Origin: Hydrolagus affinis | Lineage: Eukaryota | Direction of reading: 5' to 3' | NCBI GenBank assembly: GCA_012026655.1 | Contig: JAAILG010001248.1 | Location: 1-64,000 of the forward strand | DNA length: 64,000 bases | Shown here: in pieces, positions 1 through 64,000 of the stretch | Position numbering within the stretch: position 1 is the stretch's first letter | How the letters are laid out: each line of letters opens with the position of its first letter | Translations under genes and position numbers: made by a program | The notes under the pieces: generated by a model | What the model was told of the DNA's origin: nothing | Seen by the model: only the letters and a program-made list of their open reading frames with translations | The model's database searches: none

Positions 1-319
1 CAACCCAGCACCCGCTGCCTTCGTTCCTCTGGGTCTGGCATCCTCCATGTCCCACGAGTCCTCCGCTCCACCCTCGGCGGCCGTGCCTTTAGCCACTACG
101 CCCCGAGGCTCTGGAACTCCCTTCCTCACTCGCTTCGCCTCGCCCCCTCTCTTCCCAGTTTCAGGTCACAGTTGAAGACCTTTCTCTTCGACCGAGCTTT
201 TGGTCACCATCCTGCCCCTGCTCCGGGCTCGGTCCTGGGATCCGCTACTGTGAAGCGCTCTGAGACGCCGTCTGGCGTGGAGGGCGCTATATAAATCGAA
301 GTTGTTGTTGTTGTTGTTG
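1..319 (+). mobile_element. L2-clade LINE 3' end (tail type A, ends in (TTG)n)
   Basis: ORF2 C-terminal motif (GGRAFSHYAPRLWNSLP), 3' stem-loop, (GTT)n tail; similar to copies at 12637 and 42870. Confidence 0.85.
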
Positions 320-611
320 ATAGCAAGAGAAACTCCCTTATTTTTTCAAACAGTGCCATGGGATCTTTAAGATCTACCAGAACATACAGGTATGCTAAAA
401 TTGAAATCATTAAAGTAAAAAAAACTTACAGAACAGTTTTTGATAACATTTTCCATCTGATTGGGATGGGATAAACAATATTACATACCATGTACAGTAT
501 TACTCATCCTCATTTTACTTACATCTTAAATTTAGTCCTTCATTGTCGCATGTGTGTGTGTGTATTGATGGTTAATCATTTTACTACACAACCACTGAAA
601 GTTCCACTTAC

Positions 612-773
612 TTCCTTCATTTACAAAGAGAGGCAGAAGTCCAGGAAGTGACTGATGTGAATTGTACTCGGGCACTGAGATGGAATAGTCAGGCTGGTAG
701 GCTATCAGTCCATCCTGGCCGTATTCTTGCCGTCTCCCCATAATTGGAAGATTACAAAGTTGAGCGTAGTCAC
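612..773 (-). CDS. LTBP1: LTBP1 TB4 end plus linker exon (GDYAQLCNLPIMGRRQEYGQDGLIAYQPDYSISVPEYNSHQSLPGLLPLFVNEG)
   Basis: 162 nt; acacag| ... |gtaagt; inside ORF 532..792. Confidence 0.92.
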
Positions 774-1799
774 CTGTGTAAAAACAGCACAAGAATATAA
801 GACAAGTTCCTAATAAACTATGACAGCACTGGAATTAACTCACTATCACTAGCCATCTCCTATTCTGATCTATTCCATTTGTGGGACACTGCTGTGCGCA
901 ATTGGCTGCCATGTTTCACCCACATATATACTGTACAGTCAATTCACTTTGGTGGGGTGTGTTGCTTGGGTTGACTACCTTAATTTAATTCCTTGTTGGC
1001 AAGAGCTAACAACGTTGAAGAGGTGCAGATGTGTTTTTTCTCACTGCCTTCCCAGTCACTGAGGGCTGCAAGCAAAGCATGCTGTACTACTTGCAGCAAC
1101 ATCCTCTGTCACAAGTCATTTGATGTTTGCTCAACTACAACCCTATAACAGACTCATTGCATCTCTACACTGTGTGAAGTCCTATGTTTGAAGATGTTCC
1201 TTCCCTCCCTCCCTCCCTCCCTCCTCCCTCCAATAATCTGCCCTAAGCACTATTTTCCTTTTCACAGTAGGAAAGATGGTAGGAGAATGCTGGTTATGTA
1301 CTTTGACAATTAATCAAACAGAATCCAAAGTCAAAAAAGCGGGAGTTTTACTGCCACTCTATAAATATTATAAGGATTTTTTCAGGGAAGAAATTCATTC
1401 AGGAATTTCTGGCTTACACATTTCATATGTAAACAAGGAATCAGTTTGTGGGTTGGAAGGGGTGAGGAATTGGCGGATTGGAATTGGAATGGCAAATGAT
1501 AGCCGCAGAGATCTGCAAAATGTATCAGAGTAACAGTGATTTTAGCCGATCATGTCTGTCACCATTTCAAAATTGGCCCCTACACACATACAGGTGGGGT
1601 TGCAAGCCAAAATACCATTTAAGAAAATCTTGACATTGGTAACCCACTTGCTTTAAAAAAACACCAGGATTACTTTTTGTCTACTGAACACACTTCAGGA
1701 AATATATTTACAGCAAAAGTGAATGAGGTGATATGATCATCATAAGTGGTTCAGAGGAATGACCATGTACAGTTATGAAAAGGATCTGTGGGATAATTC

Positions 1800-2290
1800 A
1801 AACAAACCCACATAAACCTTTCCGCCAACAAACTACCACTGCCCACCTCGCAGACACAATCACCCCGGCAACAACACTCCCAAGCTACAACTAGACTCCA
1901 TATTCCATGCACACACCACGCACACTTTCAAAACACACACATAAATACACCCCACAACTACATATCAGACATACCCCCCCACCCACACACACACATAAAA
2001 CTCTTACACCATTTGAAACACACACCACATATATATACCACCCACACAAGCACACCCCCACACACAAAACACAATCCATCAATACCATCATAACTCAATA
2101 CATAATCATAACTCAATACACAAATAAAACACATTTCCATCCTCATATCCACATCTGCACAAACTCCAAATCACACACATCAGTACATACTTACACCCAC
2201 TGTACACACACCACAAACATACACACACACATGCCATATAGTGCCACACCCTATACACACACACCAGAGACATGAATACACATCCACATA
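1800..2290. repeat. CA-rich low-complexity tract / degenerate (CA)n
   Basis: Almost G-free on + strand with many ACAC runs. Confidence 0.85.
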
Positions 2291-4499
2291 GCCATTTTGG
2301 CCCATTTTGTTAAAAGAACGTACAGAAAACCAGCTTCACAATGAAAGACTGTATGGGCGCTGGCTGCCATCTGGGACACCATCTAAGTGGACATGGTTCA
2401 TATGTGAGACTTGGCAATGAATTTTGGCAGACTGTAGGAGCATCACAGCCAAGGCTGCCTAGCCCCCACCCTGCTCTCCAGCCAACACACGCAAACAGTA
2501 CTGAAAACGGACCTCAAGAAGGAACCCAGGTTGGTTTCCCCCTCCCTAACCCCGGTGAGGGCTGGGGTCAATTTAGCTCCACAAGCAGACGATTTGAAGA
2601 CCAGTAAACTCAGCATAAACCAGTGTGTTTCCAGTCTGTAAGCTGCAGCTCTGTCTATTACATTATTGGGGCTGCCACCATAATAATTTTGAACTAACAA
2701 TTGATCAAGCATTTTTCTCAGTTGAGGCCTTAGTCAAATTGATTTCCCATGGGGTTAATCTTACAGTTCTGAAGTAAGAGCAGCAAACAATTCTCCAGGG
2801 GAAAAACTCCATAAATGGGATGATCTGTCTCTGCTGCGAAAGCCCCACATTTGCTCAGATATGATGAAATCTTTAAGAACACCCAAAACAACACTTACCA
2901 TCTAAGGAGGAGCAGACACAATCACAGTTTGGAAGGATTTTTACTAAGGCAGATTGCTTACTCATTGCTGCCAAAACATTTTTCTCCCTGTCTGGGTTTC
3001 ATGGATACATAAGAAATCTCGGACATGCGGATCAGACAGACAGAGGCAGCCAGTGAACCATTACACTGGCCATGCACATCAATGAAATTTAGACTTTCCC
3101 ACTGGGGTAGCACTGCTCCCACAACTAAAATAATGTATACATTCTTAGATTTTTTTCATGCTTAATTTCATAAATTAAAATGAAAAGCAGCCATGAATGC
3201 TGAGCGAGTGTTGTCAAGCTGTATACGCAGGGCTCGTCAGCAAAGTTCACGCTGGCAAGTAATGGCACCGAATGTTATCTATGGTTAAAAATACCACCAC
3301 AAATTACTGAAACATAAAATGTCTCAAGACATGATTGAGCAGCAATGAAATGTTTCTTGTATACACTCTAGCCAAACTGAGTCCAGCTCCAAAGTTTCTG
3401 ATCAGATCATTTAATTGTCCAATTTATCCTAAAGTTGGCAAGATGGCTAATGTCCCATCAATTAGTATCAAACCATGTCTGGTCCTATCTGCAAACTCAG
3501 TTCTTGGCATCCGTCTTAACAGGCGCTTAACATGTGCAACCATCAAGAGCATGGACCAAATTTAAATACCTGTATGAGCAAAGAGGGCCTAACCCTTACA
3601 TTATTTATGGCTGCACAATGTAAGATCAATGTAAGGACAAACTCGAGATTAGGGAGTAATTCTACTGCCAAGCAAAGGGTGGAAACACTTGTGGTTCAGG
3701 AAACAGTCTCCAGCAGAAACTGTCTGCAGAAACCTAACTTTTGCAAGAAACTTCTCCTATGACACTAATCTCTATTTTATGGCATTGTATCCTTTGAATC
3801 AATCTAAGGTGGTAGATTGGAAAGGAGGGAGTGATCCAGTCTTGTGGTGCTAATGATTTCAAACTGATCCAAGCATAGTATGCCCTTTATGACCTTTAAG
3901 TCATTTCTCAGTAGTTTTACAGTTTCAGGCTTCTCTTCTGCAACATTGTTTTCACACTATACCTTTAGAGTCAATTTAATACTGCAAAAACAACAAAAAA
4001 ATTACATTTATAGAGTGCCTTTCACATCAGGAGGACGTCCCAAGGCCCTAGCAATATAGATTGATTCAAGGTTCAAAACTGCCCCTAGCCCATTGGTAAT
4101 TGTAGTTCCACAGAAAGTGATTTCAGACATGGAATCGATGCCTAGCACTGTAGTATTAAAGTTCAAAGTGCTTCACAGGTTATACTGTAAAGTGGTATGT
4201 GACCTGTGTATTTTGTGGCCAAAAAACAGAAAAACCACATGTACAATATTTTTCTTTGCAGGCACGGCAAAACATTCTGACCAATCTGCAAATAGTCTGC
4301 GCAAAGCAATCCAGGGCCTTTGGTCAGTTTGCTAAATGCACTTTTTATCTGGTTATACTTTTATTAAACTGTCAATAATGTTAACTCGACCTTGGGGAGT
4401 CTGCGTGGTACCATTTGCGTCATGCTGAAGTAGGAGAAGCCATTTGTCATCAAGAGCTCAGTTTGACAGCCAACAATACAGTTTTTCAGGAATGCAAAT

Positions 4500-4792
4500 C
4501 TGAACCAAAACAAGGAGCAAGGTAGGGGAGTTAGTGACTAAAAGATAGCCACAAGACGTTGCAAAAGGAGAATTTAGGAGAATGTTTTGCGCAAAGTGGG
4601 GAAATATGATGGGATATGAAATGTCTTGCCAAGTAAGTGAAGCAATAGAGGCAGAGTCCGCTGTGGGTTTTCAATAGCGAACTAGACAGTTATGTGAAGG
4701 ATGCACGTTTGGGATTGAACAGCTTGCTTTGGGAGCCAGTGCAGACTTTGGTTGTCAAATAATCTCCTTCTGTGCTGTAAGTTTCTATGACT
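4500..4792 (+). mobile_element. Degenerate CR1-type LINE 3' end
   Basis: Ends ...ctccttctgtgctgtaagtttctatgact, resembling CR1 3' UTR/TTCTATGA terminus; approximate bounds. Confidence 0.55.
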
Positions 4793-6034
4793 TTAATGCA
4801 CCTGGATTCATCCTTCCAACTTTAAGCTGGTTTTAAAACAACCACGTGAAGCCGGTTTTTAACAAATAAAACAAACTGCTGAGAGGAATGTCCTCCGACT
4901 TGCAAAATGGATGTGAGGGGCAGAAGCCACTGTGACAGGCTTGATAAATTGCGTGAGGAAAAACAAATAGTCAAATTAAAATAGTGACTATTTTATTTCA
5001 ATTAAATTGAAATAAAAAACTGAAAGCATGAGAAAAGTGTCATGGACAGGATCTCACTGTAAACATAATCTTGAAGATCATCTAGAAGGTGGAATTATAG
5101 AAGATATTTTAGACTGAGCGCGGCTGCATCATGTGGAAAAGGACAGGATGCTCCAATCTCTGATATTCACGTCAGATGTCTTGTGTTATGTGGTCACGTG
5201 ACTGCAAAAGACAGCCAACATAATGGGAGTAACTTGACATTTCAGATTGCATTACTGCTCGCATACGTTCCCAGTTATGATTAGATTTGCTTTTCAGGAG
5301 GCAATTTTGTAAATTTTGGCTAGTATGATATTGAATTTGTCAACAATATTAGATTTGATGTAAGATTTTTTCCATTTCTTGCTCCTTAAATAATAATAAT
5401 TTGGTCACTCAGTCCATGACTGTTTGTGGAATATTACAGTGAGCAATTGGCTACCAAGTTTCCCCCACAAAAACATACAGTCAATTCACTTTATCATATA
5501 TTTTGTTTGGTAGGTCTCGAAGACACGATAAGGCGCTACATAAATGCAACAATTACTATTATTATTAACCTGTTTACACTGTCACTAGGTGGCAGTGGCA
5601 GAGATGGCGTCTACACTAATCTGAATCCTAGAGCTCAACCTCTGTGGATTCTGCATTTCAAATTAGTCCTGGCATTAAGGAGCTCTGCCTCTAGAGTTGT
5701 TTGCATGCCAGAATTAATTCGGAAGCAGTGTATGTTGTCACATTCTGATCCAATCATCAGGAAAGTGCTTGAAACATCAGAATCTGTCCATGTGCATAAT
5801 ATTTAAATAATTTGACTCTGTAATGTGACTGCAGTGCGCTGAATAAATTAAAAAGCACATCATATTTGAATCCCCCATTCTACAAAATAGATAATCATGA
5901 CCATTTTCTTAATATTTAATAAAAGCATATAACAGACTGAGCTAGCTTCCTCTAAAGAGATAATATGGAGGATATGGACACATGGAACGATCAGACGGAG
6001 AGTAATAAATACCCATTGCGTTATGCAGCCATAT

Positions 6035-6195
6035 ACCCGACTGTTTGTGGGGACACTGCTATGCGCAAATGGCTGCCGCGTTTCGCTCACAAATATACAG
6101 TCAATTCACTTTACAATATATTCTGTGAAGCGCTTTGAAATGTTGATAACATGTGAAAAGCGCTATATCAAATGCAAGGATTATTATTATTATTA
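6035..6195 (+). mobile_element. Deu-domain SINE, 3' half
   Basis: gtttgtggggacactgctatgcgcaaatggctgccgcgttt (Deu-like core), L2-type stem-loop tail, (TTA)n. Confidence 0.8.
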
Positions 6196-6284
6196 TCTGG
6201 GTTTTTCAAACTCAAAAAGGTACTACCTACAGATTACCAATCTGTGGTTAAACATTCTCCGATTCCCATACAGCAGTAGCTTAC

Positions 6285-6455
6285 CTGTGTTTCTCTTGGG
6301 ACAAAGGGCACAGTTCATACCCCACGCTTCTCCATACAAACAGCAACACTCAGTATAAGTAGTCGATCTTCCCGGTAAAGGCGAGGCACATATCAATTTG
6401 TTATTCACAGCTTGCCAGCAAATGTCCTGGTACACATCTGCTTCCTCAGTTTGCA
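6285..6455 (-). CDS. LTBP1: LTBP1 TB4 exon ([57 protein letters not shown])
   Basis: 171 nt; tcttag| ... |gtaagc; inside ORF 6223..6456. Confidence 0.96.
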
Positions 6456-7884
6456 CTAAGACAACAAAGGGGAAATGGAGGAAGAGGGTTAGAATATTTC
6501 CATTGGCGGACTGGGAGAATGTTCAGTGTTGTGTTTGTTACATACTGTGTGCACAGATGTGCCCTAATGGTTCCTGGATTCAATAATAGTCAGCATTCAA
6601 AACACATCATAATTTCTGTCAACATTGTTTGATAAATCTTTTGAAAGTTGAAGTTAAAGACTTTCACAACTGAAACACATGGATGGCACTGAACCACACA
6701 GATTGTGTTTTGACCATCTCCAGCCACACAATACAGTGAGTGATCAGTCATCAAATGGGTCTCTAAAGCTGAAAAAGACAAAACATTTCCTCGAAGTGGG
6801 TGGCAGCTCACTGGCAGAAGTAGCAATGCAAGTCCAAATACACAAATAGTTACTTCAAATCCAAAGGCATTGGGTGTTTGTACAGCTGCACCAAGCCCTG
6901 GGTGAATTTATGTCATTAAACGGTTGAAGTGGCTAACCACAAAATTAAGGGGAAGAGGTTTGCAAGCCACCACCATGTATCAATAGATAGCACCTCAAGT
7001 CTGTGCCTTTGCCAATATATCCATGGAGCATAGCGTAGACAGTTTGCTAATTGACAGAGACTCTCCGCTGATAACTTGACAAACACATGGTCAGAAATAT
7101 ACTCTTATCTAGACTGGTGTTTACAAAGTGCCAGATTTGATGCAGCTTCACATGCGGAACTCAAGCCAAGAATTCTGCAAAGCAGCCAGATTACACCATT
7201 AGCACAATAGAATGGCCTATATACATAGACAATGTCAATGACCCTATGAACGATTCATTCACCTTCACCCGAATGCTGCAAACAATTCTACGAGGAAAGT
7301 GGTTAATCTTGGAATACTAATATTTAAAGCACACTAGGGTGTTGAGTATTGTGTTATTTATTCAAGATGCATCTAAGGATTGGATTGTGGATTCAGCGCC
7401 TTGGGACATCCTCTCGACGTGAAAGGCGCTAAATAAATGTTATTTTGTTGTTGTGGAGACTATATTCAGATCTTTGGCATTTGAGGTCTATTCATCACTA
7501 GGATAAGTCTACCTTGGTGGCATTAATACTCATTTGCATTTTACAATGTGAAGTTAACATAGCAGAATATGTTGTAATGAGCCAATTATTAAGGAAGGGA
7601 AAAAAATTAATCCATCATCTGAAATCACACGACTGATTTCCAAATAATGCAATTAATTGGTATAACTCAGAGTTATTGAGTGTCAACTGGACCTGGGTTT
7701 ACTACCACAGACTGGACCTGAAATTAACATTGGGCAACTACAGACTTTTTTGAAACAGTTTGTTAATAAAACAGTTTGTTACTCTATAAAGTGACTATCA
7801 TGTGGATATTCATGGAAGCAGCATACAGTAATAGATATTAAAATAATAATATTATTCTTTTGTCCCACTTTGCTTGATATAAAT

Positions 7885-8025
7885 AAATACTCAATCCATG
7901 ATTGCTTGTGGGACACTGCTGTGTGCATTTCACCCAAAGATAGGAATTCACTTTATAGTATATTCTGTGAAGTGGTTTGAGACATCTAAAAAACGTAAAA
8001 AGCACTGTATCAAATGCAAGTTTTT
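7885..8025 (+). mobile_element. Deu-domain SINE, 3' half (degenerate)
   Basis: Same core and tail as 6035 copy. Confidence 0.7.
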
Positions 8026-8133
8026 TTAATTTATCTTTTGAAATTCTTTGAGAAATCCTTCATCTTATGATTGTTGAAATAAGTGCAGTTATCCCTCTTG
8101 GATCATATTGGTAGTGTGTGTGCTGTATTAGTG

Positions 8134-8428
8134 TAATAATAATCCTTGCATTTGATATAGCGCTTTTCACGTCTTCTAGATAAATCAAAGCGATTCACAT
8201 AATTTACTGTAAAGTGAATTGACTATATTTATGGGCAAAATGTAGCAGCCAATTGCGCATAGCAGTGTCCCCACAAACAGTCGTGGATTGAAATGACCAA
8301 ATTTTTTTTTTTTTTAAGGGATTGTTATTAGATGTGTGGAGCAAGGAAACTCATCCAAGGTTTCACCCTGCCTGGAATTGAATCCGCTTGTAAGGCGAGT
8401 GCTATAATCACTGAGCTACAGGACTCCA
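8134..8428 (-). mobile_element. Full-length tRNA-derived Deu-domain SINE
   Basis: Minus strand: tRNA-like head (gtagctcagtg..tagcactcgcctt..gattcaattcc, A/B-box-like), Deu core, L2-like tail, (TTA)n. Confidence 0.85.
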
Positions 8429-8602
8429 CTGGTATACACTTGTAAATTGACACATTGGAAGTGAATATAGCTGAATGGTTTATGTGCCAATTTCTCTGTA
8501 ACTGGTGGAAGACAAGCCATCTTCTGTAACAACAACAAACAACAAATTGCACTTATAGAGTGCCTTTCACATCGGGAGGACATCCCAAGGCGCTGGGTAG
8601 TA

Positions 8603-9500
8603 CAGGTAAACCTCTATTTACGAAGGGGTTGGTTCCTGAAAAACTGTATATATATCGAAACATCCTAAATGGAAACACGATTTCCCATGCAGTCCCATTA
8701 TATAATCAGAGACCAAATTTTCGGACCTTAAACCCACTAAATAACACACAAAAGCACACAACATAACACACAAATTAACACACATAGGCAAGAAGGGGTA
8801 CTTGGGGTAACTGTATGGTATATTACGCTGGTTCTGATCCTCAATCCAGACACTCAGCATTCTTTCCATGTTTTCCATCACATCACTCCTATGTTTTGCT
8901 AATCTGCTTGCACCTGTAGCTGTAGCACACCTTGAACTTGCAAGTATATTGTCCTTATTCTGTTTTATAGTAGCCACCGTCAATCGAGCTAGCCCTAAAG
9001 CCCTCCCGACGTCCATACCTTTTTCACCGGAATCGATGCGCTTTATCACCTTCAATTTGGTATTTAAAGTGATGACTTTTGCAGGGTTTCTGGCCGCTAG
9101 TGGTATTACCGCCGCTCATTTCACTTACTGCTGTCTCTTCCCCGACTTGGTAGAAGCGCAGTAGAGGCTGTAAATCGCTTGGGAATGTTCGGAAATTAGT
9201 GTAATACTGGTGTGGTGTTGCTTCAAAATCAGTTGGCTTTTAAACAATGATGTGGGACACGCTATTGGCCAGTTCAAATGCTTGGATTTACCCGCGAATA
9301 CACTATGGACTGTGTGTGTGGACAAAAAGGACGCGCGAAATGCGACCGCGATATTCAAAATATGTACTGTGCATGCGCCAAAAAAAGTTTTGTCCTTAAA
9401 ACGAATCCAAGTGTCTTGTATCGATCAAAAGGTGTTAAAAAATTATGGTCCTTCAATCGAAATGTCCTAAATAGAAGCATTGTAAATCAAGGCTTACCTG
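8603..9500 (-). mobile_element. Tigger/pogo-like DNA transposon, internally deleted
   Basis: TA-flanked imperfect TIRs CAGGTAAACCTCTATTTAC / CAGGTAAGCCTTGATTTAC. ORF 8618..9055 encodes a CENP-B-type HTH (KVIKRIDSGEK...ENMERMLSVWIEDQNQRNIP). No DDD domain. Confidence 0.9.
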
Positions 9501-11742
9501 TACTGAAAAGCTGGCACAGAGACAGAAAATAAAACAGTGGAGACACAATTTGGAAAAATAAACATTTTTACTTCAAGAACTAGAAAATTATTACAAATAA
9601 AATTTCTCTTGAACTGTAAATCTGATACATGAATCAAAATAGTTTGGTTTCACCCTGTAAAGCAATATCTTAAAATAATGCAAACTCTGTAAGGTGTCTG
9701 CAGTTCACTGGAACATTGTGTGCAACAGTAACAGTGTGAGTTACAACAATATTGACATGCCAGTATATGATATTCTTGCATGAAGTGTGTTCCAACATGT
9801 TTTTTTTTAGTTACAGATCTACAGAGCTCTGTCTGCTGAGCCCTAGGAGGACACATCGCTCAAAGAAGATCCAGGTGCTGGTCAAAAACTCCTCAGAGAA
9901 TGCCCTCGCAATCTCTGAATGGAGCCAGGAATTGCAACTTTTGGGGGTTCCTAATTTTGTACCAAGGTGGTGATCATATAGAATTGGAAAACCTGTTGTG
10001 TCAATTCCGCCCAATCCAATCACATATTTAAGTATTGATATCTTGGCATTGTGCATCCCAGAGCACAGGCACGGGCATCACATGGAACAAACCTTCCTCT
10101 GTCTTTTTCTGGGACGATGGTGAGTTTATGGAAAGGCCAAACACCTCTTTCAATTGGCTGGCCTGTCTTTTGGTACAGACCCTCTACATTGTACTGTGTA
10201 CCTCACTATACTCCAGAGTTGAACTCTGTAGCAGAAGTAAGGGTCTGCCTCCCACTTCGGGAGGCAGCACAGTGTGAAATCTGGTTCCTAAAAAGGCACA
10301 GCTTTGATGACTAACTATTAGTCTCTTCTTTGTCAAAGAATCCAATGCATTGTGTTTCAACACTCTCTTGCTCCCAGAGGACAATCGCTTTAGGACTGGA
10401 TGAAAACAAAGCCTCTGTAAAGACAAGCGTATCCATTACTTTGGAGTATATCATTGAAGAATAATTTATTTATTCGTAGGTGTAGCTGAGGAATATGCAA
10501 AGATCACTGTTTATCATGCATTTTCATCACTTTACAAGCTACATGAGTTAAGTGTTTAAAAAAAAAGGCAATGTGAATATCTCACCTACCAAGCTGCTTG
10601 AGAAACTCTGATGAGGTGCTGTCTTCCTCACCAAGTGCAGTGAAATACTTGATATTCAGTGAATTCTGCTTCACAACAATAGGAAGAGGTGATATCCAAG
10701 GATCAGGATGATGGACGAAAGACGTTGCTGTGAGCCCTTGGCTATCACAAGCCCCTTAACCCGTGGTACATTTTCATACCAACTATTAAGCATTCCTTGC
10801 AGGGATCTGTGTCTCCTTTGTTGTAATTGTTTGCATTTTGAAATTCACATTGATCTTTTTTTGATCTTTTGAGATGAATGGATTGCCAATGGCAATTCTG
10901 AACACTTTGCAGAACCTTTGCTCTTAACTTTATGCTCTGTCAAGATCTGAGTTGTCTTATGACCAGTTGTGAATTGGAAGAGTAGAAATTGTGTTCCCCC
11001 TCCTCTGCTTCCCTCCCCTCCCTCCCCTCTAGAAAAATGTCTTCATGTCCAATAAACTGTTTGTCGAGAAAAAAAATTCTACAAAATTCTACTTCAGAGA
11101 AATGTGATCATCTTTAAGTTGTTGCTTTGGCCTCCATATTCCATCCTCTGCCATCACCAGTGTACATCATTCAGTAGCATAGCACACATACCTTTACTGT
11201 GTTCCTCACTGAGAAAGTGCATTTCATCAGTGGAGACTAGCAATATTATTGCAATCAACTTACCTCTTGCAGTAGATTAAGATGCACAGTTAGCAAATGA
11301 ACTTACCACATAACTGTGTAAAGTATATTGACGGTTTTGGATAGTCCAAAAAATAAACCATACCATCACTGTTTAACTTGCGCCAAAATCACAGTTTCTA
11401 AAGAGTTGGTGACATTTTAATGAAAATGTAGTTTTAACATGAGGAATCCATTGAGAATAGTATAATGGGGCCACCACATTCACAAGAACTATATGTGGCT
11501 GTAAAGAGATTCTTCTGAATAAGGTAGAGAGCTGACCATTTCCAATCTCCAGAGATACAGCTGAGGCAACAAAAAAACAAGGAGCACCCACCAGAAGACT
11601 ACTCTTCCATCAGGATCTTCCTTTCATACCAAGAATCTACACAAATGTACACTGACATTGTCAGTCTCATTGATAGATTAGTCTCTCTCTAGGGCTTGTG
11701 TACAATGCACGTTGCATATTCAGTTATCCTGCAGTCACATAC

Positions 11743-11883
11743 CTCTAATATCTGAAGGTTCAAGGCAGCGTTTTCCTGTACTGTCCAGGATCATAGGGTG
11801 TGTGCAGAAACAGTTGTATGAACCATCTGTGTTAATGCACTGACCATTAATGCAGTTTAATGGATTTTGACATTCATCGATAT
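11743..11883 (-). CDS. LTBP1: LTBP1 pre-TB4 cbEGF exon, duplicate copy B (DIDECQNPLNCINGQCINTDGSYNCFCTHPMILDSTGKRCLEPSDIR)
   Basis: 141 nt; ttcccag| ... |gtatgt; inside ORF 11735..11950. Confidence 0.92.
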
Positions 11884-12636
11884 CTGGGAACGAAAGGAAA
11901 CAATCAAACCATTGGGTATCAATACTATAAACAAATATGTAAGGGATCATTCAGGCAAGAATAAAATTTTAATTCAAAACCTTTAGAATCTACTGTTTCT
12001 AACTTCCAGTTAGTGTTTAACAATAGAGTTAAACAATAAGGGAAAGTAGAAGAGTATCTCGTGTATTGAATAGGAATTACCAAATTGTGCAGAAGACAAT
12101 GTTCTTCCCCTTCATTCAACATCTTTCTCAATGCCAACATCAGGTAACATTTGTCTTCCAACTTGTGGACTAAAATTTAACTGCTGGCTGGTTAGCCGAA
12201 TTAGTGATTTTTAGTACTGTATACAAATACAGTACTCAGGAGTAAAACTGTGCCCCGACTAACCAGCAGCTGTAGTAGGGTCACAGGAGATCACAGCCAG
12301 TGAAAAGTCATTTGGGGTCCCTTTCTGCTTTGTGCTGCAGAGATGTCAATCCCACTATATTTTCAGTGACAGCCTCAGTTAGCAGATGTTTTAATACATT
12401 GTGTTTGAGTGCTGTTATTATTGTGTTTTGAGTGCTGATGTATCTTATTTTGCAGGACTACCTTTATATGGTAATACATACAGAGTGCAAGCCAACTGAA
12501 CACCAGTGCAGTCATTTACTTGGGGAAGATGATATTTAATCATTTAACATTTGCTGACCTTGAAATCTGTGCTTTCAACATATTTACAGCAGATTTTAAT
12601 ACAACTAAAAGTTCATATACTTGGCAGGTCAGTATG

Positions 12637-13011
12637 TGTTTTCAAGTCCCTCCACTCCTCTGCATCCCTCTACCTCTCTGACCTCCACTCTCCCCAAACC
12701 AGCCCCCGCTGCCTTCGCTCCACCGGGTCTGGCCTCCTCCATGTCCCCCAAATCCTCCGCTCCACCTTCTGCGGCCGTGCTTTCAGCCACTATGCCCTAA
12801 GGCTCTGGAACTCCCTTCCTCACTCCCTTCGCCTTGCCCCCTCTCTTACTAGTTTCAGGTCACAGCTAAAGACCTTTCTCTTCAAACGCGCCTTTGGTCA
12901 CCTTTCTATCCCTGCCACTGGCTCAGTCCCGGGATCCACTACTGTGAAGCGCTCTGAGACGCTGTCCGGGATGGAAGGCTCTATATAAATCAAAGTTGTT
13001 GTTGTTGTTGT
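12637..13011 (+). mobile_element. L2 LINE 3' end (tail type A)
   Basis: FKSLH...LYLSDL...RCLRS...GRAFSHYALRLWNSLP in ORF 12551..12988; (GTT)n tail. Confidence 0.88.
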
Positions 13012-13084
13012 GTACATTCAGCTATTTATATATGTCCTACTGATTCTCCTATACAAAAAATCCATATATTTAGCAACATTTAAC

Positions 13085-13190
13085 AAACTGTTTGTGATTA
13101 TAAACAATATATAGTCAATTCACTATAGGGTATATTCTGTGAAGTGCTTCGAGACATCTCGAAGACATGATAAGGCGACATACAATTTCA
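13085..13190 (+). mobile_element. Deu-domain SINE tail fragment
   Basis: gtcaattcact..tatattctgtgaagtgcttcgagacatctcgaagacatgataaggcg. Confidence 0.7.
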
Positions 13191-13269
13191 TAAGTTTACA
13201 GTGGGCCCAATAAATGCAAACGGAACTTAGGTTTTACATGTTGGAGCAGAGTTCTTGTAGTGATGTAAG

Positions 13270-13645
13270 AATAATAATAATAATCCTTGCATTTGATATT
13301 GGGCTTTTCATGTCTTCTGGATGTCTCAAAGTGCTTCACAGAATATACTGCAAAATGAATTGACTGTAAATATGTGGGTGAAACACGGCAGCCAATTGCG
13401 CACAGCAGTGTCCCCACAAACAGTCGTGGATTGACATCTGCTAAATTGAATGGTTCGGGTGGCTTCATGAATCTTCAGAGCAAAAGTCTAAATGACCAAT
13501 TTATTATTGTTTTTTTCTTTTTCAAGGGATTATTATCAGGCAGGTGAAGTAAGGAAACTTGCCCAAGGTTTTGCCCTGCCTGGAATCAAACTTGGGTCTT
13601 TCATTTGCAAGGCGAGTGCTCTAACCACTGAACTGCAGGACTCCA
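13270..13645 (-). mobile_element. Full-length tRNA-derived Deu-domain SINE (with about 50-bp internal insert)
   Basis: tRNA-like head near 13580-13645, Deu core 13380-13430, tail plus (TTA)n. Confidence 0.85.
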
Positions 13646-13867
13646 TAGTTCTGGATAACAATTCAAACTAAAATCTGCACAACAGTAACTACCATTATTA
13701 TAGCCTAGATTAGCTCATTTCAGAGTGCTAATGTACAGAGGGATTTAAATGCCACACATAGGTACTTTAGAAACTGCCATCACACTATATACAGTATAAT
13801 TAATCGTAGATATCGCAACATACCTATAAAATGTATAAAATGACAGGTTACGCCTGCTGGTACCTAC

Positions 13868-14008
13868 CATCAGAGTCTGGAACTTGAATACAGCGTCTTC
13901 CTGTGCTATCCAAGACCATTGGGTGTGTGCAGAAACAGTCAAATGAGCCCTCAGTGTTGCTACACTGACCATCAATGCAGCTAGCTGCATCATGACATTC
14001 ATCGATAT
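13868..14008 (-). CDS. LTBP1: LTBP1 pre-TB4 cbEGF exon, duplicate copy A (DIDECHDAASCIDGQCSNTEGSFDCFCTHPMVLDSTGRRCIQVPDSD)
   Basis: 141 nt; ttatag| ... |gtaggt; open frame, 6 Cys. Confidence 0.9.
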
Positions 14009-14778
14009 CTATAAGTGAAGGAAAGAATTTGGTACCTCAGTGGGTAACACCATTTTACAGGAAAGCACAGCAATTCAGTAAAGGTAAAATGTTCTCTTTG
14101 TCCTTCTTCCACTTTTTCTCAAACGACAGAGGAAACCTTAAAACAATCCCACGAATGTGGTCAATTTAACCAAAGAGGTCAGTGTTTTTGCCGTTCTTAT
14201 TTCATTTCAGGAAAGTGGATTGAAAAGGTAACTAAAAACCTACTCTAGAAGGTGGCGAGGGAGGGGGGAAGGCTAAAGAACTTGGTCAGTGGGCCAGAGC
14301 ATTATAAGGTAGCAATTTTCGACCACACGATTATGATGATACATTACACTAGATGAGAAACTGGAGAACAGCCAGTGTTTGAGAGTCCTGCACCACTTTG
14401 AGTGGCCTTGTTTCACTGCAGAGTAAAATATGGCTTTGAGATATTCTCCTACATGAAAGGCACTACATAAATACAGATTATTTTGTTTTGTGGACCAACG
14501 TGGCAGCCAATTTGCTCAAAGTAACATCCCACAAACAGCAACAAAGTACTGTAAATGGTCAGTTTCATTTTTACTGTGTGCTGTAGTTTGAGTCATTTTT
14601 AATAGTTTCTTGAGGTCATGACTCACGGTAAGATCAAACTGCTAATGTGGTCAAGATTCCTCAATCGGTTTGCTAACCATATTGGTGAGCAAACTGTACC
14701 AGTAGTTGTGAACACAAGCATATAGTAACATTTTCTGCAGTAATCTGCAGTATTCCAACATATAAGAAAATCACTTAC

Positions 14779-14907
14779 CGAGGCACTGTAGTTTAACAGG
14801 GTCGTAATACAAGCCCTGTCTGCAGTAGCACTCATAGCCGGGCTGAGTGTTCAAGCAAAATCCATTCTTACAGATTTCTTCTCTAAATATGGCACATTCG
14901 TCAGCAT
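14779..14907 (-). CDS. LTBP1: LTBP1 cbEGF exon after TB3 ([43 protein letters not shown])
   Basis: 129 nt; ttacag| ... |gtaagt; translated by hand; very close to recalled LTBP1 [29 protein letters not shown]. Confidence 0.96.
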
Positions 14908-15479
14908 CTGTAATCAGAAACCAAAAGAATGTATAAACCAAATGACTTTATTGAAAGATGAGGCTGGTCTTATACCTTGCTCTATAGCTGCTCGTATAGC
15001 TGACTATTAGTTCCATTTTCTTACCTATGAAGTAGACCAGGATGGTCCAACCAATTTAGGGCAGAGGGACGAACCTCACACGCGAGAGATGTCCATTGGC
15101 TACCTAAACTATATTTTTGTTTTCCCTTCCAGAAACATAAATAGTCATATAGAAATCCTAGGTTTTAAATTGTGTGACTTATCACTTAGCAATGATCATC
15201 CCAAATGGCAAAAGAATGCAACAAGCTTTTTCAATGTATTAAAGTCAAAACACAAGATATAAACTCATCACATGGAGGCCCCAACAGAGAACGCTCCACA
15301 AAACCCAAACAAATTAAGCGCAAATTGCAAAACTAACAAACGATGAAGATACTTTTGGATAAAGATTGTTTTGAATATATAATTCAAATAATATCAACAA
15401 TATACGAAACAAATTTCATACAATCCACTCTAAATCTACATACAGTATAATCAAATTATTTTACTTAATATACATTTCC

Positions 15480-15975
15480 ATGACATTTAGAAGTCCACTG
15501 AATGTCTCAGTGTGAACATTATACAAGCCAGTATATTTGTTGTATTTTGTCTTGTGTCGTGATATTACTTGCAAGCAAACAAGGCACTGAGCTTTTCCAT
15601 TATTTAAATAATCCCTCAAAAAAGTAGATTTTGTGAAGCTCTTTTGGAGATGTCTAGAAGACGTGAAAAGCGCTATATCAAATGCAAGGATTATTATTAT
15701 AATATATAATAACAATAATAAAAGACAATTTCCCACTTACACTCTATTTTGCACTTCTAGATTCTGTTTCTTACTTGGCCTAGATTCTCGCTGTGTCTCC
15801 CCAGGTTACATTAGAAGTCCTCAAGCTCCGCCTGTCTTTCTGTTACTCTCCGTGCGGCCTTCTCCTGCTGCAGCGAGCAGACCAACCACAAGAGAGATGC
15901 GGGGTGGGGAGATAAATCTAAAGTACAAAATGGTTTGCAGGCCACATAAAATCTCCTGCCAGGCCGCCCAAGTGC
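15480..15975 (-). mobile_element. Degenerate hAT (Buster/Charlie-like) fragments interrupted by a SINE tail at about 15630-15700
   Basis: Peptide DYLNNGKAQCLVCLQVISRHKTKYNKY resembles the GK.CL.C...RH..KH N-terminus of Buster/SPIN transposases; gcaggccacataaaat..ggccg resembles Charlie-type subterminal sequence. Confidence 0.45.
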
Positions 15976-17524
15976 TGTCTGTTGGGGACCACACTGAGGT
16001 AGACCATTGTTAGATCCTTCAGATGAGACAGTAAATTGTGGCCCCATCTGCGTATTCTTGTGGATAGTCAAGATCCCATGACACTATTTGAGGAAAGGGG
16101 CATCTCCTAGTACAGTACTAAGCTAAAAATACCCAGAAAAAATTGATCATTATCTTCAGGATTGTTTGACGGACACGGCTGTATACAAATTATCTCCTCT
16201 TTTCTCACAATGTGATTTCATTAACTTTAAAATACTATAGAGATCAGATCATACTTCTTATATTTGGTTAATGTAGCTACTTCACCACCAGACAGGCAGC
16301 ACACTCACCCAACTAGCATTTATATGTATTTTCAGCTCAGATTTGCTAATGCAAAGTATTGCTGGAAGATCGCAATCTCTATTCTACACAAGACTTTGTT
16401 GGTCTTTGATCTTCATTATACAGAGATTGTCTGACATGAGTGTATCACTGCCCAAATACTTCTGCGATTCAGTACACTGTACATCTGTGCTTTGTTAAAC
16501 TTGAAGCTAAGGAAAAACATATTTATAAGGCAATTTAGGTTTTTTAGTATCTACAGTCTGATTTTTTCCATTGAAATAAAACCACAGGTTTTTCCAATTG
16601 ACAGCTGAGCAGTTGAACCCTCAGCAACTGAGTAGGAATTAATGCAGTAAGAAATGTATCATTAAATCCCTATAAATATAATCCCCATTTAACCGAATTC
16701 TTGGCAATTTGCTACCATATGCAATATGGAAATTCCATATGCAAATTGCCCCACGTCTCAATCTTCATTTTAATGCTGCCGCTATAATCGAGGTTGATGA
16801 TGTATTGGTACTTTGCTTTTCCTGACATACTCTACTGTGAATCACATATTTGCGTAAAGGTACGATACAAATGTAATTTTGTTGTTGTGTTGTATTAACT
16901 GTCAGGAATGGGGTCACTTGGCTGTGTCCCAAGTGATTATTATATCAACCACATTCTGGTCAAAGTGTGCTTCACATTCCTGCAGTAAGTGTACAGTGCA
17001 TCGATCATTAATGTTTAGCAAGCCTGCTTACATTATTACTTTTAGTAAAACTTGGGACCATTCCAACTCACAGCAGTAACTCTCACCACTATCTCCACTT
17101 ACTTTAAGTGCTGTCTAGTATTGAATTAGCAGCTGTCCTGTGTTCTTCCCTATCTTGTTGCGCTCTCCCTGTTTCCACCAATGCTGAGGTTTGAGCCAGG
17201 CACTGCGAGATAGATATGAGCATCCTGGGCAAGACTTACCTTCTGAATTCTCTCCCCTACCCACCACTGGAGCAACTGCATAGTTTCTGTAGTTCTCTAC
17301 ATCTAGGAAACCAGGTGAACTGATTGATTGTTCCCTCATCCTCAGGGATGGATGACGCTGTTCCAACATACTGCGACCCCAGCCCTCCCACTTCTACTCC
17401 AATGAAGAAAGTGACAGAAACATCCCATGATATAATTATACCAGCCTAACAAGCTCCTTCAACAAACAAGGCTTCATATTCATGGCTTTTAATTCCACGT
17501 GAAATAAAACCTGATCCATTTGAC

Positions 17525-17912
17525 CTCAAAGCTCTCAACAGCCTTGCTCCTTCCTACCTCTGTGACCTGCTAACTCCATGTCAACCTGTCTGCTCCCTCC
17601 ATTCAGCAGGCTCCGGCCTGCTCCATGTCACCTGTCCAGCCAGTCCCAACATTAGTGGTCAGACCTTCAGTTTTTCTGTCCCCACCCTTTGGAACTCCAT
17701 CTCACAGTCCCTCCGCCTCGCCCCCTCCCTTGCCTCCTTCAAAGTGCGTCTCAAGACCCTTCTCTTCAACTGCACATTCAGACATCCTCCTATGTCCCCT
17801 GCCCTCCACCTTTCCTAATCCCAATCCCCCACCACCACTCAGATCCAAATCCTTAACTGTCCAGCGCCTTGGGACGTCTTCTCGACGTGAAAGACACTAT
17901 ACAAATATAATT
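17525..17912 (+). mobile_element. L2 LINE 3' end (tail type B)
   Basis: ttggaactccatc..gtccctccgcctcgccccctcc..ttcaaa; tail cagcgccttgggacgtcttctcgacgtgaaa. Confidence 0.8.
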
Positions 17913-18319
17913 TTAGAGTTCTATTTGAACAATAATCATCATCCTTGCATTTGCCATAGCAATTTATCACGTGATTGAGATACTTCAAAGTGCTTCACAG
18001 GATGTACTGTAAAGTGTAGTGACTGCTCTCACCGCTCCCCAGACACTGGCCTGCTTCTCGCTCCCATTCTGCTGGCTACACTATCGGCTTTTCTGCTCCT
18101 ACTCTATGGAACTCATTTGCCTCACCTCTTTCCTCACCCCTTTAAGGTCTGCGTCAAGACTTTCATCTTTAACTGCATCTTCATTCATCTCCCTCCCCTC
18201 CCACCACCACTAGACCTCTCCGACCACTCCCAAAATCCAACCCCCAGCTTGGGAGTAACTGTCCAGTTCCTTGGGACGTCCACCTGAAGTGAACAGCATT
18301 ATAGAAATGCAATTTGCTG

Positions 18320-18530
18320 TTTTTGTAGCCAAATGCAGCAGCCAATTTATGCACAGCAATGTCCCACAAACATTCAAATGAATGCGGGACATGAAATGAA
18401 TCACTAATTGTTTCTGTGAGGTTGTTGGCCAGGACACCAAGAGAAATTCCCATCTTATTGAAGTAGTGCCATGGGATTTTTAATGTCCACCAAAATAGGC
18501 AAACAGAACCTCAATTTAATGTCTCTACAC
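18320..18530 (-). mobile_element. Older long Deu-domain SINE fragment
   Basis: gcagccaatttatgcacagcaatgtcccacaaac...gttggccaggacaccaagagaaa...gtgccatgggattttt; similar to 48240-48640 and 51830-52145. Confidence 0.65.
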
Positions 18531-18939
18531 TAGAAATATGCTAAATGTCAAGTAAAAATACATTGCATGTGTGAGTGTTTAGCTGTTTTATTAACTCACA
18601 GTGAAGAGCTGTCAGAAAATTGCAAGTGAAGATTCGTGCTTAGCTTTGTTGACACTTTGAAGTATATGCTACAACCACAAAAATGAAATTGTGAATGAGT
18701 CAAGTCTTGCTTGTTTGAGATAAAGCTCTTTCTTCCTATTATTTGGAAGCAGCTGGCGTGTTTTCAGTTCATCTAACCATTCAAACGGAGTCAAAGTCAC
18801 TTACTCCTCGCGTCAGTGAAGCATGGACAATCTGGTCTAGACTGATATGAGGGAGTCTGGCTTGTATAATCCCCTCTTCAGAATATGGTAAACTGCTATA
18901 ATTAGCTCTTCTGAACTAATTTTGATGCCAGATTGTTTC

Positions 18940-19905
18940 AACAACAATAGCAACAATTTGCATTTATACAGCGCCCTCCATGCTGGGCAGCGTCTCAGAG
19001 AGTTTAACAATGCTAGAGCCCTAGGCTGAGACAGGGGACAGGGGAAAGATGCCTGTAGGCGCGGTCTGAAGATGGGGAAGGAGGGGGTGAGGTGAAGGGG
19101 AGTTTAAAAGTATTGGGACGGAGTGACTGAAGGCACTGCTGCCGATGGTGGAGCAGAGGATTTGGGGGACAAGGAGGAGGCCAGGCACAGTTGAGTGGAG
19201 GCAGCAGGTACTGCTGTGAGGAGAGAGAGGAGGTTAGAGAGGTAGGGAGCAGGAATCAGCCAAGGAATGAAGGAATTTAAACACTAGAGTGAGGATCTTG
19301 AAGTTGATCCGCTCTGTGATAGGAGCCAGTGGAGTTTGGCAAGGACTGTGGTAATTGGGCTACGACGTTTGGTGTGAATTTTGAATCAGCTGAATTTTGC
19401 GAACGGTAGAGGAGACTGGTGAGAAGAGCGTTGGAGTAGTCCAGCCGAGAGATGACAAAAGCATGGACCAGGAATTTGGCAGCTTTTGGGATGAGTTATT
19501 GTCGGAGACGGGCAGTGTGGTGGAGGTAGAAGAAAGCAATGCTGGTCAGGGACCGGATGTGAGGGATGAACAGAAAACTGAGGATCAAACCTCATGCCTA
19601 AGTTATGCACGGATTTGGAGAGTTTTATGGACATGTTGGGTAGGTTGAGGAGGTTGGAACCATGGGACAGACACCGACAATGGGAGCCAAAGAGTATGGC
19701 TTTGGTCTTGTTGATGTTTAACTGCAGGATATTTGTGCTCATCCAGCTCTTGATGTCCAACAGATAAGCTGACAGAGCACCAGGGGATGCAGCTGGAGAT
19801 AAAAAGTGGAGTTTGATCCATATCTGTGGATGACATCACCGAGAGGGAGCATATAGATGAGGGAGAGAAGAGGGCCAAGGATGGATCCTTGGGGTACCCC
19901 ACAGA
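18940..19905 (-). mobile_element. L2 LINE reverse-transcriptase fragment with 3' tail
   Basis: [24 protein letters not shown] and [24 protein letters not shown] in ORFs 19739..19966 and 19386..19760; frameshifted. Confidence 0.9.
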
Positions 19906-20509
19906 TGATTAATTTCATAGCTATCTGTGTGTGAAAATTAGCTGTCATTTTGCCCACAAAACACACAATGACTGCCTTTTACAGTATATCTTGTGAAATG
20001 CTTTGGAACAACACTCAGAGGTAAAGGCACAATACCACATTTAAAGATTATTATTATTACGTCCCATGTCGGAAGTTTTCAGGCTGACACTTGACCTCAA
20101 AAAACAAAACTTAACCCATTCACATCTCCATTTTCGTGGTTTTAAATCTTTGAAAGGGATTTAAAAAAAGGGTTCGCGAAGCTAAGCAAAGCTCAAATGT
20201 TCAATTGCAATTCTTTGACAGCTACTCACTGCTAGTTAATAAAACGGCTAAAAGTCCACAAGTACAAAGTAATTTGACTTGATACTCAGTGCTTTTCTCA
20301 CGTAGAGACAGAAATTCCCACTTGTCTGTTCAGGTGGACGTTAATGTCACCATTCAAAAAGAGAAGGAAATTTCTCCTGGTATTGACAAAAATTGCTGTG
20401 TGCAATTGGCTGCTGTGCTCACCTGAAACAGCCACCACACTTTATAGTGATGTAGCACTTTGAGACCTTTTGATGTGTATATCAGATGTGAGGATATCTA
20501 TTACTACTA

Positions 20510-21040
20510 ATAATAATATTAATCCTTGCATTTGATATAAAGCCTTATCATGTCTTCTAGACTGATTCTCAAAGCACTTCACAGAATATACTGTAAAGTG
20601 AACTGACTGTATATTTGTAGGCAAAATGCGGCAGCCAATTGTACACAGCAGCGTCCCACAAACAGTCGTGGATTGAGTGACTAATTTATTATTATTTTAA
20701 TAAATAATGTCAAGTGAGAACTACATCAGACTCAGTTCCCCAGGCATAAAACCTATCAGGCTTACCATAGTGAAAATAGTCACTTGGATGAGGTACCATA
20801 ATTTCCTCCTGTGCCTTTATAAAATTATATGAAAATTATTGTTGATAATAATAATCTTTACATTTGATATAGGACCTTATCATGTTGCTGAGACACCTCA
20901 AGGCACTTCACAAAATATACAATTAAGTGGATTGAGTGTCTATTTTGTGGGTGAAATGCTACAGGCAATTGAGCACAACACATAAACCATTGTGGACTGA
21001 GTTTGTGGACTAACAAAAATAATTGTTTTAAAGGGATTAT
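20510..21040 (-). mobile_element. Two tandem Deu-domain SINE 3' halves (about 20510-20690 and 20845-21040)
   Basis: Repeated ataatccttgcatttgatata...cacttcacagaatatactgtaaagtg pattern. Confidence 0.75.
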
Positions 21041-21188
21041 CAATTAATTATTCATTTGTTGTATCAGAAATTAGTTCCATATTTCAAAACATAATTAATC
21101 TGGTGGACAAGTTACACACAAGATACTGTACATGGCAGATTAGTGAAACTGCCCAGCAGATTAGTGAAACTGTAGGTGCAATTCTGAC

Positions 21189-21275
21189 CTGTGAAATTGT
21201 ATGCGCTGATTCCATATGCTGAGTCTCCATTGCCTATCATGCCTTTTCCCTCTGGACACATGGCAGCGAACCCGG
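21189..21275 (-). CDS. LTBP1: LTBP1 TB3 exon 2 plus linker (SGFAAMCPEGKGMIGNGDSAYGISAYNFT)
   Basis: 87 nt; tctcag| ... |gtcaga; supplies the 8th Cys (MCP-GKG). Confidence 0.92.
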
Positions 21276-22413
21276 CTGAGAAATAAAATACAGAGTTATT
21301 CCCCAAGAAAAAGGAATTACTGGGTCATCAAAGGCAAATGTTCTTTACAAGGTGGTCTGACATACATGTAGACATCCATCACAAAGGTTAATCGTCCAAA
21401 TCTTGTTACTTAATCCTAGAGAATGGAGGTGGACAAGAGTCAAGGTTTAGGGAGGGCAACAGGTATGCTGAGATGGAGAGTTTTCACCTGCTAAAATAGC
21501 CCAGCCTATCACCGTAAAGCATCTTGGGACGTCCTCCTGACGTGAAAGGTGCTCTATAAATGTAATTTTGTTGTTGAAAAGAACTGGCAAGTTTCCTTCT
21601 TAGGAGCATCTGACCTGTTTGAGTTTGAGCTTTCAGCTTAACAGGGTTCTATTCTAGTAGGAAGAATCCAATACCTTGGCTAAATTATGGGAAGCCTGAA
21701 CCTCTTCATGGTCTTAGAGGTAAGGAATGTCTTACAATTTAATTTGTACACAAATGGAACTGCAGAAAAACAGGTCAAAAATTAAGATTCAATTCAAGAA
21801 TGTTCCAAAGTTCTGCATAATATTGCATTTTAAGTGAGTCGTCCAGAAGCTTAGACTATGATAAATTTTGAAACATTACAAAGAAAGGAATGCGAATATA
21901 TAAATACGTAAAAATGTACAGCACCTCACGGGGTTGCCCACTGTTGAAGACCTTCCAACACTCATTCTCTGACCTCACACATGATGATTGATCTCTAGGA
22001 TATAAGGTACCGGAGATACCAGAGGCTGATACTTCCCAGCCTAAGACCATGAGGAATTTCAGGCACAAAGTCTACCACACACTCAGAGAAAGTACTTCCA
22101 GCATAACAATACTGTAAAGCACAACAATACATCATTCCTAGACTCTCGTACTGCCCATGGAACTTTACCATAAATCAGCTCCATCAGGAGAGGAAAAGAG
22201 AATCAACTCGGGAATGGTGGGAATATAAGTAACACTCAATAAAGTATCAAATTTGATATGGAACAACAGCAACAACAACAAAATTACATTTGTATAGCGC
22301 CTTTCACGTCGAGAGGACATTCCAAGGCATTGAGACGGAGGGAGGATCAAGCAAACATCTTGAGTAGATGCCTAATCAGATCAAGAGCTCCAAAGATCTA
22401 GAGTTAAACTTAC

Positions 22414-22575
22414 AAGTGCCAAACACTGGGCAGGGGAAGATTTCGCAGTTGTCGCCCCAGCCCGCTCCAAGCGTACAGCAACACTTCTCTTTGGTGATAT
22501 TCGAAGCCAGGACGTTGTCACAGAAGTTAGTATCATCTAGATTGTAGTAGCATTCCTTTTTCTCTTCTTCTGTCA
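22414..22575 (-). CDS. LTBP1: LTBP1 TB3 (8-Cys, TGF-beta/LAP-binding) exon 1 ([54 protein letters not shown])
   Basis: 162 nt using the first AG after the poly-T tract (an in-frame CAG 6 nt downstream would start the exon at 22569); donor |gtaagt; CCC motif and EIFP insertion. Confidence 0.93.
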
Positions 22576-22647
22576 CTTGACCAAGAAAAAAAAAAGTTCT
22601 GATATATCAATGAAAGACTTTAACTGAGTGAGTTAATAAAAAAAATT

Positions 22648-22885
22648 AACAACAATAACAAAATTACACTTGTATAGTGCCTTTCACGTCAGAAGGACAT
22701 CCCAAGGCACTGGACAGTTATTGAATTCAGACCCAAGCTGAGGACAGGGGGCAGAGGGAGGAAGTTGCCGATGGGTCCATCGAAGAGGAGAGTCTTGAGG
22801 CGAGACTTGAAGGAGGCTAGGTAGGGGGTGAGGCGCAGGGACTTCGGGATGGAGTTCCAGAGGTTGGGGGCAGAGTGGCTGAAGA
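22648..22885 (-). mobile_element. L2 LINE 3' end (tail type B)
   Basis: (CAA)n, gtgcctttcacgtcagaaggacatcccaaggc, ggatggagttccagag. Confidence 0.8.
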
Positions 22886-23924
22886 TTAACCAGAATCTTC
22901 AAACCTCATTCGCATCCTAATTATCTGATAATATCAGCCTTCTTTGTTCCTCGATCAACAACTCTATTGGAGATAAGCCATAAATGATCTTCAGCTTCCA
23001 CATCCACATGTATACCCCAGTATACACAACTGACCAAGACATGCAACTGTCCTGCACATATCTGGTAAAATATTCTGGTAAGAATATCACAGGCTCACTT
23101 ACTTTGGCCATGTAACATTTTTAACCGTATGAGAAATGAGGCAACCAATAAGCGTGGGATGTTCTAACCAGTGATGGGCCCAATATTCTGAACAGCCAGC
23201 TGAAACTATCACCTCCTTATTGATTAATTTTTCCACACATAACCACATAATCTGTATTTCGGAGATATCAGACAATGTGATCTTTGAACTAGATATGTTA
23301 AGTTACACACAATTTTGTTGAAGTGTAAAACTGGATTTATTTTCGCCACAACCTTCACTTTCACATCAGAGGCTGACGTATGTAATGGAGTACGCAGGCG
23401 GTTAGCATAAACATATATGGTGTAGTACTGCATTCTGTAATTCACAGAGCGAGTTATCTTGCCTGTGACATGGGAGGACAATTATTATCAATAATAATAA
23501 AATCCTTACACATATATACACTCAATTCATTTGACATTATACTCTTTAAAACGCTTTGAGACGTCTAGAAGACATGAAAAGCGCTAGACCAAAATGCAAG
23601 GATTATTATTATTTGATATGGTGCCTAGCATGTTGAGAGGACATTTCAAAGCACTCTGCAGGATTTCCTGGCAAGTGTGGTCACTGTGCATTTTGCAGTG
23701 AATTGCACTTGAATGGGAGCAATATTTGGTTCAACAGATGGTAATTATTTCGCATTTACTGAGATCTCATTTATTTTGTTTTCTTTTCTATTTGCGTACC
23801 TATTTTCATAACAACGTGAAATAGACTGTGGTTTCTTTGAGTTCGTAATGATCTCCAATCTGTTCTGCATTAGCTAAAGGTATAAAAACTGGTATTTATG
23901 GCCTCAGGAATACATGAAGTGATC

Positions 23925-24300
23925 TGTATGGCAAGCTGAACGGAGGGGACGGGCAGGCTGATAGGGAGATAGCAGGTTGGAGAGATAGGCGGGGGCAAGG
24001 CCGTGAATGACCTTGAAAGTGAGGACGAGGATCTTGAATTCGACCCTCTGGGAGATGGGGAGCCAGTGGAGATGGGCGAGGGTGGGAGTGATGTGGTCGC
24101 GGAGCCTAGTGCAGGAGAGTACACGAGCTGCAGAGTTCTGAATAATCTGCAGCTTGTGAAGGGAGCAGCTGGAAAAGCTGTCGAGGAGAGAGTTCCTATA
24201 GTCGAGCCTAGATGTGATGAATGTGTGGATGAGTGATTCAGCAGCATAGGGGGTGAGGTAGTGGAGGGGTCTGGCAATGTTGAAGCAATAAAACAGCCTG
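23925..24300 (-). mobile_element. L2 LINE ORF2 fragment
   Basis: Minus strand encodes SRLDY-NSLL..LP...LHKLQIIQNSAAR-like and FKILVLTFK motifs. Confidence 0.8.
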
Positions 24301-24624
24301 TTGTCACTGATCAGCTACAAAGAATGTCCGTGATCCTAAACGGAGGTCAGGATCCAGCAGAACCCTGCCCGAGCATCTCAGGGACAGTTTAACTTTATAA
24401 ATTTAATGGTCCAGATGTATCAGAAACAACCCATTCCCTCCAAAACCAGTCTGAATGACGATGTCTGTGAATTCTGCCTCTGGATCAAGCATTTGAATTT
24501 GATCTTCATTAAGTGGGATAAGTGCCTTGAATATTATCTTTCACACCAAAGCATGATTTAAATTGTAGGCGAAAACTAAGAAACATCATTTTCGAGGCTG
24601 TGCATAAAAATATAATCCTTGTAT

Positions 24625-24722
24625 TTGATGTAGCGTTCTCTGCCACCTTATTTGGCATGGCATTCCACATCCCAACAACTCTTTCAGTCTTCTTGTTGCT
24701 ATCTTAAAAGTGTGTCCCCTAA
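24625..24722 (-). mobile_element. CR1 ORF2 C-terminal fragment
   Basis: RGHTFKI..., plus VVGMWNAMP in an adjacent frame. Confidence 0.5.
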
Positions 24723-24879
24723 TGACCAAACCACCCGCCCACCCCCACCATCCCCAACTAGTAGAAATACACTTTACAATACATCTGGCAAAGTCCTTCA
24801 AGATTTTTCAACAATGCGCTGGGGCCGTAGATCAAATGCCCATCTTGTTATCATTATAAGGGAAAGGTTTTCTATATAC

Positions 24880-25023
24880 CTGGAGAGTTGATGGGACGGC
24901 ATTCTCCTGTCATTGGGTCAAACTCCTGGGTATCGGTGAAACAGATGCAGAGGAATGCGCCTTCCACGTTTTCACAGAGGACGTCACCGCATACTCCACT
25001 GATCATTTCACACTCATTTACAT
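24880..25023 (-). CDS. LTBP1: LTBP1 cbEGF exon before TB3 (DVNECEMISGVCGDVLCENVEGAFLCICFTDTQEFDPMTGECRPINSP)
   Basis: 144 nt; ctctag| ... |gtatat; CENVEG-FLC and PMTG-CR motifs. Confidence 0.95.
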
Positions 25024-25324
25024 CTAGAGAGAGACGTAGGTATGAAATAATAAGTCAGTCACTGGCCCATATTCAGTGAATTTCTCAACAGCTCCAGATT
25101 GAGCTTGCTGTTTCTGAGAAGTTCCTGATGTCACTCGTACCCATCACGTTCATTTCTGTGCCATTCATGGCCACTTTCATACTGTTTGAGATCTAACCTG
25201 CTTCCTTCTGACATGTTAAAATGATTCAGGAATTTGAATGTTAACACATGAAACAAATATTAGTTCCCAAATATAAAGGGGAAATTGTCATGAGGGAAGA
25301 GCAGATTAAGGCGCAGAATGGGCT

Positions 25325-25607
25325 GTGGCCAGGCTTTCAGCCTCTCTGCCCCGGACTCTGGAACTCCATCCCACAGTCCCATCGCCTCGCTTCCTCCTTT
25401 GCCTCTTTCAAAACCGGTCTCAAGATAGTCCTTTTCGATCATGTCTTCTGCCGCCCTCCCACCACTCTCCCTCCCATCCCAACTCTCTCCCCCACACCCC
25501 ACCACCTCCCCACCCTGCCCCTCCCTCTCAGATCCTAACCTGTTCAGCACCTTGGGACGTCCTCCCGACTTGAAGGGCGCTCTATAAATGTAATTTTGTT
25601 GTTGTTG
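25325..25607 (+). mobile_element. L2 LINE 3' end (tail type B)
   Basis: LWNSIPQSHRLASSFASFKTGLK; tail ...gggcgctctataaatgtaatttt(gtt)n. Confidence 0.85.
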
Positions 25608-28593
25608 AGAGTGCCAATATTTCCCATGGTTTTAATTTAGCCAAAAGGATTTGCAAATAATGACTCCGCTCAGATAGTAAAGCTGGAATTTTTAAAGTGA
25701 AGTTGAGACTGAGTTTCAAACAGAACTCGGAGAGATGCATCAGAGTAAAAGCAGATCCACTGTTTAATCTCACAATGAAATATCCTATTGCATCAGCCAC
25801 ATAATGTGCTTGTTGAAGTAGTATCCTCAAATGATCTAAGGCTTTTAGATTTTCAACATTCTTGCTTTGAGCAAAATATAGAACATGGCGTTGTCTATTT
25901 GTGGCCAGCTGATAAGAGCAATAAAACAGCTATTTTGAGCATGTTATTAAGGTTTCATAAATCCCGAGCAGGGTATGTGTAGCTTTATATATATATATTA
26001 CATGTCTAAAGCATGTGTGTTACATGCTGCATAGTGATTGTAAGATGCAATTCTATCTTAAGTGCTGCTGTCCTTTCGTGGTGTAACACAATGAATTTAT
26101 TCGTTCAGATTAGGAATGCAGCTGTCTTTGATGGAAGATAAATGAACATGTTACTAGCTATTAGTTGACAGGTAAATTACATTTACAAGCGCAGAGTGAA
26201 GAGGGAATTGCATAAGTAGGGAATAGCCTGTGACGAGCTTTGAACCTAACCAAACTCACAGTATTTTGAGAGAATTATGCCATGCTCAGATGAACACTAA
26301 TGTTTCTATGAGGATACTTTTTGGAGGGGTGAATAAATGGAGTGGCAATATTAGTTGGTGCTTATCTTCAAATGTCTTATCTTCAAATATCATCTCTGCC
26401 TCCCCGTCTCAAAATTCTAAATATTTAACACTTTTTCAATAGATTAAAAAATACAGCTGTGGCATGTTTGTATCTCCTTCAGGAACCTCTCAGAGCTCTG
26501 CTGTAAGAAATTCTAACAAGTTTTTTTTTTCTTTTAAAGGACCACTGCATCCAATCGCCTGTTTATAGATAAGAGTGCTTTTTCGATGTCTGCAGTGCAG
26601 TACCAGGGCTGGAAATCTGCACAGCAGAAGGAATCGTGACTCTTTAAAAATGGATTTACTCGTAGCAGTGTAATCCGGGTCCCTTCCGTCTCTCTAACTG
26701 GGTTTTGAAGTCCTGAGACATTCCTACATTAACACAGAGTGAGTGGGAAGCGACAGACAGACTACAAGAACGTGCTCTAGAATGAAACTGGAGCACTGGT
26801 TCTCTCCCACTGGAGATATACGCATCTTAACAGGATGAGGAATACTTAGCTGGGCAGCACAACCTTTTGTTTCCTCCCCTCTAGTCTGCAAAATGAGCCA
26901 AATGTCTACAGATGCATTGCACTGAAGGAGATATTTTAATCAAGTTCTGTACAGTGAATGCGTATCACACACCAGATGGAATTTCCGGCTGCATTTCTTG
27001 GTCAAAACACTTGTCACTGGGGCTCAGTTCCAGACTGGAATTTCATCCACATGGATCTACATTTTCACTTTTGCTTTAAAAATAAAAATGAACTGGTTTC
27101 CAGTTTGGGACATTTCTTTCTCCGCAAAATAGACTAAATTCCAGTTGTTGCCGAGCAAACACAGCTGAAATAGAAAATAAATTATCACTTACTTAATTTC
27201 CTAATATGGCTTGAAGAACAGTGTTCATTTGTTATGGTTCCGCTTTTTTTAAAAACAATACTGCACTCATAAGTGATGCCAAACACTTTGCAAATCTTAA
27301 AAATCTTTTTTTTTGACAAAATTCATCTTTCAATCTTCTCCCTTCCTAAAGCTTTTGGATTCATTTGTTGCTTCACAAAAGAGTGAAAACAGTAACAGAG
27401 AGACAATATCCCCTCTCCCCACACCTACTGGAATGTACATGTGTGAATAATAGGTGAGCACACGAGTTTGGAAATAATCAGACTCTAATGCAATACTCCT
27501 CAACGCTCAAGTAGCCCATCAACACTCACTGTCGGGGCTAACAAATAATTAATGGTCACATAGGTGTGGAGCCAGAGGGATCTGGTGGAACCATACTCCC
27601 AATAGCACAAAATGGGTCAGAGGGAAGGAGGGAGGGAAATAACCTTAAAGGTCTACAAGGGGATAAAAAAATAAAACTAAAATATGATGCAGAGGATTTA
27701 ATTGATGTGTCTCAGTTTACGAACACTGTGACAGTAAATTTGTGCCGACAGTCAACAAGATGGGTTATTGCACCTTTCCCTTCTGAAGCGTTGCTTTGTT
27801 CGAATGCAAACCTCATTCCCTTTCTTTAAACAGTTCTTGTGCTTGGACCAGCTGTGCAATAACTTCCTGTGATTGGGATTCCGTCATTCATCAAAAAATG
27901 TACCACACATTCCATTCATCGCATGAATGCGTCACAATTTAACCCTTTCGGTTTCACCTATTTGGACAAGCTCATTGTGAATGATGGGGAATGGATCGCT
28001 GACCAGCAATCACTCCAGTGCAGCCCTCTGCCTGGTTTGTGGTGGAAACACATAACACAGATTGACTTGATCCTCATGAGTATTCCGCTCTCCTTTGAAT
28101 AGACCTGAGGGTTGTCCACCAGTGCATAAAGTCAGCTTCTCTTGATTTACTACAAAGCACTTATTGATTAATGCAGTTTTAGATGTGGCTAAATACAAAC
28201 ATCACAGATTGTTAGTTACAGAAGCTGACTTATTTTTTGTCTAAAGATCTCTTTGCACCTCCCCATCTCTGCGATGTCCTCCTAACCTATTCTATCTGCT
28301 TCCTTCATTCATCAAACTCGGATCTTTTGGGTGTCCCCCACTGTCTCCGAACTAGAACCATCATTGATGCCTCGGGGAACCCCTGCCACCTAGCCCTCCA
28401 TCTCACCCTCTCTGTATAGATCAGTCTTAATATCCCACTTAAGCACCTAACCTAACCATGCCTACGATAATCTCCCTCTCCACCCTTTCCCTCTCCTTCC
28501 TTGCTCGGTATCAAACTCTGTCTTTGTGAAGTATTTCAGGACATTATCCTACAGCAAATGTTCCAATGCTGTTTGTAAACAGCAGACACTCAC

Positions 28594-28719
28594 CCACACA
28601 GCCTTGCCCTTCCAGCAAGTCATGGAAGCCCTGGTCACAGATGCAGCGGTACCCACCAGCCGTGTTTTCACAGTAACCGTGACTGCCACACATTGAGCTG
28701 TTTGCGCATTCGTCAACAT
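28594..28719 (-). CDS. LTBP1: LTBP1 cbEGF exon (DVDECANSSMCGSHGYCENTAGGYRCICDQGFHDLLEGQGCV)
   Basis: 126 nt; ttgcag| ... |gtgagt; translated by hand. Confidence 0.95.
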
Positions 28720-31700
28720 CTGCAAATGAAACGTTATGAAGGTCAGACCATGCCTGTGAGAAGTGTCACATTTCTCGCAAGTGAAAACTTCCACGGAATT
28801 TAGTCAGGAGATTAACTGCTCCTGCGAAGTGGAGCCATCCACTAGAGGTGATTGCATCACCATAGAGCAAAAACAACAACAAACGTTGCACTCATAACAT
28901 TGAGGAGAAATTCTACCTGGATCTATAATAATACCAAAAATATTAATAATCATCCTTGGATTTGGGATGCTGCTTGATCACTTCGTTGACACATCTCTAG
29001 GCACTTCGCAAGGTATACTGTAAAGTGGATTGGCTGTGTATTTTGAGGGCGAAATTAGTGTTTTGTAAAGTTCAATTTTCACTCTCTCCCACAAGAAAAT
29101 GCAAGCACGCTCTTTACCTTAGCAGAGAGGTTCCATATGAACCCTCTGCTTTTAGTCACTGGGATCTATTACGTGAGTTGCATAAACTATGTGTAAACGT
29201 TTCATTGATTATTAATTGCATAAGTAGAAATATGTAATTCCCTCTGTGCCTGTTTACACATGGTCTGCCTACCTTAATAAATAATTGTCGCATTTGATAT
29301 AGTGCCTTATCAAGTTGTTGAAACATCTCCAAGTGTTTCACAGGAATTTACTGCGAACATTTACAGGCTCTGGATTTACTTCATCCAACATTTTAGAACA
29401 ACTAGAATTTAGAAAATTCTTAAATGCAACCTTAATTTTGGAGCCTGTTATCTGTATATTTCTTTAAGAACCACATAAAATACTGACTTCAAAGTTAAGC
29501 CTGAATCCAACAATTTACAAATACTGGAGAGTCCAAAATACGATAGAGTAAATCTAGCTGCTGGTGAGATTTCTCTCCAACATAGCCTAAAGGAGCCACA
29601 TTCATTAAGATGTCATCAACATCATAGTCATCATTAGTATTAATATGTAAAAGATGTAAAAGAGAGCTTTGAAATGCTGCACTACGCAGTCCGGCTCACA
29701 CGGTTCTACATCTCTGACTATGTATTCTAAGTTGTATAAATTGTGGGGGAGGGGGAGGGGGAGAGCATAGGCCAGTGGCTATTTCTTCACCCTGGGCAGA
29801 CGCAGAGAGGTGTAAACCCTGCTCACCTTTCCAGTGCATCCCTTGTCACGTGGGTACTGTACAGGGAGGCAGAGAGTTTATCTCTCTGACCTCTCAACCA
29901 GGAAGATGGTGCGTGGCGAGAGATCAAACAGAAAGGAACAAGATGGGAATGAAAATAGTAAAATACCTCTAAAGGGCAAACCAGTCTTTGAATTCAACCT
30001 TTCAAGCCACATACCATAACATTTATTGATACCTGAATTATTTCAGGATTGCATCAATGGGGGTCTTACACATCCCATTTAGTAATGCCAGCAATCTTTT
30101 TGTCCTGTGATTAATAATGCGTTAATAATAATGATGTTTCAACCTTTTAAAGAATGGAATCTTAATAGCAAATATCCTGTCTCTTTTCCCCTCCACTCTG
30201 CTCCCTTCCACAGCTACTCTGGAGGCCACTGTCTTGCAACTCAGAGAATGGGGTGGCTAATTTAAAATACTGTACCTACTTAGATAAACATGTATTGAAT
30301 AATAATTATATAATTTATTGTACCTTGCTCTGTGGGCAATCTTGTGCCAATGTTTCACTAATTAACACTATATCTGTCGCATAGACAATACAATTGCACG
30401 TACACATAAAATACGGTTCCAATTTTATCACTTCTGCTAATTCCGTGCTTTCGATGAAAATATGAAACAGGAATAGGAATAAGTTGAAATGTTTTCACTT
30501 ATCGAATACTCAAATGATATATAAACACAGCAAGAGTTGAATATGAATTTAGTTTTAAGTGGTGTTAAAAAATATATTAGTGGATTTTTTTTTACATCCT
30601 CAGAAACTGGTATAAAGAGAAATGAGTCCTCATATTCACTATTTCAATGAACAAAATTTTAAATTCACCACTTGGGATACTGCACAAGGGAGCTCCGTAC
30701 TTGCTTTCCCAATTTCTCCATGTGGTTTTAATGTTCTGCTCTCCAGCCCTCCCCCCTCATTCTTGTCCTTTCCAGGTAACATCAGCAAGTTGCAATGTTT
30801 TGAGCATTCAATATCAATATCTTCAATCGTATATTGTCAAGTATCATCAATCTTATATTATCAAGTATCAATGCAATGTATAGGTTGACTAAACCTGGGA
30901 TTCATAATGTGTTCAATGTAATAAATATCTTGCGCTGGATCTAAAACAGGTGTCTGGTTAGTCTCATTCTATTGCCTTTTCTCCAAATGCTTTCATATCC
31001 TTATCGAAACATAATTAATTGATTCCCTCTTGAGGGTATTTCACATACTCTACCCCCAACCCCAACAAACTCCACTCTCCCCACACTGAAGAAAACGTAT
31101 ACAGATTTGCTTCAGGTAATAATACACCAAACTGAGTCTCCAAAGCAGCATCAAACGAGTGTAGTTCCATCCTATAGAGATTAACCCATTCCCAAAGATG
31201 ACAACAACCCCAAGAATAGCAGTAAAATGGCCCTGTTTAAAATTAGCAAATGTTTCATCTTCACTTTTTAAAGAATTTCCCACTGTAATCACAGGAGAAA
31301 CGATTGCTGGCATTACTGCCTATCTCACTACTACTATCCATCAGGTTTCACAGGTCACATTATCCAGCACATGCCTTAGCATTGATGCACCTGATTAAGA
31401 CTCTTTCACCATTTCACACTACACTCCTGAATTCACTTTCATGATCATTTTTTTCATGTGAATGAGCCCACGGCTCACTATAAGCAGGCAGTTCAAGAGG
31501 TTGGAAAACATTCACTTCTCCCTCCTGTTTGCTGATTAAAGAAGAGACAAAATATGTGGTTTATTTACATTTGCTTAAATAATTAGAATGTTGATCTTAA
31601 TGTCTCTTAGAGCTCAGAATGCTTAACAAATTGAAGTTTGAAAGGCCAAGTCATAAAAGTGATTGATAGGGCAGTATAAATGTTGGGATAATTCAGACCT

Positions 31701-32231
31701 TAATGTGGTCAATATGTTTCCTTTGATAAATATTTTTCTTAGAATGATGACTGTGGTTCATGGTACAGATGCATTAAAGCAATGAAACATGAAGGATCCA
31801 AGAAAACTCAAACTGGGCTCCTTTTGAAAGCAGAGTTCGTGGAACAAAGCTTTGCTCCATACATACAATGCCAACGGTTCCTTAAACATGGTGCTGGGGA
31901 AGAAAAGCGAATGTTTTGATAGGGTGAGTCGGTGCCTAAAACTAATCAGAGAAACTCTACTGACAACAAGAGATTGTTCCATTGTAGATCAGGTGTTCAA
32001 CCTCTGTAGGACATGCTGGTTTAACTGCTGATTTGCAGATCCAGCAGTAGTATTGCTTTGAGCAATACCCATTCCTAAACCACATGTCACCTAGAGACTA
32101 TTTCTATAGAATACAAAAACAGAAGTGGCAAGTACAGCTGATGCGGAAGCAAGTCAGAGAGGTATAACTCTATAGGTTAGTTGTCACAGCACACCTCCAC
32201 ATCTTTACAGTGCGTCTTTGGTCCAACTCAC

Positions 32232-32360
32232 CAACACAGATCCCTGAAGATTTAAGAGAGTAGCCAGGCGGGCAATCCATGATGCATTTGTAAGAGCCAA
32301 TAGCATTTTCACATCGCCAAGATCCACAGATGTTGCTGTATTCTTTACATTCATCAATGT
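32232..32360 (-). CDS. LTBP1: LTBP1 cbEGF exon, LTBP2-type extra domain 2 (DIDECKEYSNICGSWRCENAIGSYKCIMDCPPGYSLKSSGICV)
   Basis: 129 nt; gtgcag| ... |gtgagt; inside ORF 32170..32385; unusual C4-x3-C5 spacing. Confidence 0.93.
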
Positions 32361-35300
32361 CTGCACAGAGAGTAAAGTAATGCATCCTTATTCCTCACCT
32401 CAGCATTTGTGGACTACCTGTGCTTTCCGACAGAGTTAGATCATCTTTTGGACTTGTGATCAGCTCAGATACTACCAACAAATACAGATGTTTAAAGTCA
32501 TGCTGTTAATCTTGAGATATACAAGCCCAATTTTCCCCTGGGAGCTGACTATCTGCACTTGGGTGACAGTAATTGCCCTTCCTCAATCCAGTCACAAAGT
32601 TTGGAGCTTTAATGTCTCTTGATCTCTACTGGGTGAAAATGCGGGGGAACGTGTGGACTAACCATAGGACTGGCCAGTGCTTGTTCGCTATTACTGAAGC
32701 AAAAAATGAACGTAGAGATAAGAATATCTGCAAAATAATAACACAAGAGGGCAGCAGGTCACTTTGCAACAAAGCAGAAGGATGTGGATTCCTACAAAAT
32801 GAGTCCCCGACCTCATCTAGAGCGAGGGTTTGTCAGTCACGGAGCAATAAGAGATCAACATGAAGAACAGGAATTAAGTCCAGCGTCTTCTTGTGGCTAG
32901 TTATAGAGCAGGACTGGAGGCCGGCCTGGAGACTGCCTTCCTGCCTGCTTGGTCAAGGAATCGTGGTGTGATGGCAAAGAGGGGAAGGATGGTGCCAAAA
33001 AGGGGCAAGAATATAAGTTACAAGTTGGGAGTGGGGCGTAAAAGCACCCTTGTGCTGGAAGCCCTGTCAAGTAGGTTGATTAAATTGTAAAATGTGTTTT
33101 TTTTACCTGGTTTCACGGCATTTTGTATGCAAACTCGTTCTGTCATTTTTTTGCAATTATTTATTTTCTAATTTATAGGCCGGTGGTAGGTTATCCCCCT
33201 CCCTCCCAAGCTTTGCCATTCGCTTGTTGACTGAGCCTCAAGAATAGTGCAACATTGCAGTTTAATTCATTTATTGAATGCTATTAAACTAGCCCAATAG
33301 CCCACTAACCTGCTCTCCATTGCCACTGGCCTGCACTTCATGGGTGAATGACACTGCAGAACCAGCAATACAATTTGGGCAGAATTTTATGATTGTGAAA
33401 GTGGCCATTTGTGATAATTAATGCAATGTAATTTTTCAACCTAGGTTGAAAACAGTTCCAGAATACTGTCCCCAAAATTAGTGCTGGCAACTGAAAAGGG
33501 GAAAATGGGGCCCACCTACAGACTGGTGATAAAATAGGATTAGTGATGGCGCCGCTCCATCAATGTTACTGAACTCACAATGAGGAAAAAATGTAAGAGA
33601 TATTTGTTAGTTAGGCTGTGAATATTAGACATTTGGCATGGAACATATGGATAGAACCTTACACACATCCTACATTAAATAATACAGGACAAAGTTTGTA
33701 TCTTTCTATGATGGTTGATGATAAATTCACTCCCCTGTCCCCGATGTGACAATGGACCATTGGATTTACATGTTGCCCCCTTCCAGAGGCCCTAGTCCTT
33801 GTCTTTAGATAATTGTTTTAGGGGAAGCTACTTTGAGATGTCCCAACACTAAACCAATTGCAAGGATTATTACTAAGCCAATCTTTCTGCAGTTTTTTGT
33901 TTTAAATGAGAACCAGCTTCCAAATTAAACTATTTTCAAACTTCTGCATGGTCATAAATTTTAATCCAATGGTCTTGAAAGTTGAAGAAGAATTTTGAGA
34001 CGCAGGTGTCAGGTCCAATCAAACAATATTGGTCATCAACGTTCATAGAGCAAACACAATCCAAAAACATTACTGCTGCATTTCACTTGGGAGAAGGCTT
34101 TCACTGCATACTCCTTTTCCTGGATCCTCCCTATGTGCAACTAGGATTTACTGGGACTCTCCCTCATAGCTTATTCTGGGTCTCACACTCACCAAATTAA
34201 AGCAGTAAAACCTCCACCATCAGCAGGACCTTTCTCATGCAACAAACACAGACAACACAATTATTGAGCAATGCACCACAAACAACATTCTAATTGCCCT
34301 TCCACCAGTTACGTAAAGTTGTGTCATGCGCTCGATTACATTACAAATGTTTGTAATACCTTTGACAAGTTTACGGCTCGGCAAAGATGTTCAACAGGCA
34401 AGAATTACAAACTCACATGTACCGAATCAGGAAGTCAATATCATTCATAACAACATTGCATTTTATGAATGTTATGTAAAATAACAGATACTTGTTCAAG
34501 ACTATTTAGCTCTATTTGGCGATGCAGGGAACATTTGTGGAACACTCACACTTCACTCTTGTCAAGATTTCACACTTGTAGTCTATGCCCTTCTCTGAGA
34601 GTTGTAATCCATTTGGTCAAATCTCTTTAAGGTATCTACAGTGTTATATTTAGAACTTTTAATGGGTAGTATAAAATGTGCATGACTAAACACTGTGAAC
34701 CTAGTCTTCTCAAGCAAAGGAATAGCAAACAAAGGCAATAGTTAATCAACAATTTGTAAACGTCAGTCGTTTTCAGATGAATTAAAATCCATTACAATGA
34801 TGCTCAACAAGTCAGGGTCTGATCTTTTTCAACTTTATTCCGTTTTCCTTGCATTGACAATGCCTTGGCAAGTGCTTATCAAAGAGGGAGCAATGAAGGC
34901 CATCCATCTAAGATTAGATACTGATTTATTGCCCATTCTGTGTACAGTAGTGTTATTGTGCTTGGCAATCTAAGGCAAGTTTACCAGAGTAGATCAGTAA
35001 CAACTCTCCCTCTCTAGACATAGGTATCAGCGATTGCCCTAACTCAGGTGGAGATTGTGGACCTATTGAGAAGATGTAAATGAGATGCAAAACTTCTCTA
35101 CTTTTGGATTTTCAATGTAGGGTTACCACCAGTCCCAATCCAAGGAGCACAGACCTGGATTTATTAAGAGCTCCATGTCCTGCTGCTACCTTGATCAGGT
35201 TGCCAAATGTCTGGGCTTTTCCCGTGCATGCTTTTTGTTTTCTTCATGTAATACCACAGGGTGCCTGTCTGTGGTCTGGGTGTAAACGGTGACCTGATGA

Positions 35301-36652
35301 CTATCTTATCGTACAGTGCTGAAGTGCTCGCCAACTCCTGAAACCTTAATCTGAAGAGTGTGTTGACACTGGCAATGCATCAAGAATGAAGCTTTTGATC
35401 ACAGAATGAAGTTTGACGGTTGCCACCCAGCCTTCTGTGTTTAGTCATTCTCTATAAAAACTGCACTCTGCTGACTGCATTAAATTTAATGGTCTTTCAG
35501 ATGTTTTACATGTGAACTAGGAGAGAGCAGTTCTGTGGATGTATAACCGTAGATCTAAAACAATCCCATGGATGTGCATCAGTATTACTATCTGAGTATA
35601 GTATAATGTGGCACTTTATGTACCCCTGAAGTCTTCAATAGTCAAGAATCTTAAGCTACGTCTAACTATGTAATGTGAGTAAGGACCAGCAGTGAATCAA
35701 TAACTGGAGCTATAATCACACGCACCATGTCTATCTGTGCGTAATAAAATATAAAGAGTAGTATTATTCCACCTTGTATACATATTTCTTTTCCAAAATT
35801 CACTAAACCTTTACTCTTGATTTTGTTTTTACCTCTTGTCAGATCTCACAAGCAAATCCATCACCCCTAAACATCTAAGACTGAGACCTCAGCATAGGCC
35901 TGTTATTCCACCCAAACATACCCCAGAAGATTACAATGTCATCATTCTTAAAATTCAAGAGCGATTAGAATTGCAGACTTTTTAAAAAAAATTCAGACTC
36001 AATTTGAAAGCTGTTTTCTGCAGCTCTTAAATGGACATTGCTTGCGAACGATGCCTGAATTCAAGAGTTTTCTACAATTCTGCAGATTCTTAAGTTTATA
36101 ACAAAATTGTCTTACTGGCTAGGACTGGGAAAAATTTCAGGCCATGTGTGGGTAATGGCAGACCCACACACCGTACTGCAGAGTGAGATGCTGCACTGGT
36201 TTGTTAGTGCACAGTGATACTAGATTGACCCAAGTCAGTAAACATTTCAAGGCAGTCCTGTTCCATAGCCAACTCTAAAACAAGACTTAACCTAGCCAGA
36301 ACACACGCTACTGTAGAGGAACACGGAATAAAATTGAAGTCATCAATCAGATGGATTGTTGGATCTGCACATACACAAATCCTCAGTTTGATTATTTGCC
36401 TTTTGAATATGGAATCCATTCCACATATTCCCTACTCCATGCAAATTGATAAATCTGAACTGTCTGTTCACTTTCCTCCCAGTGATTTTGAGTCTCTGCT
36501 CCCTGGCTCTAGATATTTTGATTATACTAAAAGCATGATTTGGGATCAATGTGTTTATTTTTAAGAATACTTAAGAACTTCAAGTTTCTGTCATTTTTCT
36601 TGTTAGCATTTTTGATACGATCCATTTTTAACAAGAAACAAAGGTCATTTAC

Positions 36653-36775
36653 CAATACATGTTTCACTTGTAGGGCTGAGGTGGAAACCTTTGGTACATT
36701 CACATCTATACGAGCCATCAGTATTCACACAAGTGCCGCCGTAGCATTTGGTACGAGCTGCACATTCATCAAAAT
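36653..36775 (-). CDS. LTBP1: LTBP1 cbEGF exon, LTBP2-type extra domain 1 (DFDECAARTKCYGGTCVNTDGSYRCECTKGFHLSPTSETCI)
   Basis: 123 nt; ttgcag| ... |gtaaat; 6 Cys and Ca-binding consensus; translated by hand. Confidence 0.92.
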
Positions 36776-37039
36776 CTGCAAAATATAGACACTTCACACA
36801 TTAAATACAGTCAACTCCTACAAAACCCAAGGCTACAGAGATTGATCAACTGAACGTGATACTGGTCTCAAAGGTTAGGGGGTGGGAGGTAGAGGGTGGG
36901 GAGAAATGTAAAATAAAAGAGAAAGATTTGATTCTTTTAAGAACTACAGAAATCCAGTTTTAAAGTTAAGACTGAATTCAACAAATTGCCTAATTCTGGA
37001 AGCTGTAAAGTTTGCCCAAGCGAAATCCTGAATCCACTT

Positions 37040-37330
37040 CTGTGGAGTTCTGTAGCCTAGTGGTTAGAGTACTGGGTTTGATTCTGGGGTGGGGTGGAGG
37101 GGTTGATGGTGCAATGTTGGACAAGCTTCCTTACTCTATACACCTCTGTTCATCTAGCAACAAGTAGGAATCCAGTTGTTAGTCAATTGGCGGATTGCTT
37201 TACCCGGGGTAAATAATAATATAAATTTGGTCCACAATCCGCAACTATTTGTGGAACACTGCTGTGCACAATTGGCTGCCGCGTTTCACCTACAAAATAT
37301 ATAGTCAATTAACTTTACAGTATATTCTAT
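37040..37330 (+). mobile_element. tRNA-derived Deu-domain SINE (degenerate), followed by an inverted-looking L2 type B tail
   Basis: ggagttctgtagcctagtggttagagtact head; Deu core at 37245-37290. Confidence 0.7.
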
Positions 37331-37944
37331 GAGGCACCTTGGCATGTCCTCCCGATGTGAAAGGTGCTAGACAAATTTTATATTGTATTATTATCATTGG
37401 AGTACTTACTGTCACATTAAAGCTTTCCTCCAAATGTGCTCCACATCCTAGATCAAGCACTAGACACCCCCACCCACTCCATTCGCAAGTGTACACCTGA
37501 TCAAGTCAATTTCTGTGCAAACTGGTTCAATAACCATTCGCAACATACTCCTTCACCCGAAAAACCACAATCAGGCATTTTTGAGAACTGCAGACATTTG
37601 CCTTGCAAGTTCCATGCAAATATCTTCTAATGTTAAGATTACAGTTCTAAAATGTCTTTGTGTGGATTACAATGACAGTAATCGCTCCACTTACCCAAGG
37701 CACTTTGGGGTTTATCAGGTTTTTTGATCTTCAGATGAAAATCATGGGACTGACTTAATGCCTTAAGACTCTGCACAATGACATTACTGCAGTGCTGTGC
37801 TTCAGTTCAGATAACCCTTGGGTTCTTTCGCAAGTACATTGGTATTAGGTACAAAAATGCATTAAATCTAAACGAGCTTTGTGCTTTTTTAAGCAAGCAA
37901 AATGTTCTTGGCTAAACTTTATTCTATTATACCCAAGGTAGTTT

Positions 37945-38235
37945 CCGTTCACACACTTGCACGCACACACAATAGCCGCATTCAAACTCACCATGAATAC
38001 CCACAAACACACACGGATGCATGCATACACATACAAATGCACGCATGCATACATATACACAGATGCACATGCAGACAGACTCACACAAATGTAGATACTG
38101 TACACATGTACATCCACGTATTGCTGGACATTAAATGGCATAAAGGACATATATCAACAGACAAACTCAGGCAGACTCAATAAACATCAGAGATGCATAC
38201 ACAGGCACACAAACATGCATGACTGTACATGTACA
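37945..38235. repeat. Degenerate (CA)/(CATA)/(TGCA) alternating purine-pyrimidine tract
   Basis: cacacacggatgcatgcatacacatacaaatgcacgcatgcatacatatacac... Confidence 0.8.
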
Positions 38236-38254
38236 TAAAAAACAAAAGGAAAGA

Positions 38255-38545
38255 GCTTGTCTAAGTGGCTAAAGCACTCGCCTCACAAGCGAGAGACCCG
38301 GGTTCAATTCCAGGCAGAGCGAAACCTTGGGCAAGTTTCCTTACTCCACACGCTTGATAATAATCTCTCAAGAAAAAAAAATTTGGTCAAATCCACGGTT
38401 GTTTGTGGGACACTGCTGAGAGCAATTGGCTGCTGTGTTTCGCCCAGAAATATACAGTCAATTCGCTTTACAGTATATTCTATGAAGCACTTTGAGAAGT
38501 CTCAAACATGTGAAAAACGCTGTATTGAATAGAAGGAGTATTTAT
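38255..38545 (+). mobile_element. Near full-length tRNA-derived Deu-domain SINE
   Basis: agtggctaaagcactcgcctcacaagcgagagacccgggttcaattcc head (B box), Deu core, tail. Confidence 0.85.
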
Positions 38546-39849
38546 CATACAATCATTTAGTGTAAGATATAGAAATTGGACCTTTCACAACCTTTTTGTT
38601 CATCAGCCTGGATCATTTTGTCTGTTAAATGTCTAATTACTGGTTAGCATTATTGCTTTGAAAAGGCAGGAAAAACTTGCAAAAAACAAACAAAACAATA
38701 AATATGTTTTTATTTATTTTCCTGCAAATATGTTTGATCAGAATGCAAGTGTTTGCAAGTTGTTGAGCTTGAGTACTCCATTAGGTCAAATGCGGTTCAA
38801 ATGGAATCTATGGGGGATAATTGTACACCAAATACTTTCCCCTGTCTAGACAGGCAGTTCTTGGACTGTTGAAAGGTTTCTTTTACTGGCAGAAAGGGCA
38901 TTTGTCACAATAACTGGCCAAGCAAACAAAAAACGATGATGGGTTAACATTCTGACAAGATAGACCGACATTTGTGAGTTTGGAACTCCACATGTTTAAG
39001 TTACATGATCCACTTGGGGGCGGGGGGGAGAAAATACATCAGAATTTATAGGAGATTCGAGAGAACAAAAAAAAATCAAACTCTACAAAAGTTTGTCCTT
39101 GTATACACTTGGGTTACAATCCGAAACACGGATTAAATAAAACCTACAAAGTTAGTAAATTGCACGCATCTTCAGTATTCACGAAGGAAAAAAGTTCACT
39201 TCTACTTTTATAAAGTGGGCCCTCATAAGGTTAGAAGGGTGGCTTGTAAAACCTGCCAAAGTTGTCTTTGGCTCATGGACCAGCCAGCTTCCTGCTTGCT
39301 AAAAAAAAAATGGCTGATTTCCCGGTTGGCCGATGCTGTGTACAGTATGCTGCCCATACGTCTTCATGGGGGACGTGATATGCTGAGGAATGATGTAAGT
39401 GCCACCTCTGGCACACAGGCAGATACATGGGTGACACGCAGGAAGTGACACAACACCCCAGACGTTTAGCGTTTCTACGTGCTTCCTTTTAAAGTGGAAT
39501 CTGAACCATTAGCCTGCCTTACAACAAGATTGTCCTGAGTTTTAAAGACTCTTCTATTGCATGCTGTCCATCTGACTGTTTCTACGTCTAGTTTGGGTCT
39601 GAAATACTGTCTGTCCAGTGCCTGGAACGTCCTCCCGACATGAAAGGCGCTGCACAATTGTAATTTTTTGTTGTTGTAGTTTTACTAAAATGGGGGTCCA
39701 GAATTTCACCTAGTCTTTGACTGTAAAACAATTTATTTTTAAATTTAAGATTGTGCAGAATAGTTCATTTCAGTTTTTATTTGGGGTTAGTGACCTGGGC
39801 CTTCCCACCTTTTGTTTTTAAAGAACTGTGGAAAACCAGTTTCCAAATG

Positions 39850-40250
39850 CCATTATCTTGCACATGTGAGAATCATCCACAGTTTTGCTCCACTCTACCT
39901 CGGGGATCTTCTAAAACCCTATCAACCTGCCTGCTTGCTCCAATCAGCAGGCACTGGGTTGCTTCATATCCCCCATTCTTCTCCCACCCTACCCTCATCT
40001 CCCTCTTTCCATCACCACAATTTGGAACTCCAATCAGAAGTCCATTCACCTCGCCCTTCGCTCGTCTCTTTCAACATTCATCTCAAGACCTTCCTCTTTG
40101 CCCATGCATTTGGATATCCTGCAACCCCCGTCCCCCCATTCCTCCCGAATGTAATTCCCAGCTTAGGTTGGCTATCCATCACCTTGGAACTTGACTATCC
40201 AACTTGCCTATCCAATACCTTGGAATGTCCTCCCACGTGAAAGCCACTAA
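39850..40250 (+). mobile_element. Degenerate L2 3' end
   Basis: APLYLGDLLKPY, tggaactcc, FNIHLKTFLF; tail remnant. Confidence 0.65.
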
Positions 40251-41837
40251 ATTAATTTGTTGGTTTTTGGATTGAGAGTGTGGTTGGGTAATCACGGAAA
40301 GATCAGAGTGCAAACCTCCCCTGACACACAGCTTGGTCTTTTTTTTGCATGCAGAAACCCATCATGATGCTTAAGAGCCTGCCAACCACACAGAATTCCA
40401 TGCATCTCATCTACATATGGCAATTTCCATTCCTTGAATGGAATGCACACTCTTTCCCTGGTGGGTTGCATCCTACTTCCAAAAGGCAAGGCTTGGGGAC
40501 AACAGAAAGTGTGTCAGGATAGTGCTGGAGTCAAACCAACATTCATGTGGGTTGGGGGTTGGAGCAGTGTCATTGTACATTGAGCAGGAGTGGTTGATTC
40601 TAAGCTTCGCTAGTCTGGAAACAGTGATGTGTGCGCTATTAAACCTGGGATCTTTTCTGATCTGTATGGCTCAACACCACATTATGTGGTACAATTTCCT
40701 ACTTAGCTATTGGGGAAGCATCATTGCAATACTCTAGTCCCATCAGGCTATCTAGTCATTATGTACATTAACGCATACATCGATGGAAGAAAGCAGCATA
40801 TTTTAACTGAGGAAAATTGGATAGCATTCCTTTCCACTTACAATAGGAGCCTATTCTTTATAGTGGAAAAAACAGAGTAAAGCTTACAGCTTCAATGCAC
40901 ATAACTGACGGTAACATTTAGTGCCTTCAATAACTGGCACAATTATAAAAATAGTTTTCATTCTTAATATTGGCCAAAAGGGTATCGAGGGCCCAGCAGC
41001 ATGATCCTATTTGTGATTTTGAGCAGTGAAGTAAAAGGAAAATAGATTCCAGCACGCCTAGGCTCCATTCCTGCTTTAATAAGAACACTAAAACAATTGT
41101 GCCTCACTCCACCGTTTAATTGAGAAAACATTGAGCTTGTCTTCAGTTCATGATGAAGCAAATCTCTACTGCTACATGACCTTGTGGAGTTAATTGGCAA
41201 ACTAAATAAAGCATGTCTCATTTTTCTTACCCACTTATACTGGACTGAAATGATAGACTGGGTATGCATTAATAAGTGTCGTCAATTATTCATTTGGGCA
41301 CTTGTTTTACCCACTGTTAAAGGTGAATGGAAAGCAATCAATAAGGAGAAACTCCACTCAGGTCTAGATTTACTCTATTTATGTAACATTTCAGAGTGTT
41401 CAGAATTTGGCAATATTTTAAATTACAGCCTTAATTTTTTAAGCTGGTTTGCTATAAGTTCTTTTGGGAGAACAACATGTTGTCGAATTCTGAAATGCAA
41501 CATAAATAAGAGTAAATGTTAAACCATGCTGGAATTTCTACCCACAAGAGAGGAAATCCCTGAGGCATATTTCCTCTCCCTACCAGTCGGATGACGTTAA
41601 TTTCAACATACTGACTGAAATCAATTTGCCACTTTTGAAATACCAATGAAAATAAATTAATTATCATTTGTTTCCTTTACAAAGGTTTTTTAAAAATAAT
41701 TTGTTGTCTTATTTTCTTTAAAAAATCTTTAGTTAGCTTGTCCTCACCAAAACCAGGTGCACAGACCTCAATGGTGTCTTGTCCTGTATCCTCCTATGAA
41801 ACTGTTGGATTAAACTGTACCTGTCCCTGGATCTCAC

Positions 41838-41960
41838 CTTCACAATTCTGTCCATCTGTCGAGACTGCGAATCCCTGCTCACACATGCAATAGAAGGAAC
41901 CCTCTGTGTTCTGGCATTCCCCATTAGCACAAAGCTGTGATGTCAGGCACTCATTCACAT
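41838..41960 (-). CDS. LTBP1: LTBP1 cbEGF exon (DVNECLTSQLCANGECQNTEGSFYCMCEQGFAVSTDGQNCE)
   Basis: 123 nt; ttccag| ... |gtgaga; inside ORF 41794..42111. Confidence 0.95.
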
Positions 41961-42869
41961 CTGGAAAAGAGCAATGTTTTTTTTTGTGTGTGTGGAAACA
42001 ACAATAAAAACTACATTTCTTGTACATTGACACAAGCCTCCAGTTATTCCTTCTTAAAGTGGAGGGACACAGCAGGGGGGCCTGGAAATGTCTTTTCCAA
42101 AATCTCAGCATGAGATTACCTTGGTCTCCAGGAAAAGGTCACATTGCAGCAGATGTGATATCTGCTGGGTTTTTGTTTGTTTGTTGAAGGTTACTATTGT
42201 TATTGGCACTGACAAAATTTAATAGTTCATTTGGCATTATTTTTTGAAGCTTCTAACTCTCTAATTGTTCCCCATGTTATCTTCTCCTTTATCTATTACC
42301 CTGGCTCTAACCTACAGCCCTCGAGACCTTGGCACAAAACTGATTGGTGCTCCACTCCTCCCCTCCTGATAATGATTTCATCTGTGAGGTTATTCTTCCA
42401 CATATTTTTTCCCTTTTGGCATTCACTGTCTACCAAATACTTCCAACTTTGGCACAGGTTAGATACAGAACAAGTTTCCTTCTAACAATGGGCACCATTT
42501 GGTAACCATTCTACTGCTTATTGACTTGCCATAATATTCTAAGTTCTTGTGACAATGTGATGGTTGGAGTCTATAAAATCCCAACCAGTGCAATAACAGG
42601 ACCCAATCTGTGTGGATCAGCACACAGAAGACAAAATGATTTCTTTCATGCTGCTCATGACCTGATGATTCAGATTTCTGCTATTTTGACTTCCCTGCAC
42701 TGGCCAGTAATGTGAAGTATTGATAGAGTGAGCTGGTGTGCATATTTTAGATTTCTTGGGTAAGTAAATCTATATCAGTGCAACAGATTGTATCTGTCAC
42801 ATCAACCATCTGCCTTCTCTGAATGGGATCACTGGAGCTGAAGCAGATCTGTAATGTGGGTGTGCAGAT

Positions 42870-43319
42870 TCCCCAATCACCCAGTCCTTGCCAGACTGCA
42901 ATGGCTCCCTTTTCTGGAGAGGATCAATTTCGAGATCCTCACTTTGGTTTTCAAATCTCTCCACTCCTCTACACCGCTCTACCTCTTTGACCTCCTCTCT
43001 CCTCACAACAGCACCAGTTGCCTTCACTCCACCAGATCTGGCCTCCTCCTTGACCCCCGAATACTCCGCTCCACCATCGGCGGCCGAGCCTTCAGCCACC
43101 ACGCCTCGAGGCTCTAGAATTCCCTTCCTCACTCCCTTCGCCTCACTCGCTTTCTTCCTATTTTCAGGTCTTGGCTAAAGACCTTTTTTTTCGACCGCGT
43201 CTTTGGTCACCTTTTTCCCTTTCCCCCTGGATCAGCCCTGGGATCTATTATTGGGAAATGCTCTGAGATGCCGTCCGGCATGGAGGGCGCTATTTAAATC
43301 CATGTTGTTGTTGTTGTTG
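42870..43319 (+). mobile_element. L2 LINE 3' end (tail type A)
   Basis: PVLARLQWLPFLERINFEILTLVFKSLH..., TIGGRAFSHHA; (GTT)n tail. Confidence 0.9.
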
Positions 43320-44162
43320 CAGCCATCTCAGAATTGGATTTGGATTGCCTCTATCACATTGCACAATGGACCTCCAGTGCTGTTACATAAAGGAAACATT
43401 CAACACACTTTGACACCTTATTGCGCTCTTTAGGATCATTGTCCATGCTCTGTGTAAACGAAAATCACAATGGAGATTTTATGGAATGATTACAAATACC
43501 CTTCCCCAAAGTAATTGTTTTATTTAATTCCACACGTATTTTGTAATTTTATGGTGAGACAAATTAAATATCCGAAGCAAACAAACATAGCTTGGAAACT
43601 AAGTTGTGCATTAACAACTCTGTGTATGTTCGTGCGACAGTCGAACAGAGCTTTGGTTTCAATTTTAATTTGGAAACAGTTGTTTCACTTCACCATATGA
43701 CCGTTAATTGACAAAATATTGAGGCTTCGCAAAACCACAATAACGTCCAACTAAATGCAGGTCTCTGGTAACTTTTTAATAGTTCGGTGACAAAAAGTGT
43801 GTGAATGTTCCAGTACTCCACCCCATAGCAGATGCAGATTCAATCCTCATATTCCCAATCTAAAGCAGCTTGCCGTGGACTGATACTACATTGGGAGCAA
43901 GAAGGAATATCAGTGGATTGATCTTCAAGCTCATGTCTACCAGGTTTCAGTTCAGATTGATACTGGCAGAAACCATAGAAAGCAAGCAGTATGTAGTCCA
44001 GCAAGACTGGTAGATGGGGAACGGTGGGGCTAATGTGACCAGCAACTTCCCACAGCAATGAGACATTTACTGACAAATGTAGATTACTGCAATATACTGC
44101 AAAAGCAGCCACCTACAAGGAAATGATATGTGTTCAATGTGGTTTCAACAACTGTAACCTAC

Positions 44163-44285
44163 CTTCACACCTTACATTATGCACCAGTTGGAAGCCACTT
44201 GGACATACGCACATAAAGGAGCCTTCTGTGTTCATGCACAAACCTCCCTGACAGGCATCTCCATCTTCTTGGCATTCGTCAATGT
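44163..44285 (-). CDS. LTBP1: LTBP1 cbEGF exon (DIDECQEDGDACQGGLCMNTEGSFMCVCPSGFQLVHNVRCE)
   Basis: 123 nt; ttacag| ... |gtaggt; translated by hand. Confidence 0.95.
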
Positions 44286-46675
44286 CTGTAATCATACAGC
44301 AAATGATTTCAGAAACCTGTCAAGCTCTCTAATAAACCTGATACACTTTATTGTTCCCTCAATAACAGGGACCTGCACTCAAAGAGAAAAATGCTTCTTG
44401 TGCAAGTTGCTTTATGTCTGGTTGCCAAAGTCATCCTAATAAAGAGAACCAATTACAATGAGGAGGGCTGAGTGATTCTTCATCTTTAACAACAGTGTAC
44501 CATTGTAAGTGAATAGTGTTAGCCAAAATAACTTGTCCATTCTCAGAGTAAACACAGATGAGCTGAATTATTGCTCTGTGTGCAGTTACAGGATGGAATA
44601 TATGAACCTCCAACATTTACCTGGCTCTGGAGTAGATTTGTGGCTGTCTGTCAGATATTGCAATACACAATTGTTCACTATCTCCTGACATGAAACGGGC
44701 TAAATGAAGTGAGCGAAGAATATTTGCCATTGAGCACACTTGATAGACCAAACGACAGACTGCAGTTTCTCCTCCAATAAAGAAACATGGTATCCTTTAC
44801 ATCCAGCTGAAGAGGCAGGCCTTAAATTTGACCTCTCATCCGAACAGTGACACCTTCAATCGTACAACATTCCAGTGTTAAAGTCTAGAATCAGAGTCGA
44901 AATCCTGATGGGAGTGGGTGACATGAACTCGTAACATTCTGATTCAGAAGTGAGTGTGCTACAAATTGAGCCAACCCGACACAATTTTATTCTGTAAAAA
45001 TTCTCAAGAGCCTCAAATTTGGTTTCTTGTTCTCCACTTGGAAATATAATGAATCTTGGGCGTGTGCACTTAAAATTGAATTTTCCAACAAACGGACAGA
45101 ATAATCCCTACTGTTTAAGAGCAATGTAGGGGAACATTCTCTGTTTGTGCCTCAGCCAGCTAGGAAACATCTGCACACTTGCAACATCACTCAAAAGTCT
45201 TCCCATTTTGTCTCAAACTTTCTCTCTTGCTCTCAATCATTCTTGTTGCGAAAGCTTTGCTTCAGGCTAACTAAACATAGTTGCTACCATTTTGCCGGTT
45301 AAAGTGAATGAGGTCTCGACCTCTGAATGAGGTTGTAAATATAACAAAGGTGCACCAGAAAGTAAAGCATGCTGGCATCTCCAGTGGATTTTTTCGGTCA
45401 GCCTGGGTGTCTCACACCTGTAAAAACCCTCACCATGCTTAATGGATCCAAAACAGATGGAGAATGAAAATTCCCATGCCTCGAATAGAATGTGCACTTT
45501 CAGGCTGAAGGAGTCCTTGCCCATCTCCACCCGAGCAGAGTAGTCATTAATTGGTCATCACCGTCTCACATCGCCAGCTGCCGAAACTCTTGTACATGCA
45601 TTCATAACATCAAGGCTTGACCATACTTGTTAACCTCCCCCCAACTCCTGGCTCCATAGGTCTCCCACGATCAATTTATCTGGGAGATTATTGGCCAGGA
45701 CATGGGAGAGGAATTCCCTTCTCTTTCAAATAGGGCCATAGGATCTTTAACATCCACCTAAACAGGCAGTTGGACCTTGGTTTAAGATCTCATCTGAAGG
45801 ACAGTATTTTATGAAGCAGCATTGAAATGCCATACTCCACAACAGCAACACTGGTGCTAAAAGTTTCAGCCCATTCCACTGTAGTCAGGATTGGGCATAA
45901 AGACAACTGGCAGAAGTCCCTAATTAACAACTAGAAAATGTGATGTTAATCAATCACAGATTCAGTAGAATGTTCCTGCACAGATTCAAGAAAAATTATA
46001 CCTGCTTTTAGATTTACTCCATTTATGCAACATTTCACAACATCAAGAATTTGGCAAATTCTTAAATGAAGACTTAATTATGAAGTGGTTTTCTGGAAGT
46101 CTTTTACGAACTTACAAAAAAAAACTTCACAATTCATTTCTTTTAAAAACTTACAACACAATTGATTTTAAAATTAAGTCTGAATTTAACAATTTGTGAA
46201 ATTCTGGACACTTTGAAATGCTCCATAAATAGAGTGAATGTGGACCCAGGTGGAATTTCTCCCCATCAATGTATTAATCCACAGAATAGATTGACTACAA
46301 AATACAGTTACTGTACTGTATTTCACAGAACATTCTGTGAGGCACTTTGAGATGTCTTCCCGATGTAGTAATAATAACAATCTTTGCATTTGATATTGCA
46401 CTTTTCACATCTTTTAGATGTCTCAAAATGCTTCACAGCGCTTGAATCGCTGGATTGAGTGACCCAATTTGTTTTTTGAGGGATTATTATCAGGCTTGTG
46501 GAGTAGGGAAACTTGCCCAAGGTTTCGCCCACTGCCATTCCCCCCTGTCACATGTGCTATATCAAATGCAAGGATCATTATGATATATTAATAATTTTGA
46601 ACATAAAATATTTCACAAAGAGCTCGAAACACTTCCATAAATGTGTTGCTTCAGTTCTCCTGAAGATAATTATAC

Positions 46676-46798
46676 CTTCGCACTGGTCTCCTGTGGTCGT
46701 CAGAGTGTAGCCAGAGTTACATTCACAGTAAAAGGAAGCCTCTGTATTCCTGCATTGTCCATTGGTGCACAGTACAGCATCCTGACACTCATCTGCAT
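46676..46798 (-). CDS. LTBP1: LTBP1 cbEGF exon ([41 protein letters not shown])
   Basis: 123 nt; gtgcag| ... |gtataa; inside ORF 46578..46823. Confidence 0.95.
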
Positions 46799-47672
46799 CT
46801 GCACCCAACAGCAAACAATACATTAATTGTCTGTTTTATGAGGCCATAACTTTTAGCCAACAGCACAATATATTGGAACAGAGAATCGTATTAGAAAATA
46901 ATACAAGAAGCCTATTTCCGAAAATAATGGGCACTCACTTCACAGAACCTGATTTGAAAATCAAAATAGCAGATAAGGAGCATCTTGAACAAAGTAAGAA
47001 TATATAAAAGTATATGAGGATTAATGCCCTCATTTAACTTCTTGATTCTGTTGTCTCCACCTTGCCTGCTCTATAACCTCCATTAAATCCCACTTTAAAA
47101 CCTACCTGTCCAGCCATACCTATAATCACCTCTCCCTTCTCCCTTGCCCTGCATCCACTGCCAAGTTTTCCAAGACATTAGCCCACATAAAAGACACTAT
47201 ATAGATTCAAGTTGTTGTTGCCCTGAGCTTCTTAATTCTCTTCCAGCAGTACAGCAAAGTGGAGCAGGAAAATGGGTTTCTGCTCCTAATCACATTGACT
47301 GGAGGCTGAGGGGTTCTCTAAGCCCTTACTTAGAACTCAGATTTCAGCTCTTAGCCATGCGACAAGCTGTTGAAAACCAGTAAGAAAACAATCCCATTCA
47401 AATATGGTTCCTTGAAAGCTCTTGGGCCATCCATTGCAAGGCTCAAAAAAGTTTCAGGAACAATTTGGTAGAACTGCCAGGAACTGATCCCTTTGGCAGA
47501 GAAATTTCATCAGAAAAAGAAAGGAGGTAACAGACTTTTGTTTGAAAATAAGCTCCAAATTTTGAACAAGTTGCTTGATCATTTTTATTTTAGGAGCACA
47601 GCTGAATATTTTGGTGGCCGAAGGCTAACAGGCTGCTGCAAACGTTAATCTCTGTGCACTAATAATGGTTAC

Positions 47673-47795
47673 CTTTGCACAATTTGCCATCGGGAGACGG
47701 TTCATACCCTCGGTAGCAAGAGCAGATGAAGCTGCCCTCTTGGTTGGAACATCTGCCATTGGCACAAGTCGACCGATCCAAGCACTCGTTAATGT
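47673..47795 (-). CDS. LTBP1: LTBP1 cbEGF exon (DINECLDRSTCANGRCSNQEGSFICSCYRGYEPSPDGKLCK)
   Basis: 123 nt; tctcag| ... |gtaacc; translated by hand. Confidence 0.95.
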
Positions 47796-48025
47796 CTGAG
47801 ACCAAACAAAACAAATTTATCATTTGAAAAGATCAGAGCAGATGTCACAGCGATATCATAAACATATGTCAATTCATAGCAGATGCAAAAAAAAATCTTT
47901 GCATTTTGGTACAGTGCTTTCATGTTCGAAGTACTACCCAAAGATCTTCATAGGGTATACTGTCAAGTGTAGTGACAATGTATTTATATGTGAACTCAGC
48001 AGCCCAACTACACACAACAATAATA

Positions 48026-48234
48026 CAGTAAAAGCCCCTTTATCTGGCACCCTCGGGACCTGGCCAATGCCAGTTAAAGTGCCTGCCAGTTATTCGGCCA
48101 AAGACGCCCCTCACCCACAAAAAATAATAATCTTTCCGGATAAATTCCGGATAATTGAATGCGGACCTTTTTTTTTTCAGTGCCGGTTACGGAAGTTACG
48201 GTTGATCGGGTGCTGGATAAACAGGCTTTTACTG
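48026..48234. mobile_element. Tigger/MER2-type MITE (209 bp)
   Basis: 27-bp TIRs CAGTAAAAGCCCCTTTATCTGGCACCC / CAGTAAAAGCCTGTTTATCCAGCACCC; TA on both sides (48024-25, 48235-36). Confidence 0.9.
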
Positions 48235-48239
48235 TAACA

Positions 48240-48640
48240 ATAATAATAATAATCCATGAATTTGATATAGCGCTTTTCACATCTTCTAGACCTCTCAAAG
48301 CACTTCACAGAATACACTGTAAAGTGAATTGACTGAGTTCATCTATAAATACAATGTCCAACAAACAGCTGTGGAGTGAATGACCAATTTTATTTGGGGG
48401 ATTGTTGGCCAGGACACTGAGAGAAACTCCCTTCTCTTTACAAGTACATTTATAGGATCTCTAATGTCCATCTGAATAGGCAGACGGGGTCTCGGTTTAA
48501 CATCTCATCCAAAAGACAAAACCTCCAAATTAAATCCATGCAACACGCTCCTAGCATTACATTGGAGTGTCATCTCAGACTATGTGAGTTGAAATCCCAA
48601 CATGGGACTTGAATCCAAACCTTCTGGCTCAGACATGATT
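48240..48640 (-). mobile_element. Long Deu-domain SINE
   Basis: Tail plus gttggccaggacactgagagaaactccc...aggcagacggggtctcggtttaacatctcatcc. Confidence 0.7.
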
Positions 48641-50829
48641 TCGAACGAGCAATAAAAATAATCTTTTTTTGTATTATTTGCTGTTTCGATTATCGTGGAA
48701 CATTGGCAGCATCTTTCTGCCTTTAGTTAAGTTGAAGACTGACTGAAACCCAGCATGTGACTGGTTATACTTTAGTAATAGAAGACTGAAAAGAGATACA
48801 ATTAAATCGTAATGAACTCCTTACTGTTTGGCCAAGATTATGCTTGGATCAACCGTTTCCATAAACTACAGACAAATGATAATTTGTACCTTTTTTTAAA
48901 ACCTCATGACATTGAATTGTTTGGCATTAAATCAAACTGTAAATGCCACAGTTTGGCGTTCTGTTCTACAACACAAAAGAAACGTTTAAAAATTATATTT
49001 TTTCCTCAAAATGTAAACCATCTAAAGATTAGACTAGATTTGCTCAAACTGACACATTTATTGGGCTTCCCTTTATTGGGCTTAAATGTCTCTGGTTTTG
49101 GTTTTGCCCACAAATATATAGTCAATTCACTTTACAGTATATTCTGTGAAGCGCTTTGAGACATCTAGAAGACATGAAAAGCGCTATATCAAGTGCAAGG
49201 ATTATTACAACAAATAGCAATTTGTGGATTAGCATGTAGTATGCAATCGATCCCCTGGGGGGAGACAAACCCTTCTTCCCTGTGCTGGGGTAGCACACAT
49301 GTGGAATGGCAAAAGCCAAGGTATTAGGGGCCTCAAATGTACAATGAGCTTTCAATGGAACAAATAAAAGAGAACAAATGATCAGTGTGAGGCACTGGGA
49401 AGTTTTCCCAATTCTTGTCCAGATAAGATCATCCTATTCTCTAGAGCTTTAGCTTGCAGGGTTACAGGTAGCTGAGTGGAAATCTTCCTATCCCTCAATG
49501 ACGAATTCACCCCAGCGAGGAATGACTGACAGGAAGCACCCGTTCAGTATTTAATGCCAGTACGTTAAGCGCTGAAGTGCTTCGAGACATCTAGAAGACT
49601 TGAAAACCTCTACATCAAACTCAAGGATTATTATTATTACATTAAGACTGCCACAGAAACCCACAAGCATCCCATTTTCACGCGCAAAATACAATCAGTT
49701 CACTTTACAGCATACTCTGTGAAGCACATTGAGACGTCTCAAAGCTGTATCAAATGCATGTACTGTAGTATCATTATCATAATGATTGCAAAATACTTCT
49801 TGTGCATAGATTTTCACATACAAATGCACAGCCACTACAAGTTTTCAGTAAATCCTGAGAAGCACTTTCTAACATGAAGGGTAGAGTATCAAATGCAAGG
49901 ATTATTTTATTATGTAGACTTCTTCATCAATAAAATAATCAAATCTGACCCCCAGTTCATGGGGTTCTGCAAAAATAATTGAATAAAAGGAGACCCTGTT
50001 ATAAATGATTGGCTCGGTCTAATGTCTCCCCGACAGTAACAACCACTAATGTCACATCTTGCACATACGCATCAATCGCAGGAGCCACTGGTGACATCAA
50101 TTCCTTTGGCAAGTGGCTTTGGGAGGGCTTATTGCTCTTGGACAGCATTCAGTGTGTACAGGAAGTAAACATTGGCGGCAGATCCTGCACAAACTGCACA
50201 TGCGCACAGGAGATGACATCAGCGACGATGCCATACCCCCAGAAGTCATTCATTGTTCAGCAAGGGAAGCATGGAACAGAAGAAGGGAGCTCTTCTAGTG
50301 TTCACCTGTATTTGTAAATGGAACAAGCTACAGCTGCAAACATTGGGGAATTCACAAAACCATTAGTGGGTGGTGATTCTCAGATGGGTTCTGGGTTGAT
50401 CTTCTGGAACGCTGCTTTGATGGCTGATATCAGTTCCAACGTTAGTGAATTCAGGTTCCAGGCAGGTTTCCAGAGGTTTCTAGATTGGGACACATCTGGG
50501 ATTCACTACTTAGAAATCATTATTTTTACAAGCCTCACAATTTAATTGCTATTGAAGCAAAAGTCATTTGCTTTGCAAGGCATTTTATTCTGAGAATATT
50601 TGTGAGGCATTCCCAAACTTGCTCTCATGGAGAGTTCAACACCAGTTTTCTGATTTCAATCATAGCTCAGTGGTCTTAAGATGTCTGAATCTGATTAAAA
50701 TCAGAACTGACATAGTCCTAGACTCATTCTCCTTTGTGTATTTGCATGTTTTCTTCAACATTATTAAACATTGAGGGACAAATGTAATGTTTTGTACATT
50801 TAACTGTATATGTATATATGGTTATATAT

Positions 50830-51096
50830 AGATAGACCTCGCTTAACATCTTAACATGGCTTCGGTCAATGCGATTTTGTTAATACGTTCCCGATACATA
50901 GGGGAACATTATTCATTTAACGTTGCGACGTTCGCTATTACATCGTTCGTGTGGGTGGAAACAAACTTCTTTGGGTAGCGTAGGCATACATAGACGCTGA
51001 ACATCTAGTATCCTTGCACGAACTCGCTTAACGTTGTTTCGCTTAAAGTCGCATTTTTCACAAACACAACTGCGACGTTAAAGCAAGGGCTCAGTG
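50830..51096. mobile_element. Degenerate Tigger-like MITE
   Basis: CpG-rich patch bounded by cctcgcttaac and gttaaagcaaggg (partial inverted match); internal ctcgcttaac repeat. Confidence 0.55.
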
Positions 51097-51829
51097 TGGT
51101 TATGCTTCTGGGAAATCAGTAAAGTCTTTTGTTCAATTGAAAAGCAGAGGGTGAATGCTTGCTTTTCAATCTCAACACCAAAAATGATTGTGGACATTCT
51201 AATAATGCTTAGTTTTGATGTAGCACCTTTCACATTGAGCAGGCATCTCAAAGCGCTTTGCAGAATTTATAGTGCATTGCAGTATTTTGTAGGTGAACGA
51301 AGCAGACAATTTGTGTCCAGCAATGTCCCACGAAGACCCATGAAGTGAATGATCTTTTTTATCTTGGGGATTGTTAGCTAGTAGATCCATCTCTTTTTGA
51401 ATAGTGACAGCAGAGCTTTCTGAGCACTGACAATAAAATGTGATTTCCCCGCTCAAAACATACAGAGTCGACTGACACCACTAAAATGTAAGAACAAAAT
51501 GAACAACATTTTAGAACAGATTCAAATTTCCCACACTGATTTTGCTGTGATATGTCACACTTTTATCCCTACAGTATGCAAAGCTTCCCACTGGCATTGC
51601 TGTGTACAATATATAGACCATCTAAATAATGATTACTCTTTTCAAAAATGTATTTTATAACATTAAAACAATCCAGGAAATAGTCAAGGCTCAAACGTTT
51701 GCGCTGCCACCAGATAAACTCATCTGCAAGACCTCAGATCTTCCAGGTGGGCCATACAGGTGTTAATAGAGGCTGATGAAGAAACCATCAAAAAACTGCC
51801 TGACAAGGGGAATTTATAAATAATAATAA

Positions 51830-52145
51830 ATAATCTTTGCATTTGATATATCACTTCATGACATTGTCAAGACATCTCAAAAGCACTTCACAGGATATAC
51901 TGTAAAGTGGAATGATTGTGTATTTTTGTTGGTGAAACGTGCCAGTTGCACACAGCAATATCCCACAAACAGTCATGGAATGGGTGACTCATTTTATCTG
52001 GGGAATTGTTGGCCACGACACAGAGAAAGTGAAACTCTCTTCTCTTTTTAAATAATGTCTTGAAATCTTGAACAGACCTTGAAAAGTCACATGAACAGGC
52101 AGACGGGACTTTGGTTTAACATCTCATCTGAAGGACTACCTTCAA
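51830..52145 (-). mobile_element. Long Deu-domain SINE
   Basis: Same layout as 48240-48640. Confidence 0.7.
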
Positions 52146-53085
52146 ACACTTGAAATATCCCTTTTTGAAAAAGCGCAGTTCTTTATTAACCGACAGCTTG
52201 ATGGACAGCAACTGAGGAATTCTGCAAATGGAGCCTGAAGGATATTAATAAAGAGCAGACCACACAATCACCTTGTTAAGGACATGTTTTGGACAGAAGT
52301 GGGGTACGTGAAGCGTTATTTCAGTATTACAAAAAGATGACAGATTGACATGTTCCATTTTATAGGTAGCTTTTGGTTCCTAAAAGAAACAGTAAAGGGC
52401 TTCAAAGAATTGCTTTGTTTAAAAAATAGAAGTAGCAGAGTGGAAGACTAAGAGCAAAAGGAATCCGCATAAAAAAATATTGTACACTGTCAGGGCTAAA
52501 TAATTAGTGTCCGTACATTGGTGAAACATCACATTTTGAACACAGTTAAAAATAAATCCCAGTAATCATACGTTGCTCTTTTGTAATTCCATGAACACTT
52601 TGAAATGAATGTTTTCAGCAAGGATGGAGCGAATTGGTCTCAAAAGCCAAAGTAAATATTGGCTTCTGACTCGTCCAGACACTTAGCAGCAGAACTATAA
52701 GAACTCAAGACATTAATTCACAGATCAAGATCCGCCACAATAAAAGCGGACTCGCGTTTATCAAGGAGTGCGGACGTATTTTATGATCCGACTCGTGGGA
52801 TTAAATGAAAGCTTCTGGAGAGGAGAAAGCAATTTGATATTCTGTCTGAATAAATAAAATGAAGTACAGACTATTACATAACAAAATGGATGCTTTCAAG
52901 GGAAGTGGTTGGCACCACAGGACTCGGTCAATTTCACCAAATACAGGTATTCAGAGTTTATTGAGTTTAAGACTTTATTTTTCCTCCTTTGCCTGCAGCA
53001 GGATATAATAATAATCCTTGCCTTTGGTATAGTACCTTTGAAATCTGGAGGGTGTCCCAAAGCGCCTCAAAGGATTGACCTCAAA

Positions 53086-53217
53086 GGATCTATCGATCGG
53101 TCGGTCGGTCTGTCTATCTATCGATCTATCGATCTGTTGATCGATCTATCGATCGATCTATCGGTCTCTCTGTCCGTCGGTCGGTCCGGTCCCGTCCGTC
53201 CCGTCGATCGATCTATC
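53086..53217. repeat. Compound tetranucleotide microsatellite (TCTA/TCGA/TCGG/TCCG)
   Basis: gatctatcgatcggtcggtcggtctgtctatctatcgatctatcgatc... Confidence 0.85.
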
Positions 53218-54439
53218 ACTCCTCCACATTTTGTCATTTTTTTGTGTGTCTGCACACTAGAAATCCATCATCAATCTTAAGAATATCCAAACCAAGTTTC
53301 ATCATTCAATGTTTACAAAGTAAATTTCCAATCGATACTCCTTCCTCCCCAAACAATCCAATCAATATAAATCTGTGTCTTCATCCTTACATTTAAATCC
53401 TTCCACGGCTTTGCCTATCTTATCTCTGCAACCTCCTGGAACTCTACCCACCATCCTGGTCTCTCCCTAAATCAGCGAATAACAGCCTCCCCCATCTAAC
53501 ACACTACACCATCAGCCATTCTGCTCCTGCTCCCTGGAACTCCATCCCGGAGTCCCTCTGCCTCGATCCTCTCTCCCCACCTTTCAACCCTATCTCCAGA
53601 CACTTCTTTTGGGACCATCCTTATTCACGTCTCCACCCTCCACACTCCCTTTCTCCCTCGAACCCAGCTTGTAGATAAAAGCAACAACCAAATTCTACAC
53701 AGCAATATCCCATAAAAAGCCATGACATGAATGCGGGTTTTATTGGGGGATTATTGGCCATGTCACCAGGAGAAACTATCTTCTCGATTTGAATAGAACC
53801 ATGAGATTTTTAACTCCAACTGGAAAGTGAGCCAGGACCTCAGTTTAACAATTTAATCTCATCTGGGTTCGGAATCCCATTGTGGACGTTAAACCCACAG
53901 CTTTCTCACTCAGAGGCAATTTGTCACCAGCTGAGCCAGGTAAAGACACGTTGTCAATGGCACCTTATTATTCATTAATGTTTATCCGCCTTCCCCGACA
54001 CTTTGATCTATTTACTTCAACCCTGAAACACATTGAAGCTTGACAAAGTCAGGCAAACAAGATGAAAAGGTGTTTTAACTTAACTAACAATACTAATAAT
54101 TAATTAATATTATTAATAGTATATTTAATGGCAACTATCCACTTTTTATTTCATTGTGTTAAAAATATTAACCAGGTATCTAATTTAAACAGATCTTGGA
54201 TTTGTACTTTGCCCAATATTAGAACGATGGCAATTACTGTCTGGTATTTACTTTAAAAACAAATTCTTTGGACATTAAATGCAGGTAATAAGTACAGGAT
54301 AATAGACGTCTGGCAGTGAGTTACAAGACAGTACTTCAACGACACTGATCACATCAACAGACCCTCCCTCTCCCCCTACCACAGTCTGAATTACTTCCCT
54401 AAACTTAGTGCCAGATGTCTATACTTTGATTATTATGTC

Positions 54440-55838
54440 AAGCTTCTAATTGTTTTAACCAGCATGGAAACTGCTCTGGTCAAAGTCACAAACGATATCC
54501 TAACCATTTGTGACCAGGGCTCTCCTCGTCCTCCTCGACCTGTCCGCCACCTTCGATACCGTGGACCACTCAATCCTCCTCCACCTAAACCTTCAAGTTT
54601 CTGTCCTTGATTGGTTCTGGTCCTATCTTTCACACATCTCCATTTTGTGTCTGCCAACAGCTTTTCCTCTATCCCCCGCACTGTCTCGTGTGGCGTTCCT
54701 CAGGGCTCTGTTTTTGGTCCCCTCCTCTTCACCCTCTACATGCTCCCCTTCGATGACATCATCCACAGACATGGGGTAAATTGCCACATGTACACGGATG
54801 ACACCAAACTCTAACTTTCCGCTTCGACCCTCAACTCTAGGACAACTGGCGTCCTGACTGCCTGCCTGTCTGACATCGAGTTCTGGATGAGGGCAACTTT
54901 CTCCAGTTGAATGTCCGCAAGACTGAGACCCTCCTGATTGGCCCATGTCAGTGCCTCTGCATCTCAGGCGCTGGCAGCATCAGCATCCAAGGCTGTACTC
55001 TCCACCTCTCAAAGCCAGTCAGGAACCTGGGCGTCTTGAACTGTCCTTCCTCCCCCACATCCACACCATGACCAGTACTGCCTTCCACCACCTTCGCAAC
55101 ATCGCAAGACTCCACTACTGCCTCACCCACAGGCTGCTAAAACCCTTGTCCACTCATTCGTCACATCAAGGCTCGACTATGGAAACTCCCTCCTCATCAG
55201 TCTTCTTGGTTCTTCCCTTCACAAGCTGCAGATCATCCAGAACTCTGCAGCTCCTCTCTCACAGCAAGTGCTGTGACCATAACATTCCCACCCTCGCCTA
55301 GCTCCATTGGCTCACCATCCCCCATAGCATCCCCCAAATTCAAGATCCTCGTCCTCACTTTCAAGGCCATTCATTTCCTTGGCCCCTCCTACAACAACAA
55401 CAAAATTGCACTTATAAAGCGCCTTTCACATCGGGAGGATGTCCCAAAGCGCTGATGTCTCCAACCTGCTATCTTCCTATGAACCTGCCCACCCACTCCA
55501 TTCAGCGGGCTCCAGTCTGCTCCATGTCCCCCCGCCCAACCCATCCTACCATCAGCGGACGGGCTTTCAGCCTTTCTGCCCCACACTCTGGAACTCCATC
55601 CCACACTCCCTTTGCCTTGCTTCATCCCTTTCCTCGTTCAAGTCCGGTCTCACGACCCTTCTGTTCGATCATGCCTTCTGCTGCCCTCCCAACTCTCTCC
55701 CTCCCCTCCTCACTCTCTCCCTCCCCTTCCCCCTAATCTGCCCCTCCACCTTGCTCGGGTCCCGACCTGATGGTCCCAACATCTTGGGACGTCCTCCCGA
55801 CATGAAAGATGCTCTGTAAATGTAATTTTGTTGTTGTT
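54440..55838 (+). mobile_element. L2 LINE RT-to-3' fragment (about 1.4 kb, tail type B)
   Basis: [60 protein letters not shown]; frameshifted; (GTT)n tail. Confidence 0.93.
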
Positions 55839-56769
55839 TTATGCAATGGTACAACATTTCTCCCACAAAATAGTCAATTCAGTCTACAAAATACGGTCAT
55901 TCTGTGAAGTGCGCTTTGAGACATCTCAGCAACATGATATGGCGCTATATTAAAAGAATTATTATTAGTGCAATGGTAACAGAAGCAACAGTGACACAGG
56001 CCTCACCATGTACAATAGCAATTGTAGGGTGTTAAAAAACGGTGATTTCACACAGGGTTTGTAAATGAGGACTCCAAGCAGGGATTCTTGCTTTCTAACC
56101 AGAAGGCTGTGAACAGATATTAGTTTTCTTTTAATAAATTACACACTGAAAATAGATATCGAGTCAGAGCAGAGTTCCCACCAGTCAACATAAAGTACTT
56201 TGGGAGTCCTTCATTAAGGAATCCTGTTTGAAATCATCAAGGTTTAGACATCAATATGTTCTATGTTGTTATTTACGAGGAAAAACGTAAATATAATATT
56301 AGAGCAAATCATATGCCATATATTAAGGAAACATATATTGCTCCCTACTGTGGAAAAATAACCCACACTTTGTAAGTACTGTATTATATTGGTATGAAGC
56401 TCTGCATGTCAAAGTTTAGTAACACTTTAGTGATGTTCACTTCTAACTTAGCTCCTCAGTGTGCTACATGCCACCCTTTCGCTCCCCCCCACCCTCCCCC
56501 ACTCCAACTCCCCCCACACAGAGCACTGCCCCTCCCTGTGGGGTGTCTGTAGCACACTGAGGAGCAATGCTGTAATGGGAAATGTCACTGTTGGCCAACC
56601 CTGCCAAAGGTGGTGCACTCGATTTGTACCCACGTATCGTTATACTGATATTTGACGAGAATTTACAGACAGTAGTTACGGGAAAACAATTCTTATTTAA
56701 AAATTCCAAGTAGAAATGACTGTGAATTCTGGTTATAAGGAGAGTCTGCATTCTGACTACAGTACATAC

Positions 56770-56889
56770 CTACACATTGGCCATTTCTGCTTTTGTAGCC
56801 ATCTGGGCAAGGCATGCACTCGTAAGTGCCAGGACTGTTAATGCACGTACCAGACGGACATATGTTTGAATTCTGGCATTCATCAATGT
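56770..56889 (-). CDS. LTBP1: LTBP1 cbEGF exon ([40 protein letters not shown])
   Basis: 120 nt; tcacag| ... |gtatgt; translated by hand, not in ORF track. Confidence 0.95.
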
Positions 56890-58005
56890 CTGTGAATTTA
56901 AAAAAAAAAGGGTAAATTTAAAACCTAGGCCACAGTCAAAAGAAATTTCAAGTTCAGTTTTATGGCTGTAAATAACGTTTTAAAAAAACGGGTTGACACT
57001 TTTTTTTCTGGTGAAGACAGCATAGCTTTTGCCTTACTGTTCAAATTACTGTTGGAATGCTCAGAAACTAAACTCAAATTTAAAATATACAACATTATTC
57101 TCCCACAATCTTTGACAATAATTTCCAGTGATCTTGTGAGACAGGCTCGAGTGTTTAAGCGTAATACATACAATCATGCAGAATTACTCATTGTTTGGGG
57201 CTGACATCAGGTGGTCAACATTACAATGCAGGCATTTTGGACAATGAGCTGTGCAATGAGCCAGAGTTGTGAGAACTTTGACACCCCCACCCCCTACATT
57301 TTTATTTTCTGGAGGCCCAGCTATATAAGTTGTGATTCATCACTCAGTTGATATGGAGGCTGGAATGTTTTCAGCCAACTGTGCACAGGACTCCTTTGAA
57401 ACAAGCCCACTCTTTGACAATTAACAAAGTATATCCTTTTGCTTTTTTGAAGGCAGTGGAGATGAGAGGATAATTTAGTTCCTTAATAATGACAGGGTGT
57501 GAGTATTTGGGGATGGGCTTCACATAACCACTGAAGTATTTGTTTTGGCACCAGAGCCTCCCCACACACTTGTGTTTTTGATTTCATAACTGGCGTTGGA
57601 TTACTTGCATGTATATTGTTTTTGCTAATTTTCTCCTCTTCTCTCCCTCCACTCCTCAAGACCTTGACTCATTGTTGGGATATGGTCCCGCAGGATAGCT
57701 GCCCACCAGCACCTCGCCCAAGTGAGCCAGACATTCTTCTTCCAGCGAACATGGACAGTGAGTGCCGGCACACAATGGAACAGCAGGAAGCATAACCAAG
57801 CCTCGTTTTGGCCTCATACAGATATTGTCCACCAACCTCTAAAGTGGCTCTAGAGAGCTTTGACTGGGATGCAAAACTGGGATCGCCTTGTCTTTTTGAC
57901 CCGGTACTTTTTACTCACTAGACATTCAGGGGTGAAACATTCACTACTTTAGGTGTAAAATACGTATCAAAGAGAAGGTTGAAATAAAGCTGATTAAAGA
58001 CTCAC

Positions 58006-58125
58006 CTACACATTGGCCTCTATCCATCCTATATCCAGCATCACAGTACTCACACCTGTAGGAGCCTAAGGTGTTGATGCAAAGTCCTTCTCCACAGATG
58101 ATGGGTGTCAGGCACTCGTCAATAT
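58006..58125 (-). CDS. LTBP1: LTBP1 cbEGF exon ([40 protein letters not shown])
   Basis: 120 nt; ttccaag| ... |gtgagt; RCEYCD-GYRM motif typical of LTBP1. Confidence 0.95.
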
Positions 58126-58797
58126 CTTGGAAAGACATGAGGATTGATTAACATTGCTGGATTGTGCTAAAACACTGCAAGTCTGTAAGCCTACCACCTG
58201 AGTGCTCAGACAGTATCTAGTACCCACTGGTAAATCACAGTTGCGTCTAGATTTTGGATGGTCTAGATGGCACTTTAGAGCATCTGGAATTTGGCAAATT
58301 GTCAAATACAGATTCTCATTTTTCACATATGTTTTAAGAATGACAGGAAAACCGACATTAAGTTAAATCATGAATTCAACAATTTACCAAATTCTGTACG
58401 CCTTCAAACGCTGCATAAATTGAGATAGATCGAGACCCAGGTGGAATTCCGTCCCAGTGATTCCTAGATCTGTTGGTTTCTGCTGGGATGTGCACAGTGT
58501 GTGAGCAGAGCCTCCTCTCCTTTAAGAGGGGGCTGACCTCTCTTACCTAGACTCATACATGTGTTGGGAACTGATAGAAAGACAAAGAAGTAACTTTGGA
58601 AAATGTACACTGAGCAAAACAGATTCCCAGCTACAGTTAGCAGTTGCCGCATTTTTACCACTTTTACCTCGATTAAATCAGGTTTTACTGTTACGTCAGT
58701 GTACGACTGGAAGGTTTAGAGATATTGGAATCCATGTTAAAAAGCCCAATGAGATAGATCCACCTGTCCAGGAAGTCAAAGTAGTTGAGGATGTTAC

Positions 58798-58920
58798 CAA
58801 AGCATTGGGTTCCTCCATCTGACGCGTAGCCTTCATGACAAATGCATCGGAAGTTGCCCACCATGTTCTCACAGAATGCGTTGGTGCATGGTGTTGGGGT
58901 CACTGCACATTCGTCCAGGT
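58798..58920 (-). CDS. LTBP1: LTBP1 cbEGF exon (DLDECAVTPTPCTNAFCENMVGNFRCICHEGYASDGGTQCF)
   Basis: 123 nt; ttccag| ... |gtaaca; inside ORF 58691..58933. Confidence 0.95.
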
Positions 58921-59089
58921 CTGGAAAACACAATCACCCAATGTTTTCATGAGAATAGGTCAAACCATCAATTACTGCAGCCCTGAACAACAGCAATTGT
59001 GTAAATGGGGTAAGCTTAGTATTCAATTGTCTAGAACATGTGAAAGGCACTGTATCAAATGCAAGGATTATTATTATTATTGATGTAAT

Positions 59090-59310
59090 AATAATCCTTA
59101 CATGTGATATAGCCTTTCAAATCAGGAGAATATCTCAAAGTGCTTCACAGGTTATATAGTGAAGTGTAGTATCTGTGTTTTGTAGACAAATGCGGCAGCC
59201 AATTTACACACAGAAATGTCCCATAAACAAGCCACAAAATGAAAGATCAATTTTATCTGGGGTGGGGGGGGAGGGGGTGGTTGACCAAGACACACCAGGA
59301 GACACTCCCT
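59090..59310 (-). mobile_element. Deu-domain SINE fragment
   Basis: ataataatccttacatgtgatatag...gcggcagccaatttacacacagaaatgtcccataaac. Confidence 0.65.
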
Positions 59311-60547
59311 TCGCAAATAATTGCTGCCAAATACAGGGGCCGTGAGTCTGTTTGCAAACAATGGGGTGGGAATTAAAAATTGATAGCCGGAATGCAATGC
59401 TCTGGATTTGATGGACCGCTGACTCCCCATGATATAATAACATGTTGCTGCATCATGCCGAAATAAGTAACCTGTGGAATTTTGTTTGCAGTTTAATGGC
59501 AGATGTCTTCATTTTCTTCCCCAAATTCCTTTACGCTATCAGCACTCCCAAGTCGCTCTCCTCCACGAAGGGCGCAATATAAATGCAAGTTGTTGCTTTC
59601 ACAATAAAGAATTCTGTCCCACCTCTCTTTTTTCCAGCTGCCAGGCTTGAAATGCAGCATATTTGAATACATAAAAGGGCCATTATATTCTGGCTATTCA
59701 ATGGGAAAATTATCATTTATACAGACTGTTTGATCTGGTTTCTGGGAGCTGCAGCAGAGCCATCAATTGAATAAACTCTACCTTTTTGCACTCTTGTGGA
59801 CAAACATGTCTTGCCTTTGCAGTTAAGTGAGGCAGCTAAATGCCCGACTACACTTCATATCTCCCAGGTATGTTATACAGTTGAACTCCATTGCAACACA
59901 ATGGTTTGGGAGTGTAAAATCAAACCCAATGTGGCAGCTCACCTCCACCCTGTTACAAACCGTTGGTCAGGATTACATGAGGAAGCCTCCTGCATTTACA
60001 CTTTATGCGTAGAAAGCAAGCCTGTCAGCGCTGGGTTGCATATTTTATGTACCTATGTACCAAAAGGTTCTGACTGTATTTCACAAAGACTTAAGAAAAT
60101 ATAAAATGATACAAGGCCATTTAACCTACCAAAATCTCCTCCTTACTTGAAGACCAGGACAATCTTCCCTGTCAGACAGTTCACCACTCTAAGTCCTGGG
60201 ATTACATTCCTCAGATAGTCTCAGAACCCACATCGGTAATGAAGCAAAAATGTTATCCAGAATGTTATTCCAACCTCACACATATTAAACTCTTGACTTT
60301 CTCTCCCTTCTACTCCCCCCACATACAACAAAATCTCCTCCAGGTTTCTCACTCACCTGGTAGCACAAGAAAATGCATTGTCCCATGGAGAATTTGTCCA
60401 TTTCAACCTGCACCTGTCCCTATGTTCTCCAGTTCTCTTTCCCGAAGCTGGTTCTTACCTTACCTTCAATTCAGACACTTAAATGACAAAGTTCAAAGTA
60501 AATGCCATTTTGTGTAATATAATAGACTGTGAAATGTAAAGGCTCAC

Positions 60548-60673
60548 CGATACATCTTGTATCCTCAGTGCTGAGACGAAAGCCAGAGTCACAGTTACAC
60601 GTGTAGCCCTCTGGCAGATTGATGCACCGGCCTGGTCCACAGATTCTAGGGTTGACTGAACACTCGTTGATCT
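60548..60673 (-). CDS. LTBP1: LTBP1 cbEGF exon (EINECSVNPRICGPGRCINLPEGYTCNCDSGFRLSTEDTRCI)
   Basis: 126 nt; ttcccag| ... |gtgagc; 6 Cys and cbEGF consensus. Confidence 0.95.
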
Positions 60674-61549
60674 CTGGGAATGAAAGACAATCAATTTAAA
60701 CATAAACGAAAATGGTTAGAAATCCACATGTCTGTCACTAAACATCCCCCAACACCCTCCATGTGGTTTTCATCAATACAATAAATTGTTCCCTGGTAAA
60801 AAGGATTGTTCTAATTCTGTAACTATCAATCTGTTATGCTTTAAACAATTATATTGTTTATTCTTGCTTCATATTATACCTTAATATTAAACTGGAAACA
60901 CTGTTTTAACAATTATAACATGTCTTACAAGATTCATCTCCACATTCACCTGTAGAGTAGACTGCAACAGAGCACTCAGTGACATACTGGGACTAACACT
61001 GATCTCTAAACCAGCAATAGGTTCATAACAACTTTATAACAAGAAAATAATGTGACAGTGCTCAGTGTGAGGCAGACCCTAGTGACACTGGATCTAGAAC
61101 CATGGGTTATTTCACACATACAGTAATAACATTACATAACACCTTTGCATGTTGGAAAACATCTATAAAAAAAAGCTACAAATGAATGGAGTGGTACCCA
61201 AGGAGTATTTTTCACTCTAAAAGTACTATTGCTGCTCCACCATTGCTTTGTTAGGATCAGCAAACATGCCCGTCAACATTTGCATGTGCAGTTGTTAAGA
61301 GCCAGCACTAGGAGGTGATCTAAGACCTTATCTGGAATTATGTAAGAGCAGCAAAGGATGTCTGTTGCGCTCATGTAGATTGCTGTCACCTCGGCTTGTG
61401 AACACAAAACAACAACAACTTTGATTTATATAGCGCCCCATGCCGGACGGTGTCACAGAGCGCATGAAACATGTGAACAGTAAACAACAAACACCGGTGT
61501 TCTTTTTCAACTGAGATTGAATAAAACTAAAATATAATACAATTCCAGA

Positions 61550-61605
61550 ACTTCTGCTATAATTAAGCAAACATAAGTCTATGTTTGCTTAATTATAGCA
61601 GAAGT
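61550..61605. repeat. Perfect 26-bp inverted repeat with 4-nt spacer
   Basis: ACTTCTGCTATAATTAAGCAAACATA-agtc-TATGTTTGCTTAATTATAGCAGAAGT. Confidence 0.95.
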
Positions 61606-61839
61606 CTATTGATCTTCTACAGTAGTCAAACCAACTCTTATTTAACCATGTCCTTACTGAATTCCCACTGTAATAATTTAAGAGAATGATGAGTATTCCA
61701 GCAATTGCCCACATGACAATATATTTCAATATGTATACATTATTAATAATAATAAATTGATATATTATTACAGCCGAATATCTCAGAATCTTAAACTAGA
61801 TTGCATTTTAGGGGAGTTAAGCACATTCCAATCTAGTGG

Positions 61840-62130
61840 AGTAAAATTGAGCAGTATTAAAATTTAGTAGGATTACGATCAAAATGGATTAGGATTACAG
61901 AGGATTGGATTGAGGCAGATTACAATTGATCTGGAATAAAATTTGTCAAGATTAAAACTATTCAAACATTAAGATTAAAGTAGGTTAAATTGATTTGGAT
62001 TTAGGCAGAGATGTGCAACTTGCGCAAAATTGTTCAAAAGTGAGTTAGATTTAAGATTGCAGTGAGGTAGGATTAAAGGCAGTGATCTGGATTAAGAGTG
62101 AAATGGGTTGATTTGAGATGTAAGATTTGA
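61840..62130. repeat. Degenerate 5-bp periodic (GATTA/GGATT-like) tract
   Basis: ggattaggattacagaggattggattgaggcagattac...aagattaaa...agatttaagattg. Confidence 0.55.
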
Positions 62131-63685
62131 GTCTGTGTTACAGTGGGAACAAGTACAACTCAATAGATGAATTTGAAAATGAGCCAAGCACAATAACCCA
62201 CTAGAAGAATGAATGGCAAGAGCACGAAGGGTAGTAAGCGATTCCATTCTTATCAGAACTACTCTGGGAACTGCTGTGAGTGACAGATGAAATGCTGTTC
62301 AAGCTGCTGTACCAATTGGGAGGAATGCAAATAATAGTGCCACCAGTTACTGGGCCACACAAGTTGGCTGCAGTATACACAAGGCTAGAATTTCATGGTA
62401 ATTGCACTCTCCCATGGAAACCCCAGAAATGGAGTGCCAGCACAGAGGGTATTTTAGAACGAGTGGAAAAAGGACCCCACCCTTCACCCATCCCTCGCTC
62501 CACATATATCTCGTAAATTCAGACCTGCATCACAGCTTCTTAGAGGTGACTTCTTAAAATGCTAAATTTATCTAAAACGATTGTCTCACAAAAGGCTCTG
62601 AAACATGTGTGCTCTGCAGTCAAAATAATCCTGGCCTTTGTTACAGTCATATAATGTCTCAAGGCGATTCCCAAAAGCAAGTTACTTTTTTTAAGTGCAG
62701 TGACTGTAGGCAAAAACAGCAGTTAATCTGCCCCACAGGGTAAGGGATAGGGCGTTTATGTAGTTTAGTGTTCATGTGTTTGTTAAAACGTTAAACTGAG
62801 TGCTTTATTCTGTGCGGGTGGCCTCACAATGCTATGGATAGAGCAGGGGATGGAAACAGTGGCTGTCTTTGCCACTCAGGTCAAAGTATTTGATAGGATA
62901 GGAAGGCAACACATTAAATGCTTAATTGATAGGGTTGCCCTCAAAATTTCCAGGATCGAAATTCATCTAATGAGATTAAATCCTTAAAGACAAAACTTTA
63001 TTTTATCTTTAAATACACATTGCTGAGGATGTTTAATCGGAAACCATATCTCGAGAACCAATTTGATTACTTTAGTAATCCTGTTGCTTATTATAGGCTG
63101 ACACTAACTTTAAACATCCTTCACCTGTTTAGCTGTGGAAGGACAATGCTAAAAGCTGTAACACAAGGATGTTATATTTGCTTCAAAAGTAAACAAGACT
63201 ATTTTTAAAGAAACCCACCAGACAAAAATACATATGAGGAACATTAAAAGATATGAGGAGACATAGGTCTGTTAACTTTTTTGGTGCTTTGAAGGCAACA
63301 GAATCCTCCTAAGACACAATTTATGATGTTCCTACATTTGATGGAAAGTCCTATCCAGCACAATGAAGAAATGGCCTGGCAGAGTTATATGAACGCACCC
63401 ACGTTCAGGTTTCCTGTGTAAACCATTCAGCACTGAAAAGATCTGCTTAAATTTTCCTCTTCAAATGACAATTGTTTTTGAATTCTGGGGAAGTATGAAT
63501 ATCAGCTTCCTTTGATAATTGCCCTGGTCTCGGGCTTAACATTGTAACTGTAATAACAAAAAAGCCAATGTTTGTATGAATCTGAAATTCAGAAGAAGAT
63601 CTGTCAACCAATTTGGACAGACACATGAAATGAAACAAATTCCATGTTTCTTTAACCAATGCTAAAACTGCTACGTTTACTGTAC

Positions 63686-63787
63686 CTGCAACTTGAGTAG
63701 CTGCAATAAGATGGGGCAAGACACTGGGAGTGGAAACCTCAGGGGCAACGTGAACCGGTCCTGGTGGCGAGGTTTTCTCGATTACTT
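63686..63787 (-). CDS. LTBP1: LTBP1 exon, end of Pro-rich hinge (VIEKTSPPGPVHVAPEVSTPSVLPHLIAATQVA)
   Basis: 102 nt; tag| acceptor, |gtacag donor; resembles mammalian VIEKTSPPVPVEVAPE...IAPTQV. Confidence 0.9.
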
Positions 63788-64000
63788 CTACGTGACAAAA
63801 GGAACAAACACCTTATAAAACAACACAGAGGAGATACAAAGAAAACTACACAAGTCACCCAGCACCTAAATGAGAAACAAGGATAATATCTCAAGCCTGA
63901 CCGTCCATCAGAAATGAAGGTGTGGAGGAGAGGGCAAGTAACAAAATATCAGAAAGGAATTAAGAAATGTTTGCAGTTTCACTATTCCTCATGTCCCCTT

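What the first reader, a model, noticed from the sequence alone, without database searches (positions are those of the whole stretch)
11743..14008. Tandemly duplicated cbEGF exon just before TB4: possible mutually exclusive or extra-domain switch in LTBP1
Seen in sequence: two 141-nt, phase 1-1 exons, 1984 nt apart, encode the same domain type. They share 29/47 aa, an identical first 16 nt and a 19-nt ACTGTTTCTGCACACACCC block. Both keep all 6 Cys, the D-I-D-E-C and C-x-N-x-x-G-S-F/Y Ca-binding consensus, and canonical splice sites. Nine of the 29 shared residues use different synonymous codons, and I see no similarity in the flanking introns. From recall: mammalian LTBP1 has a single such exon (DMDECQDPSSCIDGQC..THPMVLD), and the C-terminal TB3-EGF-EGF-TB4-EGF region mediates fibrillin/ECM anchoring. 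Each copy keeps a different subset of the mammalian residues, and the linker into TB4 differs (IQVPDSD vs LEPSDIR). Inference: an old duplication under purifying selection giving A-or-B isoforms or an A+B protein with longer TB3-TB4 spacing, which could tune latent TGF-beta deposition.
Basis: partly seen in the sequence, partly recalled or inferred. Interest (0 to 1): 0.8.

Follow-up and report, generated by a model that had tools for sequence, protein, structure and literature searches.

The report
Extra calcium-binding EGF domain in cartilaginous-fish LTBP1
A small exon of the matrix protein LTBP1 was copied in tandem long ago in sharks, rays and chimaeras; both copies seem to go into most messages, so the protein gains one more EGF bead and there is no either-or switch.

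Summary
Two 141-nt, phase 1-1 exons lie on the minus strand at 14008-13868 (A) and 11883-11743 (B). They are 75% identical, similarity stops at the exon edges, and both are intact calcium-binding EGF domains.

They sit in the LTBP1 gene of a cartilaginous fish, between the preceding EGF exon and the last TB-domain exon.

The "A-or-B switch" reading is not supported:
- In three polyA RNA runs from one sample of a close relative, both exons are covered about as deeply as the upstream constitutive exon. (A+B)/upstream is 1.8-2.8; strict mutual exclusion predicts 1.
- Of 84 public shark and ray LTBP1 models that cover the region (at least 19 species), 83 carry A and B in tandem. One skips A and none skips B.
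- All 75 bony-vertebrate LTBP-family models examined, 4 lamprey or hagfish proteins and the solved LTBP1 chain carry one copy.

So this is an old, probably stem-chondrichthyan, tandem exon duplication that adds a mostly constitutive extra cbEGF before the last TB domain. It is already present, without comment, in automatic annotations. I found no paper describing it. Splice junctions were not seen directly. Interest is modest.

The parts
14779..14907 (-). Upstream cbEGF exon (129 nt, phase 1-1). It is the first of the EGF domains between the LAP-binding TB domain and the last TB domain, and serves as the constitutive reference exon.
   Evidence: Sequence and splice sites read. Pfam EGF_CA 29.2 bits. 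34-39 of 43 residues identical to shark and ray LTBP1. RNA depth about 73/40/140 in runs X2/X3/X4.
13868..14008 (-). Exon A: the upstream copy of the duplicated cbEGF exon (141 nt, phase 1-1). It is the derived 'A-type' copy.
   Evidence: RNA depth about 69/52/160. Groups with the 17 elasmobranch A copies, support 87/82.
11884..13867 (-). The 1984-nt intron between the two copies. It is filled with highly repeated SINE-like elements at about 12608-13727 and shows no similarity to the other flanks.
   Evidence: no flank repeats; inverted arms 13107-13174 / 13304-13371. (huge repeat depth in bins 12608-13727, about zero depth elsewhere in the intron).
11743..11883 (-). Exon B: the downstream copy (141 nt, phase 1-1). 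It is the 'B-type' copy that joins to the TB exon.
   Evidence: RNA depth about 61/58/174. 83% identical to shark B copies.
6285..6455 (-). Exon for the last TB (8-Cys) domain plus its N-terminal linker (171 nt, phase 1-1). It is the acceptor for exon B.
   Evidence: splice sites, translation. Pfam TB 50.1 bits on the enclosing ORF.

Best explanation
An ancient tandem duplication of a single exon in LTBP1 is shared by chimaeras, sharks and rays. It is absent from every bony vertebrate, lamprey and hagfish sequence examined.

The exon encodes the calcium-binding EGF domain that precedes the last TB domain, plus 7 residues of the following linker. Both copies appear to be spliced into most of the mRNA. 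The protein therefore reads TB - cbEGF - cbEGF(A) - cbEGF(B) - TB instead of TB - cbEGF - cbEGF - TB.

Because the duplicated unit carried its linker residues along, A and B are separated by 11 residues between Cys6 and Cys1, not the canonical 5. Inferred, not shown: the extra domain behaves as one more bead on a flexible stretch. It would lengthen the tether between the propeptide-binding TB domain and the fibrillin-binding C-terminal TB-EGF region, rather than forming a new binding site or a splice switch.
For: RNA evidence (three polyA RNA runs, one sample, a close relative):
- Mean depth on upstream exon / A / B is about 73/69/61, 40/52/58 and 140/160/174.
- Introns outside the repeats are at about 0.
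- All exon reads are on one strand orientation.
- (A+B)/upstream is 1.8, 2.8 and 2.4, against 1 expected for exclusive use.

Public protein models:
- of 89 elasmobranch LTBP1 sequences, 83 have A and B adjacent, 1 has B only, and 5 do not cover the region.
- 16 of 16 elasmobranch models have two copies; 0 of 61 bony-vertebrate LTBP1 models do.
- 0 of 14 further bony-vertebrate models (12 LTBP1, incl. sturgeon, paddlefish, bowfin; 2 LTBP2-like) have two copies.
- lamprey and hagfish LTBP1-like proteins have one copy.
- the solved LTBP1 chain 9r3s_C has one strong match (64 bits; next best 12).

Orthology of the copies:
- all 18 A copies, including the window's, form one clade (87/82).
- four alignment columns have disjoint residues between all A and all B copies. 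A copies are 82% and B copies 85% identical on average. All keep the Cys and calcium consensus. dN/dS for A against B in the window is 0.37.

Domain spacing: Cys6-Cys1 spacing is 5 for upstream to A and 11 for A to B.

Literature (passages seen):
- PMC3906135 section 10: this domain ('cbEGF14') lacks the glycine-aromatic packing motif and is followed by a flexible linker.
- PMC5548924: TB3 and EGF3, not cbEGF14, carry most of the fibrillin-1 binding.
Against: - Splice junctions themselves were not seen. The joints table was filled by repeat-derived joints (816 rows not shown), so inclusion of both exons in the same molecule rests on depth parity and on gene models.
- The RNA comes from one sample of a related species, not the window's own. 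Exon B has 5 fixed differences from the window.
- One annotated isoform (Pristiophorus X3) skips exon A, so inclusion is not absolute.
- The AU test does not reject independent duplication in the window's lineage (p 0.277). The single-origin claim rests on 46 columns and moderate support.
- Coelacanth, lungfish, amphibian and bird full-length LTBP1 were not sampled.
- The spacer function is inference only.
Confidence: 0.8

Rival explanations
1. Exon A is a regulated cassette exon. Cartilaginous fishes would make both a three-EGF and a two-EGF (B only) form, with the ratio depending on tissue or stage, so the duplication serves as a length switch.
For: One of 84 region-covering elasmobranch models (P0404, Pristiophorus isoform X3) lacks exactly the 47 residues of exon A. 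Both exons are 141 nt and phase 1-1, so skipping keeps the reading frame. A is the faster-evolving, derived copy.
Against: A/B depth ratios are 1.13, 0.90 and 0.92 in the three runs, and A is never below the upstream exon by more than 8%. The other 83 models include A. Only one sample was looked at, so tissue-specific skipping cannot be excluded.
Confidence: 0.12
2. The two exons are mutually exclusive: each mRNA carries A or B, giving two LTBP1 forms that differ in the domain next to the last TB domain.
For: Same length, same phase and homologous sequence, the classic signature of exclusive exon pairs.
Against: - (A+B)/upstream depth is 1.8-2.8 instead of 1.
- 0 of 84 models have A without B and 83 have both.
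- No enforcing mechanism is visible. Exon length is divisible by 3, so including both or neither stays in frame. The intron is 1984 nt, so there is no steric block. Both introns are GT-AG.
- No inverted repeat links the introns flanking the pair (limited sensitivity).
Confidence: 0.03
3. One copy is a dead pseudoexon, or the pair is an assembly or haplotype artefact.
For: None beyond the a priori possibility.
Against: - Both copies are transcribed and cleanly spliced out of their introns at equal depth.
- Both keep all Cys and calcium-binding residues in 18 of 18 species compared.
- The copies are only 75% identical with unrelated flanks.
- A second organism's DNA contigs show the same arrangement (X1 records 1 and 7).
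Confidence: 0.01

Closest known systems
Mammalian LTBP1 C-terminal region: cbEGF13-cbEGF14-TB3-EGF3-cbEGF15 in the Robertson/Handford numbering, or EGF16-EGF17-TB4 in the numbering that counts the hybrid domain (that second numbering is recalled).
   Same: Same gene and same order of flanking domains. Exons A and B are both homologues of the single 'cbEGF14': 64 bits to the solved LTBP1 chain 9r3s_C and 34/64 and 32/51 identities to mouse in local alignments. They share the calcium-binding and POGLUT2/3 O-glucosylation consensus C-x-N-T-x-G-S-(F/Y)-x-C (consensus from PMC8405936, passages seen). As in mammals, they lack the glycine-aromatic packing motif.
   Different: There are two copies instead of one. 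An 11-residue Cys6-Cys1 spacer lies between them.
Automatically annotated LTBP1 of sharks and rays (for example XP_078413456.1 Cetorhinus maximus and XP_041071532.1 Carcharodon carcharias; names and accessions).
   Same: The same TB-cbEGF-A-B-TB arrangement. The window's A groups with their A copies, and its B is 83% identical to their B copies.
   Different: The window is 63-75% identical to all of them over 18 exon ORFs. This fits a lineage outside the sampled elasmobranchs; other notes of this scan call it chimaera-type. No model for the window's own species appeared in my searches.
Tandem exon duplications that yield mutually exclusive exon pairs (a general class; recalled, with no LTBP1 example found).
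   Same: Homologous adjacent exons of equal length and phase.
   Different: Here both copies appear to be used together. No frame, steric or splice-site-type incompatibility exists.
Described mammalian LTBP1 splice variants. One is the form lacking the proteinase-sensitive hinge (review PMC8760520; passage and reference list seen). The long/short N-termini and the loss of one mid-protein EGF are recalled.
   Same: In-frame loss or gain of whole modules in LTBP1.
   Different: None of them concerns the domain before the last TB domain.

Membership tests
Calcium-binding EGF domain (Pfam EGF_CA, PF07645) | Profile score above Pfam's gathering threshold | tested here: met
   A scores 30.8 bits and B 31.5 bits against a cut-off of 27.
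Calcium-binding EGF domain (Pfam EGF_CA, PF07645) | Six cysteines; N-terminal D/N-x-D/N-E/Q; and C3-x-(N/D)-x4-(F/Y)-x-C4 (hydroxylation / calcium consensus as quoted in PMC8405936) | tested here: met
   Both translations read: D-I-D-E-C in both; C-S-N-T-E-G-S-F-D-C in A and C-I-N-T-D-G-S-Y-N-C in B. The six-Cys/N-T pattern is kept in 18 of 18 A and 18 of 18 B copies; the first Ca-ligand position is D or N (window B).
LTBP1 orthologue (not LTBP2-4, not fibrillin) | Best matches are LTBP1; the domain lies between two TB domains, with the LTBP1-specific linker after the last TB | tested here: met
   The top solved-structure hit is LTBP1 at E 3e-21, against fibrillin-1 at 1e-11. TB domains flank the exons. 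Window exons are 63-75% identical to named elasmobranch LTBP1. LTBP2 sequences form the outgroup at 98/93. The whole spliced protein was not searched, because the joined step was left out.
Tandem exon duplication | Adjacent homologous exons of the same length and phase, with homology ending at the exon borders | tested here: met
   141 and 141 nt, phase 1-1, 75% identity over 158 nt only.
Mutually exclusive exon pair | Mature transcripts contain exactly one of the two exons | tested here: not met
   Depth on A and on B is each about that of the upstream exon in 3 of 3 runs. 83 of 84 models carry both. Junction reads themselves were not seen.
Mutually exclusive exon pair | A mechanism that forbids double inclusion or double skipping: frame shift with NMD, an intron too short, U2/U12 incompatibility, or competing RNA pairings | tested here: not met
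   141 = 3 x 47, the intron is 1984 nt, and both introns are GT-AG. No inter-intron inverted repeat of 20 nt or more was found. Weaker RNA pairings were not excluded.
Cassette (skippable) exon: exon A | Transcripts with and without the exon in the same species | tested here: inconclusive
   One annotated A-less isoform stands beside A-containing isoforms in Pristiophorus. No depth deficit of A was seen in the runs laid. Junctions were not seen.

The most novel reading that the evidence does not exclude
Exon A is a regulated cassette in cartilaginous fishes. They would then make two LTBP1 forms with different tether lengths between the TGF-beta-propeptide-binding TB domain and the fibrillin-binding C-terminus. 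The extra, faster-evolving bead would tune how latent TGF-beta is presented on microfibrils in a lineage whose skeleton stays cartilaginous.
Probability: 0.12. Interest if true: 0.45.

Novelty: new variant of a known kind. Interest (0 to 1): 0.3.

Why it matters
[quoted passage not shown] This locus shows a clade-wide exception. Cartilaginous fishes have kept one more calcium-binding EGF bead there, apparently since before chimaeras and sharks separated.

It is a natural experiment on tether length in the large latent complex, and a clean example of a duplicated exon fixed as an extra domain, not an alternative one. It is not a new mechanism. Adding cbEGF modules by exon duplication is how this protein family grew, and the arrangement already sits in automatic gene models.

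Tried and rejected
1. Direct junction counts. Read laying returned joints and loose ends only for the repeat block at 12608-13727; 816 joints and 1418 loose ends were not shown.

2. First homologue search (shark LTBP1, residues 1335-1530, containing EGF and TB domains). All 120 rows listed were other EGF-rich proteins (119 fibrillin-type, one coelacanth LTBP4), because many-EGF proteins sum to higher scores. It was useless for the question. I repeated the search with EGF-free linker regions.

3. Finding the window species' own annotated LTBP1, or any holocephalan model. None appeared. The chimaera assignment rests on the scan's earlier notes and on the identity pattern.

4. Coelacanth, lungfish, amphibian and bird full-length LTBP1 did not come up. 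Only a gecko fragment with a single copy was seen. 'Absent from bony vertebrates' therefore means absent from those sampled.

5. AU test for independent duplication: p 0.277, not decisive.

6. Per-copy dN/dS across species. No orthologous DNA was available, since shark genes are likely over the 100-kb limit of the contig tool, which I did not try. I give protein conservation and one paralogue dN/dS instead.

7. Literature.
- 'LTBP1' + 'exon duplication': 2 papers, 1 listed, irrelevant.
- 'LTBP1' + 'mutually exclusive exons': 6 papers, judged from titles and abstract starts to be cancer, breed or donor-site surveys.
- 'LTBP' / 'cartilaginous fish' / 'cbEGF': none of the 12 listed held 'cartilaginous fish'.
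- Searches gave structural and review papers only.
- Supplements were closed. The alignment figure of PMC3906135 and its species list were not visible to me.

8. Structure prediction was not run. It would not have reported interdomain geometry.

9. The joined (spliced) protein model of the window was never built or searched.
Full report
WHAT IS THERE

The window carries, on its minus strand, the C-terminal half of an LTBP1 gene. A six-frame scan shows a run of single-exon calcium-binding EGF domains. These are followed by a TB domain (ORF 22606-22379), another EGF exon (14907-14779), and the two exons of the finding. Next come a TB-domain exon (6455-6285) and a linker exon (ORF 834-535). Pfam confirms EGF_CA for the three EGF exons and TB for both TB ORFs.

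The best solved-structure match of exon A is an LTBP1 chain (9r3s_C, E 3e-21). Fibrillin-1 follows at 1e-11.

THE OBSERVATION

- Both exons are 141 nt and phase 1-1, with AG/GT splice sites, and the intron between them is 1984 nt.
- 106 of 141 nt are identical, the first 16 nt are identical, and there is a 19-nt identical block.
- 28 of 46 whole codons encode the same residue (29 of 47 with the split Asp codon).
- 9 of those residues use different synonymous codons.

A repeat search over 10500-15500 finds the similarity confined to 158 nt around the exons, at 75%, with nothing in the flanks.

Nei-Gojobori distances between the copies are dS 0.67 and dN 0.24, a ratio of 0.37. The pair is therefore old and constrained.

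IS EITHER COPY SILENT, AND ARE THEY ALTERNATIVES?

The run search found no RNA run of the window's own organism. It did find three polyA RNA runs of one sample of another organism (X2-X4), and one contig set that contains introns and so must be DNA (X1).

Results of laying them on 11600-14950:
- The RNA runs cover the three exons and leave the non-repetitive intron bins at about zero.
- All exon reads have the first mate on the plus strand, as expected for a minus-strand gene in a usual stranded library.

I converted the bin means to mean exon depth:

| Run | Upstream exon | Exon A | Exon B | (A+B)/upstream |
|---|---|---|---|---|
| X2 | 73 | 69 | 61 | 1.8 |
| X3 | 40 | 52 | 58 | 2.8 |
| X4 | 140 | 160 | 174 | 2.4 |

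Strict mutual exclusion predicts a ratio of 1. The data therefore say that most transcripts carry both exons.

Weak points of this evidence:
- The joints table was swamped by the SINE-like repeats of the intron, so the junction reads were not displayed.
- All three runs come from one sample.
- The organism differs from the window. Exon B has five fixed differences, of which two are synonymous and three are not.
- No exon A difference appears among the 40 rows shown; 62 rows were not shown.

X1 spans both exons with their introns at about 1% divergence. This independently confirms the genomic arrangement.

RELATIVES

A profile of the two exon peptides was searched against 1.84 billion representative proteins. 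The peptides were aligned as two separate rows and never joined. The search gave 1325 hits, and I examined the best 150.

Exactly 1 of the 150 had two strong matches side by side: P0002, at 96 and 89 bits, which is LTBP1 of the basking shark.

Two further searches used EGF-free linker regions of a shark and a bichir LTBP1. Two cluster look-ups followed. Together they gave a broad sample.

| Group examined | Result |
|---|---|
| 89 elasmobranch LTBP1 sequences, at least 19 species (lamniform, carcharhiniform, orectolobiform, heterodontiform, pristiophoriform and hexanchiform sharks; torpedo rays, stingrays, mantas, skates, sawfish) | 83 have A-type and B-type adjacent; 1 has only B; 5 do not cover the region |
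| 61 bony-vertebrate LTBP1 (teleosts, bichir, mammals) | 0 have two copies: 53 have one domain of 45 bits or more, and 8 divergent teleost sequences have only a weaker one of 34-43 bits |
| 14 further proteins (sturgeons, paddlefish, bowfin, mammals, two LTBP2-like) | 0 have two copies |
| Lamprey and hagfish LTBP1-like proteins; a gecko fragment | single copy |

The five elasmobranch sequences that do not cover the region are four fragments and one Narcine isoform that ends in the intron after the upstream EGF.

The single B-only sequence is Pristiophorus isoform X3. It lacks exactly 47 residues, which is a clean skip of exon A. No sequence has A without B.

AGE AND ORTHOLOGY

The tree used the 46-residue domain: 51 rows, rooted on LTBP2.
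- All 18 A copies, the window's included, form one clade (ultrafast bootstrap 87, SH-aLRT 82; present in 89% of 200 bootstrap trees).
- The B copies sit unresolved with the single copies of bony vertebrates. B looks like the conservative copy and A like the derived one.

Four columns have non-overlapping residues between all A and all B copies, and the window's copies follow the rule.

The window's exon ORFs are 63-75% identical to every elasmobranch LTBP1 and 50-55% identical to bichir, mouse, bass and lamprey. This fits a cartilaginous fish outside the sampled sharks and rays. Earlier notes of this scan call the genome chimaera-type (I did not verify the species).

A single duplication before the chimaera-elasmobranch split is the most economical reading. 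From recall, that split is more than 400 million years old.

The reading is not proven. An AU test does not reject the window's A and B being each other's closest relatives (p 0.277). With 46 columns, gene conversion or parallel change cannot be excluded.

Origin in the chondrichthyan stem needs one event. Origin in the jawed-vertebrate ancestor followed by loss in bony vertebrates needs two.

HOW IT PROBABLY WORKS

Shown: both exons are intact, conserved and expressed at the level of the neighbouring constitutive exon.

Shown: the duplicated unit includes seven residues after the last Cys. Eleven residues therefore separate Cys6 of A from Cys1 of B, whereas the upstream EGF joins A with the canonical five.

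From the literature:
- This domain is 'cbEGF14' in the Oxford numbering. It lacks the glycine-aromatic motif that packs tandem cbEGFs, and a flexible linker follows it (PMC3906135, section 10 read in full; other passages seen).
- Fibrillin-1 binding is carried mainly by the next TB domain and EGF3, with cbEGF14 contributing little (PMC5548924, passages seen).

Inference: the extra copy adds a calcium-binding, probably O-glucosylated bead and a short hinge. Both copies match C-x-N-T-x-G-S-(F/Y)-x-C (consensus from PMC8405936, passages seen). The bead would lengthen the flexible tether between the TGF-beta-propeptide-binding TB domain and the matrix-anchoring C-terminus. Nothing here shows a functional consequence.

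WHY NOT A SWITCH

Depth and gene models are the first two arguments against a switch. A third is that none of the known ways of enforcing exclusive splicing applies. The exon length is a multiple of three, so including both or neither keeps the frame. The intron is long. Both introns are GT-AG. No long inverted repeat links the flanking introns.

Occasional skipping of A is possible and is annotated once. It remains the most interesting open reading.

COMPARISON WITH WHAT IS KNOWN, AND NOVELTY

The arrangement is a lineage-specific variant of the LTBP1 architecture. It already stands in automatic RefSeq/UniRef models of many sharks and rays.

I found no paper that mentions it. The held library lacks most subscription journals, supplements were closed, and the 2011 Biochemical Journal review on TB-domain protein evolution cited in PMC3906135 was not read.

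Growth of this family by duplication of single-domain exons is ordinary. I therefore rate it a real but modest finding. It corrects the 'switch' idea and documents a clade-wide extra domain.

STEP LEFT OUT

All comparisons were made exon by exon.

Noticed in passing
window 32173-32394 and 36648-36800 (minus strand): Two further cbEGF exons match only some shark LTBP1 models well. The 36800 exon gives 33-34 of 40-41 identities in Heterodontus, Pristiophorus and Heptranchias, but about 18-22 of 40-49 in basking shark, catshark and rays (27/40 in Hemiscyllium). Pristiophorus isoform X2 lacks exactly the 43-residue domain homologous to the 32394 exon. That exon may therefore be an alternative cassette. 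This bears on the scan's other note s1-906706.
   Followed up: partly
window 12608-13727 (intron between the two exons): A block of very abundant SINE-like repeats, including inverted arms at 13107-13174 / 13304-13371 (68 nt, 81% complementary). It draws enormous depth in the DNA-type run and hundreds of reads on both strands in the RNA runs. It also swamped the junction table.
   Followed up: no
window 11743-11883 (exon B), runs X1-X4: Exon B differs from the RNA organism at five positions: two synonymous, and three non-synonymous (Q5R, N6D, S34G). It differs from the DNA-type organism at three of these five. No difference in exon A is among the rows shown. This is a hint, on very small numbers, of faster recent change in B in this lineage. 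Across the whole clade, A is the more variable copy.
   Followed up: partly
proteins P0427 (Narcine isoform X6) and P0272 / P0304 (basking shark X4, Pristiophorus X4): Other annotated isoform differences in elasmobranch LTBP1. One form is truncated by read-through into the intron after the upstream EGF exon. Other forms lack 96 or 55 residues of an upstream EGF/TB region.
   Followed up: no
window 1754-2335 and 37848-38153: Cys/Val-rich ORFs on the minus strand that look like translated simple TG/CA-type repeats, not genes.
   Followed up: no
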